Assembly (NCBI GenBank): GCA_964453565.1
Contig: CAYVPB010000008.1
Coordinates: forward strand, 614 to 64,613
Source of the DNA: an uncultured Halomonas sp.
GTDB lineage: Bacteria; Pseudomonadota; Gammaproteobacteria; Xanthomonadales; Wenzhouxiangellaceae
Reading direction: 5' to 3'
Length of the DNA: 64,000 nucleotides
The stretch's first letter is position 1. Each line of letters starts with the position of its first letter. Positions 1-64,000 of this stretch are shown in pieces. The notes under the pieces were generated by a model. The model had not been told where the DNA came from, made no database searches, and saw only the letters and a program-made list of their open reading frames with translations. Position numbers and translations under genes: made by a program.

Positions 1-225
1 GCTTCGCGGACCTGCCTGATGAGACTCTACCTCGGCTGGCTGTGCCAGGCCACCGGCAACTGCTGATGCCGATCATGGTAAATTTTCTGCACGACTAGAT
101 ACTGGTTGCCTGGTATCTCCGCAGCCCACCGAGGTCTCGCTGCACGAACGGTTCAGGCGGCGGGCTCGATTGCCTCAGCGTGGTTGTATGCAGGAACAAG
201 ATCTGAAGCGCCAAACGCGACCGAC

Positions 226-966
226 CTATCGCGAAGCCAGCACTACGCGCTGCCGAGGGGCTTCCAGCCGGGCCAGCCAGTTGCCGAAGATTCTCTCGGC
301 CAGCCCCAGCGTTGCAGGCAGATGCTCATGTGTCGCACTGCGGATCTCATCGGGAGTGCGCTTCAGCCCCGATCCGGCCAGATCGGCGCGATAGAAATCC
401 AGCGTCAGCCAGCGCCCGATCAGGCGTTCGTCGAGCTCGAGGTGAAACTGCAACGCCCATGCGTTGGAACCGGCGCGAAATGCCTGGCAACCGCTGTCGC
501 TGCTGTGGGCGAGGTTGGCTGCGCCGGTCGGGCAATCGAAGTCCCAGTGGTGCCACTGGAAAACGAAGCGCGGCCGGTCAAGCGGACACATCACCGGATC
601 ATCTTGCGTGTTGTCGGACGGGTTCAGCTTGTACCAACCAATCTCCGGCGCTAGACAGGGGCCGACGCGGGCGCCAAGCACATGGGCAAGCAACTGCCCA
701 CCGAGACAGATGCCCAGCGTCGGGATCTGTCGTTTCAGGGCCTGTTCGAGCAGCCGGCATTCCACGGCCAGGTGCGGTGACGGGTCGCCGACCTGCATTG
801 GGCCGCCAAGAACGATCAGTGCCTGGTAGCGGTCCAGGCGGGGCTTGGCGATCGGGTCGCGGGCGAAGTTGACATAGCGGATCCGGTGACCGGCCCGGCG
901 CAGCATTGGGTCGAGAACGCCCAGCGGTTCGGCCGCAACGTGTTGTAGTACCAGAACGCGTGCCAT
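226..966 (-). CDS. class I glutamine amidotransferase-like protein (GATase1 domain)
   Basis: Lies in ORF 226..1470(-). The first 168 codons are Arg/Ser/Cys-rich and overlap a better + strand gene. A plausible ATG is at 966 (MARVLVLQHVAAEP). Motifs: LIVLGGPMQV, nucleophile elbow LGICLGGQLL, and the His-Glu end WALQFHLE. Confidence 0.75.
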   Translation of the reverse strand: MARVLVLQHVAAEPLGVLDPMLRRAGHRIRYVNFARDPIAKPRLDRYQALIVLGGPMQVGDPSPHLAVECRLLEQALKRQIPTLGICLGGQLLAHVLGARVGPCLAPEIGWYKLNPSDNTQDDPVMCPLDRPRFVFQWHHWDFDCPTGAANLAHSSDSGCQAFRAGSNAWALQFHLELDERLIGRWLTLDFYRADLAGSGLKRTPDEIRSATHEHLPATLGLAERIFGNWLARLEAPRQRVVLASR

Positions 967-1179
967 GGCAAAAGCATACCCGATTGTCTGGTGGCTTCCG
1001 GTGCTCTGAAACCAGCACGGGCCAGCGGACATGGGTGCCTGTCGAACGGGCAGGGCCGCGCTTGAAGTACTGCGTCGGGAAGAGTAGAGTCGATTCTGGA
1101 AAGGCAGGGGCAAGTCGCAATCCGGGTCGCCGATCCAGTGGACCCGGCAGTCGAATCCATCAATCAGACAGCACACTAG

Positions 1180-1551
1180 ATGACCATCCGAATCCTTTGC
1201 TTGTTGCTGACACTGGCCCTGGTCGGGTGCGACCGTCAGGGCGCAGACTGGGAAGAAGCCCAGCACGAACTTGAGCTGGAGCGTGAACGTGAACGCGAGG
1301 CCCGGCGCGAAGCCGAGCAAGGCACCCATCGCGTGCAGCTTGCGGCAGTCCGCAGCCGGGACCAGGCCAGCCAAAGTATCGAGCTGCTCGAACAGCGACT
1401 CGGACAAGTGCTGGGTAACGTGGGCCTGGAATCGGAGCGGACCAATGGTCTGTATCGACTGGTGACCCAACCGGTGAGCCGAGACCAGGCAAGCGAGCTG
1501 TGCGAGACCCTCAAGCAGCGCGGCCAGGATTGCCTCGTGCGCCGGCGCTGA
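1180..1551 (+). CDS. SPOR-domain lipoprotein
   Basis: Signal peptide with lipobox LALVGC, then a Glu/Arg-rich linker (ELELEREREREARRE). The C-terminal part is SPOR-like (VQLAAVRSRDQA...LYRLVTQPVSRDQASELCETLKQRGQDCLV). Confidence 0.65.
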   Translation: MTIRILCLLLTLALVGCDRQGADWEEAQHELELEREREREARREAEQGTHRVQLAAVRSRDQASQSIELLEQRLGQVLGNVGLESERTNGLYRLVTQPVSRDQASELCETLKQRGQDCLVRRR

Positions 1552-1654
1552 AGCGGTCCGACTTCGGCCTGAGTCGCGGGCGCGAGTCGCGATGACCGGT
1601 GACCTCTACCAGTCTATTCCCGCCCCGGGCGTGTGAACTGATCTGATTCTGGTC

Positions 1655-1909
1655 TTGCATGCATTGATCGTATGTATTGTGATCGCTGGCCAGTTGCTGA
1701 TTCTGGCAGGCTGGTGGCGGGGCTGGTTCTGGGTCAGGAACACCTGGTTCCGGTTTGTCCATCTGGCCACGAATGTCGTGGTGGTGCTGCTGGCTTGGTT
1801 GGGTCGGCCGTGTCCGCTGACGATCTGGGAGCGGGATCTGCGGCGCGCGGCGGGACAGGCCTTGCATGAGCAGAGCTTCATTGAATACTGGGTCGCCGTA
1901 TATTTGTAA
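1655..1909 (+). CDS. DUF2784-like small membrane protein
   Basis: Two hydrophobic helices followed by the CPLT..E motif (GRPCPLTIWERDLRRAAG...FIEYW) that I recall as typical of DUF2784. The start is TTG, and the exact start is uncertain. Confidence 0.55.
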   Translation: MHALIVCIVIAGQLLILAGWWRGWFWVRNTWFRFVHLATNVVVVLLAWLGRPCPLTIWERDLRRAAGQALHEQSFIEYWVAVYL

Positions 1910-2087
1910 CTGATACTCAGCCCTGCATACCCACCTCTCTTCAGGCCTGAATGACCGCGCCGGACGGGCTCGGCATTTTCGGGAACGGTCAGGTCGGCTC
2001 GAGGGACGGGGCCAAGGCGAGAAAATTCATCCTGTAGTAGATAGAATCTGGTCCTCGGGTGCCATTGCGTTCGGCAGCCCCCGATCA

Positions 2088-3632
2088 ATGAGTGTCTTCT
2101 TGGGGACTGTAGCCACTGAAGCTGAGGTTATCTTGCACGAAACGGTCGAGCACAACAGGCAATCACCCGCCGGTCAGCCACCTTTGGTGCTGGTATTCGG
2201 CGCGAGTGGTTACATCGGCACCTGGCTTATTCCCAGGCTACTCGATGAGCCGGTGCGTATTCGCGCCGTGTCGCGTGACCAGCGCGTGCTTCGGGCCCGG
2301 CAGTGGGACGGGGTAGACCTGGCCGAGGCTGATGTGCTGGATCCCGGCTCTCTTCCCGCCGTGCTGGAGGGGGTGGATATTGCTTATTACCTCGTACATT
2401 CCATGGGTGCCGGCAAGGGCTTTGGCGCACTGGACTTCAGGGCGGCGGACAACTTTGCGGCGGCGGCAGCAGCCGCTGGCGTGCAGCGCATCGTCTACCT
2501 GGGCGGGCTTGTGCCGCAAGGCTCGGACAGCGAGCATATCCTGTCCCGGGCCGAGACCGGAGAACGGCTGCGGCGCGGATCCGTGCCGGTGACAGAGCTG
2601 CGAGCGGGCATCATCATCGGGCCGGGCTCGGCGGCATTCGAAGTCATGCGGGACCTCACCTTGCACCTGCCGGTCATGACCACGCCGCGATGGGTGCGTG
2701 CCAAGTCGCCCCCGATTGCACTGGATAACCTGCTTGAGTACCTCGTGCGCGTGCCCTTCCTCGAAGCGGCTGCCGGGCGAATCCTGGATGCTGGTGGCCC
2801 GGAGCGGGTGAGCTATGAGCAGCTAATGCAGGAACTCGCCGTCGCGGCGGGCAAGCGGCCGCCGCTGATCATTCCCGTGCCGGTACTGACCCCCGGACTT
2901 TCCGCCTACTGGCTGGGTCTGGTGACAGCAGTGCCAACCAGCGTGGCGAAAGCCCTGATCGGCGGACTGAAAAGCGATTTCCAGGCCGATGATGGCGAGC
3001 TCAGAGCTCTCGTCCCCCAGCGGCTTCTGGGCGTTGCCGAGGCCATTGAAGCCGCGTTTGCCGCCGAACGCGAGCATCGCGTGGTAGCGCGCTGGAGCGA
3101 AGGCGCCTTTCCCCTGCGTAACTACGACCATGACGTGGCGTACTACGCAAAAAAAGCGACCGGGGAGGCCTGCACCAGCGCAAGCCCCGAGACAGTTTGG
3201 GCACAGCTTGCATCCATTGGTGGGCGCAACCGCTATTACTTCGCCAACTGGCTTTGGACGATTCGCGAGTTTCTGGACTGGTGTGTCGGCGGTCGTGGCT
3301 TGTCCCGCGGACGCCGCGACCCGAATACGCTGCGCCTCGGGGACAAGGTCGACAGCTGGACCGTGCTGGGCATGGAAAAGCCGCGCCGGCTGACGCTCAA
3401 GATGGGCATGAAAGCTCCGGGCTCGGGAATACTGGAGTTCGAAATCATCCCGGAGGCAGGCGGTGGTTCGCGGATTCGCGCAACCGGTTACTGGCACCCC
3501 AAAGGGTTCTGGGGTCTGTGCTACTGGTATGCGTTGGTGCCCGCGCACCTGTTCCTGTTCCGCGGATGGACCCGTGCCATTGCTGCCCGCGTCGAGGCCG
3601 CCGGGCGGGACGGGTCGGAAGCCAGGCGTTAG
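2088..3632 (+). CDS. NAD(P)-binding SDR/NmrA-like protein with C-terminal DUF2867-like domain
   Basis: Rossmann motif VLVFGASGYIGTWLIPRLL near the N-terminus. The ORF is 514 aa with good GC3 coding bias. The C-terminal ~150 aa (WTVLGMEKPRRLTLKMGMKAPGSGILEFEI) resembles DUF2867. Confidence 0.8.
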   Translation: MSVFLGTVATEAEVILHETVEHNRQSPAGQPPLVLVFGASGYIGTWLIPRLLDEPVRIRAVSRDQRVLRARQWDGVDLAEADVLDPGSLPAVLEGVDIAYYLVHSMGAGKGFGALDFRAADNFAAAAAAAGVQRIVYLGGLVPQGSDSEHILSRAETGERLRRGSVPVTELRAGIIIGPGSAAFEVMRDLTLHLPVMTTPRWVRAKSPPIALDNLLEYLVRVPFLEAAAGRILDAGGPERVSYEQLMQELAVAAGKRPPLIIPVPVLTPGLSAYWLGLVTAVPTSVAKALIGGLKSDFQADDGELRALVPQRLLGVAEAIEAAFAAEREHRVVARWSEGAFPLRNYDHDVAYYAKKATGEACTSASPETVWAQLASIGGRNRYYFANWLWTIREFLDWCVGGRGLSRGRRDPNTLRLGDKVDSWTVLGMEKPRRLTLKMGMKAPGSGILEFEIIPEAGGGSRIRATGYWHPKGFWGLCYWYALVPAHLFLFRGWTRAIAARVEAAGRDGSEARR

Positions 3633-4429
3633 TGATCGTCCAGAGCCGCTGCGCAAACTTTGCGCACATCGTGCTTCTGGCCGAGAGCCTCGAGATTAAG
3701 ATACAGGGTAATCAAGTAGAAGCCGACAAAGACGAAGTCGCTGTGGAGCCGGTAATCGTGGGCGAGAAAGAAATCGAACAGCCGGTCGAAAGAAGCCTTG
3801 AATTCGTCGATGGAAAACCGTTGTGCGCCGCTCTCCATACCGAAATGCCGGGTCAGCAGTTCGAGAAGCTGGTTTTCTCCGGCGCTCCCTAGCCCCGGTC
3901 GCAGCATGCCCATTCGGGCCAGCGCATCGCGCAGCGACTCCTCGTCGTCAGCGTAGAAGGACCGGTACAGACTCACCATGCCTTCACGAAATTCCGGGCG
4001 CAGCTTGAGCCACAAGCCGTTTGGCGAAAAGTACAGCTCCCGCTCCGACCAAGCAAAACGACCCGGTCGGAGATCGAGAAACAGACCATCCTCAACCAGC
4101 CACTGGCGAAAGTACAAGTGCAAAACCCGATCACCCGCGCTGCGCCGCTGGGCGGTGTGGTCCAGGTCTTCCAGGGCCAAGGCGTCACGCGGTGGCCGAT
4201 CGACCGTGACGCGCTGTACCAGTTTCCCGGTTAGTTGTCGCTGACGCTTCAAACCGGAGCCACTGACAAATCGCCAGCTAAGGCTGCGCAGCGAGGCCAG
4301 CATGGGACGCCACTCCACCGCGTCCCAGCCGCGGGCCGGGACAAAGCGGGCGAGTTGACGCAGTTCCTCGGGAAGAAAGCCCGGCAGTTGCATGCCTGTC
4401 AGAACCTGGCTGACTTCAGCGGCCAGCAT
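3629..4429 (-). CDS. hypothetical protein (no recognised domain)
   Basis: 266-aa ORF with coherent, non-low-complexity composition and codon bias. Its stop overlaps the stop of the convergent 2088..3632 gene by 4 nt. Confidence 0.55.
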   Translation of the reverse strand: MLAAEVSQVLTGMQLPGFLPEELRQLARFVPARGWDAVEWRPMLASLRSLSWRFVSGSGLKRQRQLTGKLVQRVTVDRPPRDALALEDLDHTAQRRSAGDRVLHLYFRQWLVEDGLFLDLRPGRFAWSERELYFSPNGLWLKLRPEFREGMVSLYRSFYADDEESLRDALARMGMLRPGLGSAGENQLLELLTRHFGMESGAQRFSIDEFKASFDRLFDFFLAHDYRLHSDFVFVGFYLITLYLNLEALGQKHDVRKVCAAALDDH

Positions 4430-4816
4430 TTCTCCCAGACGCTACTTGTCGCCACATCGGGGATCCCGGTTCTGGTCATGATGGAAGTCACGTCAATCAC
4501 AAGCTGATCTCGCAAGGTAATAATTCTCGGATTTTACAAGCCAACTCCGGAGTTGGATGTCGATGATTTTGCTTTCCCCCCTCCGGAGGGGGCTATTCGC
4601 GTCGCCCGTAAAGACCTCCCTCGCTGTCATCGCCGCGCGTCAGCGGGGCAAATTGCTTGTGGTCGGCCGTTTGGCGGAAATGCGCCAGCGTCCAGTAACG
4701 TCAAGTTCGTTGAATTGGTTGGTCTGGCTGCCGTGCCTATGATGCTGCGGGATCAGTCTTGATCACCGGTGCCGGGTCTGGGTTATCATGCCGGTCCGAC
4801 CGACTTTGCATGCTGC

Positions 4817-5488
4817 ATGAGCGACAAAAAGCAGACCGATCCGGCCGCCTTTCCGGCCCAGCAGCGCGAATTCTATCTGACCGGCCCGGCTGGCCGGCTG
4901 GAGTGCATCTCCGACGCGCCTGAAGCAGACAAGGCGCGCCCGGTCACCGCGGTGTTGTGCCATCCGCATCCCCAGCATGGCGGCACCATGCGCAACAAGG
5001 TGGTCACGATCATGGAACGTGCGCTGCGCGAGAGCGGGCTGCGCACGGTCCGATTCAATTTCCGCGGTACCGGTGGCAGTGTCGGCGAATTCGACAACGG
5101 CAATGGCGAGCTCGACGACCTGCAGGCCGTGGTCGAATGGGTGCGCAAAACGAGACCGGAAGATGACCTGTGGCTGGGAGGGTTTTCGTTCGGCGCCTGG
5201 ATTTCGCTGCGCGCGGCGCAGGACCTGCCGGTGCGCATGCTGATTTCCGTGGCACCCCCGGTAGAACGTTACGGCTTCGACAAGCTGGTCGCCCCCAACT
5301 GCCCGTGGTTGGTGGTCCAGGGTGACGAGGACGAGGTCGTTTCTCCGCGCGCGGTGTTCGACTGGATCGACAGTCTCGATCGCAGGCCCGAGCTGGTGGT
5401 CATGGAGGGCAGCGATCATTTCTTTCACCGCCGGTTGATGGACTTGCGCGGATTGATCCGGAATGCGGTCCAGAATCATTTGCCTTGA
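4817..5488 (+). CDS. alpha/beta hydrolase (COG2945-like)
   Basis: CHPHPQHGGTMRNKVV motif and nucleophile elbow GFSFGAW, with the late acidic/His region (VVQGDEDEVV, GSDHFF). ATG at 4817 (MSDKKQ) is preferred over the upstream ORF start at 4769. Confidence 0.75.
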   Translation: MSDKKQTDPAAFPAQQREFYLTGPAGRLECISDAPEADKARPVTAVLCHPHPQHGGTMRNKVVTIMERALRESGLRTVRFNFRGTGGSVGEFDNGNGELDDLQAVVEWVRKTRPEDDLWLGGFSFGAWISLRAAQDLPVRMLISVAPPVERYGFDKLVAPNCPWLVVQGDEDEVVSPRAVFDWIDSLDRRPELVVMEGSDHFFHRRLMDLRGLIRNAVQNHLP

Positions 5489-6579
5489 AATCCGGCGCAA
5501 AACATCGCGGCGCTGACGGGCCGCTTGCCCGCTACTGTGGGCTGATCGAATCCGGCAAGCTTGTGGCCGACGACGCGCAGCGGCGGGTGGCCGGTGAACT
5601 GCAGCGCAGCTACAATGAACTTGTGCACAAGCGGGGTGGCTGGTTCCGGCGCGCGCCGCGGGTCGAAGGGGTCTACATTCATGGCGGGGTCGGGCGCGGC
5701 AAGACCCTGCTCATGGACTTGTTTGTGGCAGCGCTGCAACAAGCCGGAATCCAGGTCGAGCGGGCCCATTTCCACCGGTTCATGGATGGCGTGCATACGC
5801 AACTCAAGTCGCATCGGCAGCATGAGGATCCACTGGCCCGGATCGGCATGGCGTTGCGCAAGCGGGCACGGGTGATGTGCTTTGATGAGTTTCATGTCGA
5901 GGACATTGCCGATGCCATGATTCTTGGCGAATTGACCCGGCACTGGTTCGATCAGGACATGACGCTGGTCACGACCAGCAACCAGGCGCCGCACGGATTG
6001 TATGCCGGCGGCCTGCAGCGCCGGCGCTTCGAGCCGGCGATCGAAAATATCGAAGGTCATTGCCGGGTCGTGGCGCTTGAGGCGGCCACCGACTTCCGCT
6101 TGCGCGAACTGGAGTGCCATCCCACCTGGTACACCCCTTGCGGGGATGAAACCGAGCGCGGGCTGGAAGCGGAATTTCGCGCGCTCAGCGCCGATCAGCC
6201 CCGCCTGCCCGGTCCACTCAAAATCCGCGGCCGGAAGCTGCCGATCAGATGTCGCTCGGGTTCGCTGCTTTGGGCGGATTTTGACCAGCTCTGCGAAGGC
6301 CCGCGTTCGGCCGCTGATTACATCGAGCTGGCATACCGCTTTTCCACCCTGTTCATCTCGAACATTCCGCAAATGAACGATGATCGTAACAATGCCGCCC
6401 GGCGTTTTGTGCATCTGATCGACGAGTGCTACGACCGTTCGGTCAAGGTCATCGCTTCCAGCGGTGTGGCCATTGAACAGCTTTATCAGGGGAAAAAACT
6501 GGCAGGACCCTTCCAGCGCACGGTCTCGCGGCTGGTGGAGATGCAAAGCCAGGAGTATCTGGCTCGCCCGCATCAATAA
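5485..6579 (+). CDS. zapE: cell division protein ZapE (AFG1-family ATPase)
   Basis: Walker A GGVGRGKTLLMD, Walker B VMCFDEFHVEDI, and AFG1-like length (364 aa). Its start overlaps the upstream stop by 4 nt. Confidence 0.85.
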   Translation: MKSGAKHRGADGPLARYCGLIESGKLVADDAQRRVAGELQRSYNELVHKRGGWFRRAPRVEGVYIHGGVGRGKTLLMDLFVAALQQAGIQVERAHFHRFMDGVHTQLKSHRQHEDPLARIGMALRKRARVMCFDEFHVEDIADAMILGELTRHWFDQDMTLVTTSNQAPHGLYAGGLQRRRFEPAIENIEGHCRVVALEAATDFRLRELECHPTWYTPCGDETERGLEAEFRALSADQPRLPGPLKIRGRKLPIRCRSGSLLWADFDQLCEGPRSAADYIELAYRFSTLFISNIPQMNDDRNNAARRFVHLIDECYDRSVKVIASSGVAIEQLYQGKKLAGPFQRTVSRLVEMQSQEYLARPHQ

Positions 6580-6582
6580 AAA

Positions 6583-6611
6583 GGCCCCGGGAGAGGGAGG
6601 AACCCGGGGCC
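6583..6611 (+). terminator. GC-rich hairpin downstream of zapE
   Basis: GGCCCCGGG-N11-CCCGGGGCC begins 4 nt after the zapE stop. The downstream T-run is weak, so this may be a weak or factor-assisted terminator. Confidence 0.5.
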
Positions 6612-6879
6612 TGGAGTTGGATCCGGTTTGGGGACGAAGACCGAATCCGGTGGGGCCCGCTCAGGGAGGAAAGCGAAACCCCGCCCCTGCGCAGGGCACT
6701 TCTTGGGACCGGCCACTGGTGCGAAAAGTTTCAGAGAATGGCCAAATTTTTTCCAGGCCGCGTCCCCGGCGGGTAATTGACCTTGTAACGCAACGCCGCT
6801 TGGTTCATCATATGCAGTGGACGCTGTCGGGTGTCGCGACGGCGCGAACATCGTTCCCTTCAAATTGTGGAGTATGTCA

Positions 6880-7173
6880 ATGAATTTCCGGAATCGCAAT
6901 GCATTGCTCAAGAGCGCTGCGGCAGCATTCATGCTGGCGCTGGCGGCTGGTTGTGCCACCACGGCCCAGGTTGAACAGGCGCAGGCCGAAGCGGCCGAGG
7001 CCAAGCGGATGGCCCAGGAGGCCCAGAGCATGGTTGAAAATGCTCGCAGCATGATGCAGCAGGCCATGGAAGCCGCGCGCGCCGCCCGGGCTGCCGCCGA
7101 CGCTTCGCAGAACTGCTGCAACGACCTTGAGCGCAAGCTTGATCGTGCCCTGCAGGATATGCAGCGCAAGTAA
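6880..7173 (+). CDS. Lpp/OprI-type alanine-zipper outer-membrane lipoprotein
   Basis: MNFRNRNALLKSAAAAFMLALAAGC gives a signal peptide plus lipobox. The mature part is an Ala/Gln/Glu-rich coiled coil (AQAEAAEAKRMAQEAQSM...) ending in K, as in Lpp/OprI. A strong terminator follows. Confidence 0.7.
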   Translation: MNFRNRNALLKSAAAAFMLALAAGCATTAQVEQAQAEAAEAKRMAQEAQSMVENARSMMQQAMEAARAARAAADASQNCCNDLERKLDRALQDMQRK

Positions 7174-7200
7174 ATCCGCGGTTTTACGCACTGAAACAGG

Positions 7201-7224
7201 CGCCGGGCTCCGCCCGGCGTTTTT
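7201..7224 (+). terminator. rho-independent terminator of the lipoprotein gene
   Basis: CGCCGGGC-TCC-GCCCGGCG followed by TTTTT, 28 nt after the stop codon. Confidence 0.8.
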
Positions 7225-7253
7225 GATGGCGAGGCGAGTTCGGGCTGGGTCGG

Positions 7254-8264
7254 TCAGCGCGGTCCCCGGGCGATGGTTATGGCAATCGCCACGGCAACCC
7301 CGTCTGCTCGTTCGAACGCCGCGCGGGCGGCCTCCAGGTCCGGCTCGGCCCGGCGCTGGCCGGCTCTGGTCTCGATGCGCTGGAGCAGGTCCTGCCACAG
7401 GTGTTCGGCATGCCGATCCCCCGGTTCCTCCCCAGCCGGGTCGATCTGCAGGTAAAGCCTGTCTCCGCGCCACCCCAGTCTGGCGGGCTGGTCGATGATG
7501 CGCACCCGGGTGCCCACCGGAACCTGATGTATCAGACTGGCGATGCTTTCCGGATACAGGCGAATGCAACCCTGGCTGACCTGCATGCCGACGCCGGTGG
7601 GGCGGTGGGTGCCGTGAATGACCAGGCCGTCGGCATCCAGGACCAGGGCGTGAGCGCCAAGCGGATTTTCCGGGCCGGCAGGCACCACTGACGGCAAAGT
7701 CTGGCCCAGTTCGCGCCGATACCATTCCCGAACCAGTGGTGGCGGGTACCAAGCCGGATTCTCAACCCGGGCCGTGACTCGGGTATCGACCACGGGCGTG
7801 GCTCGATCAACCAGCCCCACGCCGACCGGGTGGGTGATGATGCGACGCAAGTCCGAATCTCCCTGCCGGTTGTCGAAATAGTAAAGTCTGCGATCGCTCA
7901 GATTGACCACCACACCCTGGTGGCTGATTTTCGGCAGTACGTGCAGTTGCGGAATGGTGATTTCTCGACCCGGATATTCCAGCCAGGGATCCATCCCGGG
8001 GTTTGCCGCGCGGATCTCGAAATGGCCCAGGCTGTGCATACGCGCCATGTCAACCAGCGTGTCGCCGGGTCGCATGCGGTCGGCGGTCAGTTCACCGATG
8101 ACTTCGTCACCTTCTGCCAGCGGCCAATCCACGGCCCGCGCCGGTCCCGGCAATCCCATCAGCAGTAGCCAGAGGGTCAGCCATGTGCAAGCGGCGATCC
8201 CTGCGACGAGGCTGCTGCGGATTCGGCATTGCCCGTAGGAGCCGCGTCCACGCGGCGATAACAA
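7254..8264 (-). CDS. L,D-transpeptidase (YkuD domain) with LysM-like N-terminal region
   Basis: Catalytic motif HGTHRPTGVGMQVSQGCIRL, and a LysM-like segment GDTLVDMARMHSLGHFEIRAANPG. The ORF extends to 8450, but a TTG at 8264 gives a normal signal peptide (LSPRGRG...IAACTWLTLWLLLMGLPGPARA). The start is uncertain. Confidence 0.8.
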   Translation of the reverse strand: MLSPRGRGSYGQCRIRSSLVAGIAACTWLTLWLLLMGLPGPARAVDWPLAEGDEVIGELTADRMRPGDTLVDMARMHSLGHFEIRAANPGMDPWLEYPGREITIPQLHVLPKISHQGVVVNLSDRRLYYFDNRQGDSDLRRIITHPVGVGLVDRATPVVDTRVTARVENPAWYPPPLVREWYRRELGQTLPSVVPAGPENPLGAHALVLDADGLVIHGTHRPTGVGMQVSQGCIRLYPESIASLIHQVPVGTRVRIIDQPARLGWRGDRLYLQIDPAGEEPGDRHAEHLWQDLLQRIETRAGQRRAEPDLEAARAAFERADGVAVAIAITIARGPR

Positions 8265-8439
8265 GGCGGGAGGAATCGGCTGGCGACAATCGGCTGGCGA
8301 GAATCGCGATGTGGACGTCGCTGCTGCGCGGGGGGTGGCAAGGAGGGTTCGGGATCGTCCGCTGGTCCCGCGGACCTCGCAGCCGGCGGCCGGATCGCTT
8401 CTATAATGCTCCATAAATTTCAACGCTTGGCAACCCGTC

Positions 8440-8976
8440 ATGGATTTCAATCAGATCAGTCCCGGGATCAATCCGCCGGATGATTTCAACGTCATCATCG
8501 AGATTCCGACCGATGGCCAGCCGATCAAGTATGAAGTCGACAAGTCCAGCGGCGCGATCATGGTCAACCGGCTTCTTGCGACCTCGATGCGCTATCCGTG
8601 CAATTATGGCTTCATTCCCAACACGCTTGCCGAGGACGGTGACCCGCTGGACGTGATGGTGCTGATCCGGCCCGGTCTGATTCCCGGGTCCGTGATTCGA
8701 TGCCGGCCGATCGGCTATCTCGAAATGACCGACGAGGAGGGCCGCGACAACAAGATCGCCGCGCTTCCGGTCGAGAAGATCAGCCCGCTGCACGAGGATA
8801 TTCGTGACGTCAAGGACCTGGCCACCTTCAGCCGCCGCCAGATCCGCCACTTCTTCGCCCATTACAAAGACCTGGAAATCGGCAAGTGGGTCGAGGTGCT
8901 GGGCTGGCATGGCCCCGATGATGCCCGAACCGAGATCATGGATGCGATCGAGCGGTTCAAGTCCAGTCAGAGCTGA
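8440..8976 (+). CDS. ppa: inorganic pyrophosphatase
   Basis: Family I PPase signature: IIEIPTDGQPIKYEVDKSSG, YPCNYGFIPNTLAEDGDPLDVMVL. Length 178 aa. Confidence 0.95.
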   Translation: MDFNQISPGINPPDDFNVIIEIPTDGQPIKYEVDKSSGAIMVNRLLATSMRYPCNYGFIPNTLAEDGDPLDVMVLIRPGLIPGSVIRCRPIGYLEMTDEEGRDNKIAALPVEKISPLHEDIRDVKDLATFSRRQIRHFFAHYKDLEIGKWVEVLGWHGPDDARTEIMDAIERFKSSQS

Positions 8977-9869
8977 TGCTCCCGATCGAAATAGGGCGCA
9001 ATTACCGGCCACAGATACCACTGTTCGGGATGATTTGCGATCAGCTCCGAGGTCCAGTTCGAGTAGCGTTCGGCCAGTTCATTGGCACGACATGAAAGCA
9101 GTCGTACCCTGACCTTTCCGCAGGTCAGATCCATGATCGGCTGAAACACGATCACATCTGCTTTGGCCTGCTGAACCAGATCGCGACCGCCCGTGGGAAG
9201 CCGCATGTGCCGTGCGCCCACCTGTAGGGTCCATTCGGCCGATCCGGTTTGCGTCGGAGTATCGAAATGGATGACCGGCACGCAATCTCCTGATTCCAGC
9301 ATGCTTTCGATCTGGGAGCGGGATCCACCAGTTGCCACGCATCCGCCGGGGCATAGTCTGAGAATCAGGCGGTATCTAAGCAAATTCCATACATAGCCGG
9401 CCGGACGACGCCATAGCCAGGCACGAGTCGGCGGCCGGAATATCAGGCGTGGGTCCAGCCCGGCCTCCCTCAAGCTCCACAGGACGACAATGCCGGCGCC
9501 GAAGTGGGCACCGACGGCTACAAACCCCGGGGTGTCAGGCCATTGGCCTTCCATTTCCATTACCGGTGCACGGCCCATCCACACGCGCCAGGCCACCGCC
9601 GCTTCCATCAGCACCGCCCACCGCAATTCGCGCGCGCTCATGCTCCGGTCCGGCCAGCATGATTTGTAAGTTCCGACCGACTGCGGGTCATCGGGGTGGA
9701 AATTCACAAGCCTGGCCACTAGCCACAACAGTCGAGTGCCTAGGGAAGGTGGCAACAAGGCGGCCAGAAAAGCGGCCACCCAGATTCCGGTCAGGTCATG
9801 AGCCAGCAGTCTCAGGAAGCGCACGGAAGAAATCCCGGCAAAACTGATGATTGGTCGATGAACGTACAA
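8967..9869 (-). CDS. LpxL/HtrB-family (lipid A-type) acyltransferase homologue, divergent
   Basis: Collinear with LpxL: N-terminal TM helix, GFVAVGAHFGAGIVV (compare VGVHFMSLELGG), GDCVPVIHFDTP (compare AVWFAPDQD), and C-terminal NHPEQWYLW (compare APEQYLWIHRRF). The acidic residue of the HX4E/D motif is not conserved. The start is TTG and uncertain. Confidence 0.6.
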   Translation of the reverse strand: MYVHRPIISFAGISSVRFLRLLAHDLTGIWVAAFLAALLPPSLGTRLLWLVARLVNFHPDDPQSVGTYKSCWPDRSMSARELRWAVLMEAAVAWRVWMGRAPVMEMEGQWPDTPGFVAVGAHFGAGIVVLWSLREAGLDPRLIFRPPTRAWLWRRPAGYVWNLLRYRLILRLCPGGCVATGGSRSQIESMLESGDCVPVIHFDTPTQTGSAEWTLQVGARHMRLPTGGRDLVQQAKADVIVFQPIMDLTCGKVRVRLLSCRANELAERYSNWTSELIANHPEQWYLWPVIAPYFDREHQL

Positions 9870-9877
9870 TCCTGCAA

Positions 9878-10735
9878 ATGAACCATCCTGTCCGACATTT
9901 GAAAACCCGGATACCGGTGCTGACTTACCACGGCGTCCAGGTCGATGGAGACGAATATTGCCTGAATGATCATATCGCGCTTGCGGCTGACCTGGAACTG
10001 ATCCACTCGCTGGGCTGGACCATAATCCCGGCTACCCGCCTGGTGGCATTCCTGACAGGCCGCGACGATACCATGCTTGCGGAAAAATCACTGGTCGTTA
10101 CGTTCGATGACGGTAGCTGGTTCGATTGGCATGACCTGATTCACCCCGTTTTTGGTGTGCAGCGCGGTTTTGCCGGCATTCTTCGGGATTTCCGCAGCCG
10201 ATACGGTGCCGCGGCTCAGCCTTTACTGCATGCGACCAGTTTTGTTGTGGCCTCGCCGGCTGCGCGCGACATTCTTGATCGCACTTGCCTGATCGGGGAA
10301 GGGTGGTGGGCCGATGGTTGGTGGCCCGAGGCGCAACGTGAGGGCGTGATCGGTATTGCCAACCATTCTTGGGATCATCGTCATTGCACGATTCCGCCGC
10401 AAATGAGGTACGGGCAGGACTACGGCCACTTCCGGACGGTGGACGGGGACCGGGAGTGTGATTTTCAGATCCGACAGGCCATGGACTTCCTGCGTGAATG
10501 TCTGGGCGCGGCGCCGGAGCCCCTGTTTGCCTATCCCTATGGCGATGTGCCGGCATACCTGGCCGAGCACTATTTGCCGACCCGGGGCGAGTCAATGGGC
10601 CTGGTAGCCGCATTCGCGGCTGATCCAGCGCCGGTGAGCGAGACCAGTGATCGCTGGAGGCTGCCGCGATTCGTATTTCGTCGGGACTGGCGCACGCCTG
10701 GACAACTTCGCGCTTTGCTTTCCGAGTGCGAATGA
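9878..10735 (+). CDS. polysaccharide deacetylase (NodB-homology domain)
   Basis: NodB motif 1 VVTFDDGSW and motif 2 NHSWDH. ATG at 9878 (MNHPVRHL) is preferred over the TTG at 9851. Confidence 0.8.
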   Translation: MNHPVRHLKTRIPVLTYHGVQVDGDEYCLNDHIALAADLELIHSLGWTIIPATRLVAFLTGRDDTMLAEKSLVVTFDDGSWFDWHDLIHPVFGVQRGFAGILRDFRSRYGAAAQPLLHATSFVVASPAARDILDRTCLIGEGWWADGWWPEAQREGVIGIANHSWDHRHCTIPPQMRYGQDYGHFRTVDGDRECDFQIRQAMDFLRECLGAAPEPLFAYPYGDVPAYLAEHYLPTRGESMGLVAAFAADPAPVSETSDRWRLPRFVFRRDWRTPGQLRALLSECE

Positions 10736-10780
10736 CCAAGCCGCAAATTTCGTTTTTGCCGCGCTCGTTGTACTGCTGCG

Positions 10781-11653
10781 TCAGACATCGGTCGGCCAGT
10801 TCTGCCAGCGCCGGAACGCCGGGTGAATCGCACCCATATCGCGCAGCAAATGAGAGAGCCGAGCCGTGTCGGTTCGCAATTCATCGGCCACCAGGCGCAG
10901 CGTGTGACGATCGATCAGTTGTACCATCTCGGTGTTGTCCAGGCGCCGCCTGGATCTGTCCTCCGGTGGGGTGACAAGACTGGCAGCATTGACCCAGATT
11001 CCCTCGTTGTCGATATTTCGTGGCACGCCGGGAAAAACTGCCTTGTTATCGAGGGACGAAGCTTTGCCGGGCCGGATACCTGATTTCTGACAGAACAACT
11101 CAAGGATCCTGCGTCCTGGAATTTCATCGGGCGAAGGCAATAAATGTATGCGTTGCGCTGGAAAGTGCGCCAGCCAGTTCTCGAGATGTGTCCCGTAGCG
11201 ACTCATGGCCAGGATACCAAGGTTGTCGGGAGCATCGAGAATTCCGGTTCGTGCCGAGATGGCACCGAATGTAATGTGATGCAGATAGGCGGAAATCGCA
11301 CGAGTGACTGGGTCGCGCAAAAGCACGAAGATATCGACAGCATCCCCCAGCGCTTGCAGAACTGTACCGGGGATGTCGCGATTGAAGTGAGGATTGTCCC
11401 GGCCGAAATCGGCAGTCCAGAAATAACTGGCGCATACATCGCCGGTCAGTTGGTTTTCGGCCGCATTGCTGAATCGCTGCCAGAATGCCTGCTTGTCAAT
11501 TCCGTCAGGATAGGCAAAGAACTCGAAATCCTTGTCTTCGGGCACGAACACCGAAGAATGTTCACGAAGCCTTGCGTGCAGCCAGCTGGTGCCGGCCTTC
11601 TGAGCCCCGATGACAAGAAAATGTGGATGCTTGGTGATTCCTGCGTTCATCAA
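10781..11653 (-). CDS. sulfotransferase-family protein
   Basis: PAPS 5'-phosphosulfate-binding loop HFLVIGAQKAGTSWLHARL near the N-terminus, and a later RDPVTRAISAY motif (3'-phosphate binding region). Confidence 0.8.
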   Translation of the reverse strand: MMNAGITKHPHFLVIGAQKAGTSWLHARLREHSSVFVPEDKDFEFFAYPDGIDKQAFWQRFSNAAENQLTGDVCASYFWTADFGRDNPHFNRDIPGTVLQALGDAVDIFVLLRDPVTRAISAYLHHITFGAISARTGILDAPDNLGILAMSRYGTHLENWLAHFPAQRIHLLPSPDEIPGRRILELFCQKSGIRPGKASSLDNKAVFPGVPRNIDNEGIWVNAASLVTPPEDRSRRRLDNTEMVQLIDRHTLRLVADELRTDTARLSHLLRDMGAIHPAFRRWQNWPTDV

Positions 11654-11748
11654 TCCGGATCGTTCAGCGTTTTATTCGGTGGGAGGGGAACTGCATTGCT
11701 CACAGCATGATCCATTCTGCTGATTCATTCTGAAGTAACGTGACATGC

Positions 11749-12633
11749 TCAATGGCATTTGCTGAGCACCAGTCGGACCCAGTGTTCGCGATCGGCCCGT
11801 TCGATCTCGCTCGTGTGGCCGGCGTAGGCCGCGCTCACATCACCGGCTTGCTCGGCAAGAATTCCGGAAAGTACCAGCCGGCCGCCGGCTGCGACCACGG
11901 CGCTCAGACGGGGCGCCAGCTCGATCAGCGTGCCGGCCAGGATATTGGCCACGAGCAGATCGGCCCGGGTCTCGAGCATCCGGGCGGGCGTGAAGGTTTC
12001 GATTATCGCGCTGACGCCGTTGCGATCGGCATTGTCCCGGGTCGCGATCAGGGCCTGGTCATCATGATCGACAGCCAGCACCCGTGCTGCCCCCTTGAGC
12101 GCGGCTGCTATCGCCAGCACACCCGAACCGCAGCCGTAGTCGACCACGACCTGATTGCTCAGATCCCGATCGTCCAGCCATTCCAGGCACAGCGCGGTGG
12201 TTGGATGAGTTCCGCTGCCAAAGGCCAGTCCCGGATCGAGCCGGATGACCAGCGGCCATTCGGGTGCCGGCTCGATGTGGTTGGGGCAGATCCAGATCGA
12301 TTCACCGAACTGCATCGGCCTGAAGCGATCCATCCAGGCACGTTCCCAGTCACGCCGCGGGAGGTCGTTCACGCGGGTTGCCGATGGATCGCGAATCAGA
12401 CCGCGGGCGGTCAGTGCCACCACGATGGCGACCGCGTCGCAATCGGCCGGCAACAGCGCTTCCAGCGTGACTTCCCGCCACAGCGGCATTTCTCCGGGCG
12501 CCGGTTCCAGCAGCGGCTGGTCGGCGGCATCGAGCAGCGTGATGGCTTGCGCGCCCTCGTTCCACAGCATTTCCTCGCAGGCTTCCAGCATACCCGGCTC
12601 GGGCCGGAGCCTGAGCGATTTTGTCGTTGCCAT
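11749..12633 (-). CDS. prmA: ribosomal protein L11 methyltransferase
   Basis: PrmA-like architecture with DPGLAFGSGTHPTTALCLEWL and SAM motif VVDYGCGSGVLAIAA. The synteny next to accBC is classical. Confidence 0.9.
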   Translation of the reverse strand: MATTKSLRLRPEPGMLEACEEMLWNEGAQAITLLDAADQPLLEPAPGEMPLWREVTLEALLPADCDAVAIVVALTARGLIRDPSATRVNDLPRRDWERAWMDRFRPMQFGESIWICPNHIEPAPEWPLVIRLDPGLAFGSGTHPTTALCLEWLDDRDLSNQVVVDYGCGSGVLAIAAALKGAARVLAVDHDDQALIATRDNADRNGVSAIIETFTPARMLETRADLLVANILAGTLIELAPRLSAVVAAGGRLVLSGILAEQAGDVSAAYAGHTSEIERADREHWVRLVLSKCH

Positions 12634-12726
12634 CAGTTAGGGAACCTCAGAAACGCGCTCCGCGCGGGGTTGTTCAGAGGTTCCTTGCATATTCCTTGCA
12701 ATCGCATTTTGTTTCCCCAATGTCTC

Positions 12727-13158
12727 ATGACTGGAACATCAATCACTTTTCAACTCATGACCCCGAATCCCGAAACACAGGAACTGAAGTTCGATACCGA
12801 CAATCTATGGCGGGTCGAAATCTTCACCGACCAGCGTACCGGATCGATCCGGCGCATGACCCCGGTTGACCGGGACGGCAACCCGGATTCGTCGCGCCCG
12901 GTGCGCTACGTCGGTGAGGCTTCCGCGATGACGCCGGCCGGCAGCCTGCCGCTTTCGTTTGAACTTGAGGGCACCAGTCTGTCCGAAGCCGCCGAGCAGT
13001 TTGCCGGACAGGCCGAGCAGGCGCTGACCGAAACCATCGAGGAGCTCAAGCGGATGCATCGCGAGCAGCAAAGCTCGATCATGGTTCCCGGTCAGGGCGG
13101 TATGCCCGGCGGCGGCAACAGCGGTGGCGTGCCCGGCGGCGGCAAGTTTCAGCTTTGA
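12727..13158 (+). CDS. hypothetical acidic protein with Gly-rich C-terminus
   Basis: Only the 3' third of the long ORF 11740..13158 is free of prmA overlap. ATG at 12727 gives MTGTSITFQLMTPNPETQELKFDTDNLWRVEIF...GGMPGGGNSGGVPGGGKFQL. Composition is coherent but there is no recognised domain. Confidence 0.5.
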   Translation: MTGTSITFQLMTPNPETQELKFDTDNLWRVEIFTDQRTGSIRRMTPVDRDGNPDSSRPVRYVGEASAMTPAGSLPLSFELEGTSLSEAAEQFAGQAEQALTETIEELKRMHREQQSSIMVPGQGGMPGGGNSGGVPGGGKFQL

Positions 13159-13175
13159 CTCCTGACAGCGCATTC

Positions 13176-13243
13176 CGTGAATCGAAAATCGCGAATCGTG
13201 AACGTAAAAGTCAAATTTTTCGATTTCCGATTTACGATTCACG
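13176..13243. repeat. AT-rich imperfect inverted repeat built from xxAATCG heptamers, between convergent genes
   Basis: Left arm CGTGAATCGAAAATCGCGAATCG. The right arm (reverse complement) is CGTGAATCGTAAATCGGAAATCG, matching 20/23, with a 16-nt A/T-rich loop. The right arm overlaps the last accC codons. It is probably a bidirectional terminator. Confidence 0.6.
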
Positions 13244-14599
13244 ACCTCTCGCCAGCCCGGCCAGCAGCTTTTCCAGGTAGTGAATGTTGGTGCCGCCGGC
13301 GCGGAAGCCGGAATCCAGCAACAGCTTCTGATGCAGCGGAATATTGGTCTCGATGCCGGTCAGCACGATTTCCTGCAACGCGACCCGCATTCGCGCAATT
13401 GCATGTTCGCGAGTCTCGCCGTGGCAGATCAGCTTGCCGATCATCGAATCGTAGTTGGGCGGAATCGTGTAGCCGTCATAGATATGCGAGTCGACCCGAA
13501 CGCCGGGTCCGCCCGGAGCGTGGAATGCCTCGACCGTACCCGGTTGCGGGATGAATTTTTCAGGATCTTCGGCGTTGATCCGGCACTCCACGGCATGGCC
13601 GCGAATCCGGATGTCGTCCTGGTCAAATGGTAAAGACTCGCCGGCGGCTACCAGAATCTGGGCCTGGACCAGATCGATGCCGGTAATCATCTCGGTCACC
13701 GGGTGCTCGACCTGGATTCGGGTGTTCATTTCGATGAAATAGAACTCACCGTTCTCGTACAGAAATTCGAAAGTCCCGGCGCCCAGGTAACCGATGCGCT
13801 TGCAGGCATCGGTGCAGATCCTGCCGATCTTTTCGCGCTTTTCCGGGGTGATGCCGGGCGCGGGTGCTTCCTCGATGACCTTCTGGTGACGGCGCTGCAT
13901 CGAGCAGTCGCGCTCGCCCAGATGGACCGCGTTGCCGTGGCTGTCGGCCATGACCTGCACTTCGACATGACGCGGATTCTGCAGATATTTTTCCATGTAC
14001 ACGGTTGAATCACCGAACCCGATCCGGGCTTCCTCGCGCGTGAGCTGAATCGACTTGATCAGATCCATCGGGTTGTGAACCACCCGCATGCCGCGCCCGC
14101 CGCCGCCGGCCGCAGCCTTGATCAGGACCGGATAGCCGATGTCCTCGGCCAGTCGCCGGGTGCGCCGCTCGTCGGTGTCCAGGGGGCCGTTGGAGCCCGG
14201 GACGCAGGGCACGCCGGCCTGGCGCATAGCGTTGATGGCGGAGACCTTGTCGCCCATCAGCCGGATGGTTTCGGCCTTGGGTCCGATGAAGGTGAAGCCC
14301 GACTCCTCGATGCGTTCGGCGAAGTCGGCATTTTCGGCCAGAAATCCGTAACCGGGGTGGACCGCGTCGGCGTCGGTCACCTCCATCGCCGAGATGATCG
14401 CCGGCGTGTTGAGGTAGCTGCCGCCGGCCGCAGCCGAACCGATGCAGACCGACTCGTCGGCCATTCCGACATGTTTGAGATTGCGGTCCACGGTGGAGTG
14501 GACGGCCACCGTGCGGATTCCCATGGTCTGGCAGGCGCGCAGGATGCGCAGCGCGATCTCGCCGCGGTTGGCGATGACGATCTTCCGGAATGCGCTCAT
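13232..14599 (-). CDS. accC: acetyl-CoA carboxylase, biotin carboxylase subunit
   Basis: [23 protein letters not shown], an ATP-grasp core and [14 protein letters not shown]. Length 455 aa. Lies immediately downstream of accB. Confidence 0.97.
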
Positions 14600-14600
14600 G

Positions 14601-15071
14601 TCAGGACCGGATCACGAACAGAGGCTGATCGAATTCCACCGGCTGGCCGGAATCGACCAGAACCGCGACCACGGTGCCATCGTATTCGGAGTCGATCTGA
14701 TTGAACATTTTCATTGCTTCAATCAGGCACAGCGTGTCGCCGCTGGACACCCGCTGGCCCTCGCGGACAAATGGCTCGGAATCCGGGTTCGGGGCATCGT
14801 AAAACGTTCCGACCATGGGCGAGCGCATGATTTCACCGGCCGGCAAAGAGCCGGTGTCGTCTTCGTCGCTGTCTGTTGTCGTGGCTCCGGCGGGCCGGCC
14901 CGCGGCCACTTCGGGCGCGGGGCCCGCAATCGGCGCCAGGGCCTGGGCGGGCGCTGCCTGAACGCCTCCACGGCTCAGTCGCACCGATTCCTCGCCTTCG
15001 TGAATCTCGAGTTCGGTCAGATTGGATTCTTCAAGCAGTTCGATCAGTTTTTTTATTTTTCTCAAGTCCAT
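14601..15071 (-). CDS. accB: acetyl-CoA carboxylase biotin carboxyl carrier protein
   Basis: Biotinylation motif EAMKMFNQI and a Pro/Ala-rich linker. Length 156 aa. Confidence 0.95.
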
Positions 15072-15075
15072 GCGG

Positions 15076-15525
15076 TCACCCCGAAGCAGCCTTGTTCAAA
15101 TGGGCGATCAGTCCCTGAAGGCCCAGCAGATAGGAATCCGAACCAAACCCGGCCACCCGTCCGGCAGCCAGGTCCGCCACCAGCGAGCGATGCCGGAACG
15201 GCTCGCGAGCGTCCGGATTGGACAGATGCACTTCGACGAATGGAAGCGCGGCGGCGGCCAGTGCATCGCGCAATACCACCGAGGTATGGGTCAGGCCGGC
15301 CGGGTTGATGAGAATGCCGGCAAAACCTTCGCTCGGGGCACGCTGGATGTGTTCGACCAGCGCATGCTCCGCGTTGCTCTGGTATGCGGTAACCCTGACT
15401 CCCAGCTCCGAGGCCTGCTGCTCGATTCTGGAATTGATCTGTTCCAGGGTCTCACGGCCGTAGACCTGCGGCTCGCGAGTGCCCAGCAGATTCAGATTTG
15501 GCCCATGCAGCAACAGAATGTGCAA
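15076..15525 (-). CDS. aroQ: type II 3-dehydroquinate dehydratase
   Basis: [37 protein letters not shown] and [16 protein letters not shown]. Confidence 0.95.
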
Positions 15526-15734
15526 AAGTACGTATCCGGTTCCAAGTCAGGTTGCGCAGTTTGCCGCATTTTGCGCGTGATTTCCACACCCATTTACAGA
15601 CAATCACTTCACGTTCGCCGAAAATTTCCTGTTGACAATAGGAACCTCCAAAGGCGATCCACGCATTACACAGATTTTCACTGATTATTGAATTTGTAAA
15701 TCTATGCAATCTGTGGCCTGCTTTTGACTCTCGA

Positions 15735-16283
15735 TTATTCCTGGCCGGGCAATGTGGCAAGTGCCTGTTCGATCAGGGCATGGTCGAGTTCGCCCAGGTG
15801 GCGCCAGCGTACGATCCCATCGGCGTCGACCAGAACGGAATAAGGCAGGAGGCCGGAGGGGTTGCCGTAGCGGTTGCGCGTGGCCTGGACATCGTCATTG
15901 CCGATCAGGATCGGGTAGGCGATGCCGAGATTTTCGACGAATGGGGCGACTTTGCGCGGCTCGTCGACGGCGATGCCGATTACTTGCAGTCGCGCCGACT
16001 CACGCTCGCTGACTTCATCCAGCAGGGGCATCTCGCGAACACAAGGTTGGCACCAGGTTGCCCAGAAATTGATCAGCAGTGGCGAGCCATCGAAGTCGGA
16101 AATCCGCCAGAGCTCGCCGTCCAGTCCGGCGTGCACGAAATCGGGACGTCGCTGACCGATTTCGATTCCGGGTTCGGGATTCTCCACTTGTGCGCCATCT
16201 TCCGGGCCGGTCAACCAGGCCAGCCCGATGCCGGCGGAAATTCCGATTGCAGCGGCAGCCAGCAGAATGACCAGCCATCTCAT
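15735..16283 (-). CDS. TlpA-family periplasmic thiol:disulfide oxidoreductase
   Basis: N-terminal membrane anchor and thioredoxin-fold active site FWATWCQPC. Its start overlaps the dsbD stop by 4 nt. Confidence 0.85.
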   Translation of the reverse strand: MRWLVILLAAAAIGISAGIGLAWLTGPEDGAQVENPEPGIEIGQRRPDFVHAGLDGELWRISDFDGSPLLINFWATWCQPCVREMPLLDEVSERESARLQVIGIAVDEPRKVAPFVENLGIAYPILIGNDDVQATRNRYGNPSGLLPYSVLVDADGIVRWRHLGELDHALIEQALATLPGQE

Positions 16284-18571
16284 TGGGTAGCCTGCCTGAC
16301 CCGATCCAGGTGCGAGACAAAATCATCCGGAGCCATGAAACCGAACATCCGGTAGCGGTCCAGTTCCCGCCCGGCGGAAAAGAACAGATACGCGGGCGGA
16401 CCGTGCAGCCTGAAGTGATTGAGGACCTGCTGGTGCTCGTTGTTGAAGTCGGTCATGTCGATCTTGACCAGATCGAAGCCGCCCATAGCCCGCGCCACGG
16501 CCGGCTCGGGGAAGGTGCGTCTTTCCATGCGCTTGCAGTCCACGCACCAGTCGGCGTAGAAATCGAGAAAGACCGGCTGTTGCGCGGCGGCAACGAATTG
16601 TTGGAGTTCGTTCAGCGAAGAGACCTCGGCAAATACCGGTTGCGACACACGCGCCTCGGCACTGCCGCGCGCACCGGCGAAGGGTTCCAGCGGACGTAGC
16701 CAGTCTCGGCCGCCGGCAGCCGCGCCGACAAATTGCAGGATGCCGAACACCAGCAGCATCACGCCCAGTGCCTGCCATAGTTTCCGCCATCCGCTGACCT
16801 CGGGTTCCAGGCGGCTCAGCGCGCCGAGATATACGCCACTGGCCACCGCCAGCGCACCCCACAGCAGCATGGTGATGCCGCCTGGAAGGATCCGCTCCAG
16901 CATCCAGATTGCGAGCGCCAGCAGGCCGACGCCGAACACCGCCTTGACCGACTCCATCCATCCGCCGGCGCGAGGCAGCCAGTGGCCCAGGCCGACGCCG
17001 ATGGCCAGCAGCGGAATGCCCATGCCGATCGAAAGCGCGAACAGCACGCTGCCGCCGAGCACCGCATCACCGGTTTGCGAGATGAAGATCAGGATACCGA
17101 TCAGCGGGGCGGTCACGCACGGGCCGACGATCAGGGCCGAGAAAAAGCCCATGATCCCGGCTCCGGCAAGGCTGCCACCGGACTGGCGGTTGCTGATTTC
17201 GGTCAGTCTGGCCTGCCAGGCGGCCGGTAGCTGCAGATTGTAAAAGCCGAACATGGCCAGCGACAGCACGACGAAGATCGCGGCAAACACACTCAACACC
17301 CAGGAATTCTGGAACACCGCCTGCAGATTGTAGCCGGCCAGAGCGGCAATCACGCCGACTGCGGTGTAGGTCAGCGCCATGGCCAGTACGTAGGCCAGCG
17401 ACAGCATGAAGGCCTTGCCGCGGGTAATGTTCTCGCCTTCGCCGGCGATGATGCCCGACAGGATGGGCACCATTGGAAACACGCACGGGGTGAACGCCAA
17501 GCCAATGCCGAGCAGGACGAACAGCAGCATGGTCACGGCCAGCGGTTGCTCCTCGATCATCCGGGCCAGCCGGTCCTGATCGCTTTCCGGCGGGGCCGGC
17601 GTGCCGCTCGCATCAGCCGCCGCTTCGTTTTCTTCAATCGCTTCACCGGCCGCCGGCAGGGCAACATTCAATTGCCGTTGCATCGGCGGATAACAGATGC
17701 CGTCGGTCTGACAGCCCTGGAAACCGACCTTCAGTGCCAGATCCATCGCCGGGCCGGCCGGACGTTCCAGCCGTATCGGAATTTCGACTTCGTTGTAATA
17801 AACCTGAGTCTGACCAAAAAATTCGTCGTTAATCTCGCGTGTTTCCGGCAATTCGACCGAGGCGACCGATACGGGCGGGGTTTCGGAGACGAATTCGATG
17901 GTATGCCGATACAGGTAGTAATCCGGGTGGGCGGTCATGCGTGCCAGCAGCCGGCGCTCGTCAAGCGCGATGACCTCAACGCCGAAAGCCTGCTCGGCCG
18001 GGAGTGGCTCGCTGCGTCCAGTCAGTTCGCCCGTGCCACTGGAAATGCCGAGCCGCGATGCAAGGTCGGTCGATTCGGACCCGGCAGTTGCTCCGGTGGT
18101 GGAAGCCGCTGGCTCGGCCGCACTCCAGGCAAGCTCGATTTGCTGCCGGTGCGGGGGATAGCACACGCCGAGGTCGGCACAGCCTTGAAAGCCGACCGTC
18201 ATCACCACGCTACCTTCGGCCGGTGGTTCGACGATGGGAATGACTGCGCGCGCCCGGCCGCGGTAAATTTCCACGTCGCCGAAGAATTCGTCCTGATAGG
18301 CCTTGCCGGGATCGATCCGCGGCGATCCAAGTTCCAGGCCGTGGGCGTTTGTATCGAAGCTGAATGCATGGCGATACATGTAGTAGCCGTCGGCGACTCG
18401 CCAGTGCAGTTCGACAGCGCGATTGTCTTCGGTCAGTTCCGCCGATAGCACGAACGCTTCCTCGACCGGCAGAAGATCGTCGGGATTGATTTGCGCCGCA
18501 AGCGCCGCCGGCAGCACAAGCAGTGCCAGCAACCAGCCATTAATGCCGCGGATGTGGTGGCTCCGGTTCAA
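16280..18571 (-). CDS. dsbD: thiol:disulfide interchange protein DsbD with duplicated N-terminal (nDsbD) domain
   Basis: Two nDsbD-like modules carry GFQGCADLGVCYPP and GFQGCQTDGICYPP. The central TM domain has FTPCVFPMVPIL and a second Cys-containing helix (GPCVTAPL). The C-terminal thioredoxin domain has FYADWCVDCKRME. Length 763 aa. Confidence 0.9.
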   Translation of the reverse strand: MNRSHHIRGINGWLLALLVLPAALAAQINPDDLLPVEEAFVLSAELTEDNRAVELHWRVADGYYMYRHAFSFDTNAHGLELGSPRIDPGKAYQDEFFGDVEIYRGRARAVIPIVEPPAEGSVVMTVGFQGCADLGVCYPPHRQQIELAWSAAEPAASTTGATAGSESTDLASRLGISSGTGELTGRSEPLPAEQAFGVEVIALDERRLLARMTAHPDYYLYRHTIEFVSETPPVSVASVELPETREINDEFFGQTQVYYNEVEIPIRLERPAGPAMDLALKVGFQGCQTDGICYPPMQRQLNVALPAAGEAIEENEAAADASGTPAPPESDQDRLARMIEEQPLAVTMLLFVLLGIGLAFTPCVFPMVPILSGIIAGEGENITRGKAFMLSLAYVLAMALTYTAVGVIAALAGYNLQAVFQNSWVLSVFAAIFVVLSLAMFGFYNLQLPAAWQARLTEISNRQSGGSLAGAGIMGFFSALIVGPCVTAPLIGILIFISQTGDAVLGGSVLFALSIGMGIPLLAIGVGLGHWLPRAGGWMESVKAVFGVGLLALAIWMLERILPGGITMLLWGALAVASGVYLGALSRLEPEVSGWRKLWQALGVMLLVFGILQFVGAAAGGRDWLRPLEPFAGARGSAEARVSQPVFAEVSSLNELQQFVAAAQQPVFLDFYADWCVDCKRMERRTFPEPAVARAMGGFDLVKIDMTDFNNEHQQVLNHFRLHGPPAYLFFSAGRELDRYRMFGFMAPDDFVSHLDRVRQATQ

Positions 18572-18909
18572 TTTGATTCCCCTTCGGGTTCGACCCAGTT
18601 TCGCAACCAGCGGGCATAGTCCGGACCGGCTTCGACCACCGGCGTTGCCAGCAGCTCGGGCACTTCATAGCTGTGCAAGGAGGTTATGCGCTTGTGCAGT
18701 GCAGCGAACTTCGCCCGCGTGGTCTTGAGCGTGAGCGGGATTTCGGTTTCCGTTTCGATCCGCCCCTGCCAGGGGTAGATTGAATACAGAGGCTGGCCGA
18801 TCGTTGCGCAGGCGGCCAGATGCTCCCCGACCAGCGCGGAGGCAAGGCTTTGCGCTTCATTTTGACTGCCGCAGGTCGTCTGGGCAAGGATCAGGTCATC
18901 GGATTGCAT
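18568..18909 (-). CDS. cutA: divalent-cation tolerance protein CutA
   Basis: CutA1 fold sequence (AACATIGQPLYSIYPWQGRIETETEIPLTLKT...LHSYEVPELL). The cutA-dsbD pairing is classical. Confidence 0.9.
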   Translation of the reverse strand: MQSDDLILAQTTCGSQNEAQSLASALVGEHLAACATIGQPLYSIYPWQGRIETETEIPLTLKTTRAKFAALHKRITSLHSYEVPELLATPVVEAGPDYARWLRNWVEPEGESN

Positions 18910-19157
18910 GGCTGGGTTCCGTAGTCTGTCGGGGTTACTTATCGAAACTTGTGAGTTTTCGCCGGGCGATGATCCAGGCGGCGTTATCCGGACCCGGATC
19001 CGGCCCGAAAACTTGCAGACATTGTACGCTGGGTAACGAAATCGGCTCTGCTTGCATCGCGGCTCTTGAAATGGGATCGGCCGGGCACAATGTGCCGAAC
19101 CAAGCAGGTCGTTTGCGTCCCTGGTCTGCCTGACCGGGGCGGGCGGCCCGAATTGGT

Positions 19158-19184
19158 CCCGATGGGCCGGACCGGCCCATCGGG
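19158..19184. promoter_or_regulatory. perfect 13-bp/13-bp palindrome in the groES upstream region
   Basis: CCCGATGGGCCGG-A-CCGGCCCATCGGG, 46 nt upstream of the groES ATG. It is not CIRCE-like. Its role (operator or 5'-UTR hairpin) is unknown. Confidence 0.5.
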
Positions 19185-19229
19185 GAAATGGTTTTTGACA
19201 ACGTTTAAATGAGCTAGGGAGAAAATTCC

Positions 19230-19520
19230 ATGAACCTTCGTCCTTTGCATGATCGCGTCATCGTCAAGCGAGTCGAGGAAGAACGGACTACGCCGGGCGG
19301 AATCGTGATTCCTGACAGTGCGACTGAAAAGCCGATCAAGGGAGAAGTCCTGGCCGTCGGCAACGGCAAGATTCTCGAAGACGGCAGCAAGCGCGAGCTG
19401 GATATCAAGGTCGGCGACAAGGTGCTGTTCGGCAAGTATTCCGGCACTGAAGTCAAGGTCGACGACCAGGAGCTGCTGGTGATGCGTGAAGACGACATCA
19501 TGGCGGTGATTGAGTCCTGA
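19230..19520 (+). CDS. groES: co-chaperonin GroES
   Basis: [31 protein letters not shown]. Length 96 aa, with GGGAGA 8 nt upstream of the ATG. Confidence 0.98.
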
Positions 19521-21221
<1,701 letters not shown>

Positions 21222-21290
21222 GACGCGCCCGCGTCTTGAGGCTCGTGGCGGCGCTTCGCCACGGCTCGCGATGCTCATGTACACAAAACG

Positions 21291-21456
21291 TGTACTGCGC
21301 TCGCTCTGCCGCGGCTCATCACCGCCCTGAACCGCAAGCCGCTAATGCACTTGCTCATTGCCCATGGCAAGATCGACAAGAACCCCGGCTTCGGCCGGGG
21401 TTTTTGTTGGGGCGCACTGCGCTTGCTCGCTCAAGGCTCATCACCGCCCTGAACCG
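21291..21456. repeat. two direct copies of a ~42-bp element flanking the groEL terminator
   Basis: ACTGCGCT(C/T)GCTC...GGCTCATCACCGCCCTGAACCG. The 22-bp core is identical at 21313..21334 and 21435..21456. Confidence 0.7.
21383..21405 (+). terminator. rho-independent terminator of groESL
   Basis: CCCCGGC-TTCG-GCCGGGG followed by TTTTT, about 160 nt after the groEL stop. Confidence 0.8.
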
Positions 21457-21831
21457 GAATCTGCCTCGCCCGCTTGGGGACGATTTTCAGACCCGGTTGC
21501 CGGTGCAGGTATTTTTGGGGGCCGGCGGCGGGCGGCGTTGCCTGCTGGCGAGTCGTGGGTCGACCGGCGTTGCGCTTGAAGCAGGCTTCAAGGGAGCTCT
21601 GGTGCCAGTCGAATAGGTTCAGGGGCATCAGAAGTTGAACACCTTCCTGAAACGCAACAGACGCGGATGGATGCTGAAAGCTCGTCTTTTGATCCGCGAC
21701 CCCCGAATCGCCATCAGGCCGATCGCCCCGGCCGGCCCGAAGCGGCCGGCATCACCGGACGCTCCAAGCCATCTACCGGCGGTTCCTTCTTTGCTACTGA
21801 ACTTGTACATGCTCCTGGCGGGCGCGGGATA

Positions 21832-22866
21832 ATGGGGAAATCAATCCAGCAGGGGATTTCCTTGACGGCGTTCGAAGCATTGCCCTGGACAGATAATCAT
21901 GACGGTCAGCCCCGGCAGGTCGGGGTGGAGATGGAAATGGCCGGGGTCGAGGTGGATGTCATGGCCGAGGCGGTCATGGCCGAGGTTGGCGGGCATTGGG
22001 ATCAGGAAAGTGCGTTCTCCGGCCACGTGCGCGATGCCGCGCATGGCGATTACCGAATCGAACTCGATGCCAGCATCCTGACTACGCGCGGCTATCTGGA
22101 CTCGTTGAAAAAACTGGGCATCGAGCTGGAACCCGGTGAACTGCGCGACAATCTGGAGTCGGTGCTGTCGCGTCTGGCCGGCGTGGTGGTGCCGCACGAG
22201 CTGGTCTGTCCGCCATTGCCGGTCAGTGAACTACCGGCCATCGAGTCGATTCGAGCGCGGCTTCACCGGGCCGGAGCGCGCGGTACGCAGTCGTCGGCGC
22301 TTTACGCGTTCGGTCTTCAGTTCAATATTGAAATTCATGAGCGTTCGGCATCGGCGCTACTGGACGTTCTGCGGGCATTCTTCCTGCGTTATCCGGGGAT
22401 TGTCGAACGAGAGGGGATCGATCTTTCGCGCAAGCTCACGCCGTTTGTCCAGCCTTTTCCGGAAGATTACGTCGTTCGCGTGCTGGACCTGGAATACGCC
22501 CCCGACCTCAATGGGTTGATCGATGACTATCTGCGTTTCACCCCGACCCGCAACCGGCCGCTTGATCTGTTGCCGCTTTTTGCCTGGCTCGACGAGCGGC
22601 TTGTGGCCGCCGCGCCGGTCGAGCATCATCTGATCAAGCCCCGACCGACCTGGCACTATCGATTGCCGAATTGCCTGATTGATGATCCCGACTGGTCGTT
22701 GCACGGACCGTGGGCGGAGTGGGTGGCAGTCGAGCGGCTGGCGATCGATTCCGGGCGGCTGCGACGCGTGGCGGCCGACCGGCTGCGGGAATCCAGCGCA
22801 TTCCGGCGCTGGCTGTCGGGCGCGCTGCGGCGTCTTTCCGGCAAATCGGATTCGGCTTCGGATTGA
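21832..22866 (+). CDS. putative amidoligase (Amidoligase_2 / glutamine-synthetase-like COOH-NH2 ligase family)
   Basis: ATG at 21832 (MGKSIQQG). The N-terminal strand QVGVEMEMAGVEVD, the later YRIELDASILT, VVPHELVCPPL and ALYAFGLQFNIE fit my recollection of the PF12224 family. The stop overlaps the next start (TGATG). Confidence 0.65.
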   Translation: MGKSIQQGISLTAFEALPWTDNHDGQPRQVGVEMEMAGVEVDVMAEAVMAEVGGHWDQESAFSGHVRDAAHGDYRIELDASILTTRGYLDSLKKLGIELEPGELRDNLESVLSRLAGVVVPHELVCPPLPVSELPAIESIRARLHRAGARGTQSSALYAFGLQFNIEIHERSASALLDVLRAFFLRYPGIVEREGIDLSRKLTPFVQPFPEDYVVRVLDLEYAPDLNGLIDDYLRFTPTRNRPLDLLPLFAWLDERLVAAAPVEHHLIKPRPTWHYRLPNCLIDDPDWSLHGPWAEWVAVERLAIDSGRLRRVAADRLRESSAFRRWLSGALRRLSGKSDSASD

Positions 22867-23678
22867 TGGGACGGCCGAGGATCGGCATTACCGGCCCCGA
22901 TCGCGGCGGTCTGGCCGCGTGGTGGTTCAGCGCGCGTGCGGTGCGCCGTGCCGGAGGACGCGCGGTGCGTATTCGGCCCGGTCGCCCGCATTCGGGTCGT
23001 GGCCTGTGCGGGCTGATCATCGGCGGCGGCGCCGATGTTACCCCTTCGCTGTATGGTCAGACGCGCAGCCTGCCGCTCAGGGAGCTGACCGACCGCGGGG
23101 TCGCGGACTGGCGACGTTTTCTCGGCATCTTGCTGTTCCCGCTGCTGTGGTTGCTGAGACGCCTGCTAACCAAGAAAAAGGGTGGTCTCGATCCGGCGCG
23201 TGATGCCCTGGAAACAAACCTGATCGAGCATGCCCTGGCCGAAAACAAGCCAATGCTGGGGATTTGTCGCGGCATGCAGTTGATCAACGTCGTGTGCGGC
23301 GGATCGCTGCACCAGTCGCTGGAGGGCTTTTACGACGAGTACCCGCATATCCGCTCGGTTCTGCCGCGCAAGCGCGTGTTGCTGGCTCCGGGTTCCAGGT
23401 TGCAACGGATCCTCGGTTCCGGGGAATGCCGGGTCAATGCCCTGCATCGTCAGGCCATAGACACTGTCGGCGAAGGTCTGGTCGCGGTTGCGCGTGAGCC
23501 CAGCGGGGTAATCCAGGGCTACGAGGCCGAGGACCGTCGCTGGTTGATCGGTGTTCAGTGGCATCCTGAATACCTGCCTCAACGGGCCAGCCAGCACGCG
23601 CTGTTCGCGTCGCTGGTCGAGGCCGCACACGCCGCGCAATCCGGACAGCAATCAATGAGTGGCGGGGTAGACTGGTGA
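22866..23678 (+). CDS. gamma-glutamyl-gamma-aminobutyrate hydrolase-like class I amidotransferase (peptidase C26)
   Basis: MGRPRIGITGPD, GLIIGGGADV, nucleophile MLGICRGMQLINVVCGGSL and His-Glu GVQWHPEY. Confidence 0.8.
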   Translation: MGRPRIGITGPDRGGLAAWWFSARAVRRAGGRAVRIRPGRPHSGRGLCGLIIGGGADVTPSLYGQTRSLPLRELTDRGVADWRRFLGILLFPLLWLLRRLLTKKKGGLDPARDALETNLIEHALAENKPMLGICRGMQLINVVCGGSLHQSLEGFYDEYPHIRSVLPRKRVLLAPGSRLQRILGSGECRVNALHRQAIDTVGEGLVAVAREPSGVIQGYEAEDRRWLIGVQWHPEYLPQRASQHALFASLVEAAHAAQSGQQSMSGGVDW

Positions 23679-23682
23679 GGCT

Positions 23683-26196
23683 ATGACGCCGGAAGATTTT
23701 GCAGCAGATTGCCGTTATGCGGGCGAAGCGCTACGTTGCTGGCGACTGCAGCCCAACTGGCTGGAAGGAGGGCAACCGGCCGATGACGGGCAACTGGCGA
23801 TTGAGCCGAGGCTGCGAAGGTTGCGCCAGCTCGGCGCGCTGCGCGTCCTGTGGCAGGAGGCATCAGGAAAGCACGACGTCGAGGAGACCGGCAAGCAGCT
23901 CTCGGCGCTGGCATGCGAGTGCCTGCGACTCGGGCTGCTGGAAGCCGAGCAGCGAGTGGCCCGGCGGCACGGTGCGCTGTTCGATGAAAATGGCGATCCG
24001 GCGGGGCTTGCCGTTCTGGCCCTGGGCAAGCTTGGCGGCGATGAGCTGAATTTCAATTCCGACCTGGATCTGGTGTTCTGTCACGCGGCCGTCGGCCAAA
24101 GCGACGGCCGTCGGCCGCTGGAGCCGCGCGATTATTTCAGCCGCGTGATCCGGGAACTCTCCTGCCTGTTCGAACAGGTCAGTGCCGAGGGGCGGGTCTG
24201 GGTGCTGGATACGCGGCTCAGGCCGTTCGGCCAGGCCGGAGCGCTGGTCTGGTCGGTCTCGGCAATGGAGCAGTATTTTGTCGCCGAAGGTCGTGCCTGG
24301 GAGCGTTACGCATGGCTCAAGGCTCGATCCGTGGCCGGAGACCTGGTGTGCGGGGAGAGACTGATCGAGAGCCTGCGGCCGTTCGTATTTCGTCGTTATC
24401 TCGACTACGGTCTTTTCGACAGTCTGCGCGAATTGCACGCCGACATCGATCGCCGTTCGCGTCGGGAAGACCTGGCTCAGGATATCAAGCGCGGGCCGGG
24501 TGGCATTCGTGAGCTGGAGTTTCTGATCCAGAGCCAGCAGCTATTGCGTGGTGGGACCGAACCGGCGCTGCGTCGACCCGGATTTCTGCCGGCGTTGCGC
24601 GCGGCCCGCCGCGTGCATCTGCTCGAAGCCCAGGAAGCTCGCGAAATTGATCGTGATTACCGGTTTCTGCGTCGGCTGGAAAACATGCTGCAATGCGTGA
24701 CCGGGCGCCAAACCCATGAGTTGCCCGAGACAGATGCCGCGCGAGCGGCCCTGAAGCGGGTTATGGGCCTGCCGGACCGTGGCGAGCTTGACCGCGTCAT
24801 CGAGCAGACCCGACGTCGTGTACGCGAGCGCTTCCGGGCCCGTTTCGAGGCCCGCTCGGAAAGCGCCGGACCCGGTCAGTCACTGTGGCCACCCGGGCCG
24901 GATCTGCAACAAAAGCTTTTGCAGCAGGGGTTCAGCGACGGCGATGCCGCCGCCCGGCGACTCGAGCGTCTGCAGTCGCGGTTGAAGCGCAGACCTTTGA
25001 CCGCCGAGGCGTGGCGCAGGCTGGATCGACTAATGCCGGAATTGCTCGATCAGGTGCTGCGGCATGATCCGCCCGATACCGGCCTGGACGAGTTGCTGGA
25101 CCTGATCGAAACGATCGCCCGGAGGTCGGCCTACCTGGCCTTGCTGCATGAGCGCCCGGGCACGCTGGATCATTGTGTGCGGGTGTTTCGCCAGTCACGG
25201 CGCGTGGCCAGCTGGATCATCTCCAGCCCGCAACTTCTGGATGATCTGCTGGCCCCCGATGCCGACCAGATTCTGCCACCACCCCCGCGTTTGCCGCGCG
25301 ACGATGCCGAGGCGGCGATGAACGCGCTCGCGCGCTTCCGCCAGGCAGGATTTGTCCATGTCGCGCTGGCTCAACTTAACGGCAGCCTCTACCGGGGCGG
25401 TGCGCGCAGGTGTCTGACCCGGCTTGCTGAGCAGGTGCTGGCACTCATGGCCGAGCACTTCATTTCAGGCGATGCCGAAGTGGCGATCATCGGTTACGGC
25501 AACCTGGGCGCCGGCGAGCTTCACTATACTTCGGACCTGGATCTGGTGTTCCTGCATGGCGAAGGCCAGCCGCCAGTGCGTGCCGTGCGACGACTGATCA
25601 GCGCGATGCAACTGCCGCAGGTGGGCGGCAAGCTTTATGAAATCGATACCCGGCTCAGGCCCAATGGCAACGCCGGCATGCTGGTCTCGTCACTCGACAA
25701 TTTCGCCGACTATCAGACCCGCCACGCCTGGACCTGGGAGCATCAGGCGCTGATTCGCGCGCGTTGCGTGTTCGGCGGCCCGCACATCAGTGCCGGATTC
25801 GAGCAGCTCCGGCGCAAGGTGCTGGCACAGCAACGCGAGAACGGGGAAGTGATCCGGGCACTGGCTGAAATGCGACAGCGTCAACTTCGGCAGCGCCGCG
25901 AGTCCCCCGAAAAGCGGCTGCTGGGGGACATTCAGTTCATTGCAGAACTGGGAGTGCTACTCAACGCAGCGCGCCAGCCGGTTTTACTGGATGCGCGTTC
26001 AACCCTGGAGCAACTGGCCCTGCACGCCGAAAGCGGCTGGTTGTCGGGCGATCAGGCCCAGGCGCTGAGGGACGCTTTCGATCACGCGGCCGAATTGCGC
26101 GATCGACTCTATCTTGAACGCGATCGCGAGGAATCGCTTGATCCAGACGACAAGCAAGCCGTGCAGGTCATATGGCAACGCTGCTTTGAATCCTGA
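23683..26196 (+). CDS. glnE: bifunctional glutamine synthetase adenylyltransferase/adenylyl-removing enzyme
   Basis: Two nucleotidyltransferase modules: LGKLGGDELNFNSDLDLVFCH and YGNLGAGELHYTSDLDLVFLH, each followed by a (V/I)DTRLRP motif. At 837 aa it is shorter than the ~950 aa of E. coli GlnE. Confidence 0.9.
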   Translation: MTPEDFAADCRYAGEALRCWRLQPNWLEGGQPADDGQLAIEPRLRRLRQLGALRVLWQEASGKHDVEETGKQLSALACECLRLGLLEAEQRVARRHGALFDENGDPAGLAVLALGKLGGDELNFNSDLDLVFCHAAVGQSDGRRPLEPRDYFSRVIRELSCLFEQVSAEGRVWVLDTRLRPFGQAGALVWSVSAMEQYFVAEGRAWERYAWLKARSVAGDLVCGERLIESLRPFVFRRYLDYGLFDSLRELHADIDRRSRREDLAQDIKRGPGGIRELEFLIQSQQLLRGGTEPALRRPGFLPALRAARRVHLLEAQEAREIDRDYRFLRRLENMLQCVTGRQTHELPETDAARAALKRVMGLPDRGELDRVIEQTRRRVRERFRARFEARSESAGPGQSLWPPGPDLQQKLLQQGFSDGDAAARRLERLQSRLKRRPLTAEAWRRLDRLMPELLDQVLRHDPPDTGLDELLDLIETIARRSAYLALLHERPGTLDHCVRVFRQSRRVASWIISSPQLLDDLLAPDADQILPPPPRLPRDDAEAAMNALARFRQAGFVHVALAQLNGSLYRGGARRCLTRLAEQVLALMAEHFISGDAEVAIIGYGNLGAGELHYTSDLDLVFLHGEGQPPVRAVRRLISAMQLPQVGGKLYEIDTRLRPNGNAGMLVSSLDNFADYQTRHAWTWEHQALIRARCVFGGPHISAGFEQLRRKVLAQQRENGEVIRALAEMRQRQLRQRRESPEKRLLGDIQFIAELGVLLNAARQPVLLDARSTLEQLALHAESGWLSGDQAQALRDAFDHAAELRDRLYLERDREESLDPDDKQAVQVIWQRCFES

Positions 26197-26289
26197 CAAC
26201 CCGTAATTACGGATAGACCGGCCGGGAGTTTCGTGGGTACCGGCCGGGTACAATAGAATACTGTTACTGTCGCAAATGCCGAGATCGTC

Positions 26290-26496
26290 GTGAACCCCAG
26301 TATTGAATCCACATCCCGGAAACAGCCCGCCAATACCGAGCGCGAGTACAAGGTCAGGCGCGCCGATCTGCCACTGAGCTGCCCGACACCTGAAATGGAA
26401 CTGTGGAATTCTCATCCGCGCGTTTATCTGCCGATCGAGAAGACCGGCAAGGCGCTATGTCCGTATTGCGGAGCCCGCTACGAGCTTGAGGACTGA
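26290..26496 (+). CDS. zinc-finger (zf-CHCC-like) small protein
   Basis: LSCPTPEMELWNSHPRVYLPIEKTGKALCPYCGARYEL gives a C-x..H...C-x2-C arrangement. GTG start, 68 aa. Confidence 0.65.
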   Translation: MNPSIESTSRKQPANTEREYKVRRADLPLSCPTPEMELWNSHPRVYLPIEKTGKALCPYCGARYELED

Positions 26497-28570
26497 AGCC
26501 CCGGACGTGGAGCCGGTCGTGTCCGAGCCGCGTGGGGGGCGTGTGGTCGAGGCTGAGTCGGTCCTGGCACAGGCAGTCCGGCTGATCCTGTTTATGGGTC
26601 TGGCGCTGGGCCTGATCGTGCCGAAGGTGGCCGGCGGTGCATTTCTGCTTTTGGCGCTACTGGCCGTGATCTGGCTGGAAACGGGTGTCTTTCGCCGCAG
26701 TTTTCAACTGGATCGTCACGAACGTCTGATGATTCTGGCCGTGTTGCTATTTGTCGGCTGGTGGCTGTTGGCGTGGGCCATCCACGGGTTCGGCGAAGTC
26801 GGACGCGACGATGCCAGTCGCATCCTGCGACTGTTGCTGATCATTCCTTTGATGATTTTTCTGGCGCGGGTCGATGGACTGGAGCGTGGCTGGTGGAGTG
26901 GGCTGGCCGCGGGCGCGGCGCTGGCCGGACTGTTTGCGCTGTGGTTTTCACTGACCGGGCATCAGGGCGATTGGGCCGAACGCGTAGGAGGGCCGACCAA
27001 TCCGATTCACTTCGGCGGCGTGGTGCTGGCATTTTCATTGATGCTGTTGCCGCGCCTGGCCGATACCAGCATTTCCTGGCAGACGCGCACGCTGGCCGCC
27101 CTGGCCGTGGTGCTGGGCCTGATTGCCAGCGGCTTGTCCGGTTCGCGCGGTGCCTGGCTTGCGCTGCTCCCGTTGTTGGTGTTGTACTGGTTCACGCTGG
27201 GAACCCGTCAGTCCGGTCGCTGGCGACTGGGTCTGCCGCTGGGTATTGTTGTTTTTGCATTTTTGCTGGCCTTGATGCCGGGGGTGCCGATCGGGCCGCG
27301 CCTGGCCGAAGGCGTGGCAGCGATTGCGACCCTGGACGGGGAAATTGCGCGCGACGATACCCTGGCGATCCGGATTGCCTTGTGGCAGATCGGCCTGGAC
27401 GCGTTGTCCGGAAACTGGTGGACCGGCACCGGACCTGGCGGTTTTCGCGCCGCGCTGGAGAATGCGGTCGCAACCGGGACACTGCAGGACTGGTTTCTCG
27501 AATATCAGCATCCGCACAGCCAATATCTTTCAGCGCTGGTAATCGGTGGTTTGCCCGGGTTGTTCAGCCTGCTGCTGTTGTTCGGCGTACCGGCCTGGCG
27601 CTTTGCGAGGTTATGGCACACTGGGTTGGAACGTGCGCGCCTGGTCGGCTGGAGCGGGCTGGTTGCAGTCACGGTGCTCGCGGTCATGGCCTTGACAGAA
27701 TCAATTTTTCAGCGCAACAGCGGGATCGTCTGGTTTGCGCTATTGACTGCCTCGGCGCTTGCTTTGGTGCGCATTCGGCAGCGCCAGGAAATTTCCAGTC
27801 GTCCGGCGCGTCGCCACAGTCTGAGCGTGATCATGATCTGTCGCGACGAAGCCGACCGGATTGAGCCCGCGTTGCGATCCGTGGCTGGCTGGGCCGACGA
27901 AATCATCGTGCTTGACTCCGGCAGCACCGATCGGACTGTTGAGATCTGCCGTCGTTATACCGACAAGGTGGAAGTGACCGACTGGCCCGGCTTCGGCCGC
28001 CAGAAACAGCGCGCGCTTGAGCGGGCACAAGGCGACTGGGTGCTCAGCCTGGATGCCGACGAACAACTCAGCAACGCCCTCAGGGCCGAAATCGACCAGG
28101 TGCTGTCCCGGCCAGATCCCCATTACGCCGGGTATCAACTGCCCTGGCGAACGATCGCGTTCGGTCGTGAACTGCATTTCGGTCACTGGGCACGTGCACC
28201 GCTGCGTCTGGTGCGCCGTGATCGGGCACGCTTTACCGATGTCCAGGTGCATGAAAAGCTGCTCGTGGACGAGGGCCGTGCGCGGCTTGGCCGGCTGGAA
28301 GGAGTGCTGCTGCACCGGGTGTTTCGCAACCTCGAGCACGCGCGGCAAAAGCTGTCCGGCTACGCACGGCTCCAGGCTGCGCAGCGCCATGCCGCGGGTC
28401 GCCGCACCACGCTCATCGGGGCTTGGTTGCGCGCTGCCCTCAATCTGCTCGACAATTTCGTGCTGCGGGTTGCCTTTCTCGACGGCCGCGCTGGTTGGCG
28501 CATGAGCTGGCTGAACGCACGTTATACATTGCTCAAGTATCGGGAGCTGGCGCGGCTTTCGCATTCGTAG
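26486..28570 (+). CDS. fusion protein: O-antigen ligase-like (Wzy_C/WaaL) membrane domain plus family-2 glycosyltransferase (KdtX/WaaE-like)
   Basis: The N-terminal ~440 aa are polytopic with LSGSRGAWLALLPLL and HPHSQYLSALVIGGLPG (WaaL-type Arg and His motifs). The C-terminal ~250 aa have LSVIMICRDEADRIEPALRSVAGWADEIIVLDSGSTDRTVEI and LSLDADE (GT2 DxD). The start (TTG 26486 or a nearby GTG) is uncertain. Confidence 0.75.
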   Translation: MRTEAPDVEPVVSEPRGGRVVEAESVLAQAVRLILFMGLALGLIVPKVAGGAFLLLALLAVIWLETGVFRRSFQLDRHERLMILAVLLFVGWWLLAWAIHGFGEVGRDDASRILRLLLIIPLMIFLARVDGLERGWWSGLAAGAALAGLFALWFSLTGHQGDWAERVGGPTNPIHFGGVVLAFSLMLLPRLADTSISWQTRTLAALAVVLGLIASGLSGSRGAWLALLPLLVLYWFTLGTRQSGRWRLGLPLGIVVFAFLLALMPGVPIGPRLAEGVAAIATLDGEIARDDTLAIRIALWQIGLDALSGNWWTGTGPGGFRAALENAVATGTLQDWFLEYQHPHSQYLSALVIGGLPGLFSLLLLFGVPAWRFARLWHTGLERARLVGWSGLVAVTVLAVMALTESIFQRNSGIVWFALLTASALALVRIRQRQEISSRPARRHSLSVIMICRDEADRIEPALRSVAGWADEIIVLDSGSTDRTVEICRRYTDKVEVTDWPGFGRQKQRALERAQGDWVLSLDADEQLSNALRAEIDQVLSRPDPHYAGYQLPWRTIAFGRELHFGHWARAPLRLVRRDRARFTDVQVHEKLLVDEGRARLGRLEGVLLHRVFRNLEHARQKLSGYARLQAAQRHAAGRRTTLIGAWLRAALNLLDNFVLRVAFLDGRAGWRMSWLNARYTLLKYRELARLSHS

Positions 28571-28658
28571 CTGGCGCGCACACGCGGCGATTCAGGTGAC
28601 CGGGCCGATGGTGGGATCGGAATTGGCCCGGCCATTGTCTCGCGGACGGATTCCGCTC

Positions 28659-29558
28659 CTACGGTCGGGTGGGGTATCGCGGTGGATCGCCTTCCGGCGC
28701 GGTCTTGAAGCGACGGTGCAGCCACCAGTACTGGGCCGGGTTAGGGCGCAGGTGGCGTTCGAGAAATTCATGGTAGCGGGTCAGGTCCACGACCGGATCC
28801 TGCGATGGAAAATTCTCGAAAGCCGGTTCCAGGTGAACCGTGATCCGGCCTGTTTGGGCGTTCTTGACCGGAAGCATCGGCAACACCCGCGCCCGGCCCA
28901 TTCTGGCCAGATCCAGCATGCCGGTCGCGGTCGCGGCCGCGACCCCGAAAAAGGGTATGAAACAGCCGCTTCCCGGACCGGGATCCTGATCCGGGGCATA
29001 CCATAACACCCCGCCGCCTCGCAGGTGGCGAACCATGGCGCGCACATCGCGATGAGCGATCATGCCCTCGGCATATCGTTTTCGGCCCTCGCGCTGGGCT
29101 CTCTCGATGACCGGATTGCGCGCGGGCCTGTAAATGCAATGCCCGGAAACATGCTGGCCCAGCACACGCGCGCCCAGTTCCAGCGCAGTGACATGGGCGG
29201 TCACCAGCAACAGCCCGCGGCCATCGGCGCGGGCCCTTTCAAAATGCTCGACACCAGTTACCCGCCCGATTTCCTCGCCAAGCCGACCTGGATGTCGCCA
29301 TGCGAACGCGGTCTCTCCCACCATCTCGGCGAGATAGCGAAAGTGCGCCTGCTGTATTTCGTGTCGCACCCTGGCATCGATTTCGGGAAAGCAAAGTTCG
29401 AGATTGCGCTGGACAATCCTGGCGCGGCGGCGCATCGCTGCATGCAATGGTCTGGCGAGCCAGCGCGTACCATGGCGTGCGCTGGCCAGCGAGAGCTTGC
29501 CGGTAGCCAGCAGGGGAGCCATCGCGGCGTGTGTGACGAGGTTGCCAATGGAACTCAT
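28659..29558 (-). CDS. lpxL: lipid A biosynthesis lauroyl/myristoyl acyltransferase (LpxL/HtrB family)
   Basis: GLLLVTAHVTALELGARVLG (HX4E), VLWYAPDQDPG and C-terminal PAQYWWLHRRFKT. It is divergent from waaA. Confidence 0.8.
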   Translation of the reverse strand: MSSIGNLVTHAAMAPLLATGKLSLASARHGTRWLARPLHAAMRRRARIVQRNLELCFPEIDARVRHEIQQAHFRYLAEMVGETAFAWRHPGRLGEEIGRVTGVEHFERARADGRGLLLVTAHVTALELGARVLGQHVSGHCIYRPARNPVIERAQREGRKRYAEGMIAHRDVRAMVRHLRGGGVLWYAPDQDPGPGSGCFIPFFGVAAATATGMLDLARMGRARVLPMLPVKNAQTGRITVHLEPAFENFPSQDPVVDLTRYHEFLERHLRPNPAQYWWLHRRFKTAPEGDPPRYPTRP

Positions 29559-29607
29559 GCGGGCCGGCGCGACGGTCCCGGGCGATGAATGGGATATTCT
29601 TGTGGTG

Positions 29608-30888
29608 ATGTCTTCATTCTGGTTCCAAGTGTACCGCCTGGCCGTCTTGGCGCTGGCGCCCCTGGCCCTGCGACGGCTGGCGACTCCGGTCGGGCGCCGG
29701 GGCGAGCGACGCGGTCATGTGCCAGAACGTTCCGGCGAGCTGTGGTTGCATGCCGCGTCGGTAGGTGAGTTCAATGCCGCGGTCGGGCTGATCGAGAGAC
29801 TGCTGAAAATCCGGCCCGGGCTGCATATCGTGGTGAGCACAATCACGCAGACTGCCGCCGAAGAGGTTCAGCGCCGTTTTGTTAGTCAAGCCGGCAATGG
29901 GGCCGGTTCCAGGCTGCGGCATGTATTCGCCCCGCTGGATACGCCGCGCGCGGTGCACCGCTGGCTCACGCGAACGGCACCGGTCGCGCTGGTGCTGGTG
30001 GAGACCGAACTGTGGCCGGAAATGCTCACTCAATGCAAGCTGCGCGATATTCCGGTGGCCATGGTCAACGCCCGGCTGTCCGATCGGGCATTGAAGCGCT
30101 ACATGCGTTTAGGTGGTCTGTTCCGCGATCTGGTGAGCGAAATTGATCTGGTGCTGGCCCAGGACGATGTCGCCCGGAAAAATTTCAAACGACTGTGCGT
30201 ACCAGACGAGCGGCTATTTGTCACCGGCAACCTGAAACACGAGCCGGCCCGTCTTCCCGAGGTTAGTCCAGAGGTATGCAACTGGCAGCGGTTGTGGGAG
30301 GGGCGCCCTGCCTGGCTGGCCGGTAGCACCCATGCAGGCGAGGAGACATTGCTGGCCCGGGCGCAGTTGCGGATACTCGAGCAGCATCCGGATGCCCTGC
30401 TGGTGGTTGTGCCCCGGCATCCAGAACGTGCCTCCCGAGCCATGCAGGCGCTGATCGCCGGGGGTGTCAATGCCTGCGATATCGAGCATTGGACCGAAAA
30501 TTCCGAAGCATCTGCCGTGGTCATCGGCCGAATGGGGGTGCTGGGCATGCTGTATCGCTGCATACCGGTCTGCCTGGTCGGCGGCAGTCTGGTGCCGGGT
30601 ATCGGCGGCCACAATCTGATCGAGCCGGCACTGGCCTCACGCCCTGTGCTGGTCGGGGCATGGGTCGATGCGCAACGTGAAAGCGCCGAAGGACTGGAAA
30701 GGGCCGGTGCACTATTCCGGGTTGCCGACGCCGCCTCCCTGTCCGACGCGGTTCGGGCATGGATGACAGAGCCGGCAGACGCCGTCGAAGCCGGTAAACG
30801 AGCCCAGGCCTGGGCCCAGTCTCGCAAAGGATCGCTGGCAGCATCGCTGGAAAGGATGCTGCCCTGGCTCAATCATCAGGGACTCTGA
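29608..30888 (+). CDS. waaA: 3-deoxy-D-manno-octulosonic acid (Kdo) transferase
   Basis: ATG at 29608 (MSSFWFQVYRL). ELWLHAASVGEFNAAVGLIERL, VVVPRHPER and GGSLVPGIGGHNLIEPA are typical of KdtA. Confidence 0.9.
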   Translation: MSSFWFQVYRLAVLALAPLALRRLATPVGRRGERRGHVPERSGELWLHAASVGEFNAAVGLIERLLKIRPGLHIVVSTITQTAAEEVQRRFVSQAGNGAGSRLRHVFAPLDTPRAVHRWLTRTAPVALVLVETELWPEMLTQCKLRDIPVAMVNARLSDRALKRYMRLGGLFRDLVSEIDLVLAQDDVARKNFKRLCVPDERLFVTGNLKHEPARLPEVSPEVCNWQRLWEGRPAWLAGSTHAGEETLLARAQLRILEQHPDALLVVVPRHPERASRAMQALIAGGVNACDIEHWTENSEASAVVIGRMGVLGMLYRCIPVCLVGGSLVPGIGGHNLIEPALASRPVLVGAWVDAQRESAEGLERAGALFRVADAASLSDAVRAWMTEPADAVEAGKRAQAWAQSRKGSLAASLERMLPWLNHQGL

Positions 30889-30904
30889 TCAACCGCGCAG
30901 CGGT

Positions 30905-32266
30905 TCAGCCGCGTTCTTCGCCCGAAAGAAGCCGGTTGGCGGCTTCCAGATCTTCCGGGGCCAGGGTACCGGCGGCGCGGCGCAGGGTCAGGTTATCGAC
31001 GATGAACTGGTGGCGGGCACGCGAATGGTCGCGCTGGGCCTGGAAGAAGCGCTGTTCGGCCAGCAACACGTCGACGATGGTGCGGGTGCCGACTTCGAAT
31101 CCGGCATTGGTCGCCTCCAGCGCGCTCTCGGCCGAAATCAGCGCCTGCTCCAGCGCTTCCACCTGGCGGATGCCGGCCATGATGGCGCGATAGGCATTCT
31201 CGGTCCGGCGCACCACCTGGCGCTGGTTGAAGTCCAGTTCCTGGGTGGCAACCCGGCGGTTGGCACGCGCCTGGCGCGATTGCGACTGAACTGCCAGTCC
31301 CGAGAAAATCGGCACATTGAGTTGTAGCTGAACCTGCCAGGTATCGACTTCGCTGGTAGTCAATGTCTGAAATTGTTCGCCCACAGTCAGGGTTTGCCTG
31401 TTGTTGACGTTTCTGTTCAGGGAGCCAGTCAAATCGAGTGTGGGCAGATGGCCGGAGCGGGCGATGCGCACGTCGGCATCGGCGACTTCCACCGACTGAC
31501 GCGCGGCCAGCAGCTCGGGATTGCTGTCCAGCGCCTGACGTACCCAATCCTGTGGATCGGCCGGACTGGGCGGGTTCAAAGGAAGCTCCTGCTCCAGCGG
31601 GCGGAAGGCCTCGAACATTGTGCCGGTCAGCTCGCGCAGTGCCTCACGCGCGTCTTCCAGCGCATTGTCAGCCACGATCACACGCGCCCGCGCTCCATCC
31701 CAGGCCGCCTGGGCTTCAAGAAAATCGGTGACCGCCGACAGGCCAACCTCGAAACGCTGTTCGGCCTGTTCAAACTGGCGGCGTAGCGCGGTCTCCTCGG
31801 CTTGGGCAAAGCGCAGGGAATCGATCGCAGTGAGCATTTCGAAATAGCGCTGTGCCGTGCGCAGAAGAAAATCCTGCCAGGCGACATCAAACTGTGCGTT
31901 GGCTCGCGCAATGGTTGCTCTCGCTCGATTCATCCGCCCGAAATTGGCATCGTCGTAGATACTTTGATTGATTCGGACGCCGTAGTTTTCTGTGTCGATT
32001 CTTCGGTCGGGCTGTGGCGGCAATCCCGCGATGTCCACGCGCGTATTCCCCCGACTCAGAGTGCCACTGCCGGATATGGTCGGTAGCAGGCTTGCCCGGG
32101 CGATCGCGCGTTCGAATTCGCTCGCCTCCAGCCGTTGCTCGGCGGCCTTGAATTCGGCATCGTTGCGCGAGGCCATTTCGAACACGCCCATCAGATCGAC
32201 GGCGACGGCGGGGGGCGATAGCAACGCCAGTGCCAGGGCAAGGCCAGTCGGGAATTTATTGATCAT
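30905..32266 (-). CDS. tolC: outer-membrane channel protein TolC
   Basis: ATG at 32266 (MINKFPTGLALALALLSPPAVA). There are two OEP repeats with coiled-coil segments. The context (pcm-like gene, waaA) is as in other gammaproteobacteria. Confidence 0.88.
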   Translation of the reverse strand: MINKFPTGLALALALLSPPAVAVDLMGVFEMASRNDAEFKAAEQRLEASEFERAIARASLLPTISGSGTLSRGNTRVDIAGLPPQPDRRIDTENYGVRINQSIYDDANFGRMNRARATIARANAQFDVAWQDFLLRTAQRYFEMLTAIDSLRFAQAEETALRRQFEQAEQRFEVGLSAVTDFLEAQAAWDGARARVIVADNALEDAREALRELTGTMFEAFRPLEQELPLNPPSPADPQDWVRQALDSNPELLAARQSVEVADADVRIARSGHLPTLDLTGSLNRNVNNRQTLTVGEQFQTLTTSEVDTWQVQLQLNVPIFSGLAVQSQSRQARANRRVATQELDFNQRQVVRRTENAYRAIMAGIRQVEALEQALISAESALEATNAGFEVGTRTIVDVLLAEQRFFQAQRDHSRARHQFIVDNLTLRRAAGTLAPEDLEAANRLLSGEERG

Positions 32267-32398
32267 TTGATTACTCCGTTGTACCGAAATACTTGCCCGG
32301 CAGAGGCGTGAGGCCATGACTGGCCGAAGGATACGGCGAAAAAAATATTAAAATGCCACGTGGCCGCGATTGGACCGTGAAGCGCTGCCGACATAGAT

Positions 32399-33052
32399 TC
32401 AAAACTCGAACTTCGGCGCTTCTTCAGTACCCAACAGTCTCGGCAGATCGGTATCGAAAAGGCTCTCTTCGGAGAGTTTGCCAGATTCGCTTCGCCGGAT
32501 CAGCAATGCCTCCATGGCGGGCGAATGGCCGCGCACGATGAACAACCGGCCGCCGGGCCTGAGCCACCGGGTCAGGTTTTCCGGCACCGCGGACACCGAG
32601 GCGGTGACCATGATGGCGTCGTACGAGGCATCCCGGAACGGCTGGGCAAAGACGTCCCCCGACAGCAGTTCAATGTTTTCACGATCGACCTGCCCCAGGT
32701 TGTCACGAGCGGTTGCCGCCAGTTCCTCAATCCGCTCCAGGCTGGTGACCTTGCCGGCCAGTTGAGCCAGACAGGCGGTCAGATATCCTGAACCCGTGCC
32801 GATTTCGAGGACGTGTTCAGAGCCGGTCAGGGCCAGACTCTGCAGGGCCCGACCCTGTTCGATGGGCTTCATCATGATCTGGTCGTGCCCCAGCGGAATA
32901 CGCAGATCGGAAAATGCCAGCTTGCGATGCCGGGCGGGGACGAAATTTTCGCGCGGTACGCTTTCCAGCACATCCAGCACCAAGTTGTCGAGCACTTCCC
33001 AGGTTCGCACCTGCTGTTTGATCATGTTGCTGCGTGCCTGATCCAGATTCAC
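32399..33052 (-). CDS. protein-L-isoaspartate O-methyltransferase-family protein
   Basis: SAM motif I HVLEIGTGSGYLTACLA, post-I LERIEEL, and motif II/III YDAIMVTASV ... GGRLFIV. Confidence 0.85.
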   Translation of the reverse strand: MNLDQARSNMIKQQVRTWEVLDNLVLDVLESVPRENFVPARHRKLAFSDLRIPLGHDQIMMKPIEQGRALQSLALTGSEHVLEIGTGSGYLTACLAQLAGKVTSLERIEELAATARDNLGQVDRENIELLSGDVFAQPFRDASYDAIMVTASVSAVPENLTRWLRPGGRLFIVRGHSPAMEALLIRRSESGKLSEESLFDTDLPRLLGTEEAPKFEF

Positions 33053-33406
33053 CGCATTACTCCACGCATTGGGCCAAAGTTTTTGTTAGTTTGAATTGTA
33101 CCGCCGCGACAGACACAGTGAACGTGCCAGTCGTCATGTCATCAGGGTCTGCTACCATTTCATAAAATGTATCCACGGCAACCGGTATCCGGCTGTATCG
33201 TGTGCCCGCGCCGATAGACATTTTTTACCCGGCCCGCCACTGGCCGCGACCGGGATTGCGGAAATTTTGCTTCCGGCTCAATGGCAGTTCAACCGCAGTA
33301 TCGCCGAACGACGCCACGCACGTTGCCTGTGCACTGTCAGGTTCGCCATTTTCCAGAGTTCAAGAATTGTTGATGAAACCGCAATGAAATATCAAGGTTC
33401 CCGGTC

Positions 33407-33931
33407 ATGAAAGATGCGGAACGCAAAAGGCGCTTTGATGCGCTGGCTCGGCAGTATGCTGATGATCTGTTTCGCTTTGGTGTCTGGTTGTGCGGCGACC
33501 ACGCGCTTGCCAGCGATCTGGTGCAGGAGACGTTCCTGCGTGCCTGGAAGGCGCTGGACAGCCTCAAAGATGCAAAGGCGGCCAAAAGCTGGCTGATTAC
33601 CATTCTCAGACGTGAATATGCCCGCACCTTCGAGCGCAAGGTGCCGCCAATCACCGACATTGATAACGTCGTGGTCGCCGAGGAATCGGAATTGACCCCG
33701 GAAGACCGGACCGAGCGCGATCTGCTGCGCGAGGCCATGCTGGAACTGGAAGAAAAATATCGCGAACCGTTGATTCTCCAGACTGTGATGGGTTTGTCGA
33801 TTGCCGAGATTGCCGGCCAGCTTGAATTGACCGAAAGCGCGGTGATGACCCGGGTGTTTCGCGCACGCGAAAAACTGAAGGAAAAGGTGCAGCCATCGGG
33901 ACGCAAAGGAAACGTGCATGAACTTACTTGA
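33407..33931 (+). CDS. ECF-type RNA polymerase sigma factor
   Basis: Region 2 (LVQETFLRAW) and region 4 HTH (REPLILQTVMGLSIAEIAGQLELTESAVMTRVFRAREKL). Length 174 aa. Confidence 0.9.
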   Translation: MKDAERKRRFDALARQYADDLFRFGVWLCGDHALASDLVQETFLRAWKALDSLKDAKAAKSWLITILRREYARTFERKVPPITDIDNVVVAEESELTPEDRTERDLLREAMLELEEKYREPLILQTVMGLSIAEIAGQLELTESAVMTRVFRAREKLKEKVQPSGRKGNVHELT

Positions 33932-34655
33932 ATTCAAAAGACAGTTGATGATCGCGCCGCGCGAGCGGGCCGCGGACATGCGCCAGGCGCGTGCCCAGGG
34001 CGGGGGATTTGCGCTTGCAGCGGCCGAGTCCGACCACTTCGAGGCATTGCTCGAAGGCGCCTTCAACGTGCCCGTGCCGAAGGGCCTGGCCGATTCGATC
34101 ATTCTCGAGCAGTCCCTGAGCGAACCGCCAGGCTGGAAGCGCTGGCCGCAGCTCAGCGCGGTTGCCGCATCAATGGCCCTGGCCGTGGCGCTGGTCACGT
34201 TTCTTATGGTCGGTGACCCGGGCTCGGATCACCTTGATATCAGGGCCTATCTGACCGGACATTGGGAGCATGATGGCCCGCAGGTCATGGCCGTGGCCGA
34301 TAGCCAGCCTTCCAGCATGGAACGGATCGAATACGTATTTGCCGAGCTCGGCGTGCAGATCAGCCCGGAGTTGATGGACCAGATCCGGGTGAGCAAATTC
34401 TGCCCGACGCCAGATGGCGCCGGGGCGCATGTGGTTCTGGCAACCGAGCAGGGCCCGGTGACCATGTACTACATGCCCAGGACGCATATTCCCGGGGCGC
34501 CGACCAGTTTCCCGCTGGATGGTGGCATGGAGTCCACCGTGGTCAATCTCGAGCGCGGCAGCCTGGCGTTGGTGGCTCAGTCCGGAATCAAGACCCCGGA
34601 ACTTGTGCGCGAAATCTCGCGCCAGCTTTCCTTCGTCCCCGGTTCGACCATCTGA
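33918..34655 (+). CDS. DUF3379-like anti-sigma factor (membrane protein)
   Basis: Overlaps the sigma gene by 14 nt. N-terminal MNLLEFKRQLMIAPRER..., PVPKGLADSIIL and one central TM helix (AVAASMALAVALVTFLMV) resemble DUF3379 partners of ECF sigmas. Confidence 0.7.
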   Translation: MNLLEFKRQLMIAPRERAADMRQARAQGGGFALAAAESDHFEALLEGAFNVPVPKGLADSIILEQSLSEPPGWKRWPQLSAVAASMALAVALVTFLMVGDPGSDHLDIRAYLTGHWEHDGPQVMAVADSQPSSMERIEYVFAELGVQISPELMDQIRVSKFCPTPDGAGAHVVLATEQGPVTMYYMPRTHIPGAPTSFPLDGGMESTVVNLERGSLALVAQSGIKTPELVREISRQLSFVPGSTI

Positions 34656-34698
34656 CCCGGGGGTAGCCTTCAGATCAATTCATGGTTGATCGATTCAG

Positions 34699-34721
34699 GG
34701 CCCGCCTGAGCGGGCCTTCTT
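34699..34721 (+). terminator. terminator after the sigma/anti-sigma pair
   Basis: GGCCCGC-CTGA-GCGGGCC followed by TTCTT, 44 nt after the stop. Confidence 0.65.
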
Positions 34722-35041
34722 AGTCGAACAAAAATTTCCTGATTAGGTAGGAGTCTCAGCCAAAGAACGCGGTCTCTGATTGGAGCTGTTTTTATGATTG
34801 AGACCGCAAATGAACGCAAATTTCTGGTGAGCTGGGAGAGCGATCTGATTGACCCTGGTCGCTCTGTTTTCCGCCAACAACCTCGATCCGATTCGGGGTT
34901 CAGGGATTTATTTGCGTTTATTCACGTTCATTTGCGCTTGGAAACAGTTTCCCCGGCCTCCCTGAACTGCCGGCGACCGCAGCCAGCGATTCCTGCTCTA
35001 CCATAGGGGCTGATGCCCCAAGTCTGACGGAGATCGCGGCC

Positions 35042-36391
35042 ATGCAAATATTTCGGATATTGCTGATGCTGGTGGCCGGCATGTTGATTGTCGGCAGCGC
35101 CGACGCGCAGCGCCTGACCCTGGATAACGCGCGTGTGGTCGATGTTGCCGCGGGGCAGGTGTTCGAACCGCGCACGCTCGAGATCCAGTCTGGCTGGATT
35201 GTCGATCCGGGCAGTTCCGAGACTCAATCCGGCCGGCGCATCGATTTGCAAGGTGCATTCGTGATGCCGGGACTGGCTGAAATGCATGCACATGTCCCGC
35301 CCATGAATGAGCCGCAACGGGTCCAAGATGTGCTCGATCTGTTCCTGGCCCACGGAATCACGACCATTCGCGGCATGCTGGGGGAGCCGGGACACCTGAC
35401 CTTGCGCCGCGAACTGGCGCTGGGCCAGCGCCGCGGACCGCGCCTGATGACCTCCGGCCCTTCCCTGAACGGCAACTCGGTTGCCGATGCGGCGCGCGCC
35501 CGGCACATGGTGCGCGCGCAGTTCGAAGCCGGCTATGACTTTCTGAAACTGCATCCCGGATTGCGGCCGGACACGTTCGCCGCCATCGTGCGTGCCGCAG
35601 ATTCGCTTGGCATGCCTTACGCTGGCCATGTGTCACTGGGGGTTGGCATTGAACGGGCGCTGGATGCTCACCAGGCGACGGTCGATCATCTGGACGGCTA
35701 TGCCGGAGTCCTGGTGCCGCAGGATCATCCGGCCCGTCAGCGCGAACCGGCACTGTTCGGCTTCAATCTGGGTGATGCGATGGAGACGGACCGGGTCACG
35801 GCCTGGGCTGAACGTACGGCCCGGGCCGGCGTCTGGAACGTTCCCACCCAGACCCTGATCGAAAACCTGGCGCTGGCCGATCCCGATGATTTGCTGAAGC
35901 GTGCGGCCATGCGTTTCGTCGATGCCGCGACCCGTGACCAGTGGGCGGCGCGCGTGCAACAGATGCGTCAATCACAATCGGCCGATGCGCTGGCGCGTTT
36001 TGTCGAGGTGCGGCGCCGGTTGATTCAGGCCCTGCATGAGGCCGGCGCCGGCCTGCTTCTGGGAGCTGATGCCCCGCAGATCATGAATGTTCCGGGGGAT
36101 GCGCTGCATCATGAGCTCGAGATTTATGTCGAGGCCGGATTGAGCCCGGCCGCGGCGCTGGCGACCGGCACAATAAATGTCGCCCGCTTCCTCGACCAGT
36201 CCGCGCATGGTTGTCTGGACCCCGGATGCGTGGCGGACCTGGTGGTGCTGGAAGCCGATCCCCTGGTCGATATTTCCAACATCCGCCGGATTCGCGCTGT
36301 GATGCGCGCAGGCGAATGGTACGGCCGCGATCGTCTCGATGCGATGCTGGACGGGATCGCCGAACGTGCAAATCCGGAAGCGCCGGATTGA
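35042..36391 (+). CDS. secreted amidohydrolase-family metallohydrolase
   Basis: Signal peptide MQIFRILLMLVAGMLIVGSADA and metal-binding MPGLAEMHAHV. The C-terminal DLVVLEADPLVDI is typical of the amidohydrolase superfamily. Confidence 0.8.
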   Translation: MQIFRILLMLVAGMLIVGSADAQRLTLDNARVVDVAAGQVFEPRTLEIQSGWIVDPGSSETQSGRRIDLQGAFVMPGLAEMHAHVPPMNEPQRVQDVLDLFLAHGITTIRGMLGEPGHLTLRRELALGQRRGPRLMTSGPSLNGNSVADAARARHMVRAQFEAGYDFLKLHPGLRPDTFAAIVRAADSLGMPYAGHVSLGVGIERALDAHQATVDHLDGYAGVLVPQDHPARQREPALFGFNLGDAMETDRVTAWAERTARAGVWNVPTQTLIENLALADPDDLLKRAAMRFVDAATRDQWAARVQQMRQSQSADALARFVEVRRRLIQALHEAGAGLLLGADAPQIMNVPGDALHHELEIYVEAGLSPAAALATGTINVARFLDQSAHGCLDPGCVADLVVLEADPLVDISNIRRIRAVMRAGEWYGRDRLDAMLDGIAERANPEAPD

Positions 36392-36397
36392 AAGGAA

Positions 36398-36970
36398 GTG
36401 GTCGAGATCAACCAGCGCCCGTTATCGTATGCTGATCGGCTGACGCCACGCGCGGTGTCGGGCATCCAGCGCGTGGTCATCCATGCCACTGAGCTGCCGG
36501 ATCTGGAAACGGCACGCGAATACGGCGAACGCATTCACTATCCGGAATCGGTGACCGGCAACAGCGGTCACTTCTATATCGACCGCGATGGCTCGGTTGA
36601 ACAATGGGTGCCGTTGGACCGGGTCGCCCATCATGTCGCCGATCACAATGGGGATTCGATCGGGATCGAACTGGTCAATCAGGGACGCTGGCCCGACTGG
36701 CACGACAGTCGCCGGCAGCACTGGCCGCAACCCTACAGCGAACGACAACTGACGGCTTTGATTGCCTTATTGCGGGAACTCAACCGGAGTTTGCCGGAGC
36801 TGAAATGCATGGTGGGTCACGATCAACTTGACAGGCGCATGGTTCCGGCCAGTGATAATCCGGCAGCATGGGTCCGACGCAAGACCGACCCCGGGCCGCG
36901 GTTCCCCTGGCAGCGGGTTGCCGAAGCCGTTGCGCTGAAATGCTCAAACGGGGAGGCAACTGATGAGTGA
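36398..36970 (+). CDS. N-acetylmuramoyl-L-alanine amidase (Amidase_2, AmpD-like)
   Basis: VVIHATELPD, SGHFYIDRDGSVEQWVPLDRVAHHV, SIGIELVNQG and GHDQLD...KTDPGPRFPW (Zn ligands H, H, D). Confidence 0.8.
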   Translation: MVEINQRPLSYADRLTPRAVSGIQRVVIHATELPDLETAREYGERIHYPESVTGNSGHFYIDRDGSVEQWVPLDRVAHHVADHNGDSIGIELVNQGRWPDWHDSRRQHWPQPYSERQLTALIALLRELNRSLPELKCMVGHDQLDRRMVPASDNPAAWVRRKTDPGPRFPWQRVAEAVALKCSNGEATDE

Positions 36971-38921
36971 AGTGCCGGATCGCGCATCGATGACATGGGT
37001 CGGCGTCGACACCGGCGGCACTTTCACGGATTTCGTGGTACTGAAAAATGATCGGTTGCGCACGGCCAAAGTGCTGTCCACCCCGGATGATCCGGCCCGC
37101 GCGATCGTTGAAGGATTGGGCCAGCTCGGGTTGACCGACAAGCCGGTGGAGCTGGTCCACGGCACCACTGTTGGCACCAATGCGGTCCTGGAAGATAAGG
37201 GTGCCCGGACAGTCCTGATCACCTCGAACGGATTTGCCGATCTGCTTTCGATTGCGCGTCAGAACCGCGACCACCTGTATCGGTTGGAACAGCCCGTCGT
37301 TGATGATCCGGTGCCCGGTGATTGTTGTCTCGGGGTCGAGGCCCGCGTGGACCGCGACGGGCAAGTGCTGGAACGGCCGGATCCCGAACAGCTCCGGGAC
37401 CTGCGCGACAGAATCCGCAAACTCCAGCCGGAGGCAGTGGCGGTCTGCCTGCTGTTTTCGTGGGTCAATCCCGAACTCGAACAGCAACTCGCCGGGAGCG
37501 TGCCGGACGACATTCCGGTTTCGCTTTCATCCGCGGTGCTGCCCGAAATTTGCGAATATGAGCGCGCCGTCGCGACTTGGCTTAATGCTTCGGTCGGGCC
37601 GAAACTGGCCGGCTATCTGGATCGCCTGGGCCAGGCGCTGGCGGTCGGTCGGCTGGCGGTCATGCAATCCAGTGGATTAACGGTTTCGGCCGATCAGGCG
37701 GTGACCCGAGCGGTTCACCTGCTGCTTTCCGGTCCCGCTGGCGGTCTGGCCGCAGCCGCGCATGTCGGGCGTGAAATCGGCTGCGAGCGGCTGCTCAGTT
37801 TCGATATGGGCGGGACTTCCACCGACGTGGCTATGCTGCAAGGCAAGCCCACCTTGACGCGCGAAGGGCGAATCGGGCGTTATCCGGTTGCGGTGCCGAT
37901 GGTCGACATGCATACCATCGGCGCCGGCGGCGGGTCGATTGCGCGCGTCGACGCCGGCGGCCTGCTGCGAGTCGGACCGCAGTCGGCGGGAGCCGATCCG
38001 GGTCCGGCCTGTTATGGTCGCGGTGGCCGCGAAGTGACCGTCACCGATGCCAATCTCATTCTCGGTCGGCTGCCGGAAAAAACCCGCCTGGGTGGTGATC
38101 ACGCGCTGGATTTCGATGCCGCGGAAAGCGCGATGCGCGAGCTGGGCGAACAGGCCGACCTTTCCATGACCGAAGCCGCACACGCCGTGATCCGGATTGC
38201 AAACGAGCACATGAGCCGGGCGTTGCGGGTGATGTCGGCCGAGCGTGGCGTCGATCCGAAGTCGGCCATTTTGATGTGTTTCGGCGGCGCCGGTGGCTTG
38301 CATGTGTGCGAACTGGCCGAAAGTCTGGGCATGACCCGGGCCGTGGTTCCGGCCCGTTCGGGCGTGCTTTCCGCACTCGGCATGCTGGTGGCCGAATCAG
38401 GTCGTCAGGCCACTGCCAGCCTGCTCAAGACGGCTGATGCACTCGATGCACAGGAGCTTCAGTCGGCACTCGATCCTCTTGTTGCGCAGGCACGTGACGA
38501 ACTGATTGCTGAAGGTGTAGCGGCCGGCCAACTGAAGATTGTCAAACTGGTGGCCTGCCGTTACGCCGGTCAGAGCGCAACGCTGGAATTGCGCGTTCAG
38601 TCACCGGATCAACTGGCCGCCGCGTTTCACGAAGCGCATCAACAGGCCTGGGGACATCGCCTGGATCTGCCGGTGGAACTGGTTACTCTGCGCGTCGAGG
38701 CACGTGGACCGGCCCGACTGAAAAACGTTCCAGCGCTTGGCGAACATGTCGACAGCATTCCGCAAGGCGGCGACATCCCGGTTCACGCACGCGGCGCCCT
38801 GGCCGATCGTTCGGTCGCCGGGCCAGCGATTGTGATCGATCCGGACGCCACCACCTGGGTGGCGAAGAAGTGGCATGCCCGGCTGGATGAACACGGTCAC
38901 CTGCTGCTGAGGCGTTGCTGA
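36963..38921 (+). CDS. hydantoinase/oxoprolinase family protein (HyuA-type subunit)
   Basis: GVDTGGTFTDFVVL, HGTTVGTNAVLE and FDMGGTSTDV. Overlaps the upstream stop by 8 nt. No HyuB-type partner is present in the window. Confidence 0.85.
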   Translation: MSEVPDRASMTWVGVDTGGTFTDFVVLKNDRLRTAKVLSTPDDPARAIVEGLGQLGLTDKPVELVHGTTVGTNAVLEDKGARTVLITSNGFADLLSIARQNRDHLYRLEQPVVDDPVPGDCCLGVEARVDRDGQVLERPDPEQLRDLRDRIRKLQPEAVAVCLLFSWVNPELEQQLAGSVPDDIPVSLSSAVLPEICEYERAVATWLNASVGPKLAGYLDRLGQALAVGRLAVMQSSGLTVSADQAVTRAVHLLLSGPAGGLAAAAHVGREIGCERLLSFDMGGTSTDVAMLQGKPTLTREGRIGRYPVAVPMVDMHTIGAGGGSIARVDAGGLLRVGPQSAGADPGPACYGRGGREVTVTDANLILGRLPEKTRLGGDHALDFDAAESAMRELGEQADLSMTEAAHAVIRIANEHMSRALRVMSAERGVDPKSAILMCFGGAGGLHVCELAESLGMTRAVVPARSGVLSALGMLVAESGRQATASLLKTADALDAQELQSALDPLVAQARDELIAEGVAAGQLKIVKLVACRYAGQSATLELRVQSPDQLAAAFHEAHQQAWGHRLDLPVELVTLRVEARGPARLKNVPALGEHVDSIPQGGDIPVHARGALADRSVAGPAIVIDPDATTWVAKKWHARLDEHGHLLLRRC

Positions 38922-39102
38922 TTCATCAGTCACTTCCGGCGAGGTCCGAACAAATCCAATCCTAGATGCCGACGGAATTGACGTCCTCAGCGGGCCCAGA
39001 CCCGCAAGCGGTATCCGACCGCGGCCACATCAGGGGACCGGCCGCGTGTATAACCAACTGCTCCCGGCACGATTTGCAAAAAATGCAAATTACAATTTAT
39101 GC

Positions 39103-39300
39103 ATGCCGCGCCCCCGAAAATTCGAAGTGGTGCTACGCGAGCTGGCGAGCCAGTATGCGTCGCTGACCGTGACCGAGCCGCGGCAATCGGGGAAGACCAC
39201 GCTTTGCCGATCGGTGTGTCCCGATCACGGTTATGTCAACCTCGAGCCTGTGGACCAGCGTGAGTTCGCGTGCGAAGAACCGCGCGGCCTGAATGGGATG
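39103..39300 (+). pseudogene. 5' remnant of an AAA ATPase (DUF4143-type) gene
   Basis: Only ~65 aa look homologous (LTVTEPRQSGKTTLCRSV...YVNLEPVDQREFACEEPRG, that is Walker A plus the following segment). The rest of the 156-aa ORF is unrelated. The full-length family is about 400 aa. Confidence 0.55.
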
Positions 39301-39597
39301 TTGACTACGGACTGGAATATGCACGCCTCCCTCCGATGGATGAATTTGACATGGCGGTCGTTCTCTGACCGCGATCAATCCGGAAACAGTCGCCGACGGA
39401 TTCAGCTGCTACAGCGGGTCGCCCGGTCGTTGCGGTTTCGGATCGCGAATGAATTCAACTCTGATCACCGGTGGTCCGGGCCCTGCCATCTGGCCGTTCT
39501 TGGTTCTATGCGCTGAAACAGGGGTGCTTGATGTGGCTCAACTCACAACGCTTCAGAATCGTTGATCATGAAGTCGCCACTGAAGGAGCGAACACAT

Positions 39598-40185
39598 ATG
39601 GGCAGGCGCATCGTCGTTTTCCAGGGCCATCCCGATCCGGCCGGTGGCCATTTTGGCCACGCGCTGGCCGAGGCCTATATCAAAGGCGCGCGCGTGGCCG
39701 GCCATGAGGTCAGCCGGATCGACATCGCCCGGCTCGATTTCCCGTGGCTGCGGCGGCCCGAGGATTTCGAGCAGGGCGAGCCGCCGGCCGTCATTGGCGA
39801 GGCCCAGCGCGCTATCGAACAGGCCGACCACCTGATGTTCATTTACCCGCTGTGGCTGGGGGACATGCCCGCCATCGTGAAGGCCTTTCTCGAACAGACC
39901 TTTCGCCCTGGTTTCGTCACGCACAGCGAGGCCGGCATCAGCAGCTTCGGGTCGCGCCGGCTGGAGGGCAAGTCGGCGCGCCTGGTGGTCACCATGGGCA
40001 TGCCTGGATTTTTCTACCGGCTGTTCTATCGTGCCCATAGCGTGAAGAGCTTCCGCCGCAACATCCTGCGTTTCTGCGGCTTCAAACCGGTCCGCGTCAC
40101 CCTGATCGGTGTCTCGGTCGGCGGCGAGAGGGCTCGCGCAAAATGGCTGCGGTGCCTGCAGACGATGGGCAGCGCTGGACGGTAA
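39598..40185 (+). CDS. NAD(P)H dehydrogenase (quinone)/flavodoxin-like fold protein (Flavodoxin_2, KefF/MdaB-like)
   Basis: ATG at 39598 (MGRRIVVFQGHPDPAGGHFGHALAEAY). Also IYPLWLGDMPAIVKAFLEQTF. Confidence 0.8.
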   Translation: MGRRIVVFQGHPDPAGGHFGHALAEAYIKGARVAGHEVSRIDIARLDFPWLRRPEDFEQGEPPAVIGEAQRAIEQADHLMFIYPLWLGDMPAIVKAFLEQTFRPGFVTHSEAGISSFGSRRLEGKSARLVVTMGMPGFFYRLFYRAHSVKSFRRNILRFCGFKPVRVTLIGVSVGGERARAKWLRCLQTMGSAGR

Positions 40186-40383
40186 CTACAGCCCGGCGCT
40201 TCCATCAGCCCGACCGTGTCAATAGGGGAAATCGCCAGCACCAGCTCGATTACCAGGTGCGATCAGGAGGACGGGCGCGTCCTTACGCCCGGCAAGATCT
40301 TCACGGGCAATGCAAGATTTTACGATTCGGATTTGGAACCCTTGCCGAGTGGTCGTGTGCCGCACGGGCCTTCAAGGCGGCTG

Positions 40384-40417
40384 CCTTTCGGACCGGGGCG
40401 CGCCCCGGTCCGAAAGG
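40384..40417. terminator. perfect 17/17-bp GC-rich palindrome downstream of the transporter gene
   Basis: CCTTTCGGACCGGGGCG|CGCCCCGGTCCGAAAGG lies 8 nt beyond the stop of the minus-strand SNF transporter. There is no clear U-run. Confidence 0.55.
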
Positions 40418-40425
40418 TCATGCCG

Positions 40426-41790
40426 TCAGATGATCCCGAGCAGCGCAGCCATCACGAACAGGATGAGAATGGGCGTGACCACGCGGGTGAGCCACAGCCA
40501 GGCCTGGAAGGCCCAGTTCGGCATTTTCTCGTCCAGCTCCTCGCGCGTGATGCGGTTTGAGAGCACCCAGCCGGCGAAGATTGCAGTCAGCAGGCCACCG
40601 ATCGGCAGGATGATGTCGGCGGCGACGTACTCAACCGCGCCCATGATGTCCTTGCCGCCGATCTTGACTTCGGACCAGATGTTGAGGCCGAACACGGACA
40701 GCAATCCGAACGCCCAGGTGGCCAGCGCCACGAAGGTGGCCACCTGCCTGCGTGAGTAATTGGTGGTCTCGACAAAATAGGCCGTGGGCGGCTCCATCAG
40801 CGAGATCGAGCTGGTCCACGCCGCGACTGCCAGCAGCACGAAGAACGCCATGCCGTATGCGATGCCGTAGGGCATTGAGTTGAACGCATGCGGCAGCGAG
40901 GTGAAGATGAAGCCGGCGCCACCGCCTTCCGGGTCCAGACCGAAGGCCAGTACGATCGGGAAGATTGCCATACCGGCGATCAGCGCCACGGCAGTGTCGG
41001 CGAATGCCACCGAAATGCCGACTTTGGGCACGTTGATATGCGAGGGCAGATAGGCGCCGTAGGCCATGATTGCGCACATGCCCAGGCTCAGGGTGAAGAA
41101 TGCCTGGCCCATTGCGGTGATGATCATCTTGCCTGAGACCTGCGACCAGTCGGGGCGGAACAGAAAGCCCATCGCCTCTTGAAAGTGGCCGGTGTTCATG
41201 CCGTAGCCCAGCAGCAGCACCAGCAGTGCGAACAGGGTCGGCATCAGTACCGAAACGGCGCGTTCCAGGCCCCTCTCCACACCCAGCCCGACCACGCCGA
41301 CGGTCAGGATCATGAACAGCGCATGCCAGAAAATCAGGCGCGCGGGATTGCCGATCAGGGCATCGAAGGCGGCTCCGGGATTTTCAATGCCGGGCCCGAT
41401 CATGATGAGTTGCTTGAAGTATTCGAACCCGTAGGCCAGCGTCCATCCGGCGACCACCGAGTAAAAGCTCAGCACCAGAAAACCGGCCACCAGACCCAGC
41501 CAGCCCAGCCCCATCCAGGCACGCGTGGCGCCGGCGTCGTCGGCCAGTTCGCGCAACGAGTTGATCGGACTCATGCGGCCGCGCCGGCCGACCACGATCT
41601 CGGAAAACAGGATCGGCAGGCCGACCAGCGCGATACAGCCCAGATAGACGAGCACGAACGCGCCGCCGCCGTTTTCAGAGGTGATGTAGGGAAAGCGCCA
41701 GATGTTGCCCAGCCCGACGGCCGAGCCGGTTGCGGCGAGAACGAACATGAGTCGCGACGACCACATGCCATGGACGGAGGTAGTCTGCAT
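40426..41790 (-). CDS. sodium-dependent transporter (neurotransmitter:sodium symporter/SNF family)
   Basis: GSAVGLGNIWRFPY signature and about 12 TM segments. Length 454 aa. Confidence 0.92.
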   Translation of the reverse strand: MQTTSVHGMWSSRLMFVLAATGSAVGLGNIWRFPYITSENGGGAFVLVYLGCIALVGLPILFSEIVVGRRGRMSPINSLRELADDAGATRAWMGLGWLGLVAGFLVLSFYSVVAGWTLAYGFEYFKQLIMIGPGIENPGAAFDALIGNPARLIFWHALFMILTVGVVGLGVERGLERAVSVLMPTLFALLVLLLGYGMNTGHFQEAMGFLFRPDWSQVSGKMIITAMGQAFFTLSLGMCAIMAYGAYLPSHINVPKVGISVAFADTAVALIAGMAIFPIVLAFGLDPEGGGAGFIFTSLPHAFNSMPYGIAYGMAFFVLLAVAAWTSSISLMEPPTAYFVETTNYSRRQVATFVALATWAFGLLSVFGLNIWSEVKIGGKDIMGAVEYVAADIILPIGGLLTAIFAGWVLSNRITREELDEKMPNWAFQAWLWLTRVVTPILILFVMAALLGII

Positions 41791-41863
41791 AATCCGGGGT
41801 GCCCTAACTTGTTATTCGTGAGGCGGAATTGTCCACCATGCCGGGCCGTGACGCAAATGCAGT

Positions 41864-42289
41864 TTATTCGGGAGATGAACTGCGGCCCGGGCAGGGTGGC
41901 AAATGACGCAGATTGACGATGTGAGCGGCGGCGACCAGCAACCCGCCCGCCAGGGCGAGAACACTGACCCACGCCGAGCTACCGTGCACAGGAGAGACGA
42001 TGGCCACCGTCATAATCAGCAATCCGGTGGCCGCCATGACCGGCGCTGCCCAGCGCCGTTTGTCAAAGATGGCCGGAATCATCGTGATGGCCACCAGCAG
42101 CCAAGCCATTGCCAGAAAGACCCATTCAGCGTAGAACAGCCACAGGAACAACCCGCTGTGGCGAAACGAGCGGCTCATCCACAGCGCCGGATACAGCATC
42201 AGCAAAACGCTGAACATGGCACAATGAATTCCGCAGCCGATGGCCGCGACCATGCCCAGCCTGTCGCCCAGCCCGCGCCAGCGAATCAT
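41864..42289 (-). CDS. MerC-domain-like membrane protein
   Basis: Four hydrophobic helices. The first carries GCGIHCAMF (a Cys pair in the helix, as in MerC). It is divergent from zrgA-like and shares its Zur box. Confidence 0.55.
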   Translation of the reverse strand: MIRWRGLGDRLGMVAAIGCGIHCAMFSVLLMLYPALWMSRSFRHSGLFLWLFYAEWVFLAMAWLLVAITMIPAIFDKRRWAAPVMAATGLLIMTVAIVSPVHGSSAWVSVLALAGGLLVAAAHIVNLRHLPPCPGRSSSPE

Positions 42290-42306
42290 CCGATTTCCAC
42301 AAAATC

Positions 42307-42331
42307 AAGGATGTTATAATATAACACTTTC
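42307..42331. promoter_or_regulatory. Zur box
   Basis: AAGGATGTTATAATATAACACTTTC has a perfect palindromic core GTTATAATATAAC. This matches the gammaproteobacterial Zur consensus GAAATGTTATAWTATAACATTTC. It sits in the 60-bp divergent intergenic region. Confidence 0.8.
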
Positions 42332-42349
42332 TGATCCGGGAGATTATCG

Positions 42350-43036
42350 ATGAACTGGAACCGACCTCTTCCCCGGGCTTGTGCCGCAAGCCTGCTTTCG
42401 TTGGTGGCCATGCCGGTTTTCGCGCAGCAACTGGAGGCTCATGAGCATGGCCAGGCAACCGGGCAGCTTGCGGTGGATATTGGCGAGGTCTCGCTCAGAT
42501 TGCGGATGCCGGGGTTTAATCTGGTCGGCTTCGAGCATCCTCCGCGCAATGAGGGGCAGCAGCTTCGCTTCGACCGCGCGCTCAAGCGTCTCGAGGAGGG
42601 CGCCTGGCTGCGCAGCCCGGCCACCGCCCAGTGTGTCACGACTCGGCTTGAGATTCATACGCCTGGATTTGGAGTGGCTTCGCCGGACCAGCATGACCAC
42701 GATCATGAGCATGACCACGACCACAATCAGGAACATGAGCACGATCATGAACATCAGCACGATCAGGAAAATGAGCACCATAATCAAGACCGGCATAACG
42801 ATTACCACGATGATGGGCATGAACACGAACATAACCATCATGATGATGGGCGCCATGCCGAATTTGAAATCGAGGTGGAACTCGAATGCGCGCAACCGGC
42901 CCGGCTTGCATGGATCGAGTTGGACCTGTTCGAAGGCTGGTACGACAACTCGCGACTGCGCCTGGATGTGTTGACCGCGACCATGGTCCGGCAATTTGAT
43001 CTGCGTGCTGGTACCGGGCGGGTCGACTTGCAATGA
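42350..43036 (+). CDS. zrgA: ZrgA-like (DUF2796) periplasmic His-rich metal-binding protein
   Basis: Signal peptide, then a ~60-aa His/Asp/Glu tract (DQHDHDHEHDHDHNQEHEHDHEHQHD...), and flanking beta-rich regions typical of DUF2796. An ABC pair and DUF3299 follow, as in Vibrio zrgABCD. Confidence 0.8.
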   Translation: MNWNRPLPRACAASLLSLVAMPVFAQQLEAHEHGQATGQLAVDIGEVSLRLRMPGFNLVGFEHPPRNEGQQLRFDRALKRLEEGAWLRSPATAQCVTTRLEIHTPGFGVASPDQHDHDHEHDHDHNQEHEHDHEHQHDQENEHHNQDRHNDYHDDGHEHEHNHHDDGRHAEFEIEVELECAQPARLAWIELDLFEGWYDNSRLRLDVLTATMVRQFDLRAGTGRVDLQ

Positions 43037-43731
43037 GCAAGGCGTTGCTGGAGCTTGAGCAACTCGAATTCCGCTGGCCAGCCGACCCGGTGCCGGTCAT
43101 CGCCGGGCTGGATCTGGGCATTGCAGTCGGGGAGCGCGTGTTCCTGGTCGGTGCGTCGGGTTCGGGCAAATCCACGCTGCTGGCGTTGATCGGTGGTTTG
43201 ATCGTGCCGGATCGCGGTTCGATCCGCCTGGCCGGCCAGGCGTTGGAATCGATTGGCGCGGCGGCACGTGATCGTTTTCGCGCCGATCACGTCGGCATCA
43301 TCTTTCAGCAGCTCAACCTGCTGCCCTGGCTGGATGCTATCGGCAATATCGGGCTGGGCATAAGGTTCTCGGCCCGAAGACGCGGGCGCGTAGCCGATCC
43401 CGAGGTGGATGCGGCGCAACTGCTGGAGGCCATGGAACTGCCGCGCGACCGCTGGCAAAGGCCGGCCAATGAGCTGAGCATTGGCCAGCAGCAAAGGGTG
43501 GCCGCGGCCCGGGCATTGTTCGGCCGGCCCGATCTGATTCTGGCCGACGAGCCGACCTCTGCGCTGGATAGCGATCGGCGCGACCGTTTTATAGAGTTGC
43601 TGTTCGACCAGGCCGAACAGGCCGGCAGCGCGATTCTGTTCGTCAGTCATGATCGCAGCCTGGCCAGGCGGTTCGACCGCCAGATCGAACTGGCCGACAT
43701 CAATCGAGCAGAGGCTTTGCCGTGCTCCTGA
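43033..43731 (+). CDS. ABC transporter ATP-binding protein (ZrgB-like)
   Basis: Walker A GASGSGKSTLL, signature LSIGQQQRVAAARAL, and Walker B LILADEPTSALD. ATGA overlap with zrgA. Confidence 0.9.
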   Translation: MSKALLELEQLEFRWPADPVPVIAGLDLGIAVGERVFLVGASGSGKSTLLALIGGLIVPDRGSIRLAGQALESIGAAARDRFRADHVGIIFQQLNLLPWLDAIGNIGLGIRFSARRRGRVADPEVDAAQLLEAMELPRDRWQRPANELSIGQQQRVAAARALFGRPDLILADEPTSALDSDRRDRFIELLFDQAEQAGSAILFVSHDRSLARRFDRQIELADINRAEALPCS

Positions 43732-44984
43732 AACTGGCGCGTGGATCGCTGTTCAATCGTCGTGCCGCGGTGTCGCTGACCGTGGCTACGATAGCCATTT
43801 CAATTGCGCTGCTGGTGCTGGTCGAGCAGATGCGCGGCCAGGTGCGCGAGGGCTTTTACCGTTCCGTTTCGGGCACCGACCTGATTGTCGGCGCACCTAC
43901 CGCGCCGGTGCAGTTACTGCTGTATTCGGTCTTCGGCCTGGGTGATCCGACGCGCAATGTCAGCATGGAAAGTTACCGCGAAATCGCCTCGCATCCCATG
44001 GTTGCGTGGACAATTCCGATTTCGCTGGGCGATTCCTGGCGCGGCAACCGCGTGATCGGCACCACTTCGGCGATGTTCGAGCATTACCGTTATGGTGATC
44101 GCCAGGCGCTGGAGTTTCGTGACGGAGGCCGGTTCGAAGCGCTCTACGATGTAGTTGTCGGCGCAGCAGTGGCGCGACAGCACGGGCTCTCAGTGGGTGA
44201 TGAGTTGACTCTCGCCCACGGCACTGGTCGGGTCAGTCTGCAGCATCACGACGACAATCCGTTCAGCGTCAGCGGTGTGCTGGCCGCGAGCGGCACGCCG
44301 GTCGATCAGTCGCTGTATATCAGCCTGGCTGCGCACACGGCCATTCATATCGGCTGGGAAAGCGGCGCGGCGCCGCGTCCCGGCAGCCGGCCTGCCGCCG
44401 CGGCTGCGAATTCTGGCGAAGAACTTGAACCCGATCAGATCACGGCCTTTTTCGCCGGTCTGAAAACGCGCGCCGCGGTGTTCGGGCTGCAGTATGAAAT
44501 CAACCGGCGCGACGGTGAGCCACTGCTGGCGGTTCTCCCCGGCATCGCGTTGCAGGAGTTGTGGCGTATCACCGGCCTGGCCGAGCAGATCCTGCGTGTG
44601 GTCGCCGCGATGGTAGTGTTGGCCGGCCTGCTCGGCATGCTCACGGCACTTCTGAGCACGCTCAACGAGCGCCGCCGCGAAATGGCCATCCTGCGCGCCT
44701 GCGGGGCACGACCCTGGCAGGTCAGCGGACTGCTGTTGCTGGAGGCTATGTCGATAGTGGTTGCTGGGATCGTCTCGGGGGTGTTGCTGGCCGGCTTGAG
44801 CTTGTGGTTCAGCGCGCCAATGCTGCTGGATCGACTGGGCATCGCGGTCGGCTTCAATGCCTTCGAGCCCTGGCAATGGCTGGTGCTGGCCATGATCGCC
44901 GTGGCCGGCGTGCTGGTCGCGCTGGTCCCGGCCATAATGGCCTACCGGCGCACGCTCAGCGACGGCATGCAGGTCAGGTTGTAA
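43722..44984 (+). CDS. ABC transporter permease, FtsX/MacB-like (ZrgC-like)
   Basis: N-terminal TM helix, large periplasmic domain, and a C-terminal FtsX 3-TM bundle (REMAILRACGARPWQV). GTG start overlaps the upstream gene. Confidence 0.85.
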   Translation: MLLKLARGSLFNRRAAVSLTVATIAISIALLVLVEQMRGQVREGFYRSVSGTDLIVGAPTAPVQLLLYSVFGLGDPTRNVSMESYREIASHPMVAWTIPISLGDSWRGNRVIGTTSAMFEHYRYGDRQALEFRDGGRFEALYDVVVGAAVARQHGLSVGDELTLAHGTGRVSLQHHDDNPFSVSGVLAASGTPVDQSLYISLAAHTAIHIGWESGAAPRPGSRPAAAAANSGEELEPDQITAFFAGLKTRAAVFGLQYEINRRDGEPLLAVLPGIALQELWRITGLAEQILRVVAAMVVLAGLLGMLTALLSTLNERRREMAILRACGARPWQVSGLLLLEAMSIVVAGIVSGVLLAGLSLWFSAPMLLDRLGIAVGFNAFEPWQWLVLAMIAVAGVLVALVPAIMAYRRTLSDGMQVRL

Positions 44985-45059
44985 ATAATTGCCCGAACTT
45001 CACGGCCGCTATTTCATCCAATACAGCGACTCCGAAACTCTTATCTGCGAGAACCTTCC

Positions 45060-45536
45060 ATGTACAGAGTGATTTTCAGCGTGGTCTGCCTGATTCTGGC
45101 CTTGCCGGCTGCCGCCGAGGTGCGCGAGATCGAGTGGCTGGACCTGATGCCGCAATCCGAGGCCGACAACTGGCTGAACGGCCAGGGCAGCGTCGATCAC
45201 AGCGGCTTCGGTCCGATTGATGCATTTCAGTCCTGGACCACGGTCGGTGAACTGGACGGACAGGAGGTGCGGCTGCCCGGTTTTGTTGTTCCGGTCGAGA
45301 CCACCCGTGACGGCAAGCTCAAAGAGTTCTTTCTGGTGCCGTACTTTGGCGCCTGCATCCATGTTCCGCCGCCGCCGGCGAATCAGATCATCTACGGCCG
45401 TCTGGAAGAACCGATTCCGATGGTCAATATCTGGGACGCGTTCTGGATGGAGGGCACGCTGAATGTCGAGGAAATCAGCAACGACACTGCCGATTCCGCC
45501 TACACCATGGATGTGGATGCGCTGACACTTTATTGA
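45060..45536 (+). CDS. DUF3299-domain periplasmic protein (ZrgD-like)
   Basis: Signal peptide, then FFLVPYFGACIHVPPPPANQ, the hallmark of DUF3299. Confidence 0.8.
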   Translation: MYRVIFSVVCLILALPAAAEVREIEWLDLMPQSEADNWLNGQGSVDHSGFGPIDAFQSWTTVGELDGQEVRLPGFVVPVETTRDGKLKEFFLVPYFGACIHVPPPPANQIIYGRLEEPIPMVNIWDAFWMEGTLNVEEISNDTADSAYTMDVDALTLY

Positions 45537-45555
45537 GGCTGGCGCAATGCCTAGC

Positions 45556-45630
45556 ATTCCGCAGAAGCTTGCTTGCAATTATGGTGTTGCGGCCAGCGAG
45601 ATTCGCCTGCAAGCAGGCTCTTACGGATCT
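45556..45630. repeat. REP-like palindromic intergenic element
   Basis: GATTCGCCTGCAAGCAGGCTCTTAC, with an inverted partial copy (GCAGAAGCTTGCTTGCAAT) upstream. It resembles Pseudomonas-type REP half-sites. Confidence 0.55.
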
Positions 45631-45753
45631 GGGCTCGGCTGATTTTTTGTAGAAGCAAATTCCAATTCGCGATTGTTCCTGTACTGAGCCGGCCGCGTTT
45701 ATCGAGGGGCGGGTGCATTATCATCAGTGATTAAAAATTCTGGAGCCAGATTC

Positions 45754-47850
45754 ATGAAACCGCTTGCTTTTCTCTCTTGCCTGATTTTCCTGTTGCCCTC
45801 GGCCGGGGCCGAAGATTCGCCCAACTTGCTGTCAGCCGAGGTGCTGTGGAAGATGGATCGGCTGGGTTCGCCGGTGATCTCGCCGGAAGGCGGTCATGTG
45901 GTGGTGCCGGTGACGAGCTACGACACCGAGTCCGACGAGTCCGAGACCCGGCTGTGGCTGCTGGCTGCGGTGGACGGGGAGGTTCAGCGGCCGCTGACCG
46001 GCAGCGGCATGAGCGCTTCCAGCCCGGTGTTTGCGCCGGACGGGTCGAAACTGGCCTTTGCCAGCAAGCGCGACAAGGACGATGCCGGGCAGATCTACAT
46101 TCTGCCGATGGACGAACCCGGGGAGGCCGTGCGTCTGGGCGAAGTCCCGACCGGTGTTGCGGCGCTGAAGTGGGTCGGCGGGCACATCTACTTCATCTCC
46201 AGCGTGTGGCCGGACAAGAGTTTTGAAGAGATGGCCGAACACCTCAAGGCCGAAAAGGACAACAAGGTTTCGGCGCATGTCTGGGATGATCTGCCGTATT
46301 CATTCTTCGACCGCTGGCTGGATCAGGATCGTGAAAATCACCTGTTCCGGATTCCGGCCGCCGGAGGCGAGATCGAGGCATTGACGCAGCCGGCCGGCCT
46401 GGCGCTTTCGCCGGCCAGTCCCGGCACCGGCGACTATGGCGTTGCACCGGGTGAAAGCCTGATCGCTTTCGTCGCCGACAGCAGCGAGGAAGGCATTTAC
46501 CCCGATCCCGATATCTTTCTGCTGCGGCCCGGAACACAGCAGGCGCGCAATCTGACCCGTGGCAATACCGCGCCGGATACCAATCCGCTGTTCTCGCCCG
46601 ACGGACAATTGCTGGCCTTCACGCGCCAGCATATCGCGGGTTTCTATGCCGATCAGCGCAAGTTGATGATCCATGAACTGGCCACCGACCGGACCCGGCT
46701 TGTGCATGGCGACTGGGACCGGTCCGCGTCCGGCCTGGTCTGGTCGCCGGACTCGGCCGGGCTGTTCGGTGCCATTGATGATCAGGCCCTGACCCGTATC
46801 CACTTCCTGCCGCTAAGCGATGCCGCACCGGTGCCGATTACCGGCCAGACCGACTTCGACAGCCTGTCGATTGCCAGCGACGGCACCCTGATCGCGCGCA
46901 ACCAGAGCTTTTTGTATCCGCCCAGGATCGTGCGCCTGGATCCTGAAAGCGGCGAAGCGACCCGGCTGGAGACCTTCAACGACGGGGTGCTGGCCGACAT
47001 CGACCTCGGCAGTTACGAATCGGTGACCTATACCGGCGCGGAAGGCGCCGAGATCCAGATGTGGGTGCACTATCCGCCCGGCTTCGACCCGGAACAGCGC
47101 TACCCGCTGTTCCTGTTGATTCACGGCGGGCCACACGGCGCAATCACTGACCAGTTCCACTTTCGCTGGAATGCCCAGACCTTTGCGTCCTGGGGCTATG
47201 TCACGGCCTGGCACAACTTTCACGGCTCGACCGGCTTCGGCCAGGGTTTCGCCGATGCCATCAATCCGGACTGGATCAGCAAGCCATACGAAGACACGAT
47301 CGCGGCCACCGACTGGTTCATGCAGCAACCGTGGATCGATCCAGAACGGGTGGTTGCCGGAGGCGGCAGCTACGGCGGTTATCTTTCGGCCATCCTGCTC
47401 GGCCGCGAGCATCCATTCAATGCGCTGGTCATCCATGCCGCGGTCTACGACCTGTATGCCCAGACTTCGGCCGACTTTGCCGTCCACGAGCAGCGCTTCG
47501 GGCCTTACTGGCAGAACCCGGATCTGTATCGGGCCATCTCGCCGCACTATTTCGCCGACCAGTTTCAGACCCCCAGCCTTATCATTCACGGCCAGAAGGA
47601 CCTGCGGGTGCCGGTCGGCCAGTCGTTCGAGCTGTTCAGAACCCTGCGCGGGCGCGATATCGAATCCAGACTAGTCTACTATCCAGACGAAAACCACTGG
47701 ATCCTCAAACCGAACAATTCGCTGCACTGGTATGGCGAGGTCCGCGACTGGGTCAAGCGCTTCGCCGAGCCGGGGCCGCGGGTTTCCCCGCTGGCTGAGG
47801 ATGAAGCGGTCACCAACACCCAACCGGAATCGTCGCCAGGCGCGCCGTAA
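45754..47850 (+). CDS. S9-family serine peptidase (prolyl oligopeptidase/dipeptidyl aminopeptidase-like)
   Basis: ATG at 45754 (MKPLAFLSCLIFLLPSAGA signal peptide). N-terminal beta-propeller region, catalytic GGSYGGY, and later Asp/His (GQKDLRVP, ENHW). Confidence 0.88.
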   Translation: MKPLAFLSCLIFLLPSAGAEDSPNLLSAEVLWKMDRLGSPVISPEGGHVVVPVTSYDTESDESETRLWLLAAVDGEVQRPLTGSGMSASSPVFAPDGSKLAFASKRDKDDAGQIYILPMDEPGEAVRLGEVPTGVAALKWVGGHIYFISSVWPDKSFEEMAEHLKAEKDNKVSAHVWDDLPYSFFDRWLDQDRENHLFRIPAAGGEIEALTQPAGLALSPASPGTGDYGVAPGESLIAFVADSSEEGIYPDPDIFLLRPGTQQARNLTRGNTAPDTNPLFSPDGQLLAFTRQHIAGFYADQRKLMIHELATDRTRLVHGDWDRSASGLVWSPDSAGLFGAIDDQALTRIHFLPLSDAAPVPITGQTDFDSLSIASDGTLIARNQSFLYPPRIVRLDPESGEATRLETFNDGVLADIDLGSYESVTYTGAEGAEIQMWVHYPPGFDPEQRYPLFLLIHGGPHGAITDQFHFRWNAQTFASWGYVTAWHNFHGSTGFGQGFADAINPDWISKPYEDTIAATDWFMQQPWIDPERVVAGGGSYGGYLSAILLGREHPFNALVIHAAVYDLYAQTSADFAVHEQRFGPYWQNPDLYRAISPHYFADQFQTPSLIIHGQKDLRVPVGQSFELFRTLRGRDIESRLVYYPDENHWILKPNNSLHWYGEVRDWVKRFAEPGPRVSPLAEDEAVTNTQPESSPGAP

Positions 47851-47900
47851 TAGGGGGTCGAATAGCTGAGTCATCTAACCAATCAGGAAAAGAAAGCCGG

Positions 47901-49112
47901 CTACTGATCCGGGCGCTGGTAGCCCCAGCGCGCGAGATATTCGCCCCAGGCACTTTCGACCTTGTCCAGCGTGTCCGGGTCGAATCGGTGCGGGTTTTTC
48001 TGATAGCCACGGATGCTTTCGAGATAGCGCTCGAAATCGTGGCGCAGCGTATCGAAGCCTTCGAGTCCGAGCTGGCCGTATATGCGCTCCAGGCATTCGA
48101 TCGGCGTCTGGTCCAGGTCGCGGTAGCTGACTTCTATGAACTGTCCGGGCGCAAGCGGGTGAGTGTCGGTATACATCCGTTCAAGCATGCGCGGATAGGT
48201 CGAGAGAATCAGCGGCTCGACCGCTTCGGGGTCATAGGCTTGCAGTGCATACTGCGGCAGCAGCTTGCGATAGAAATTGCGCGTCGACTCGAACACCGTG
48301 TACGGGTTGCGGTGGATGTGGATGAAACGCGCGTCTGGCCACAATTTCAGGAGAGCGGCGACCTGGCCGGTGTAAACCGGATTCTTGACCAGCAGTGTGT
48401 TGCCCGCCGATTGCAGCAACAGCTTGCGGCAGTAATGCAGAAACATCCGCTCGCGCCGGGCCCGCCGGACCGCATCGACCGCGCCCGGATCGGGAAATAC
48501 ACCGGTCTCGAAATGCTCAACAAACGCTTCGGGGAAATACAGCGCGTGGTAGTACGACAGCGTTTGCATCGAGGCCAGCGCAATCTCGTCTTCCTGCGGC
48601 GAGTCGGCCTCGACGGCGACGTTGTCGATGAACCGGCTCTCCGGCAGTGCACGCCTGAGCAGTGGCCTGAGCGCCCGGCCCAGCAGCAGAAAATCCCACG
48701 GCATGCCGGTGGCGAACGGGTCGGGCCAGGCAAAACGCGGGTCGCGACTCATCAGGTTGAACAGGTGCGTGGTCCCGCTTCGCCAGTGACCGAGTATGAA
48801 TACCGGCGGCGGCATGTCGCGAAGTGGATCGGGTCGGGCCGCGACCATCGCGCGTTCGGCCAGCGATAGCGGCCAGCGCCCCAGCGCCGCCCCGCAGAAC
48901 GCAAGCATGCGCGGCAACATGGACGCCGGGACCCGCTGCTCGCACAGCAAGCGCAGCACTGTGGCCGGGTTGGCGCCCATAAGCGGATGGGTCCAGGTCG
49001 CGCTGGGCTTGCGCACTGAATTTCGATTCGGTCCGGTAACAGACATTGGATGGGAAGATTCTGGAAGCTGGTGGCAGACTACACCGGTCCGTGATTGCTT
49101 TGGCTTTTGCAA
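47901..49112 (-). CDS. sulfotransferase-family protein
   Basis: PAPS-binding loop VFILGHWRSGTTHLFNLM, and a later LVKNPVYTG region. The start may be the ATG at 49046 (MSVTGPN). Confidence 0.75.
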   Translation of the reverse strand: MQKPKQSRTGVVCHQLPESSHPMSVTGPNRNSVRKPSATWTHPLMGANPATVLRLLCEQRVPASMLPRMLAFCGAALGRWPLSLAERAMVAARPDPLRDMPPPVFILGHWRSGTTHLFNLMSRDPRFAWPDPFATGMPWDFLLLGRALRPLLRRALPESRFIDNVAVEADSPQEDEIALASMQTLSYYHALYFPEAFVEHFETGVFPDPGAVDAVRRARRERMFLHYCRKLLLQSAGNTLLVKNPVYTGQVAALLKLWPDARFIHIHRNPYTVFESTRNFYRKLLPQYALQAYDPEAVEPLILSTYPRMLERMYTDTHPLAPGQFIEVSYRDLDQTPIECLERIYGQLGLEGFDTLRHDFERYLESIRGYQKNPHRFDPDTLDKVESAWGEYLARWGYQRPDQ

Positions 49113-49139
49113 TTCATCATCGATTCAACGGTATCTCCC

Positions 49140-50135
49140 ATGCTCAATCTGATTACCGGCGGCGCCGGGTTTATCGGCACCCATCTGGCGCGGCTGTTGC
49201 TGGAGCAGGGCGAACAGGTGCGCGTTCTGGATCTCAAGCAGCCGCAGGCCGGGTTGGCCGGCGTCGATTATCGCCAGGGCTCGATTATCGACGAGGCCGC
49301 GGTAGCCGACGCGGTGGCCGGCTGTGGCCGGGTTTTCCACATGGCCGCGCTGGCCGGCCTGTGGGCGCCGGACAAGCGTGACTTCGTCGCCGTCAACGCT
49401 CGCGGCACCCGGATCGTGCTGGATAACGCGCGCGCGGCCCAGGTTGAGACGGTGGTCCACACTTCCACCGAATCGATCCTGATCGATGCGCGCTTGCGGC
49501 GACAACGCCAGGTCGTCAATGAACACACCGAGCTCGGGCCCGAGGCGATGGCCGGACCTTACTGCGAAGGCAAGCGCATTGCCGAACAGGAGGCTCTGCG
49601 GGCCTGGACAGAGCACGGCCAGCGCGTGATCGTATGTAATCCGACGGTGCCGGCCGGCCCGGGCGATCCGTGGCTGACGCCGCCGTCGAAAATGATGCTG
49701 GGATTTCTCACTCGCAGGTTCCCGGCTTGGCTGCCGACGACCCTGAATCTGGTCGACGCGCGCGATGCTGCACTCGGGCACTGGCTGGCGGCAACCCGAG
49801 GCGAGCCGGGACAGCGTTATATTCTGGGCGCGCATGACGTGCAAATGGGTGATCTGCTGGCGCTGTTGGAACGTCATTCCGGGGTTGCAATGCCGCGCCG
49901 GCGGGTGCCCTACGCGCTCGCTTACTCAGTTGCCGCCGTGCAGGAATTCATCGCCGACCGCGTGACCGGAAAGCCGCCGTCCGCGCCCCTGACCGGGGTC
50001 CGGCTGGCTGGGGTCCGGGTCGAATTCGACAATCGTCGCACCCGCGCGCGACTGGGCTGGAGCCCCAGGCCACTGGATCAGACCATTGTCGATGCAATTG
50101 CCGACTATCGCGCGCGCGGCCTGCTGGCGGCCTGA
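49140..50135 (+). CDS. NAD-dependent epimerase/dehydratase-family extended SDR (HpnA / 3-beta-HSD-like)
   Basis: ATG at 49140. LITGGAGFIGTHLARLL Rossmann motif and catalytic YCEGK (YxxxK). Confidence 0.85.
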   Translation: MLNLITGGAGFIGTHLARLLLEQGEQVRVLDLKQPQAGLAGVDYRQGSIIDEAAVADAVAGCGRVFHMAALAGLWAPDKRDFVAVNARGTRIVLDNARAAQVETVVHTSTESILIDARLRRQRQVVNEHTELGPEAMAGPYCEGKRIAEQEALRAWTEHGQRVIVCNPTVPAGPGDPWLTPPSKMMLGFLTRRFPAWLPTTLNLVDARDAALGHWLAATRGEPGQRYILGAHDVQMGDLLALLERHSGVAMPRRRVPYALAYSVAAVQEFIADRVTGKPPSAPLTGVRLAGVRVEFDNRRTRARLGWSPRPLDQTIVDAIADYRARGLLAA

Positions 50136-50142
50136 GATCGGG

Positions 50143-51156
50143 TCAGGGGCGATCCGGAGCGGGCGCCAGGCGGCGCGCCTCCATCCATTGCCATAGCAGC
50201 AGGCCAGCGCCGCCGGCCAAGACTTCGCGAGTGCGTTTGAACAGGGCGATCAGCAACAAGCCTTCGGCCGGTAGTCCGAGCAGCATGCCGGCACCGATCA
50301 GTGCGCCTTCCTGCGCGCCCAGCCCGGCCGGGATGAAGAACGCCATTGCGCGCGCGCCCTGGGCCAGGCTTTCCAGAACAATGGCCGAGGCCAGCAGCAT
50401 CGGCAGGGTCGAATCCTTCGGCCCCAGCCACCACAGCACCATTATGATTTCGCCGGCCATCAATACGCGAAACGCCATTCGCAGCAAAGTGGCGTTTAAC
50501 AATGCCCCGCGTCGACTGTAGACGCGCCGGATCGCGGCGTCGACCCGCCGGGTTCCGGCGCCCGGCCCCAGCCGCCCGCCGCTGATTCCGGTTAGCGCCC
50601 GGGCCATGCCGGAAAACATCCCGGTGCGCTGGGCGCGGAAGAACACCGCCACGCAGGCGGCGAACCCGGCCAGCCAGATGACGCCGCTTAGTTCCCAATC
50701 CAGTTTGCCGGTCAGGGTCAGCAGCAGCCCGGCACCGATCAGCAGGTACAGAATCTGGGTCGCAACCTGCAGGGTCTTGTCAGCGACCAGGCTGGCAGCC
50801 AGCCGCGTCCCCGGCCAGCCGGCGATCAGACCGAGCCGGAATTTGACCACTTCGCCACCGATGGCCGCGACCGGCAACAGCCAGTTGACGCCGAAGCCGA
50901 TCCAGGTCAGGCACAGCGCCGAGGCTGCGGGTGGCCGGCCATGGTTCGGAAACAGCAGCCGCCAGGACTGGGAGGCGGCCAGCAACGGCAAGGTAAACCA
51001 GACGGTAACTGCCAGCGCCAGCGGCCAGTGCCGAGCGAGTGTGGCAAAGTCCAGGCTGGCGCCGGAGCGGCGGACGACACAGACCAGGAGCGCGCAACCG
51101 GCAACCAGACCGAGCGCGGCCCCGAGCCGGAACAAGGTCTTTTTCATTGCCCTCAT
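50143..51156 (-). CDS. flippase-like membrane protein (LPG_synthase_TM / HpnL-like)
   Basis: The start ATG at 51156 overlaps the MMPL stop (ATGA). About 8 TM helices, with the Pro/Gly-rich helix pattern (NWLLPVAAIGGEVVKFRL) of the lysyl-PG synthase TM-region family. Confidence 0.7.
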   Translation of the reverse strand: MRAMKKTLFRLGAALGLVAGCALLVCVVRRSGASLDFATLARHWPLALAVTVWFTLPLLAASQSWRLLFPNHGRPPAASALCLTWIGFGVNWLLPVAAIGGEVVKFRLGLIAGWPGTRLAASLVADKTLQVATQILYLLIGAGLLLTLTGKLDWELSGVIWLAGFAACVAVFFRAQRTGMFSGMARALTGISGGRLGPGAGTRRVDAAIRRVYSRRGALLNATLLRMAFRVLMAGEIIMVLWWLGPKDSTLPMLLASAIVLESLAQGARAMAFFIPAGLGAQEGALIGAGMLLGLPAEGLLLIALFKRTREVLAGGAGLLLWQWMEARRLAPAPDRP

Positions 51157-53744
51157 GTATCGCGCCGCCCCAGCAGGGCTGGAACAAATACCAGCGTGGC
51201 CATGACCATCAGGGCCAAGCCGCAGGCCAGGATCAGGCCCAGACTCGCGGTGCCGGCGTGCGGCGAGAATGCCAGATTGCCGAAGCCGCCGGCGGTGATC
51301 ATCGCGCCGAACACGATTGCCCGCGCGGTCGCCGATTCGAGCACGTTTCCGTTCGCCAGAATTCCCGCGCGGTGGCGCAGCACCAGGTGAATGCCGTTGT
51401 CGACCGCCACGCCCAGCAACAGCGGCAAAGCCACGACGTTGGCGAAATTGAATGGAATTCCGAGCAACACCATGACCCCGGCCGTCAGCAGACCGCCGAG
51501 TACCAGCGGCGCCAGAACCCTGGCAGTGTCGGACAGGCTTCGCAGCGCCAGCAGCAAGACCAGGCTGATGCCGATGGCCGCCCACGCCAGCGCCTGGCGG
51601 AAAGCCCGGGTGATCGCCTCTCCGGCGGCAAGCTGGATCACCGGTGCGCCGGTTGCCCGGTCACCGGCGACAGCCAGAACCTGGTCGAAGAAGCGTCTTT
51701 GCTCCCGGGCGTCACGCGGGTCCCCGGCCGGAAATACCTGGATCAGGCGCGTGCCGTCGCTGCCCCGAAACTGGGACACCAGCCATTCCGGCAGCGCAGT
51801 TTCACTGACCGGGGTGCTTGCATTGAGCCCGTCGCTCAAGCGGCCCAATGTCGGCTGCATGCCGCCGATCAGCAGCCGATTGACCCGATCGGCGAGCTCC
51901 GTGCCGTGGGCCTGTTGCAGTTGCCGGGCGAGCTTGCCCAGGGCCGCGGCCAGCGGCGTATCGGCTTCCATGACTTCGGCGAGCCCGGTGGCGACCACGG
52001 CCAGATCGGCCGGCTGCTGGGGCGAGCGTTGCCAGTCGGCATCAATGATGTCCGGCCCCAGTAACCAGCCCAGGTCCTCGATCAGCATTAGCTTGGCGTC
52101 CTGATCGGCTGGCATGAAGCTCTCCAGCGTGACCGCGCGCTGGACCGAATCCAGCGCTGCAAGCCGTTCGCGTATCGGTGTGATCGCCGCATCCTCCTCG
52201 AGCAGCACCTGGATGTTGCGATGACCGCCATCGCCGCTGTCGAAAAGCCGCCGGATCGTGACCACCGACTCCGAATCGGCATCGCGCAAGTTGAGTGGAT
52301 CGGCGTCGAACTTCACCTGGAATGCCAGTGGCAGTGAGGCGGCAACCAGCAACCCTCCGAGTGCGATCAGCCAGCGGCGGAACTCGATCGGCCAGGCCAG
52401 CGACCGACGCCAGCCCTGGCGAGTGTTTAGAACCTGGTGGCTGGGGTCGGGCGTGAACAGTGCCAGCATCGCCGGCAACGTGGTGTAGCTTAGCGCCAAG
52501 GTCACCAGCATCGCCACCCCGGCGATCAAACCGAGCTGGGCGATGCCGGAAAACGCGGTCGGAACAAACGCAAAAAAGCCCAGCGCGGTGGTGGCCGCGC
52601 TCAGGGTCAGGGGCCGCACCAGAAATCGACCGGCGGCGATCACGGCTGAAACCCGGTTGCGTTCGATCTGGCCGATTTCGCGGTACCGCAGCAGATAATG
52701 CACCGCATAGTTGACGCCAAGTCCGATGTAGAGCACGACAAAGGCCACCGAAATCAGGTTGACCCGGCCGATGGCCAGCGCGGCAAATCCGGCCGTGATC
52801 GCCAGCCCGAAGATCAGATTGACCAGCGCGATCAGGCTCAGACTCACCGAACGCAATCCAGCCAGCATGATAACCGTGACGAAGATCAGGGCCAGGATTC
52901 CGGTCAGACGCGCACCATCGATCACGCTGGTCATTTCCTCGTAACCGAGTGCCACGCTGCCGGTCAGATACAGTCGGGTCGGGCCTTGCTCCAGTCCCAG
53001 ATCGGAGCGGATCCGGTCGAGCTCCTGCATCACCGGCCGGCCGGCCAGTACGCGTTCATGATCCAGTAACGGGTCGATGATCAGGGTTTCGCGGTATGCC
53101 TGTGGTGCGCCGTCCTGGTCCGGTTCCAGCAATTGGCGCCAGGACAGCCAGTGCTCGCGTCCGGCCAGCGCATGCTCGATGGTTTCGGCGATCTGATGGT
53201 GCAGCCGATCGCGGTCGATTGGTGGGTCCTGATCCCCGGCCCGGATTTCAACTTCACGCAGCAGATCGAGCAGAACGTCCGCGCGCGTCTGGCGCGCCAG
53301 GCGACCAAGCAGCGGTTGCGCCTCGGTCAGTCGGTTGGCCAGCGTTTCGAGTTGTTCCAGATCCAGATACAGCAGGCCGTGTCGGGCGAAGAATTCGCTG
53401 CCTGTCGCCCAACTGAAGCCAAGCACCCGCGGCGACTCGGCCAGCGCATGCGTCAGTCGTTCGGCGGCCGTCGCGGCCTGTTCCGGAGTCGGTGCCTCGA
53501 TGACGCCAAGCACGGTATTGTCGAGTTGCGGAAATTGTTGTTGGAAACGCGAGTAAGCCTGGCGAAACGGCAGATCCTCGTCCAGCATTGCCACGGTGTC
53601 GGAATCGACTCCCAGCCGGGTGGCGGCAAGCCACAGACAAACGGCCGCGACCAGCGCGGCGACCAGCAGCACCGCCAGCGGATGGCGCGTGACGCGGGTC
53701 AGCCAGGTCTCGAAAAATCGCGTCTCCGGACTCGCCTCAACCAC
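51153..53744 (-). CDS. MMPL/RND-superfamily transporter (HpnN-like)
   Basis: 863 aa with two 6-TM bundles, each preceded by a large periplasmic loop. This size and topology are as in HpnN-type lipid exporters. The start overlaps the MlaC-like stop by 8 nt. Confidence 0.85.
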   Translation of the reverse strand: MVEASPETRFFETWLTRVTRHPLAVLLVAALVAAVCLWLAATRLGVDSDTVAMLDEDLPFRQAYSRFQQQFPQLDNTVLGVIEAPTPEQAATAAERLTHALAESPRVLGFSWATGSEFFARHGLLYLDLEQLETLANRLTEAQPLLGRLARQTRADVLLDLLREVEIRAGDQDPPIDRDRLHHQIAETIEHALAGREHWLSWRQLLEPDQDGAPQAYRETLIIDPLLDHERVLAGRPVMQELDRIRSDLGLEQGPTRLYLTGSVALGYEEMTSVIDGARLTGILALIFVTVIMLAGLRSVSLSLIALVNLIFGLAITAGFAALAIGRVNLISVAFVVLYIGLGVNYAVHYLLRYREIGQIERNRVSAVIAAGRFLVRPLTLSAATTALGFFAFVPTAFSGIAQLGLIAGVAMLVTLALSYTTLPAMLALFTPDPSHQVLNTRQGWRRSLAWPIEFRRWLIALGGLLVAASLPLAFQVKFDADPLNLRDADSESVVTIRRLFDSGDGGHRNIQVLLEEDAAITPIRERLAALDSVQRAVTLESFMPADQDAKLMLIEDLGWLLGPDIIDADWQRSPQQPADLAVVATGLAEVMEADTPLAAALGKLARQLQQAHGTELADRVNRLLIGGMQPTLGRLSDGLNASTPVSETALPEWLVSQFRGSDGTRLIQVFPAGDPRDAREQRRFFDQVLAVAGDRATGAPVIQLAAGEAITRAFRQALAWAAIGISLVLLLALRSLSDTARVLAPLVLGGLLTAGVMVLLGIPFNFANVVALPLLLGVAVDNGIHLVLRHRAGILANGNVLESATARAIVFGAMITAGGFGNLAFSPHAGTASLGLILACGLALMVMATLVFVPALLGRRDT

Positions 53745-54423
53745 TGCGTTGGTTGTCGATGGCTTCGCGGATACGGGTGATTACGGCCTCGAAATCGTCG
53801 CTTTCCAGAATTCTTCGGTACTGGCTGCGCTTGAGTGCCAGATCGCTCACGCCGTCGGTGACGATGGTCACGATTCGCCACTGGTCATGTTCGCGGGTCA
53901 GCAGGTAATCGAACGCGACATGCTTGCCGCTGCCGGTGGTCAGATTGCGCCGCACCAGGGCGCGATCTTCGGCCTGGCGCTGAACTTCCACCGCGCTGAA
54001 CCGTTCGCCCTTGTATTGGCCAAACCGGCTGGCGAACGTGGCCGCGCTGAGATCCAGGAACGCCTCGTTGAACTGGTCGCGCAGTCCGGTATCGAATTGC
54101 CGCCAGTCACGCCCGAACAGAAAGCGCGCCATGCGCTCCACCGCCATGATTTCGCCGATCAGCGGGCGCAACCTTTCATACCGGGCCTCGAACTCAAGCC
54201 CGGTCGATGCGCGCATGTTGTCCATCAACATCTCTTCCAACCGCTCCACGGGCCGCTCCGGCGCTTGCTCCCCCGAGGTGGGTTCAGCCACGGCTTCAGT
54301 CTCCTCGGCATGCGAGTTGGTCAGCGGCAGCAAGGTTGCGAAAACAAGCGCCAACAGGGATCGATGTTTTCGCCCGGCGAGTGTCTTGTGCTTATTTGGA
54401 CGTGCTGAGACAATTCCTGCCAT
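53737..54423 (-). CDS. MlaC/Ttg2D-family periplasmic lipid-binding protein (HpnM-like)
   Basis: ATG at 54423 gives a signal peptide (SLLALVFATLLPLTNSHA). The body (RFLFGRDWRQF..., FASRFGQYKGERF, WRIVTIVTDGVSDL) resembles the toluene-tolerance Ttg2D/MlaC family. Confidence 0.8.
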   Translation of the reverse strand: MAGIVSARPNKHKTLAGRKHRSLLALVFATLLPLTNSHAEETEAVAEPTSGEQAPERPVERLEEMLMDNMRASTGLEFEARYERLRPLIGEIMAVERMARFLFGRDWRQFDTGLRDQFNEAFLDLSAATFASRFGQYKGERFSAVEVQRQAEDRALVRRNLTTGSGKHVAFDYLLTREHDQWRIVTIVTDGVSDLALKRSQYRRILESDDFEAVITRIREAIDNQRSG

Positions 54424-54511
54424 GACATTGCCCTGCGCTGGGAGATGTTGAATAGACCCGAAAGACGCGGTAATGATTCCATTCCGCCGCGTGCTCGATC
54501 GGGCCCGGAAT

Positions 54512-56134
54512 TCATGCCGCCTGCGAGACTGACCGCACTGGTGTCTCGGCCACCGCATTGCCCAGAATCAGGTCGGCGGCCTTTTCGGCAATCATGATTG
54601 TTGGTGCATTGGTGTTGCCGCCCACAAGGGTCGGCATAATCGAGGCATCGATGACTCGCAGGCCGTCGATCCCGCGCACCCGTAACTGGGGATCGACCAC
54701 CGCTTCGGCATCATTGCCCATGCGACAGGTGCCGACCGGATGGTAAATCGATTCGGCCTTGTTGCGGACGAATTCCAGCAATCCGTCCCGATCGGTGACC
54801 TCATTTCCGGGATGGATTTCGTGCGCGCGAAACGGCCGGAACGCCGGCTGGGAAAGGATTTCCCGAGATGCGTGGATGCACGCTAGCATCATTTCCTCAT
54901 CTTCGGCGGTCGCCAGGTAGTTGGCATGAATGGCCGGCGGCTGGCGTGGATCACTGGAGCGGATTTTCAGCCGGCCGCGGCTTTCCGGCCTGAGGTTGCA
55001 GGCGTGCAGTGTGTAGCCGTCGCCGGGCAGCCGATTCCGGCCATGATCGTCGAGCAGCGCCGGTACGAAGTGCATCTGGATGTCCGGTCTTGATCGCTTG
55101 CCGCGGCCGCTGGCGATAAAGCCGCCGGCCTCGGCGATATTGGAAGTGCCTATGCCTTCGCCATAAAGATAGTACTTCAGCCCGACCGCCAGTTCGTTCA
55201 GGTGGTCATAAGTAACCGGCTGCAAGCATCGCGTCAGTGTCATGACATCCAGGTGGTCTTGCAGATTCCCGCCCACGCCCGGCAGATCGTGAGCGATCTG
55301 GATCCCGGCCGCCTCGAGATCGCCTGCCGGGCCGATCCCGGAGAGCATCAGAAGATGCGGCGAGTTAATCGAGCCGCCGGCCAGCAAAACCTCACGTTCG
55401 GCGTGCACGGGGCGGCTGACGCCGCGTCTGCGGTATTCAACGCCGTATGCGCGAGAACCATCGAGCAGCAGCCGGGTGGCCATGGCTCGAGTGCGCACGA
55501 CCAGATTGAGGCGCGAGCGAACCGGACGCAGATAGCCCGATGCGGTACTGCAACGCTGGCCCCGGCGCTGGGTGACCTGGTAGAGACCGAAGCCGCGTTG
55601 GACCGGACCGTTGAAGTCGCGATTGCGGAAAAATTCGGCCTGCTCGGCGGCCTGGATGAAGACCTGGCTGAGATCATTGACATGCTGCAGATCAGCCACG
55701 CCCAGAGGTCCGGCCACGCCATGGTGCTCGGAAGCTCCGCGCTGCTGATCCTCGGCGCGGGTGAAATAAGGCAGGACGTCGTCGAATCCCCAGCCCGGAT
55801 TGCCCATGTCTCGCCAGTCGTCGTAGTCCGACCCGTGGCCGCGGATATAGCACATCGCATTGATCGAGCTGGAACCGCCCAGCACTCGTCCGCGCGGCCA
55901 ATACAGACGGCGATCGTTCAGATTGGGTTCCGGTTCGGTCTCGTAGCCCCAGTTGATGGACTTGAAGCTGACCAGGCGCGCCAGTCCGGCCGGCATGTGG
56001 ATGAACGGATTCCAATCGCGCGGGCCGGCTTCCAGCAACAGCACCCGACAATCCGGGTCCGCGGACAGGCGACTGGCCAGTACGCAGCCCGCCGAACCGG
56101 CACCGACAATGACGTAATCGAAGTTTTCAGCCAT
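54512..56134 (-). CDS. GMC-family FAD oxidoreductase (choline/alcohol dehydrogenase-like)
   Basis: ATG at 56134 (MAENFDYVIVGAGSAGCVLASRLS). GMC signature 1 (GGSSSINAMCYIRG) and the C-terminal His active-site region (IYHPVGTCRMG, TNAPTIMIAEKAAD). Confidence 0.9.
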   Translation of the reverse strand: MAENFDYVIVGAGSAGCVLASRLSADPDCRVLLLEAGPRDWNPFIHMPAGLARLVSFKSINWGYETEPEPNLNDRRLYWPRGRVLGGSSSINAMCYIRGHGSDYDDWRDMGNPGWGFDDVLPYFTRAEDQQRGASEHHGVAGPLGVADLQHVNDLSQVFIQAAEQAEFFRNRDFNGPVQRGFGLYQVTQRRGQRCSTASGYLRPVRSRLNLVVRTRAMATRLLLDGSRAYGVEYRRRGVSRPVHAEREVLLAGGSINSPHLLMLSGIGPAGDLEAAGIQIAHDLPGVGGNLQDHLDVMTLTRCLQPVTYDHLNELAVGLKYYLYGEGIGTSNIAEAGGFIASGRGKRSRPDIQMHFVPALLDDHGRNRLPGDGYTLHACNLRPESRGRLKIRSSDPRQPPAIHANYLATAEDEEMMLACIHASREILSQPAFRPFRAHEIHPGNEVTDRDGLLEFVRNKAESIYHPVGTCRMGNDAEAVVDPQLRVRGIDGLRVIDASIMPTLVGGNTNAPTIMIAEKAADLILGNAVAETPVRSVSQAA

Positions 56135-56648
56135 CTGGACTCCTGTACCCGGGCGGGTTGATTCGGTTTGCAAACAGCATCGGCGTCATGGCCGAATCGG
56201 ACCTTGACTCTGATCACGAATCGAAAAATTGCAAGCTCCACCCCGAAGCACAGCGTAAATACGATACCGCAATCGCATGAGTTAGGTGCGATTTTGGTGC
56301 TAAAAACCATCTCGATCACGTAGATGACCCAGTCATTGGTGTCGCGATTACACGCCGGAATTCCAGTGCAGGTTCATGCCGGTAGATGTCTTCGAGCATC
56401 CGGTGATGCTGGCGGCTGCAGGCGAGTTCAGCGCGTTGCGCGAAGCTCTCAGTAGTCAACGCCGCTCCCCGCCGGCCCCCGCAACCTGCCCCATTGGCCG
56501 TTGGCTGAGACATATCCTTGATCAGGAACCCTTTGTGCTCGCTTGGGCACCATATCGCGATTTGAGAGTCATATAGGAAATTTCCCGATTTGACAGCGCC
56601 TTGACGCGCCATCGGTCAACATTCACAAATGTCAACTGGAATCTCAAC

Positions 56649-59600
56649 GTGCCTCTAACTCGATTAGGATTGAGTAACCCGGTCGCCGTGGCGGTCGGCT
56701 GCATTCTGCTGGTGATCTTCGGGCTGCTCAGCCTGTTGCGCCTGCCGGTGCAGATGACGCCGAACATCGACCGGCCGACGATATCGATTTCCACTGGATG
56801 GCGTGCAGCCGCGCCGGCCGAGATCGAATCAGAAATCGTCGAGCCGCAGGAAGAGCAGCTCCGGGACGTGCCCGGGCTCAAGCGCATGAATTCCACGGCC
56901 AGCCAGGGGCGGGGCTCCATCACGCTGGAGTTCGATGTCGGCGCCGATCTCAATCGCGCGCTGATCGCCGTGATCACGCGACTCAACCAGGTCTCGAGTT
57001 ATCCCGTTGACGTCACCGAACCCAGCGTTCGCGTGGGCACCGACCAGTTCGGCGATACCATGGCCTGGTTTGGCATCATTCCCAAGGCCGGCAACAGCCG
57101 GCCGATCATCGAGTACCAGGATTTCGTTCAGGACGTGGTTCAGGAGCGCATCGAGCGAATCGCCGGTGTGGCCTCGGCCACCCCGCGCGGCGGTCGGCCG
57201 TTCGAGGTGCGTATCGAGTTCGATCCGTTTCAAGCCGCTTCGATCGGCATCGACCTGGCCCGGATCGGCCGCCAGCTCGGCCAGAACGCCGACGTATCGG
57301 CGGGGTTCGAAGAAGTCGGCAAACGCCGGTACACCTTGCGATTCGCCGGGCAGTACGAAATTCCCGATCTCGAGAGCCTGGTGCTGGAATGGCGTGACGG
57401 TCGGCCGGTGTTTCTGGGCGATGTCGCAACCATCGAGCGGGTCATGCGCGACTCGTCCGGCGGCATGACCCAGAACACCCAGCCGGCGATCATGATGAAC
57501 GTCGTGGCCGAGCCGGGCGTGAACATCCTGAACGTCATGAACGAGGTCAAGGCGGCGGTCGCCGAACTGCAGCAAACGCGCCTGGACCCGGCCGGCCTGC
57601 AGATGAACCAGTCCTCCGACGACACCATCTACATCAAGCAATCGGTGCGCATGGTCGTGACCAATCTCATGATCGGCATGTTGCTGGCCGTTGGCGTTCT
57701 CTGGTGGTTCTTCCGCCGCTACCGCGCGACCATGATGGTGGCCCTGGCCATCCCGCTGTGCTTGTGCTTCTCGTTCATGGTGCTCGATGGGCTCGGCATG
57801 TCGCTGAACGTCATCTCGATGGCGGGCCTGGCGTTTGCCACCGGCATGGTGCTGGACGCCGCCATCGTGGTGCTCGAGAACATCGTCCGCCAGCGCGAGC
57901 AGGGCCGCGACGGTTTTGAGGCCGCCGACCGGGGCGCCAGTCAGGTCTGGGGCGCGCTGGTGGCGTCGACGGCCACCACGGTCGCGATCTTCCTGCCGGT
58001 GTTTTTCCTTCAGGACGAGGCCGGCCAGTTATTCGGCGACCTGGCCGTGGTGATCTCGGCGGCCATCATCTGCTCGCTGTTCGTTGCCATCATCGTGCTT
58101 CCGGCGGCGAGTTGGCGCTTGCTGGGTGACCGTGCCATGGACGATCGACACGTGCACTGGTGGCGCAACGCTGCCGGTTACTTGATGAAGCTGACCGATA
58201 CGCGCAAGCGTCGAATCGGCTGGATCACCGGCCTGATCGGCGTGCCGCTGGCGATCGGAATATTCCTGCTGCCGCCGGCCGACTATCTGCCCGAAGGCCA
58301 GCGTAATCTTGTTTCGGCGTTCGTGCTGGCGCCGCCCGGCATGGGCCCGGATACCGTGCAGGCGGAGCTGGTCGACGTAATTAACGAGCGAATCAAGCCT
58401 TACCTGGACGGCGAAAAGGAACCGAAGCTCAAAAATACGTTCCTGGGTACGTTCGGTTCAGGTGCATTCATAGGTGTGAGAACCGCGGACGAGGAGAGGT
58501 CCGGGGAGATGATTCAGGTGCTCAACAGCGAGATCCTGGCCGGCTTCCCTGACACCTTCGGCCGGGCGACGCGGCGCGCGATTTTCGGCGGGCGCGGCGG
58601 ACGGCGGATCGACGTCGACCTGCAGGCCGGTGATTTCGAAGGCCTGCTGGAAGCCGGCCGGGTCGGGTACGAAAAGATTTCCGAATTGATGCCCAACGCG
58701 AACGTGCGGCCCCAGCCCAGCCTCGAACTGGCCGAACCGGAACTGCGCATGAAGCCCGACGACCGGCGCATCGCCGAGCTTGGCTGGACCCGCAGCGATG
58801 TCGCGACCATGATCCGGGCGATGGGCAGCGGCGCCTTCCTGGGCGAATACTTCGACGGCGAAAAGCGCCTCGACGTGATCCTGCGCAGCGAGCGCTGGGA
58901 AAACCCCGAGCAGCTTATGGCGACGCCGCTGGCCTCGCCTACCGGCGAAATTGTCACGCTGGGCGAACTGGTGACGCTGGAGCGCACCGCCGGGCCCAAC
59001 GAAATCAGGCGCGTCGACCGCAGCCGCACCCTGACGCTGCAGGTCACGCCGCCATCGGGCATGCCGATGGAAACGGCCATCGATCTGCTGCGCACGGAGG
59101 CCGAGCCGGCCATGCGCGCGGTTCTGCCCCCTGACGGCATCGTCACCTACAGAGGCACGGCCGAGGCGCTGGGCGAAACGCTCAGGAGTCTGGCCGGCAG
59201 CTTCGTGCTGGCGATCTTGATCCTGTACCTGCTGATCTCCGCGCTGTTCCGCTCGTTCAAGGATTCGCTGCTGGTGGTGCTGACTTTGCCCATGGCCACC
59301 GTCGGCGGCGTGCTCGGCCTGCGCGTGGTCGACCTGATCTACGGCCAGGCCATGGACATGCTGACGATGATCGGCTTCGTGATCCTGCTCGGGCTGGTGG
59401 TCAACAACGCCATTCTGCTTGTCTACCGCGCGCGTGACGAGGAGCGGGCGGGCAGAGACCGGCGCGAAGCGGTGCGCCAGGCCGTGGGCTTGCGGCTGCG
59501 TCCGATCCTGATGAGCACGTTCACCAGCCTGTTCGGCATGCTGCCGCTGCTGCTGCTTCCGGGCGCGGGCACCGAGTTGTATCGCGGGCTGGCCGCGGTG

Positions 59601-59729
59601 ATCGTCGGTGGCATGGCAATCAGTACTTTATTCACATTGATTCTGCTGCCCAGTCTGCTCAGAATGAACGAAGAAAAGAGTCCGGCCCGCGCCACGCGCG
59701 ATCTGCCGGCGGAGGGACAATTCGCATGA
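56649..59729 (+). CDS. efflux RND transporter permease subunit (AcrB/HAE-like)
   Basis: About 1030 aa with 12-TM RND topology. The ORF opens at TTG 56601, but GTG 56649 (M-PLTRLGLSNPVAVAV) gives the usual RND N-terminus. ATGA-coupled to the downstream adaptor gene. Confidence 0.9.
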   Translation: MPLTRLGLSNPVAVAVGCILLVIFGLLSLLRLPVQMTPNIDRPTISISTGWRAAAPAEIESEIVEPQEEQLRDVPGLKRMNSTASQGRGSITLEFDVGADLNRALIAVITRLNQVSSYPVDVTEPSVRVGTDQFGDTMAWFGIIPKAGNSRPIIEYQDFVQDVVQERIERIAGVASATPRGGRPFEVRIEFDPFQAASIGIDLARIGRQLGQNADVSAGFEEVGKRRYTLRFAGQYEIPDLESLVLEWRDGRPVFLGDVATIERVMRDSSGGMTQNTQPAIMMNVVAEPGVNILNVMNEVKAAVAELQQTRLDPAGLQMNQSSDDTIYIKQSVRMVVTNLMIGMLLAVGVLWWFFRRYRATMMVALAIPLCLCFSFMVLDGLGMSLNVISMAGLAFATGMVLDAAIVVLENIVRQREQGRDGFEAADRGASQVWGALVASTATTVAIFLPVFFLQDEAGQLFGDLAVVISAAIICSLFVAIIVLPAASWRLLGDRAMDDRHVHWWRNAAGYLMKLTDTRKRRIGWITGLIGVPLAIGIFLLPPADYLPEGQRNLVSAFVLAPPGMGPDTVQAELVDVINERIKPYLDGEKEPKLKNTFLGTFGSGAFIGVRTADEERSGEMIQVLNSEILAGFPDTFGRATRRAIFGGRGGRRIDVDLQAGDFEGLLEAGRVGYEKISELMPNANVRPQPSLELAEPELRMKPDDRRIAELGWTRSDVATMIRAMGSGAFLGEYFDGEKRLDVILRSERWENPEQLMATPLASPTGEIVTLGELVTLERTAGPNEIRRVDRSRTLTLQVTPPSGMPMETAIDLLRTEAEPAMRAVLPPDGIVTYRGTAEALGETLRSLAGSFVLAILILYLLISALFRSFKDSLLVVLTLPMATVGGVLGLRVVDLIYGQAMDMLTMIGFVILLGLVVNNAILLVYRARDEERAGRDRREAVRQAVGLRLRPILMSTFTSLFGMLPLLLLPGAGTELYRGLAAVIVGGMAISTLFTLILLPSLLRMNEEKSPARATRDLPAEGQFA

Positions 59730-60778
59730 ACATGAAATTTCTGGTCCTGCTTTGCGGGCTATCGGCATTCAGCGGCGTCCAGGCCCAGTTCGGTCAAGCC
59801 GCCCCGGTGGAAATCGATCAGGCCCAGATGATTGCCATGGCGCCGACCATGCAAGTCGCCGGAACCGTACTGTCCAGGTCCGACGCCCTGCTTTCGGCTG
59901 AAGTCGAAGGTCGTGTGCTGGAAATCGTCGAGCCCGGGCAGCGCTTCGATGCCGGGGATGTGCTGGCACGGATTGACGATACCGCGCTCAGGCTCAGGGC
60001 CGACGAACTGGCCGCCGAGATCGATAGCGTGGAAGCACGTCTGGCGTTCCTCGAAGCCGAACTGAACCGCTACCAGAGTCTGGCCCAGAGTAACCTGGCT
60101 TCGCGCACACAGATTGATCAGACCCGCTCCGAGCGCGATATCGCGCTCGGCAATCTGCGGGTCGCCAGAAGCCGGCTGGCGCAGCTTGAAGACCAGATCG
60201 AGCGCACCCGCGTGCGCGCACCTTTCGACGGTGTGGTTGCCCGCCGCCTGGTCCAGGCCGGCGAGCGGGTCTCTCAGGGCACGCAGATCATGCGTGTCTA
60301 CAACCCGGCCGATCTGGAAGTGGTCGCGCGCGCGCCGCTTTCCTATTATCGCTATCTGCAGCCCGGTGACGAATTGGCCGTAAGGCTCAACGACGAGGTG
60401 ATTGCGGCACCACTGCGAGCACTGGTCAGCCAGGGCAGCGAGTCGGTGCATGTGTTCGAACTTCGACTCGATCTGGAGCAGCCCCTGCCGGTCGGTCAGA
60501 CCGTCCGAGTCACCATCCCCACCGCCGACGTGCGCGAAGTCCTTGCGGTACCGCGTGACGCCCTGGTGTTGCGCGGCGATGGCGCCTCGGTCTACATCGT
60601 CGACGAGCAGAACACAGCCCGCCAGATCCGGGTCGGCGTCGGCATCGGCTCGGAAAACATGATCGAGGTGCGCGGGCCGATCAAACCCGGCGACCGCGTC
60701 GTCACCCGCGGCAACGAACGCCTCAGATCCGGCCAGGAAGTCCAGGTCATCGGCCAGGCCGAAGTTGGCCCGGCCTGA
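59726..60778 (+). CDS. efflux RND periplasmic adaptor subunit (HlyD/MFP family)
   Basis: Signal peptide, lipoyl-like hairpin (GDVLARIDD ... APFDGVVARR), a coiled-coil insert and a beta-barrel domain. Confidence 0.88.
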   Translation: MNMKFLVLLCGLSAFSGVQAQFGQAAPVEIDQAQMIAMAPTMQVAGTVLSRSDALLSAEVEGRVLEIVEPGQRFDAGDVLARIDDTALRLRADELAAEIDSVEARLAFLEAELNRYQSLAQSNLASRTQIDQTRSERDIALGNLRVARSRLAQLEDQIERTRVRAPFDGVVARRLVQAGERVSQGTQIMRVYNPADLEVVARAPLSYYRYLQPGDELAVRLNDEVIAAPLRALVSQGSESVHVFELRLDLEQPLPVGQTVRVTIPTADVREVLAVPRDALVLRGDGASVYIVDEQNTARQIRVGVGIGSENMIEVRGPIKPGDRVVTRGNERLRSGQEVQVIGQAEVGPA

Positions 60779-60785
60779 GCATGAC

Positions 60786-61017
60786 GCAGGAGCGGAAATC
60801 CGTCCGCGATTTGGTGGCTGATCCTTTCGCGGTCGGATACCGCTCCCACGGAATTCTGAAAGATCCGGAGTGAGCCGTAGGACCGGAGTCTGTCCGCGAT
60901 TTGGTGCCTGATTCCTTCGCGGTCAGATACCGCTCCCACAGAGTTCTGCAAGACCGGGGGTTGCCCGCGCGGGAGGGGGTTTCTGCTGTGGGAGCGGAAT
61001 CTGTCCGCGATAGCCTG
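60786..61017. repeat. cluster of REP-like palindromic elements (2.5 copies)
   Basis: Units of the form GGAGCGG-N6-GTCCGCGAT...TCGCGGTC-N6-CCGCTCCCAC at 60786..60851 and 60877..60943, plus a half unit CTGTGGGAGCGGAATCTGTCCGCGAT at 60985..61010. Confidence 0.75.
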
Positions 61018-61158
61018 GCCGAAGAATTTCGAATCTGACCGAAAATTCCGACCCGTTCCGAGATAAGCAGTGTCGAAGGCATCCGGGGGGATGGAAAGAC
61101 AGCACCTCGCTCGGCGCCGTTCGGCATTTATCCAATCCATGAACGGGAGAAAAAGGCA

Positions 61159-61773
61159 ATGAAAAGCGTGATGGCAAATCAGTATCCTGCGGCGGAAGTC
61201 GGAAGTCGGAAGTCGGAAGTCGGAAGTCGGAAGTCGGAAGTCGGAAGTAATCGACTCAAATTGCTAACCACGGGGTTCGTTCCCGGACCAATCCGCAGTC
61301 TTGCTACACTGATTCTTGTGGCCGGGTTGCTGGCTGTCTGCACTCAGCTCTACGCAACAACTGCGATCGTGTGCGTCGGCGAGGGCGAGGACCGCCAGTG
61401 CTGGGAGCAGACCATACAGCCTAAACACGGCTTCTCGCCAGGATCTCCAGGTCACCCCGGGAGTGGGGGAGGAGTTGGTGGGGATGACGGATTTGGTGGT
61501 GACGGAGGAGGTGCGCTCGAGATTCCACCTCTTGCTGCCGAGAATCCCGATAACAATAACGCCGACGCTGACTGTTCCTCGCTGGTGGAAGTCAGGATGG
61601 CGTATGCTGCCGGGGAGGTATCTTTCAATAGGGTCGTTACCGGAGGACAACCAGCGCCCGGCCAACTCTATCTGTTATCGTACCGAAACGGTCAAAGCGA
61701 GGTGTTTCAAGCGGGTCCGATTGCTTCAAGTATCGCTGGAGGACAACCAGCGCCCGGGTCTCCTTGCGGCTAG
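61159..61773 (+). CDS. hypothetical secreted/membrane protein carrying a 5' heptanucleotide repeat tract
   Basis: ATG with GGGAGA 8 nt upstream. The repeat is read as (EVGSRKS)n, then comes a hydrophobic segment LATLILVAGLLAVCTQLYA, a Gly-rich region and two GGQPAPG motifs. No recognised domain. GC is lower than the flanks. Confidence 0.45.
   Translation: MKSVMANQYPAAEVGSRKSEVGSRKSEVGSNRLKLLTTGFVPGPIRSLATLILVAGLLAVCTQLYATTAIVCVGEGEDRQCWEQTIQPKHGFSPGSPGHPGSGGGVGGDDGFGGDGGGALEIPPLAAENPDNNNADADCSSLVEVRMAYAAGEVSFNRVVTGGQPAPGQLYLLSYRNGQSEVFQAGPIASSIAGGQPAPGSPCG
61194..61249. repeat. tandem heptanucleotide repeat (GGAAGTC)x7 plus one imperfect unit
   Basis: Counted directly: perfect units at 61194, 61201, 61208, 61215, 61222, 61229 and 61236, then GGAAGTA at 61243..61249. 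Confidence 0.97.
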
Positions 61774-61784
61774 TGGATGTGATC

Positions 61785-62750
61785 ATGTCAGAGATCAAAG
61801 ATATAAAACCTCGGCTTGTCCTGGCGGTAGCTGCGATTCTGATTTTGTTTCTTGGCCTGATATTCCTTGCTCGATATGCGGGAAGTGGAAGCGGGGAGGG
61901 TCAATCATCAGCCATTGGAAACGCGCCCCAGGAGCGATCTGGCACCAAGCCAGTTGGCGAGCGGCCGGGGGCCATTGCCATATCACCCGAAACATTTGCC
62001 CGGGGGATTTCTCCCGGGCAACTTCAGAAAGCATTGTCCGAGGCTGAAACAGTTCACCGGGCAGAAATGAGATTCCATGACGCCCGGACCGCCAATGAGG
62101 CGTCTCAGGCGATTGAGCTGGCCGAATCCGAAAATTTGCCGGTTGCCAAGGATTGGCTGGCGGCCCTTGAAGGCTTTTGCTTTGACACATCGGAAGTAAA
62201 AGAGTATACATCTGGCCGGCAATGGCTGGATGATCGTCAAAGTAAATTTTGTGCCGGCTATCTCACTAAACGCTTGTTTGGCGACGCCCTTCCATTAAAT
62301 GATCTTTATGCTGATACATTTGCAAGGCAAATCCAGGGGGAAGTCACAGAAAGTCTGCGTGAAGTTAGCGCTTCCGATCAATCCGATTATATAACCATGC
62401 GGCTGAAGAACGCTCGATGGCCAGAGGAAGTGCAAGCAATTCAGCAGGCACTGGCGCAGTATAGAGAGCAATCAAGTACGGGCGTGAGCCCGTGGAACCC
62501 GCTGGAGCGGGCTCCTGAAGACTGGAGGAAACGGTATTCTCCTACATATGCGCAGAGTCAAGACCTGGCCTTGCATATGTATCGCTGCTACAAATTCAGG
62601 TCATGCGCCCCTGACAGTATCGACTTTATGAATACCTGTAGCGTGCTGCCGGAGTGTGAGGACTGGTGGACTATTGACGATTACTTCTACTACACTTCTA
62701 CTCCTCTGGAGATTCAGACAGCATACGAGATTCTGCAGAAGCTTCAATAG
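61785..62750 (+). CDS. hypothetical N-terminally anchored protein with Cys-rich C-terminus
   Basis: ATG at 61785 (MSEIKDIKPR), TM helix LVLAVAAILILFLGLIFLA, and about 280 aa of non-repetitive sequence ending CYKFRSCAPDSIDFMNTCSVLPECEDWW. GC is about 45%. No recognised domain. Confidence 0.55.
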   Translation: MSEIKDIKPRLVLAVAAILILFLGLIFLARYAGSGSGEGQSSAIGNAPQERSGTKPVGERPGAIAISPETFARGISPGQLQKALSEAETVHRAEMRFHDARTANEASQAIELAESENLPVAKDWLAALEGFCFDTSEVKEYTSGRQWLDDRQSKFCAGYLTKRLFGDALPLNDLYADTFARQIQGEVTESLREVSASDQSDYITMRLKNARWPEEVQAIQQALAQYREQSSTGVSPWNPLERAPEDWRKRYSPTYAQSQDLALHMYRCYKFRSCAPDSIDFMNTCSVLPECEDWWTIDDYFYYTSTPLEIQTAYEILQKLQ

Positions 62751-62802
62751 TCACGGTGGAATCGCCGAAATTGAGTTATTCCTGGCGGCATGAGCTGCCT
62801 TA

Positions 62803-63908
62803 TACTAATGCCTTCATAAATCGCGCCTCATAGTTTATAATATGAGGCATGGAAAAGCCACCTGCATTGGATACGAGAAAGCTTCCTCGCAAAGCCATGG
62901 AACAGCTGAGAATGGCGGCTGTCAGGCGAGTTGAGGATGGCGAAAGCCCGGAGGATGTTGCTGCTGCCCTGGGCATTAACCGACGCACAATCTATCGTTG
63001 GCTTTCGGCTTATCACTACGGTGGTGTCGATGCGTTGCGGCGAAAGAAAGCAACAGGTCGCCCGGGAAAGCTTTCGGGAAAGCAAATGGAGAAGTTGGTC
63101 AGAATTCTTCGCACCAAGAACCCGCTGCAATTGAAGTTCGAATACGCGCTGTGGACCATTGCGATGATTCGTCGACTGATTCGGGACCAGTTTGGTGTTG
63201 CTCTGAGTGACGTATCGGTGGGTCGTCTGCTGAAGCGGCTCGGCTTTTCGCCGCAACGTCCGATGTATCGCGCCTGGCAACAGGATGCCGAGCTGGTGGA
63301 GGCGTGGCGAGACAGGGAGTTTCCGGCGTTGGTGCGACGCGCCAGGCGCGAGAAGGCCTTGATTTTCTTTGCCGACGAGTCGGGAATTCGATCGGATTAC
63401 CATGCCGGCACGACCCGGGCGCCCAAAGGGCAGACTCCATTGGTCAAATCTACGGGCGCGCGATACTCGATGAACCTGATATCGGCTATCAATAATCAAG
63501 GACATTTTCGGTTCATGACCGTTGAAGGCTCGGTGACGGCACGCGTTTTCCGTGATTTCCTCAAACGACTGATCGCCGGTGCCGAGCGCAAGATCATATT
63601 GGTTGTTGATGGCCATCCTGCTCATCGTGCAAAGCTAGTGACAAACTTCGTCAAGGACAACAAGGGCGCGATCGAGCTGGTGTTCTTGCCGCCATATTCA
63701 CCTGAGCTCAATCCAGACGAGTTGGTGTGGGCGCATCTCAAGACACGTGTAGCCAGGAAGGCTGCCAAGACGAAGGATGAAATGATGACAGCGGTCAAGA
63801 GCGTCATGCGCAGTCTCCAGAAGTCACCCGTTACAGTTGCTGGATTCTTCAGAACCCCAACATGTGCCTATGCGAGTTTATGAGGCACGATTTATGACGG
63901 TATTAGTA
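62803..63908 (+). mobile_element. IS630-family insertion sequence (complete, ~1.1 kb)
   Basis: Terminal inverted repeats TACTAATGCCTTCATAAATCGCGCCTCATA (62803..62832) and, reverse-complemented, TACTAATACCGTCATAAATCGTGCCTCATA (63879..63908). They match at 27/30. The ends are TA-bounded, consistent with TA target duplication. There is a single transposase ORF. Confidence 0.9.
62849..63883 (+). CDS. IS630-family (Tc1/mariner-like) DDE transposase
   Basis: N-terminal HTH (INRRTIYRWL), then DDE residues in IFFADESGI, LVVDGHPAHRA and LPPYSPELNPDELVW. The stop lies inside the right inverted repeat. Confidence 0.92.
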   Translation: MEKPPALDTRKLPRKAMEQLRMAAVRRVEDGESPEDVAAALGINRRTIYRWLSAYHYGGVDALRRKKATGRPGKLSGKQMEKLVRILRTKNPLQLKFEYALWTIAMIRRLIRDQFGVALSDVSVGRLLKRLGFSPQRPMYRAWQQDAELVEAWRDREFPALVRRARREKALIFFADESGIRSDYHAGTTRAPKGQTPLVKSTGARYSMNLISAINNQGHFRFMTVEGSVTARVFRDFLKRLIAGAERKIILVVDGHPAHRAKLVTNFVKDNKGAIELVFLPPYSPELNPDELVWAHLKTRVARKAAKTKDEMMTAVKSVMRSLQKSPVTVAGFFRTPTCAYASL

Positions 63909-64000
63909 TCTGTCATTTGTCGATCAGATTGAAACGCTGATCCGTCAGCATCGGTAGGCGGTATCCGGGTAGTGTTCCGCGATCTTCTGAACTGCGTTTT

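What the first reader, a model, noticed from the sequence alone, without database searches (positions are those of the whole stretch)
61159..61260. Perfect (GGAAGTC)x7 heptanucleotide tract just inside an orphan envelope-protein gene: candidate slipped-strand phase-variation switch
Positions 61194..61242 are seven perfect tandem GGAAGTC units, followed by one imperfect unit ending at 61249. The tract starts at nt 36 of an ORF whose ATG (61159) has a good Shine-Dalgarno sequence. At the present copy number the frame stays open for 204 codons, through a hydrophobic signal/anchor segment. The unit length is 7 nt, so gain or loss of one or two units would frameshift and truncate the product, and only multiples of three units keep the frame. 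This is the architecture of contingency loci in Neisseria, Haemophilus and Campylobacter. It is not something I would expect in a high-GC environmental-type gammaproteobacterium. Nothing else in this 64 kb has a comparable microsatellite.
Basis: partly seen in the sequence, partly recalled or inferred. Interest (0 to 1): 0.7.

Follow-up and report, generated by a model that had tools for sequence, protein, structure and literature searches.

The report
Frameshifting heptamer repeat gene switch
Eight identical 7-base units sit just after the start codon of a small membrane or secreted protein gene; related strains carry 1 to 8 units at the same spot and several are out of frame by whole units, so this is very probably a slippage-driven on/off switch like those of pathogens, found here in environmental (marine-type) bacteria.

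Summary
Window 61193..61248 is a perfect (CGGAAGT)x8 tract, the only such microsatellite in the 64 kb. It lies 34 nt into ORF 61159..61773.

The gene is not a true orphan. An exhaustive search found a small, fast-evolving family, and every locus carries an ORF2-like partner gene. The close relatives share a conserved leader, Shine-Dalgarno sequence and ATG.

At the tract's position:
- three tract-less relatives have a single unit and are in frame;
- three allele types are out of frame with 2.7, 3.9 and 4.1 units, yet their downstream reading frames are still open;
- one relative has 7.7 units but its contig ends too soon to read the frame.

One out-of-frame allele comes from the same sequencing runs as the window. 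It is 99.6% identical upstream and diverges completely just after the tract. In the window only 5, 8 or 11 units give the 204-aa product.

The closest analogues are E. coli neuO (same mechanism and unit length) and Neisseria opa (the classic example with the tract in the leader-peptide region). Switching within one clone was not testable, and the protein's function is unknown.

I rate this a new member of a known kind, of moderate interest.

The parts
61193..61248 (+). Perfect (CGGAAGT)x8 heptanucleotide tract, the proposed slippage site. In the present frame it encodes (EVGSRKS) about 2.3 times.
   Evidence: Homologous positions in relatives carry 1-7.7 units of CGGAAGY.
61159..61773 (+). ORF1, 204 aa. 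Disordered N-terminus containing the repeat, TM/signal helix (aa 46-67), Gly-rich linker, and a confidently folded C-terminal domain with conserved Cys139 and Cys203.
   Evidence: ORF. (13 distant homologues, alignment A1). (AlphaFold: helix 46-67; the last eight 10-residue blocks, about aa 121-204, average pLDDT 82-92).
61145..61149 (+). Shine-Dalgarno-like GGGAG, 9 nt before ATG 61159. Conserved with the ATG in seven of the eight aligned sequences; L124 has GGAAG.
   Evidence: Alignment A2.
61072..61158 (+). 5' leader homologous to the conserved leader of the family (GGCATCCGGGGGGATG ... CGGCATTT ... GGGAGAAAAA). Predicted to be structured.
   Evidence: No Rfam family.
61248..61250 (+). TAA stop met in the first shifted frame (6, 9 or 12 units), at the end of the tract.
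   Evidence: simulation. Sequence.
61265..61267 (+). TAA stop met in the second shifted frame (4, 7, 10 or 13 units).
   Evidence: simulation. Sequence.
61294..61359 (+). Codons 46-67: hydrophobic signal/anchor helix (LATLILVAGLLAVCTQLYATTA). The motif is shared with homologues (LVAGLLGLSTQL).
61785..62750 (+). ORF2, 321 aa, starting 11 nt after the ORF1 stop. N-terminal TM and a C-terminal domain with four invariant Cys. An ORF2-like partner gene follows ORF1-like genes in all related loci. Probably co-expressed with ORF1 (inferred).
   Evidence: Neighbour tables.
60790..61013 (.). Context: cluster of three REP-like palindromic elements between the HlyD-family gene and the ORF1 leader.
62849..63883 (+). 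Context: IS630-family transposase (DDE_3) bordering the low-GC ORF1-ORF2 segment.

Best explanation
The (CGGAAGT)x8 tract is a hypermutable simple-sequence repeat. It lies in the 5' coding region of a real gene, in the cytoplasmic n-region that precedes the signal/anchor helix. Slipped-strand mispairing during replication adds or removes 7-nt units. Because 7 is not a multiple of 3, only every third length (here 5, 8, 11 ...) lets ribosomes that start at the conserved SD/ATG (61145/61159) read through to the 204-aa product. All other lengths end translation at a TAA 0-19 nt after the tract. The window allele is ON.

The repeat-coded residues sit in a disordered, probably cleaved or cytoplasmic N-terminal segment, so in-frame length changes should be harmless. 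The downstream partner gene ORF2 starts 11 nt after the ORF1 stop and is probably switched with it through translational coupling or polarity.

Shown here: the tract; the in-silico frame consequences; conservation of the start site; unit-number variation among relatives; and out-of-frame alleles whose downstream frames are still open.

Inferred: that switching is frequent and reversible within a population; that it is selectively useful (a contingency locus for an envelope or secreted protein under diversifying selection); and that ORF2 follows ORF1.
For: - Tract and frames.
- ORF1 is a real gene. Exhaustive phmmer finds 13 homologues (E 3.6e-8 to 8e-4). They share a TM motif, two conserved Cys and an NGQSE.F motif. 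AlphaFold gives a confident C-terminal domain.
- The start lies upstream of the tract. The ATG is invariant and the GGGAG Shine-Dalgarno is conserved in seven of the eight aligned sequences (L124 has GGAAG). The tract-less loci L124, L125 and L128 have a constant 114 nt from ATG to TM motif and are in frame.
- Unit number varies at the same site: one unit (L124, L125), about one unit (L128), 2.7 (L135), 3.9 (L129/130/132), 4.1 (L126/127), 7.7 (L131), 8.0 (window).
- OFF alleles with open bodies. L129-type: ATG-to-TM = 121 = 114+7; the ATG frame stops after 19 codons; the body is open for 186 codons. L126-type: 128 = 114+14; stop after 24 codons; body 197 codons. L135: stop after 40 codons; the body is in frame +2 and open for about 125 codons to the contig end. 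None has a good alternative start: only GTG/TTG at the helix without a Shine-Dalgarno, or a TTG 14 nt from the Shine-Dalgarno. Changing the tract by one unit restores the frame in each: +1 unit in the L126-type and L135, -1 unit in the L129-type.
- L135 comes from the same runs as the window. It is 99.6% identical over 1761 nt up to and into the tract, then diverges. So two alleles with different tract lengths and phases co-occur.
- The locus is syntenic but hyper-divergent. The flanking HlyD-family protein is 79% identical between window and L130, against 29% for ORF1 and 33% over only 64 aa for ORF2. This is the pattern expected of loci under diversifying selection.
- Precedent: neuO (AAGACTC)n in the 5' coding region is ON when n is divisible by 3, has 3-53 units, and is OFF in 65.6% of genomes (PMC13001214).
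Against: - No read-level data. Within-clone or within-sample length heterogeneity of the x8 tract could not be measured, because the k=31 Logan contigs simply break in it.
- Within lineages the short tracts are stable. L126 and L127 both have 4.1 units; L129, L130 and L132 all have 3.9. These assemblies may share reads.
- OFF relatives could be young pseudogenes rather than reversible states.
- No sigma-70 promoter is predicted upstream of ORF1 in the window. Relatives do have a clear TTGACT-17/18-TAnnnT.
- Protein function and surface exposure are unknown: no Pfam, NCBIfam, PADLOC or PDB match.
- The linkage of the L135 allele to the identical leader rests on a k=31 graph contig. Strictly, it is guaranteed only for about 11 nt left of the tract.
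Confidence: 0.66

Rival explanations
1. Non-adaptive slippage hotspot. The tract expands and contracts by the same mechanism but has no regulatory role. In-frame lengths are tolerated because the N-terminus is dispensable, and out-of-frame relatives are simply genes in the first step of decay.
For: The ORF1/ORF2 family is rare, fast-evolving and of unknown function. Three of the four alleles with more than two units whose frame can be read are OFF, close to the 2/3 expected from random phase. Short tracts are identical in repeated assemblies of the same lineage. Heptamer SSRs are generally over-represented in prokaryotes without a known role (PMC4692102, PMC4679880).
Against: All three OFF allele types keep downstream frames with no further stops: 186 and 197 codons to the stop, and about 125 codons to the contig end for L135. 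The repeat has been kept or re-expanded at the same site in at least two unit types, CGGAAGT and CGGAAGC, across lineages that are otherwise very divergent. Stops lie immediately after the tract in both shifted frames. The same 2/3-OFF pattern is seen in the proven switch neuO (PMC13001214).
Confidence: 0.2
2. The tract, together with the conserved leader and first codons, mainly serves as the 5' homology anchor or crossover point for recombinational exchange of divergent ORF1-ORF2 cassettes between strains. Frameshifting would be a side effect.
For: Window and L135 are 99.6% identical up to the tract and unalignable right after it, apart from an 83-nt patch of 87% identity. L126, L129 and L131 leaders are 93-95% identical, while the sequences after the tract look very different on inspection. 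The ORF1-ORF2 segment has lower GC (0.50-0.58 versus about 0.65) and is bordered by IS630 in the window and by a Y1 transposase in L130. Contig L131 ends about 18 nt after its tract.
Against: This does not explain why the junction is a perfect tandem array that varies by whole units, nor the stops placed just behind it. Exchange needs only the conserved leader. No recombinase, silent cassette store or second homology arm was identified. The idea is compatible with the phase-variation explanation rather than excluding it.
Confidence: 0.1
3. Translation starts downstream of the tract (for example TTG 61261). The tract lies in the 5' UTR, where unit number tunes expression or has no effect.
For: TTG 61261 would give a conventional short n-region before the helix. 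Gene callers chose non-ATG starts in some relatives.
Against: No Shine-Dalgarno precedes TTG 61261; the upstream sequence is tcggaagtaatcgactcaaa. The upstream SD+ATG is conserved in every locus, and the ATG-to-TM length is fixed at 114 nt and in frame in tract-less relatives. L129-type and L135 have no start between tract and helix in the body frame.
Confidence: 0.04

Closest known systems
neuO of E. coli K1 (CUS-3 prophage O-acetyltransferase): (AAGACTC)n in the 5' coding region
   Same: A heptanucleotide unit placed a few codons after the start. Full-length translation occurs only at every third unit number. Natural alleles have widely different unit numbers and a majority are out of frame (PMC13001214). 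The window tract behaves identically in silico, and relatives show ON and OFF alleles.
   Different: There is no sequence or family relationship: ORF1 has no Pfam or NCBIfam hit. The host is an environmental gammaproteobacterium, not a pathogen. Here the repeat lies ahead of a signal/anchor helix, and nothing suggests the repeat-encoded residues matter for the mature protein. Switching has been measured for neuO but not here.
Neisseria opa genes: (CTCTT)n in the leader-peptide coding region.
   Same: The SSR lies in the N-terminal targeting region of an envelope protein, so in-frame length changes should leave the mature protein untouched, while out-of-frame ones switch it off. The gene family is also hypervariable and recombining.
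   Different: The unit is a pentamer, not a heptamer. The protein family is unrelated. opa genes form a multi-copy family within one genome, whereas only one locus is seen here.
Haemophilus influenzae heptanucleotide SSRs: TGAAAGA upstream of hmw1A/hmw2A, and AACAACC at or in a TonB-dependent receptor gene
   Same: 7-nt units, strain-to-strain variation in number (1-38), and association with surface proteins (PMC2651432).
   Different: The hmw tracts act in the promoter region and grade transcription. The window tract is downstream of the conserved start codon and acts by frameshift.
Intergenic heptamer arrays of environmental bacteria: GGGAATC in Xanthomonas, GGGGA(T/C)T in Nostoc, TAACTGA in Beggiatoaceae and Cyanobacteria
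   Same: Period-7 tandem arrays in non-pathogen genomes, with copy-number differences between relatives (PMC4692102, PMC4679880). (GGAAGTC)n itself is widespread.
   Different: Those arrays are mostly intergenic, often mix several heptamers, and sometimes form inverted pairs. The window tract is a single pure unit type, has no inverted partner, and lies inside a coding region at a conserved position.

Membership tests
SSR-mediated translational phase-variable gene (contingency locus) | A perfect tandem repeat, with unit length not divisible by 3, inside the reading frame downstream of the start codon in use | tested here: met
   (CGGAAGT)x8 at nt 35-90 of ORF1. The start is supported by a conserved SD/ATG in all relatives.
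SSR-mediated translational phase-variable gene (contingency locus) | Gain or loss of one unit truncates the product | tested here: met
   In-silico series from 3 to 13 units: full length only at 5, 8 and 11; otherwise 18-47 aa.
SSR-mediated translational phase-variable gene (contingency locus) | Unit number differs between strains or relatives at the same site, with both in-frame and out-of-frame alleles whose coding sequence is otherwise intact | tested here: met
   1 to 8.0 units in 8 distinct alleles. Three allele types are out of frame. In two of them the length difference from tract-less relatives is exactly +7 and +14 nt, and the bodies are open for 186 and 197 codons. The third (L135) is open for about 125 codons to the contig end.
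SSR-mediated translational phase-variable gene (contingency locus) | High-frequency, reversible switching within a clonal population | not testable with these tools
   No read-level access. Logan k=31 contigs break inside the tract. The only population evidence is two alleles (8.0 units ON, 2.7 units OFF) in the same runs.
SSR-mediated translational phase-variable gene (contingency locus) | The product is surface-exposed or otherwise interacts with the environment | tested here: inconclusive
   A TM/signal helix (aa 46-67), Cys-containing C-terminal domain and rapid divergence fit this. No functional assignment was possible.
NeuO / hexapeptide O-acetyltransferase family | Sequence homology to NeuO-type acetyltransferases | tested here: not met
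   ORF1 has no Pfam or NCBIfam family at all. The resemblance to neuO is in mechanism only.
Promoter or UTR spacing SSR switches (hmw1A/2A type) | The tract lies between the promoter elements, or between the promoter and the start codon | tested here: not met
   The tract lies 34 nt downstream of the conserved ATG. In relatives the promoter-like TTGACT-17/18-TAnnnT is about 100 nt upstream of the ATG.
Intergenic multi-heptamer arrays (STRR / GGGAATC / TAACTGA type) | Intergenic location, mixed heptamer types and/or inverted partner arrays, many copies per genome | tested here: not met
   The tract is inside an ORF, has a single unit type, has no GACTTCC run nearby, and is the only such tract in 64 kb. 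The whole genome was not available.

The most novel reading that the evidence does not exclude
The locus may belong to an undescribed class of contingency cassettes in free-living marine or saline gammaproteobacteria. The class would have a conserved structured leader, the first 9-12 codons and a CGGAAGY heptamer tract. Together these would act both as an ON/OFF frameshift switch and as the fixed 5' anchor behind which a hypervariable two-gene module is swapped by recombination between co-occurring, otherwise near-identical strains. The module is a secreted Cys-containing protein plus a membrane partner with a four-Cys domain. It could plausibly be an effector/immunity or phage- or grazer-interaction pair.
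Probability: 0.3. Interest if true: 0.75.

Novelty: new member of a known kind. Interest (0 to 1): 0.58.

Why it matters
Phase variation by simple-sequence repeats is documented almost entirely in host-adapted pathogens. Here, comparative metagenome data show the same architecture in uncultured environmental gammaproteobacteria: ON and OFF alleles that differ by whole heptamer units at a conserved site. Some relatives come from marine and other public metagenomes.

The gene pair involved is unannotated and evolves far faster than its neighbours. It differs between strains that co-occur in one sample. If confirmed, this gives a concrete, testable case of a contingency locus in the open environment. 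It also flags a new secreted-protein and membrane-partner family under diversifying selection.

There is a practical point for annotation. Such genes are called with wrong starts or look like pseudogenes in assemblies, and the repeat breaks short-k assemblies.

Tried and rejected
- Word-indexed homology search with full ORF1. Apart from the protein itself, all sampled hits matched only the translated repeat (EVGSRKS)n in unrelated, probably eukaryotic, low-complexity proteins. I rejected them as homologues. ORF2 found only itself.
- Exact look-up of ORF1's contig failed.
- Logan contigs of the source runs were fetched to read copy number. They end inside the tract, which is the k=31 limit, so they give no count.
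- The genome-contig scan for (GGAAGTC)x3 was meant to find the source genome and its relatives. None is homologous to this locus. The organism stays unidentified.
- Function: Pfam, NCBIfam and PADLOC gave nothing. Foldseek against PDB had no hit with E<1. PDB profile hits of A1 match only Gly-Ser linkers in scFv constructs, and A4 had only E about 0.4 hits.
- Rfam found nothing for the leader.
- The promoter/terminator scan found no promoter upstream of ORF1 in the window and no terminators.
- Two of the six metagenome hits to the leader 20-mer (L133, L134) are chance matches with no further similarity.
- My pairwise DNA identities for the gene bodies are inflated by the gapped global aligner. 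I did not use them as evidence.
- A literature search for the repeat string itself found nothing. Run and sample identifiers gave only a pointer that MDTG01 is a Pacific Ocean metagenome.

Full report
**1. Observation**

Tandem Repeats Finder gives 61193..61248, period 7, 8.0 copies, 100% matches, score 112, unit CGGAAGT (raw sequence).

It is the only perfect repeat with a 1-9 nt unit and total length >=20 nt in the 64 kb. The 21-mer (GGAAGTC)x3, with up to 3 mismatches, occurs six times, all inside the tract, against 0.00 expected in shuffles.

The ORF 61159..61773 (ATG, 204 aa) contains the tract at nt 35-90. GGGAG at 61145..61149 lies 9 nt upstream of the ATG.

Independent k=31 contigs from runs SRR7048221 and SRR7048222 enter the tract from both sides and stop after 28-30 nt of repeat. 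That is what a de Bruijn assembler does with a 56-nt period-7 run. The tract is therefore real, but these contigs cannot give a copy number.

**2. The gene is real and not an orphan**

The fast word-indexed search returned only the protein itself. The other hits I sampled matched just the translated repeat EVGSRKS in unrelated low-complexity proteins.

An exhaustive phmmer search with the part after the repeat found 13 distant relatives, with E-values from 3.6e-8 to 8e-4 against 1.8 billion proteins. The alignment shows these features:
- a shared hydrophobic helix (LVAGLLGLSTQL...);
- a Gly-rich linker;
- a C-terminal domain with two conserved cysteines (C139, C203) and an NGQSE.F motif.

AlphaFold with this alignment predicts the following:
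- residues 1-40 disordered;
- a helix at 46-67;
- a disordered linker;
- a confident C-terminal domain (the last eight 10-residue blocks, about aa 121-204, average pLDDT 82-92).

No family, defence-system or structural match was found, so the function is unknown.

A partner gene always follows. It has about 300-360 aa, an N-terminal TM segment and a C-terminal domain with four invariant Cys. ORF2 at 61785..62750 is the window's copy.

**3. Related loci and what they have at the tract position**

I fetched related loci by exact-protein look-ups (L124-L128). I also scanned metagenomes for a 20-mer that is invariant in their leaders; this gave L129-L132, while L133 and L134 are chance hits.

The close relatives and the window share a homologous leader, a Shine-Dalgarno sequence (GGGAG; GGAAG in L124) and an ATG (alignment A2). 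Relatives also have a clear TTGACT-17/18-TAnnnT promoter-like pair about 100 nt upstream of the ATG.

The alleles at the window tract's position, 25-34 nt after that ATG, are listed below.

| Locus | Units at the site | ATG-to-TM distance | Frame relative to the conserved ATG |
|---|---|---|---|
| L124, L125 | one unit (CGGAAAT / CGGAAGT) | 114 nt | in frame |
| L128 | one CGGAAGC, next to (CCTTCAG)x2.3 | 114 nt | in frame |
| L129 / L130 / L132 | 3.9 units of CGGAAGC type | 121 nt = 114+7 | body in frame +1; ATG frame stops after 19 codons; body open for 186 codons |
| L126 / L127 | 4.1 units | 128 nt = 114+14 | body in frame +2; stop after 24 codons; body open for 197 codons |
| L131 | 7.7 units | contig ends about 18 nt after the tract | not directly readable |
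| window | 8.0 units (CGGAAGT) | 162 nt | in frame |

For L131, I used the landmark CTGAT(C/T)CTTTA. By that measure L131 is 35 nt (5 units) longer than L128, which would put it out of frame. This is my own count from the sequences and is tentative.

The out-of-frame alleles lack a credible alternative start. The only candidates are GTG or TTG at the helix without a Shine-Dalgarno, or a TTG 14 nt from the Shine-Dalgarno. In L126-type and L129-type the frameshifts are exactly whole heptamer units, and the coding bodies show no decay. Changing the tract by one unit restores the frame in each: +1 in L126-type, -1 in L129-type.

**4. A second allele in the same sample**

L135 is a Logan contig from SRR7048222. 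It matches the window at 99.6% (7 mismatches in 1761 nt) across the HlyD-family gene, the REP spacer, the leader and the first 53 nt of ORF1.

Its tract has only 2.7 units (19 nt). After the tract the sequence is unalignable, except for an 83-nt patch of 87% identity in the Gly-rich linker.

Its body (…ILILAGLLILSTQLQATTTC…) is clearly a family member but lies in frame +2. The ATG frame stops after 40 codons, and the body frame stays open to the end of the contig, about 125 codons. One more unit would restore the frame.

The window allele's downstream part is present in the same run (L002). So two alleles with different tract lengths and opposite phase co-occur.

One caveat applies. A k=31 contig strictly guarantees linkage of the new body to only about 11 nt of the shared left flank.

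**5. Context**

The window and L130 share synteny: AcrB-like gene, HlyD-like gene, REP-type spacer, ORF1, ORF2, then a transposase. The transposase is IS630 in the window and Y1_Tnp in L130.

The HlyD-family proteins are 79% identical. ORF1 is only 29% identical, and ORF2 is 33% identical over just its last 64 residues. The ORF1-ORF2 segment has lower GC than its surroundings, 0.50-0.58 against about 0.65.

The leaders of L126, L129 and L131 are 93-95% identical, while the sequences after the tract look very different on inspection.

The module is therefore a hypervariable, probably recombining cassette behind a conserved leader.

**6. Mechanism proposed**

Slipped-strand mispairing changes the unit number. 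Only lengths congruent with 8 modulo 3 (5, 8, 11 units) give the 204-aa protein. Other lengths stop at TAA 61248..61250 or TAA 61265..61267.

The repeat codes for part of the disordered N-terminal n-region ahead of the signal/anchor helix, so in-frame length changes should be harmless. The position resembles the opa CTCTT tract in the leader peptide (from general knowledge). The mechanism matches neuO, whose AAGACTC repeat in the 5' coding region is ON when the number is divisible by 3, ranges from 3 to 53 units, and is OFF in 65.6% of complete genomes (PMC13001214).

ORF2 starts 11 nt after the ORF1 stop and is likely to follow ORF1 through coupling or polarity. This step is inferred.

*Shown:* the anatomy, the start-site conservation, the inter-allele variation in whole units, and ON and OFF alleles with open bodies.

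*Not shown:* the switching rate, reversibility within a clone, and any phenotype.

**7. Rival explanations**

(a) *Non-adaptive hotspot with early pseudogenes.* This cannot be excluded. The short tracts are identical in repeated assemblies of the same lineage, although MDTD, MDTG and CEVF may share reads. The ON:OFF ratio is what random phase would give. Against it stand the open bodies, the retention or re-expansion of the repeat at one site in two unit types, and the stops placed directly behind the tract.

(b) *The tract as a recombination junction for cassette exchange.* This is supported by the sharp identity break at the tract. It does not explain the pure tandem array, and it is compatible with switching.

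(c) *A downstream translation start.* This is unlikely.

(d) *Assembly artefact.* Excluded.

**8. How unusual is it?**

(GGAAGTC)x3 or longer occurs in more than 120 species-level genomes from many phyla. Tracts reach 21.6 units, and several genomes have multiple loci.

Of those loci, 42 of 120 carry other perfect heptamer runs. None is related to this locus.

[quoted passage not shown] Intergenic heptamer arrays abound in Xanthomonas, Nostoc and Beggiatoaceae (PMC4692102, PMC4679880). Heptanucleotide phase variation is known in H. influenzae (PMC2651432) and E. coli (PMC13001214).

What is new is the gene family, the environmental setting, and the comparative evidence for ON and OFF alleles combined with allele replacement just behind the tract.

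**9. Verdict**

I classify this as a new member of a known kind, SSR frameshift phase variation of the neuO/opa type. Confidence in the proposed mechanism is about 0.66. Interest is about 0.58.

Noticed in passing
Several genomes have 2-4 such loci. 42 of 120 loci also hold other perfect heptamer runs, and 8 of 132 tracts have an inverted GACTTCC partner within 600 nt. None is homologous to the window locus.
   Followed up: partly
L020, L086, L093, L117 (Nostoc) and L005, L042 (Chitinophagales), immediately 3' of their (GGAAGTC)n tracts: The Nostoc tracts are followed by a conserved ~80-nt element (ACAGTTTTGTAACGGGGAT...AAAACTTAAAGC...GGGGTTTTAAACCCA). The Chitinophagales tracts are followed by a conserved terminator-like hairpin (GAAGCGTCTTTAACGGGACGCTTTTTTT). 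No Rfam family matches either.
   Followed up: partly
window 61072-61158 and the homologous leaders of L124-L131 (alignments A2, A3): A conserved ~95-nt 5' leader. RNAalifold predicts a stem GUCGUUUGGCAU/AUGCUGGACGGC, with two pairs showing compensatory changes. This stem crosses an 11-bp hairpin GUAAUUGACAA/UUGUCAAUUAC that abuts the Shine-Dalgarno in the non-window relatives. The two structures are either alternatives or a pseudoknot, and could form a translational control element. There is no Rfam hit.
   Followed up: partly
window 60790-61013: A cluster of three REP-like palindromic elements (GTGGGAGCGGTATCTGACCGCGAA-like, in direct and inverted orientation). They are found only here in the 64 kb. 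The syntenic relative L130 carries a Y1_Tnp (IS200-like/RAYT-type) gene after ORF2.
   Followed up: partly
window ~60800-64000; IS630-family transposase 62849-63883: GC content falls from about 0.65 to 0.50-0.58 across ORF1, ORF2 and the transposase. This suggests the segment is a foreign or exchangeable cassette. The only sigma-70-like site in the scanned region is at 62813-62841, just before the transposase gene.
   Followed up: partly
window 59555-59637 (3' end of the AcrB-family gene): Logan contigs from the source runs differ from the window by clustered SNPs here: L135 has 6 in 23 nt, and L003 has 3 in 29 nt. This shows that closely related strains co-exist in the sample.
   Followed up: no
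window 42692-42778: An imperfect coding repeat with an 18-nt period (consensus CATGAACATGAGCACGAT, 4.8 copies, 79% matches). On the + strand this consensus would translate to a His/Asn/Glu/Asp-rich stretch. The period is a multiple of 3, so it is not a frameshift switch.
   Followed up: no
L136 (NCBI GCA_041156805.1, contig JBFPDY010045899.1) 2493-4007: A more distant ORF1-like gene (lipoprotein-type signal MKKSIFLVLLLSSFMAVAC) is again followed by an ORF2-like gene with four Cys. It lies on a contig that also carries a phage packaging gene (GP3_package). So the two-gene module exists outside the leader- and tract-bearing lineage.
   Followed up: no
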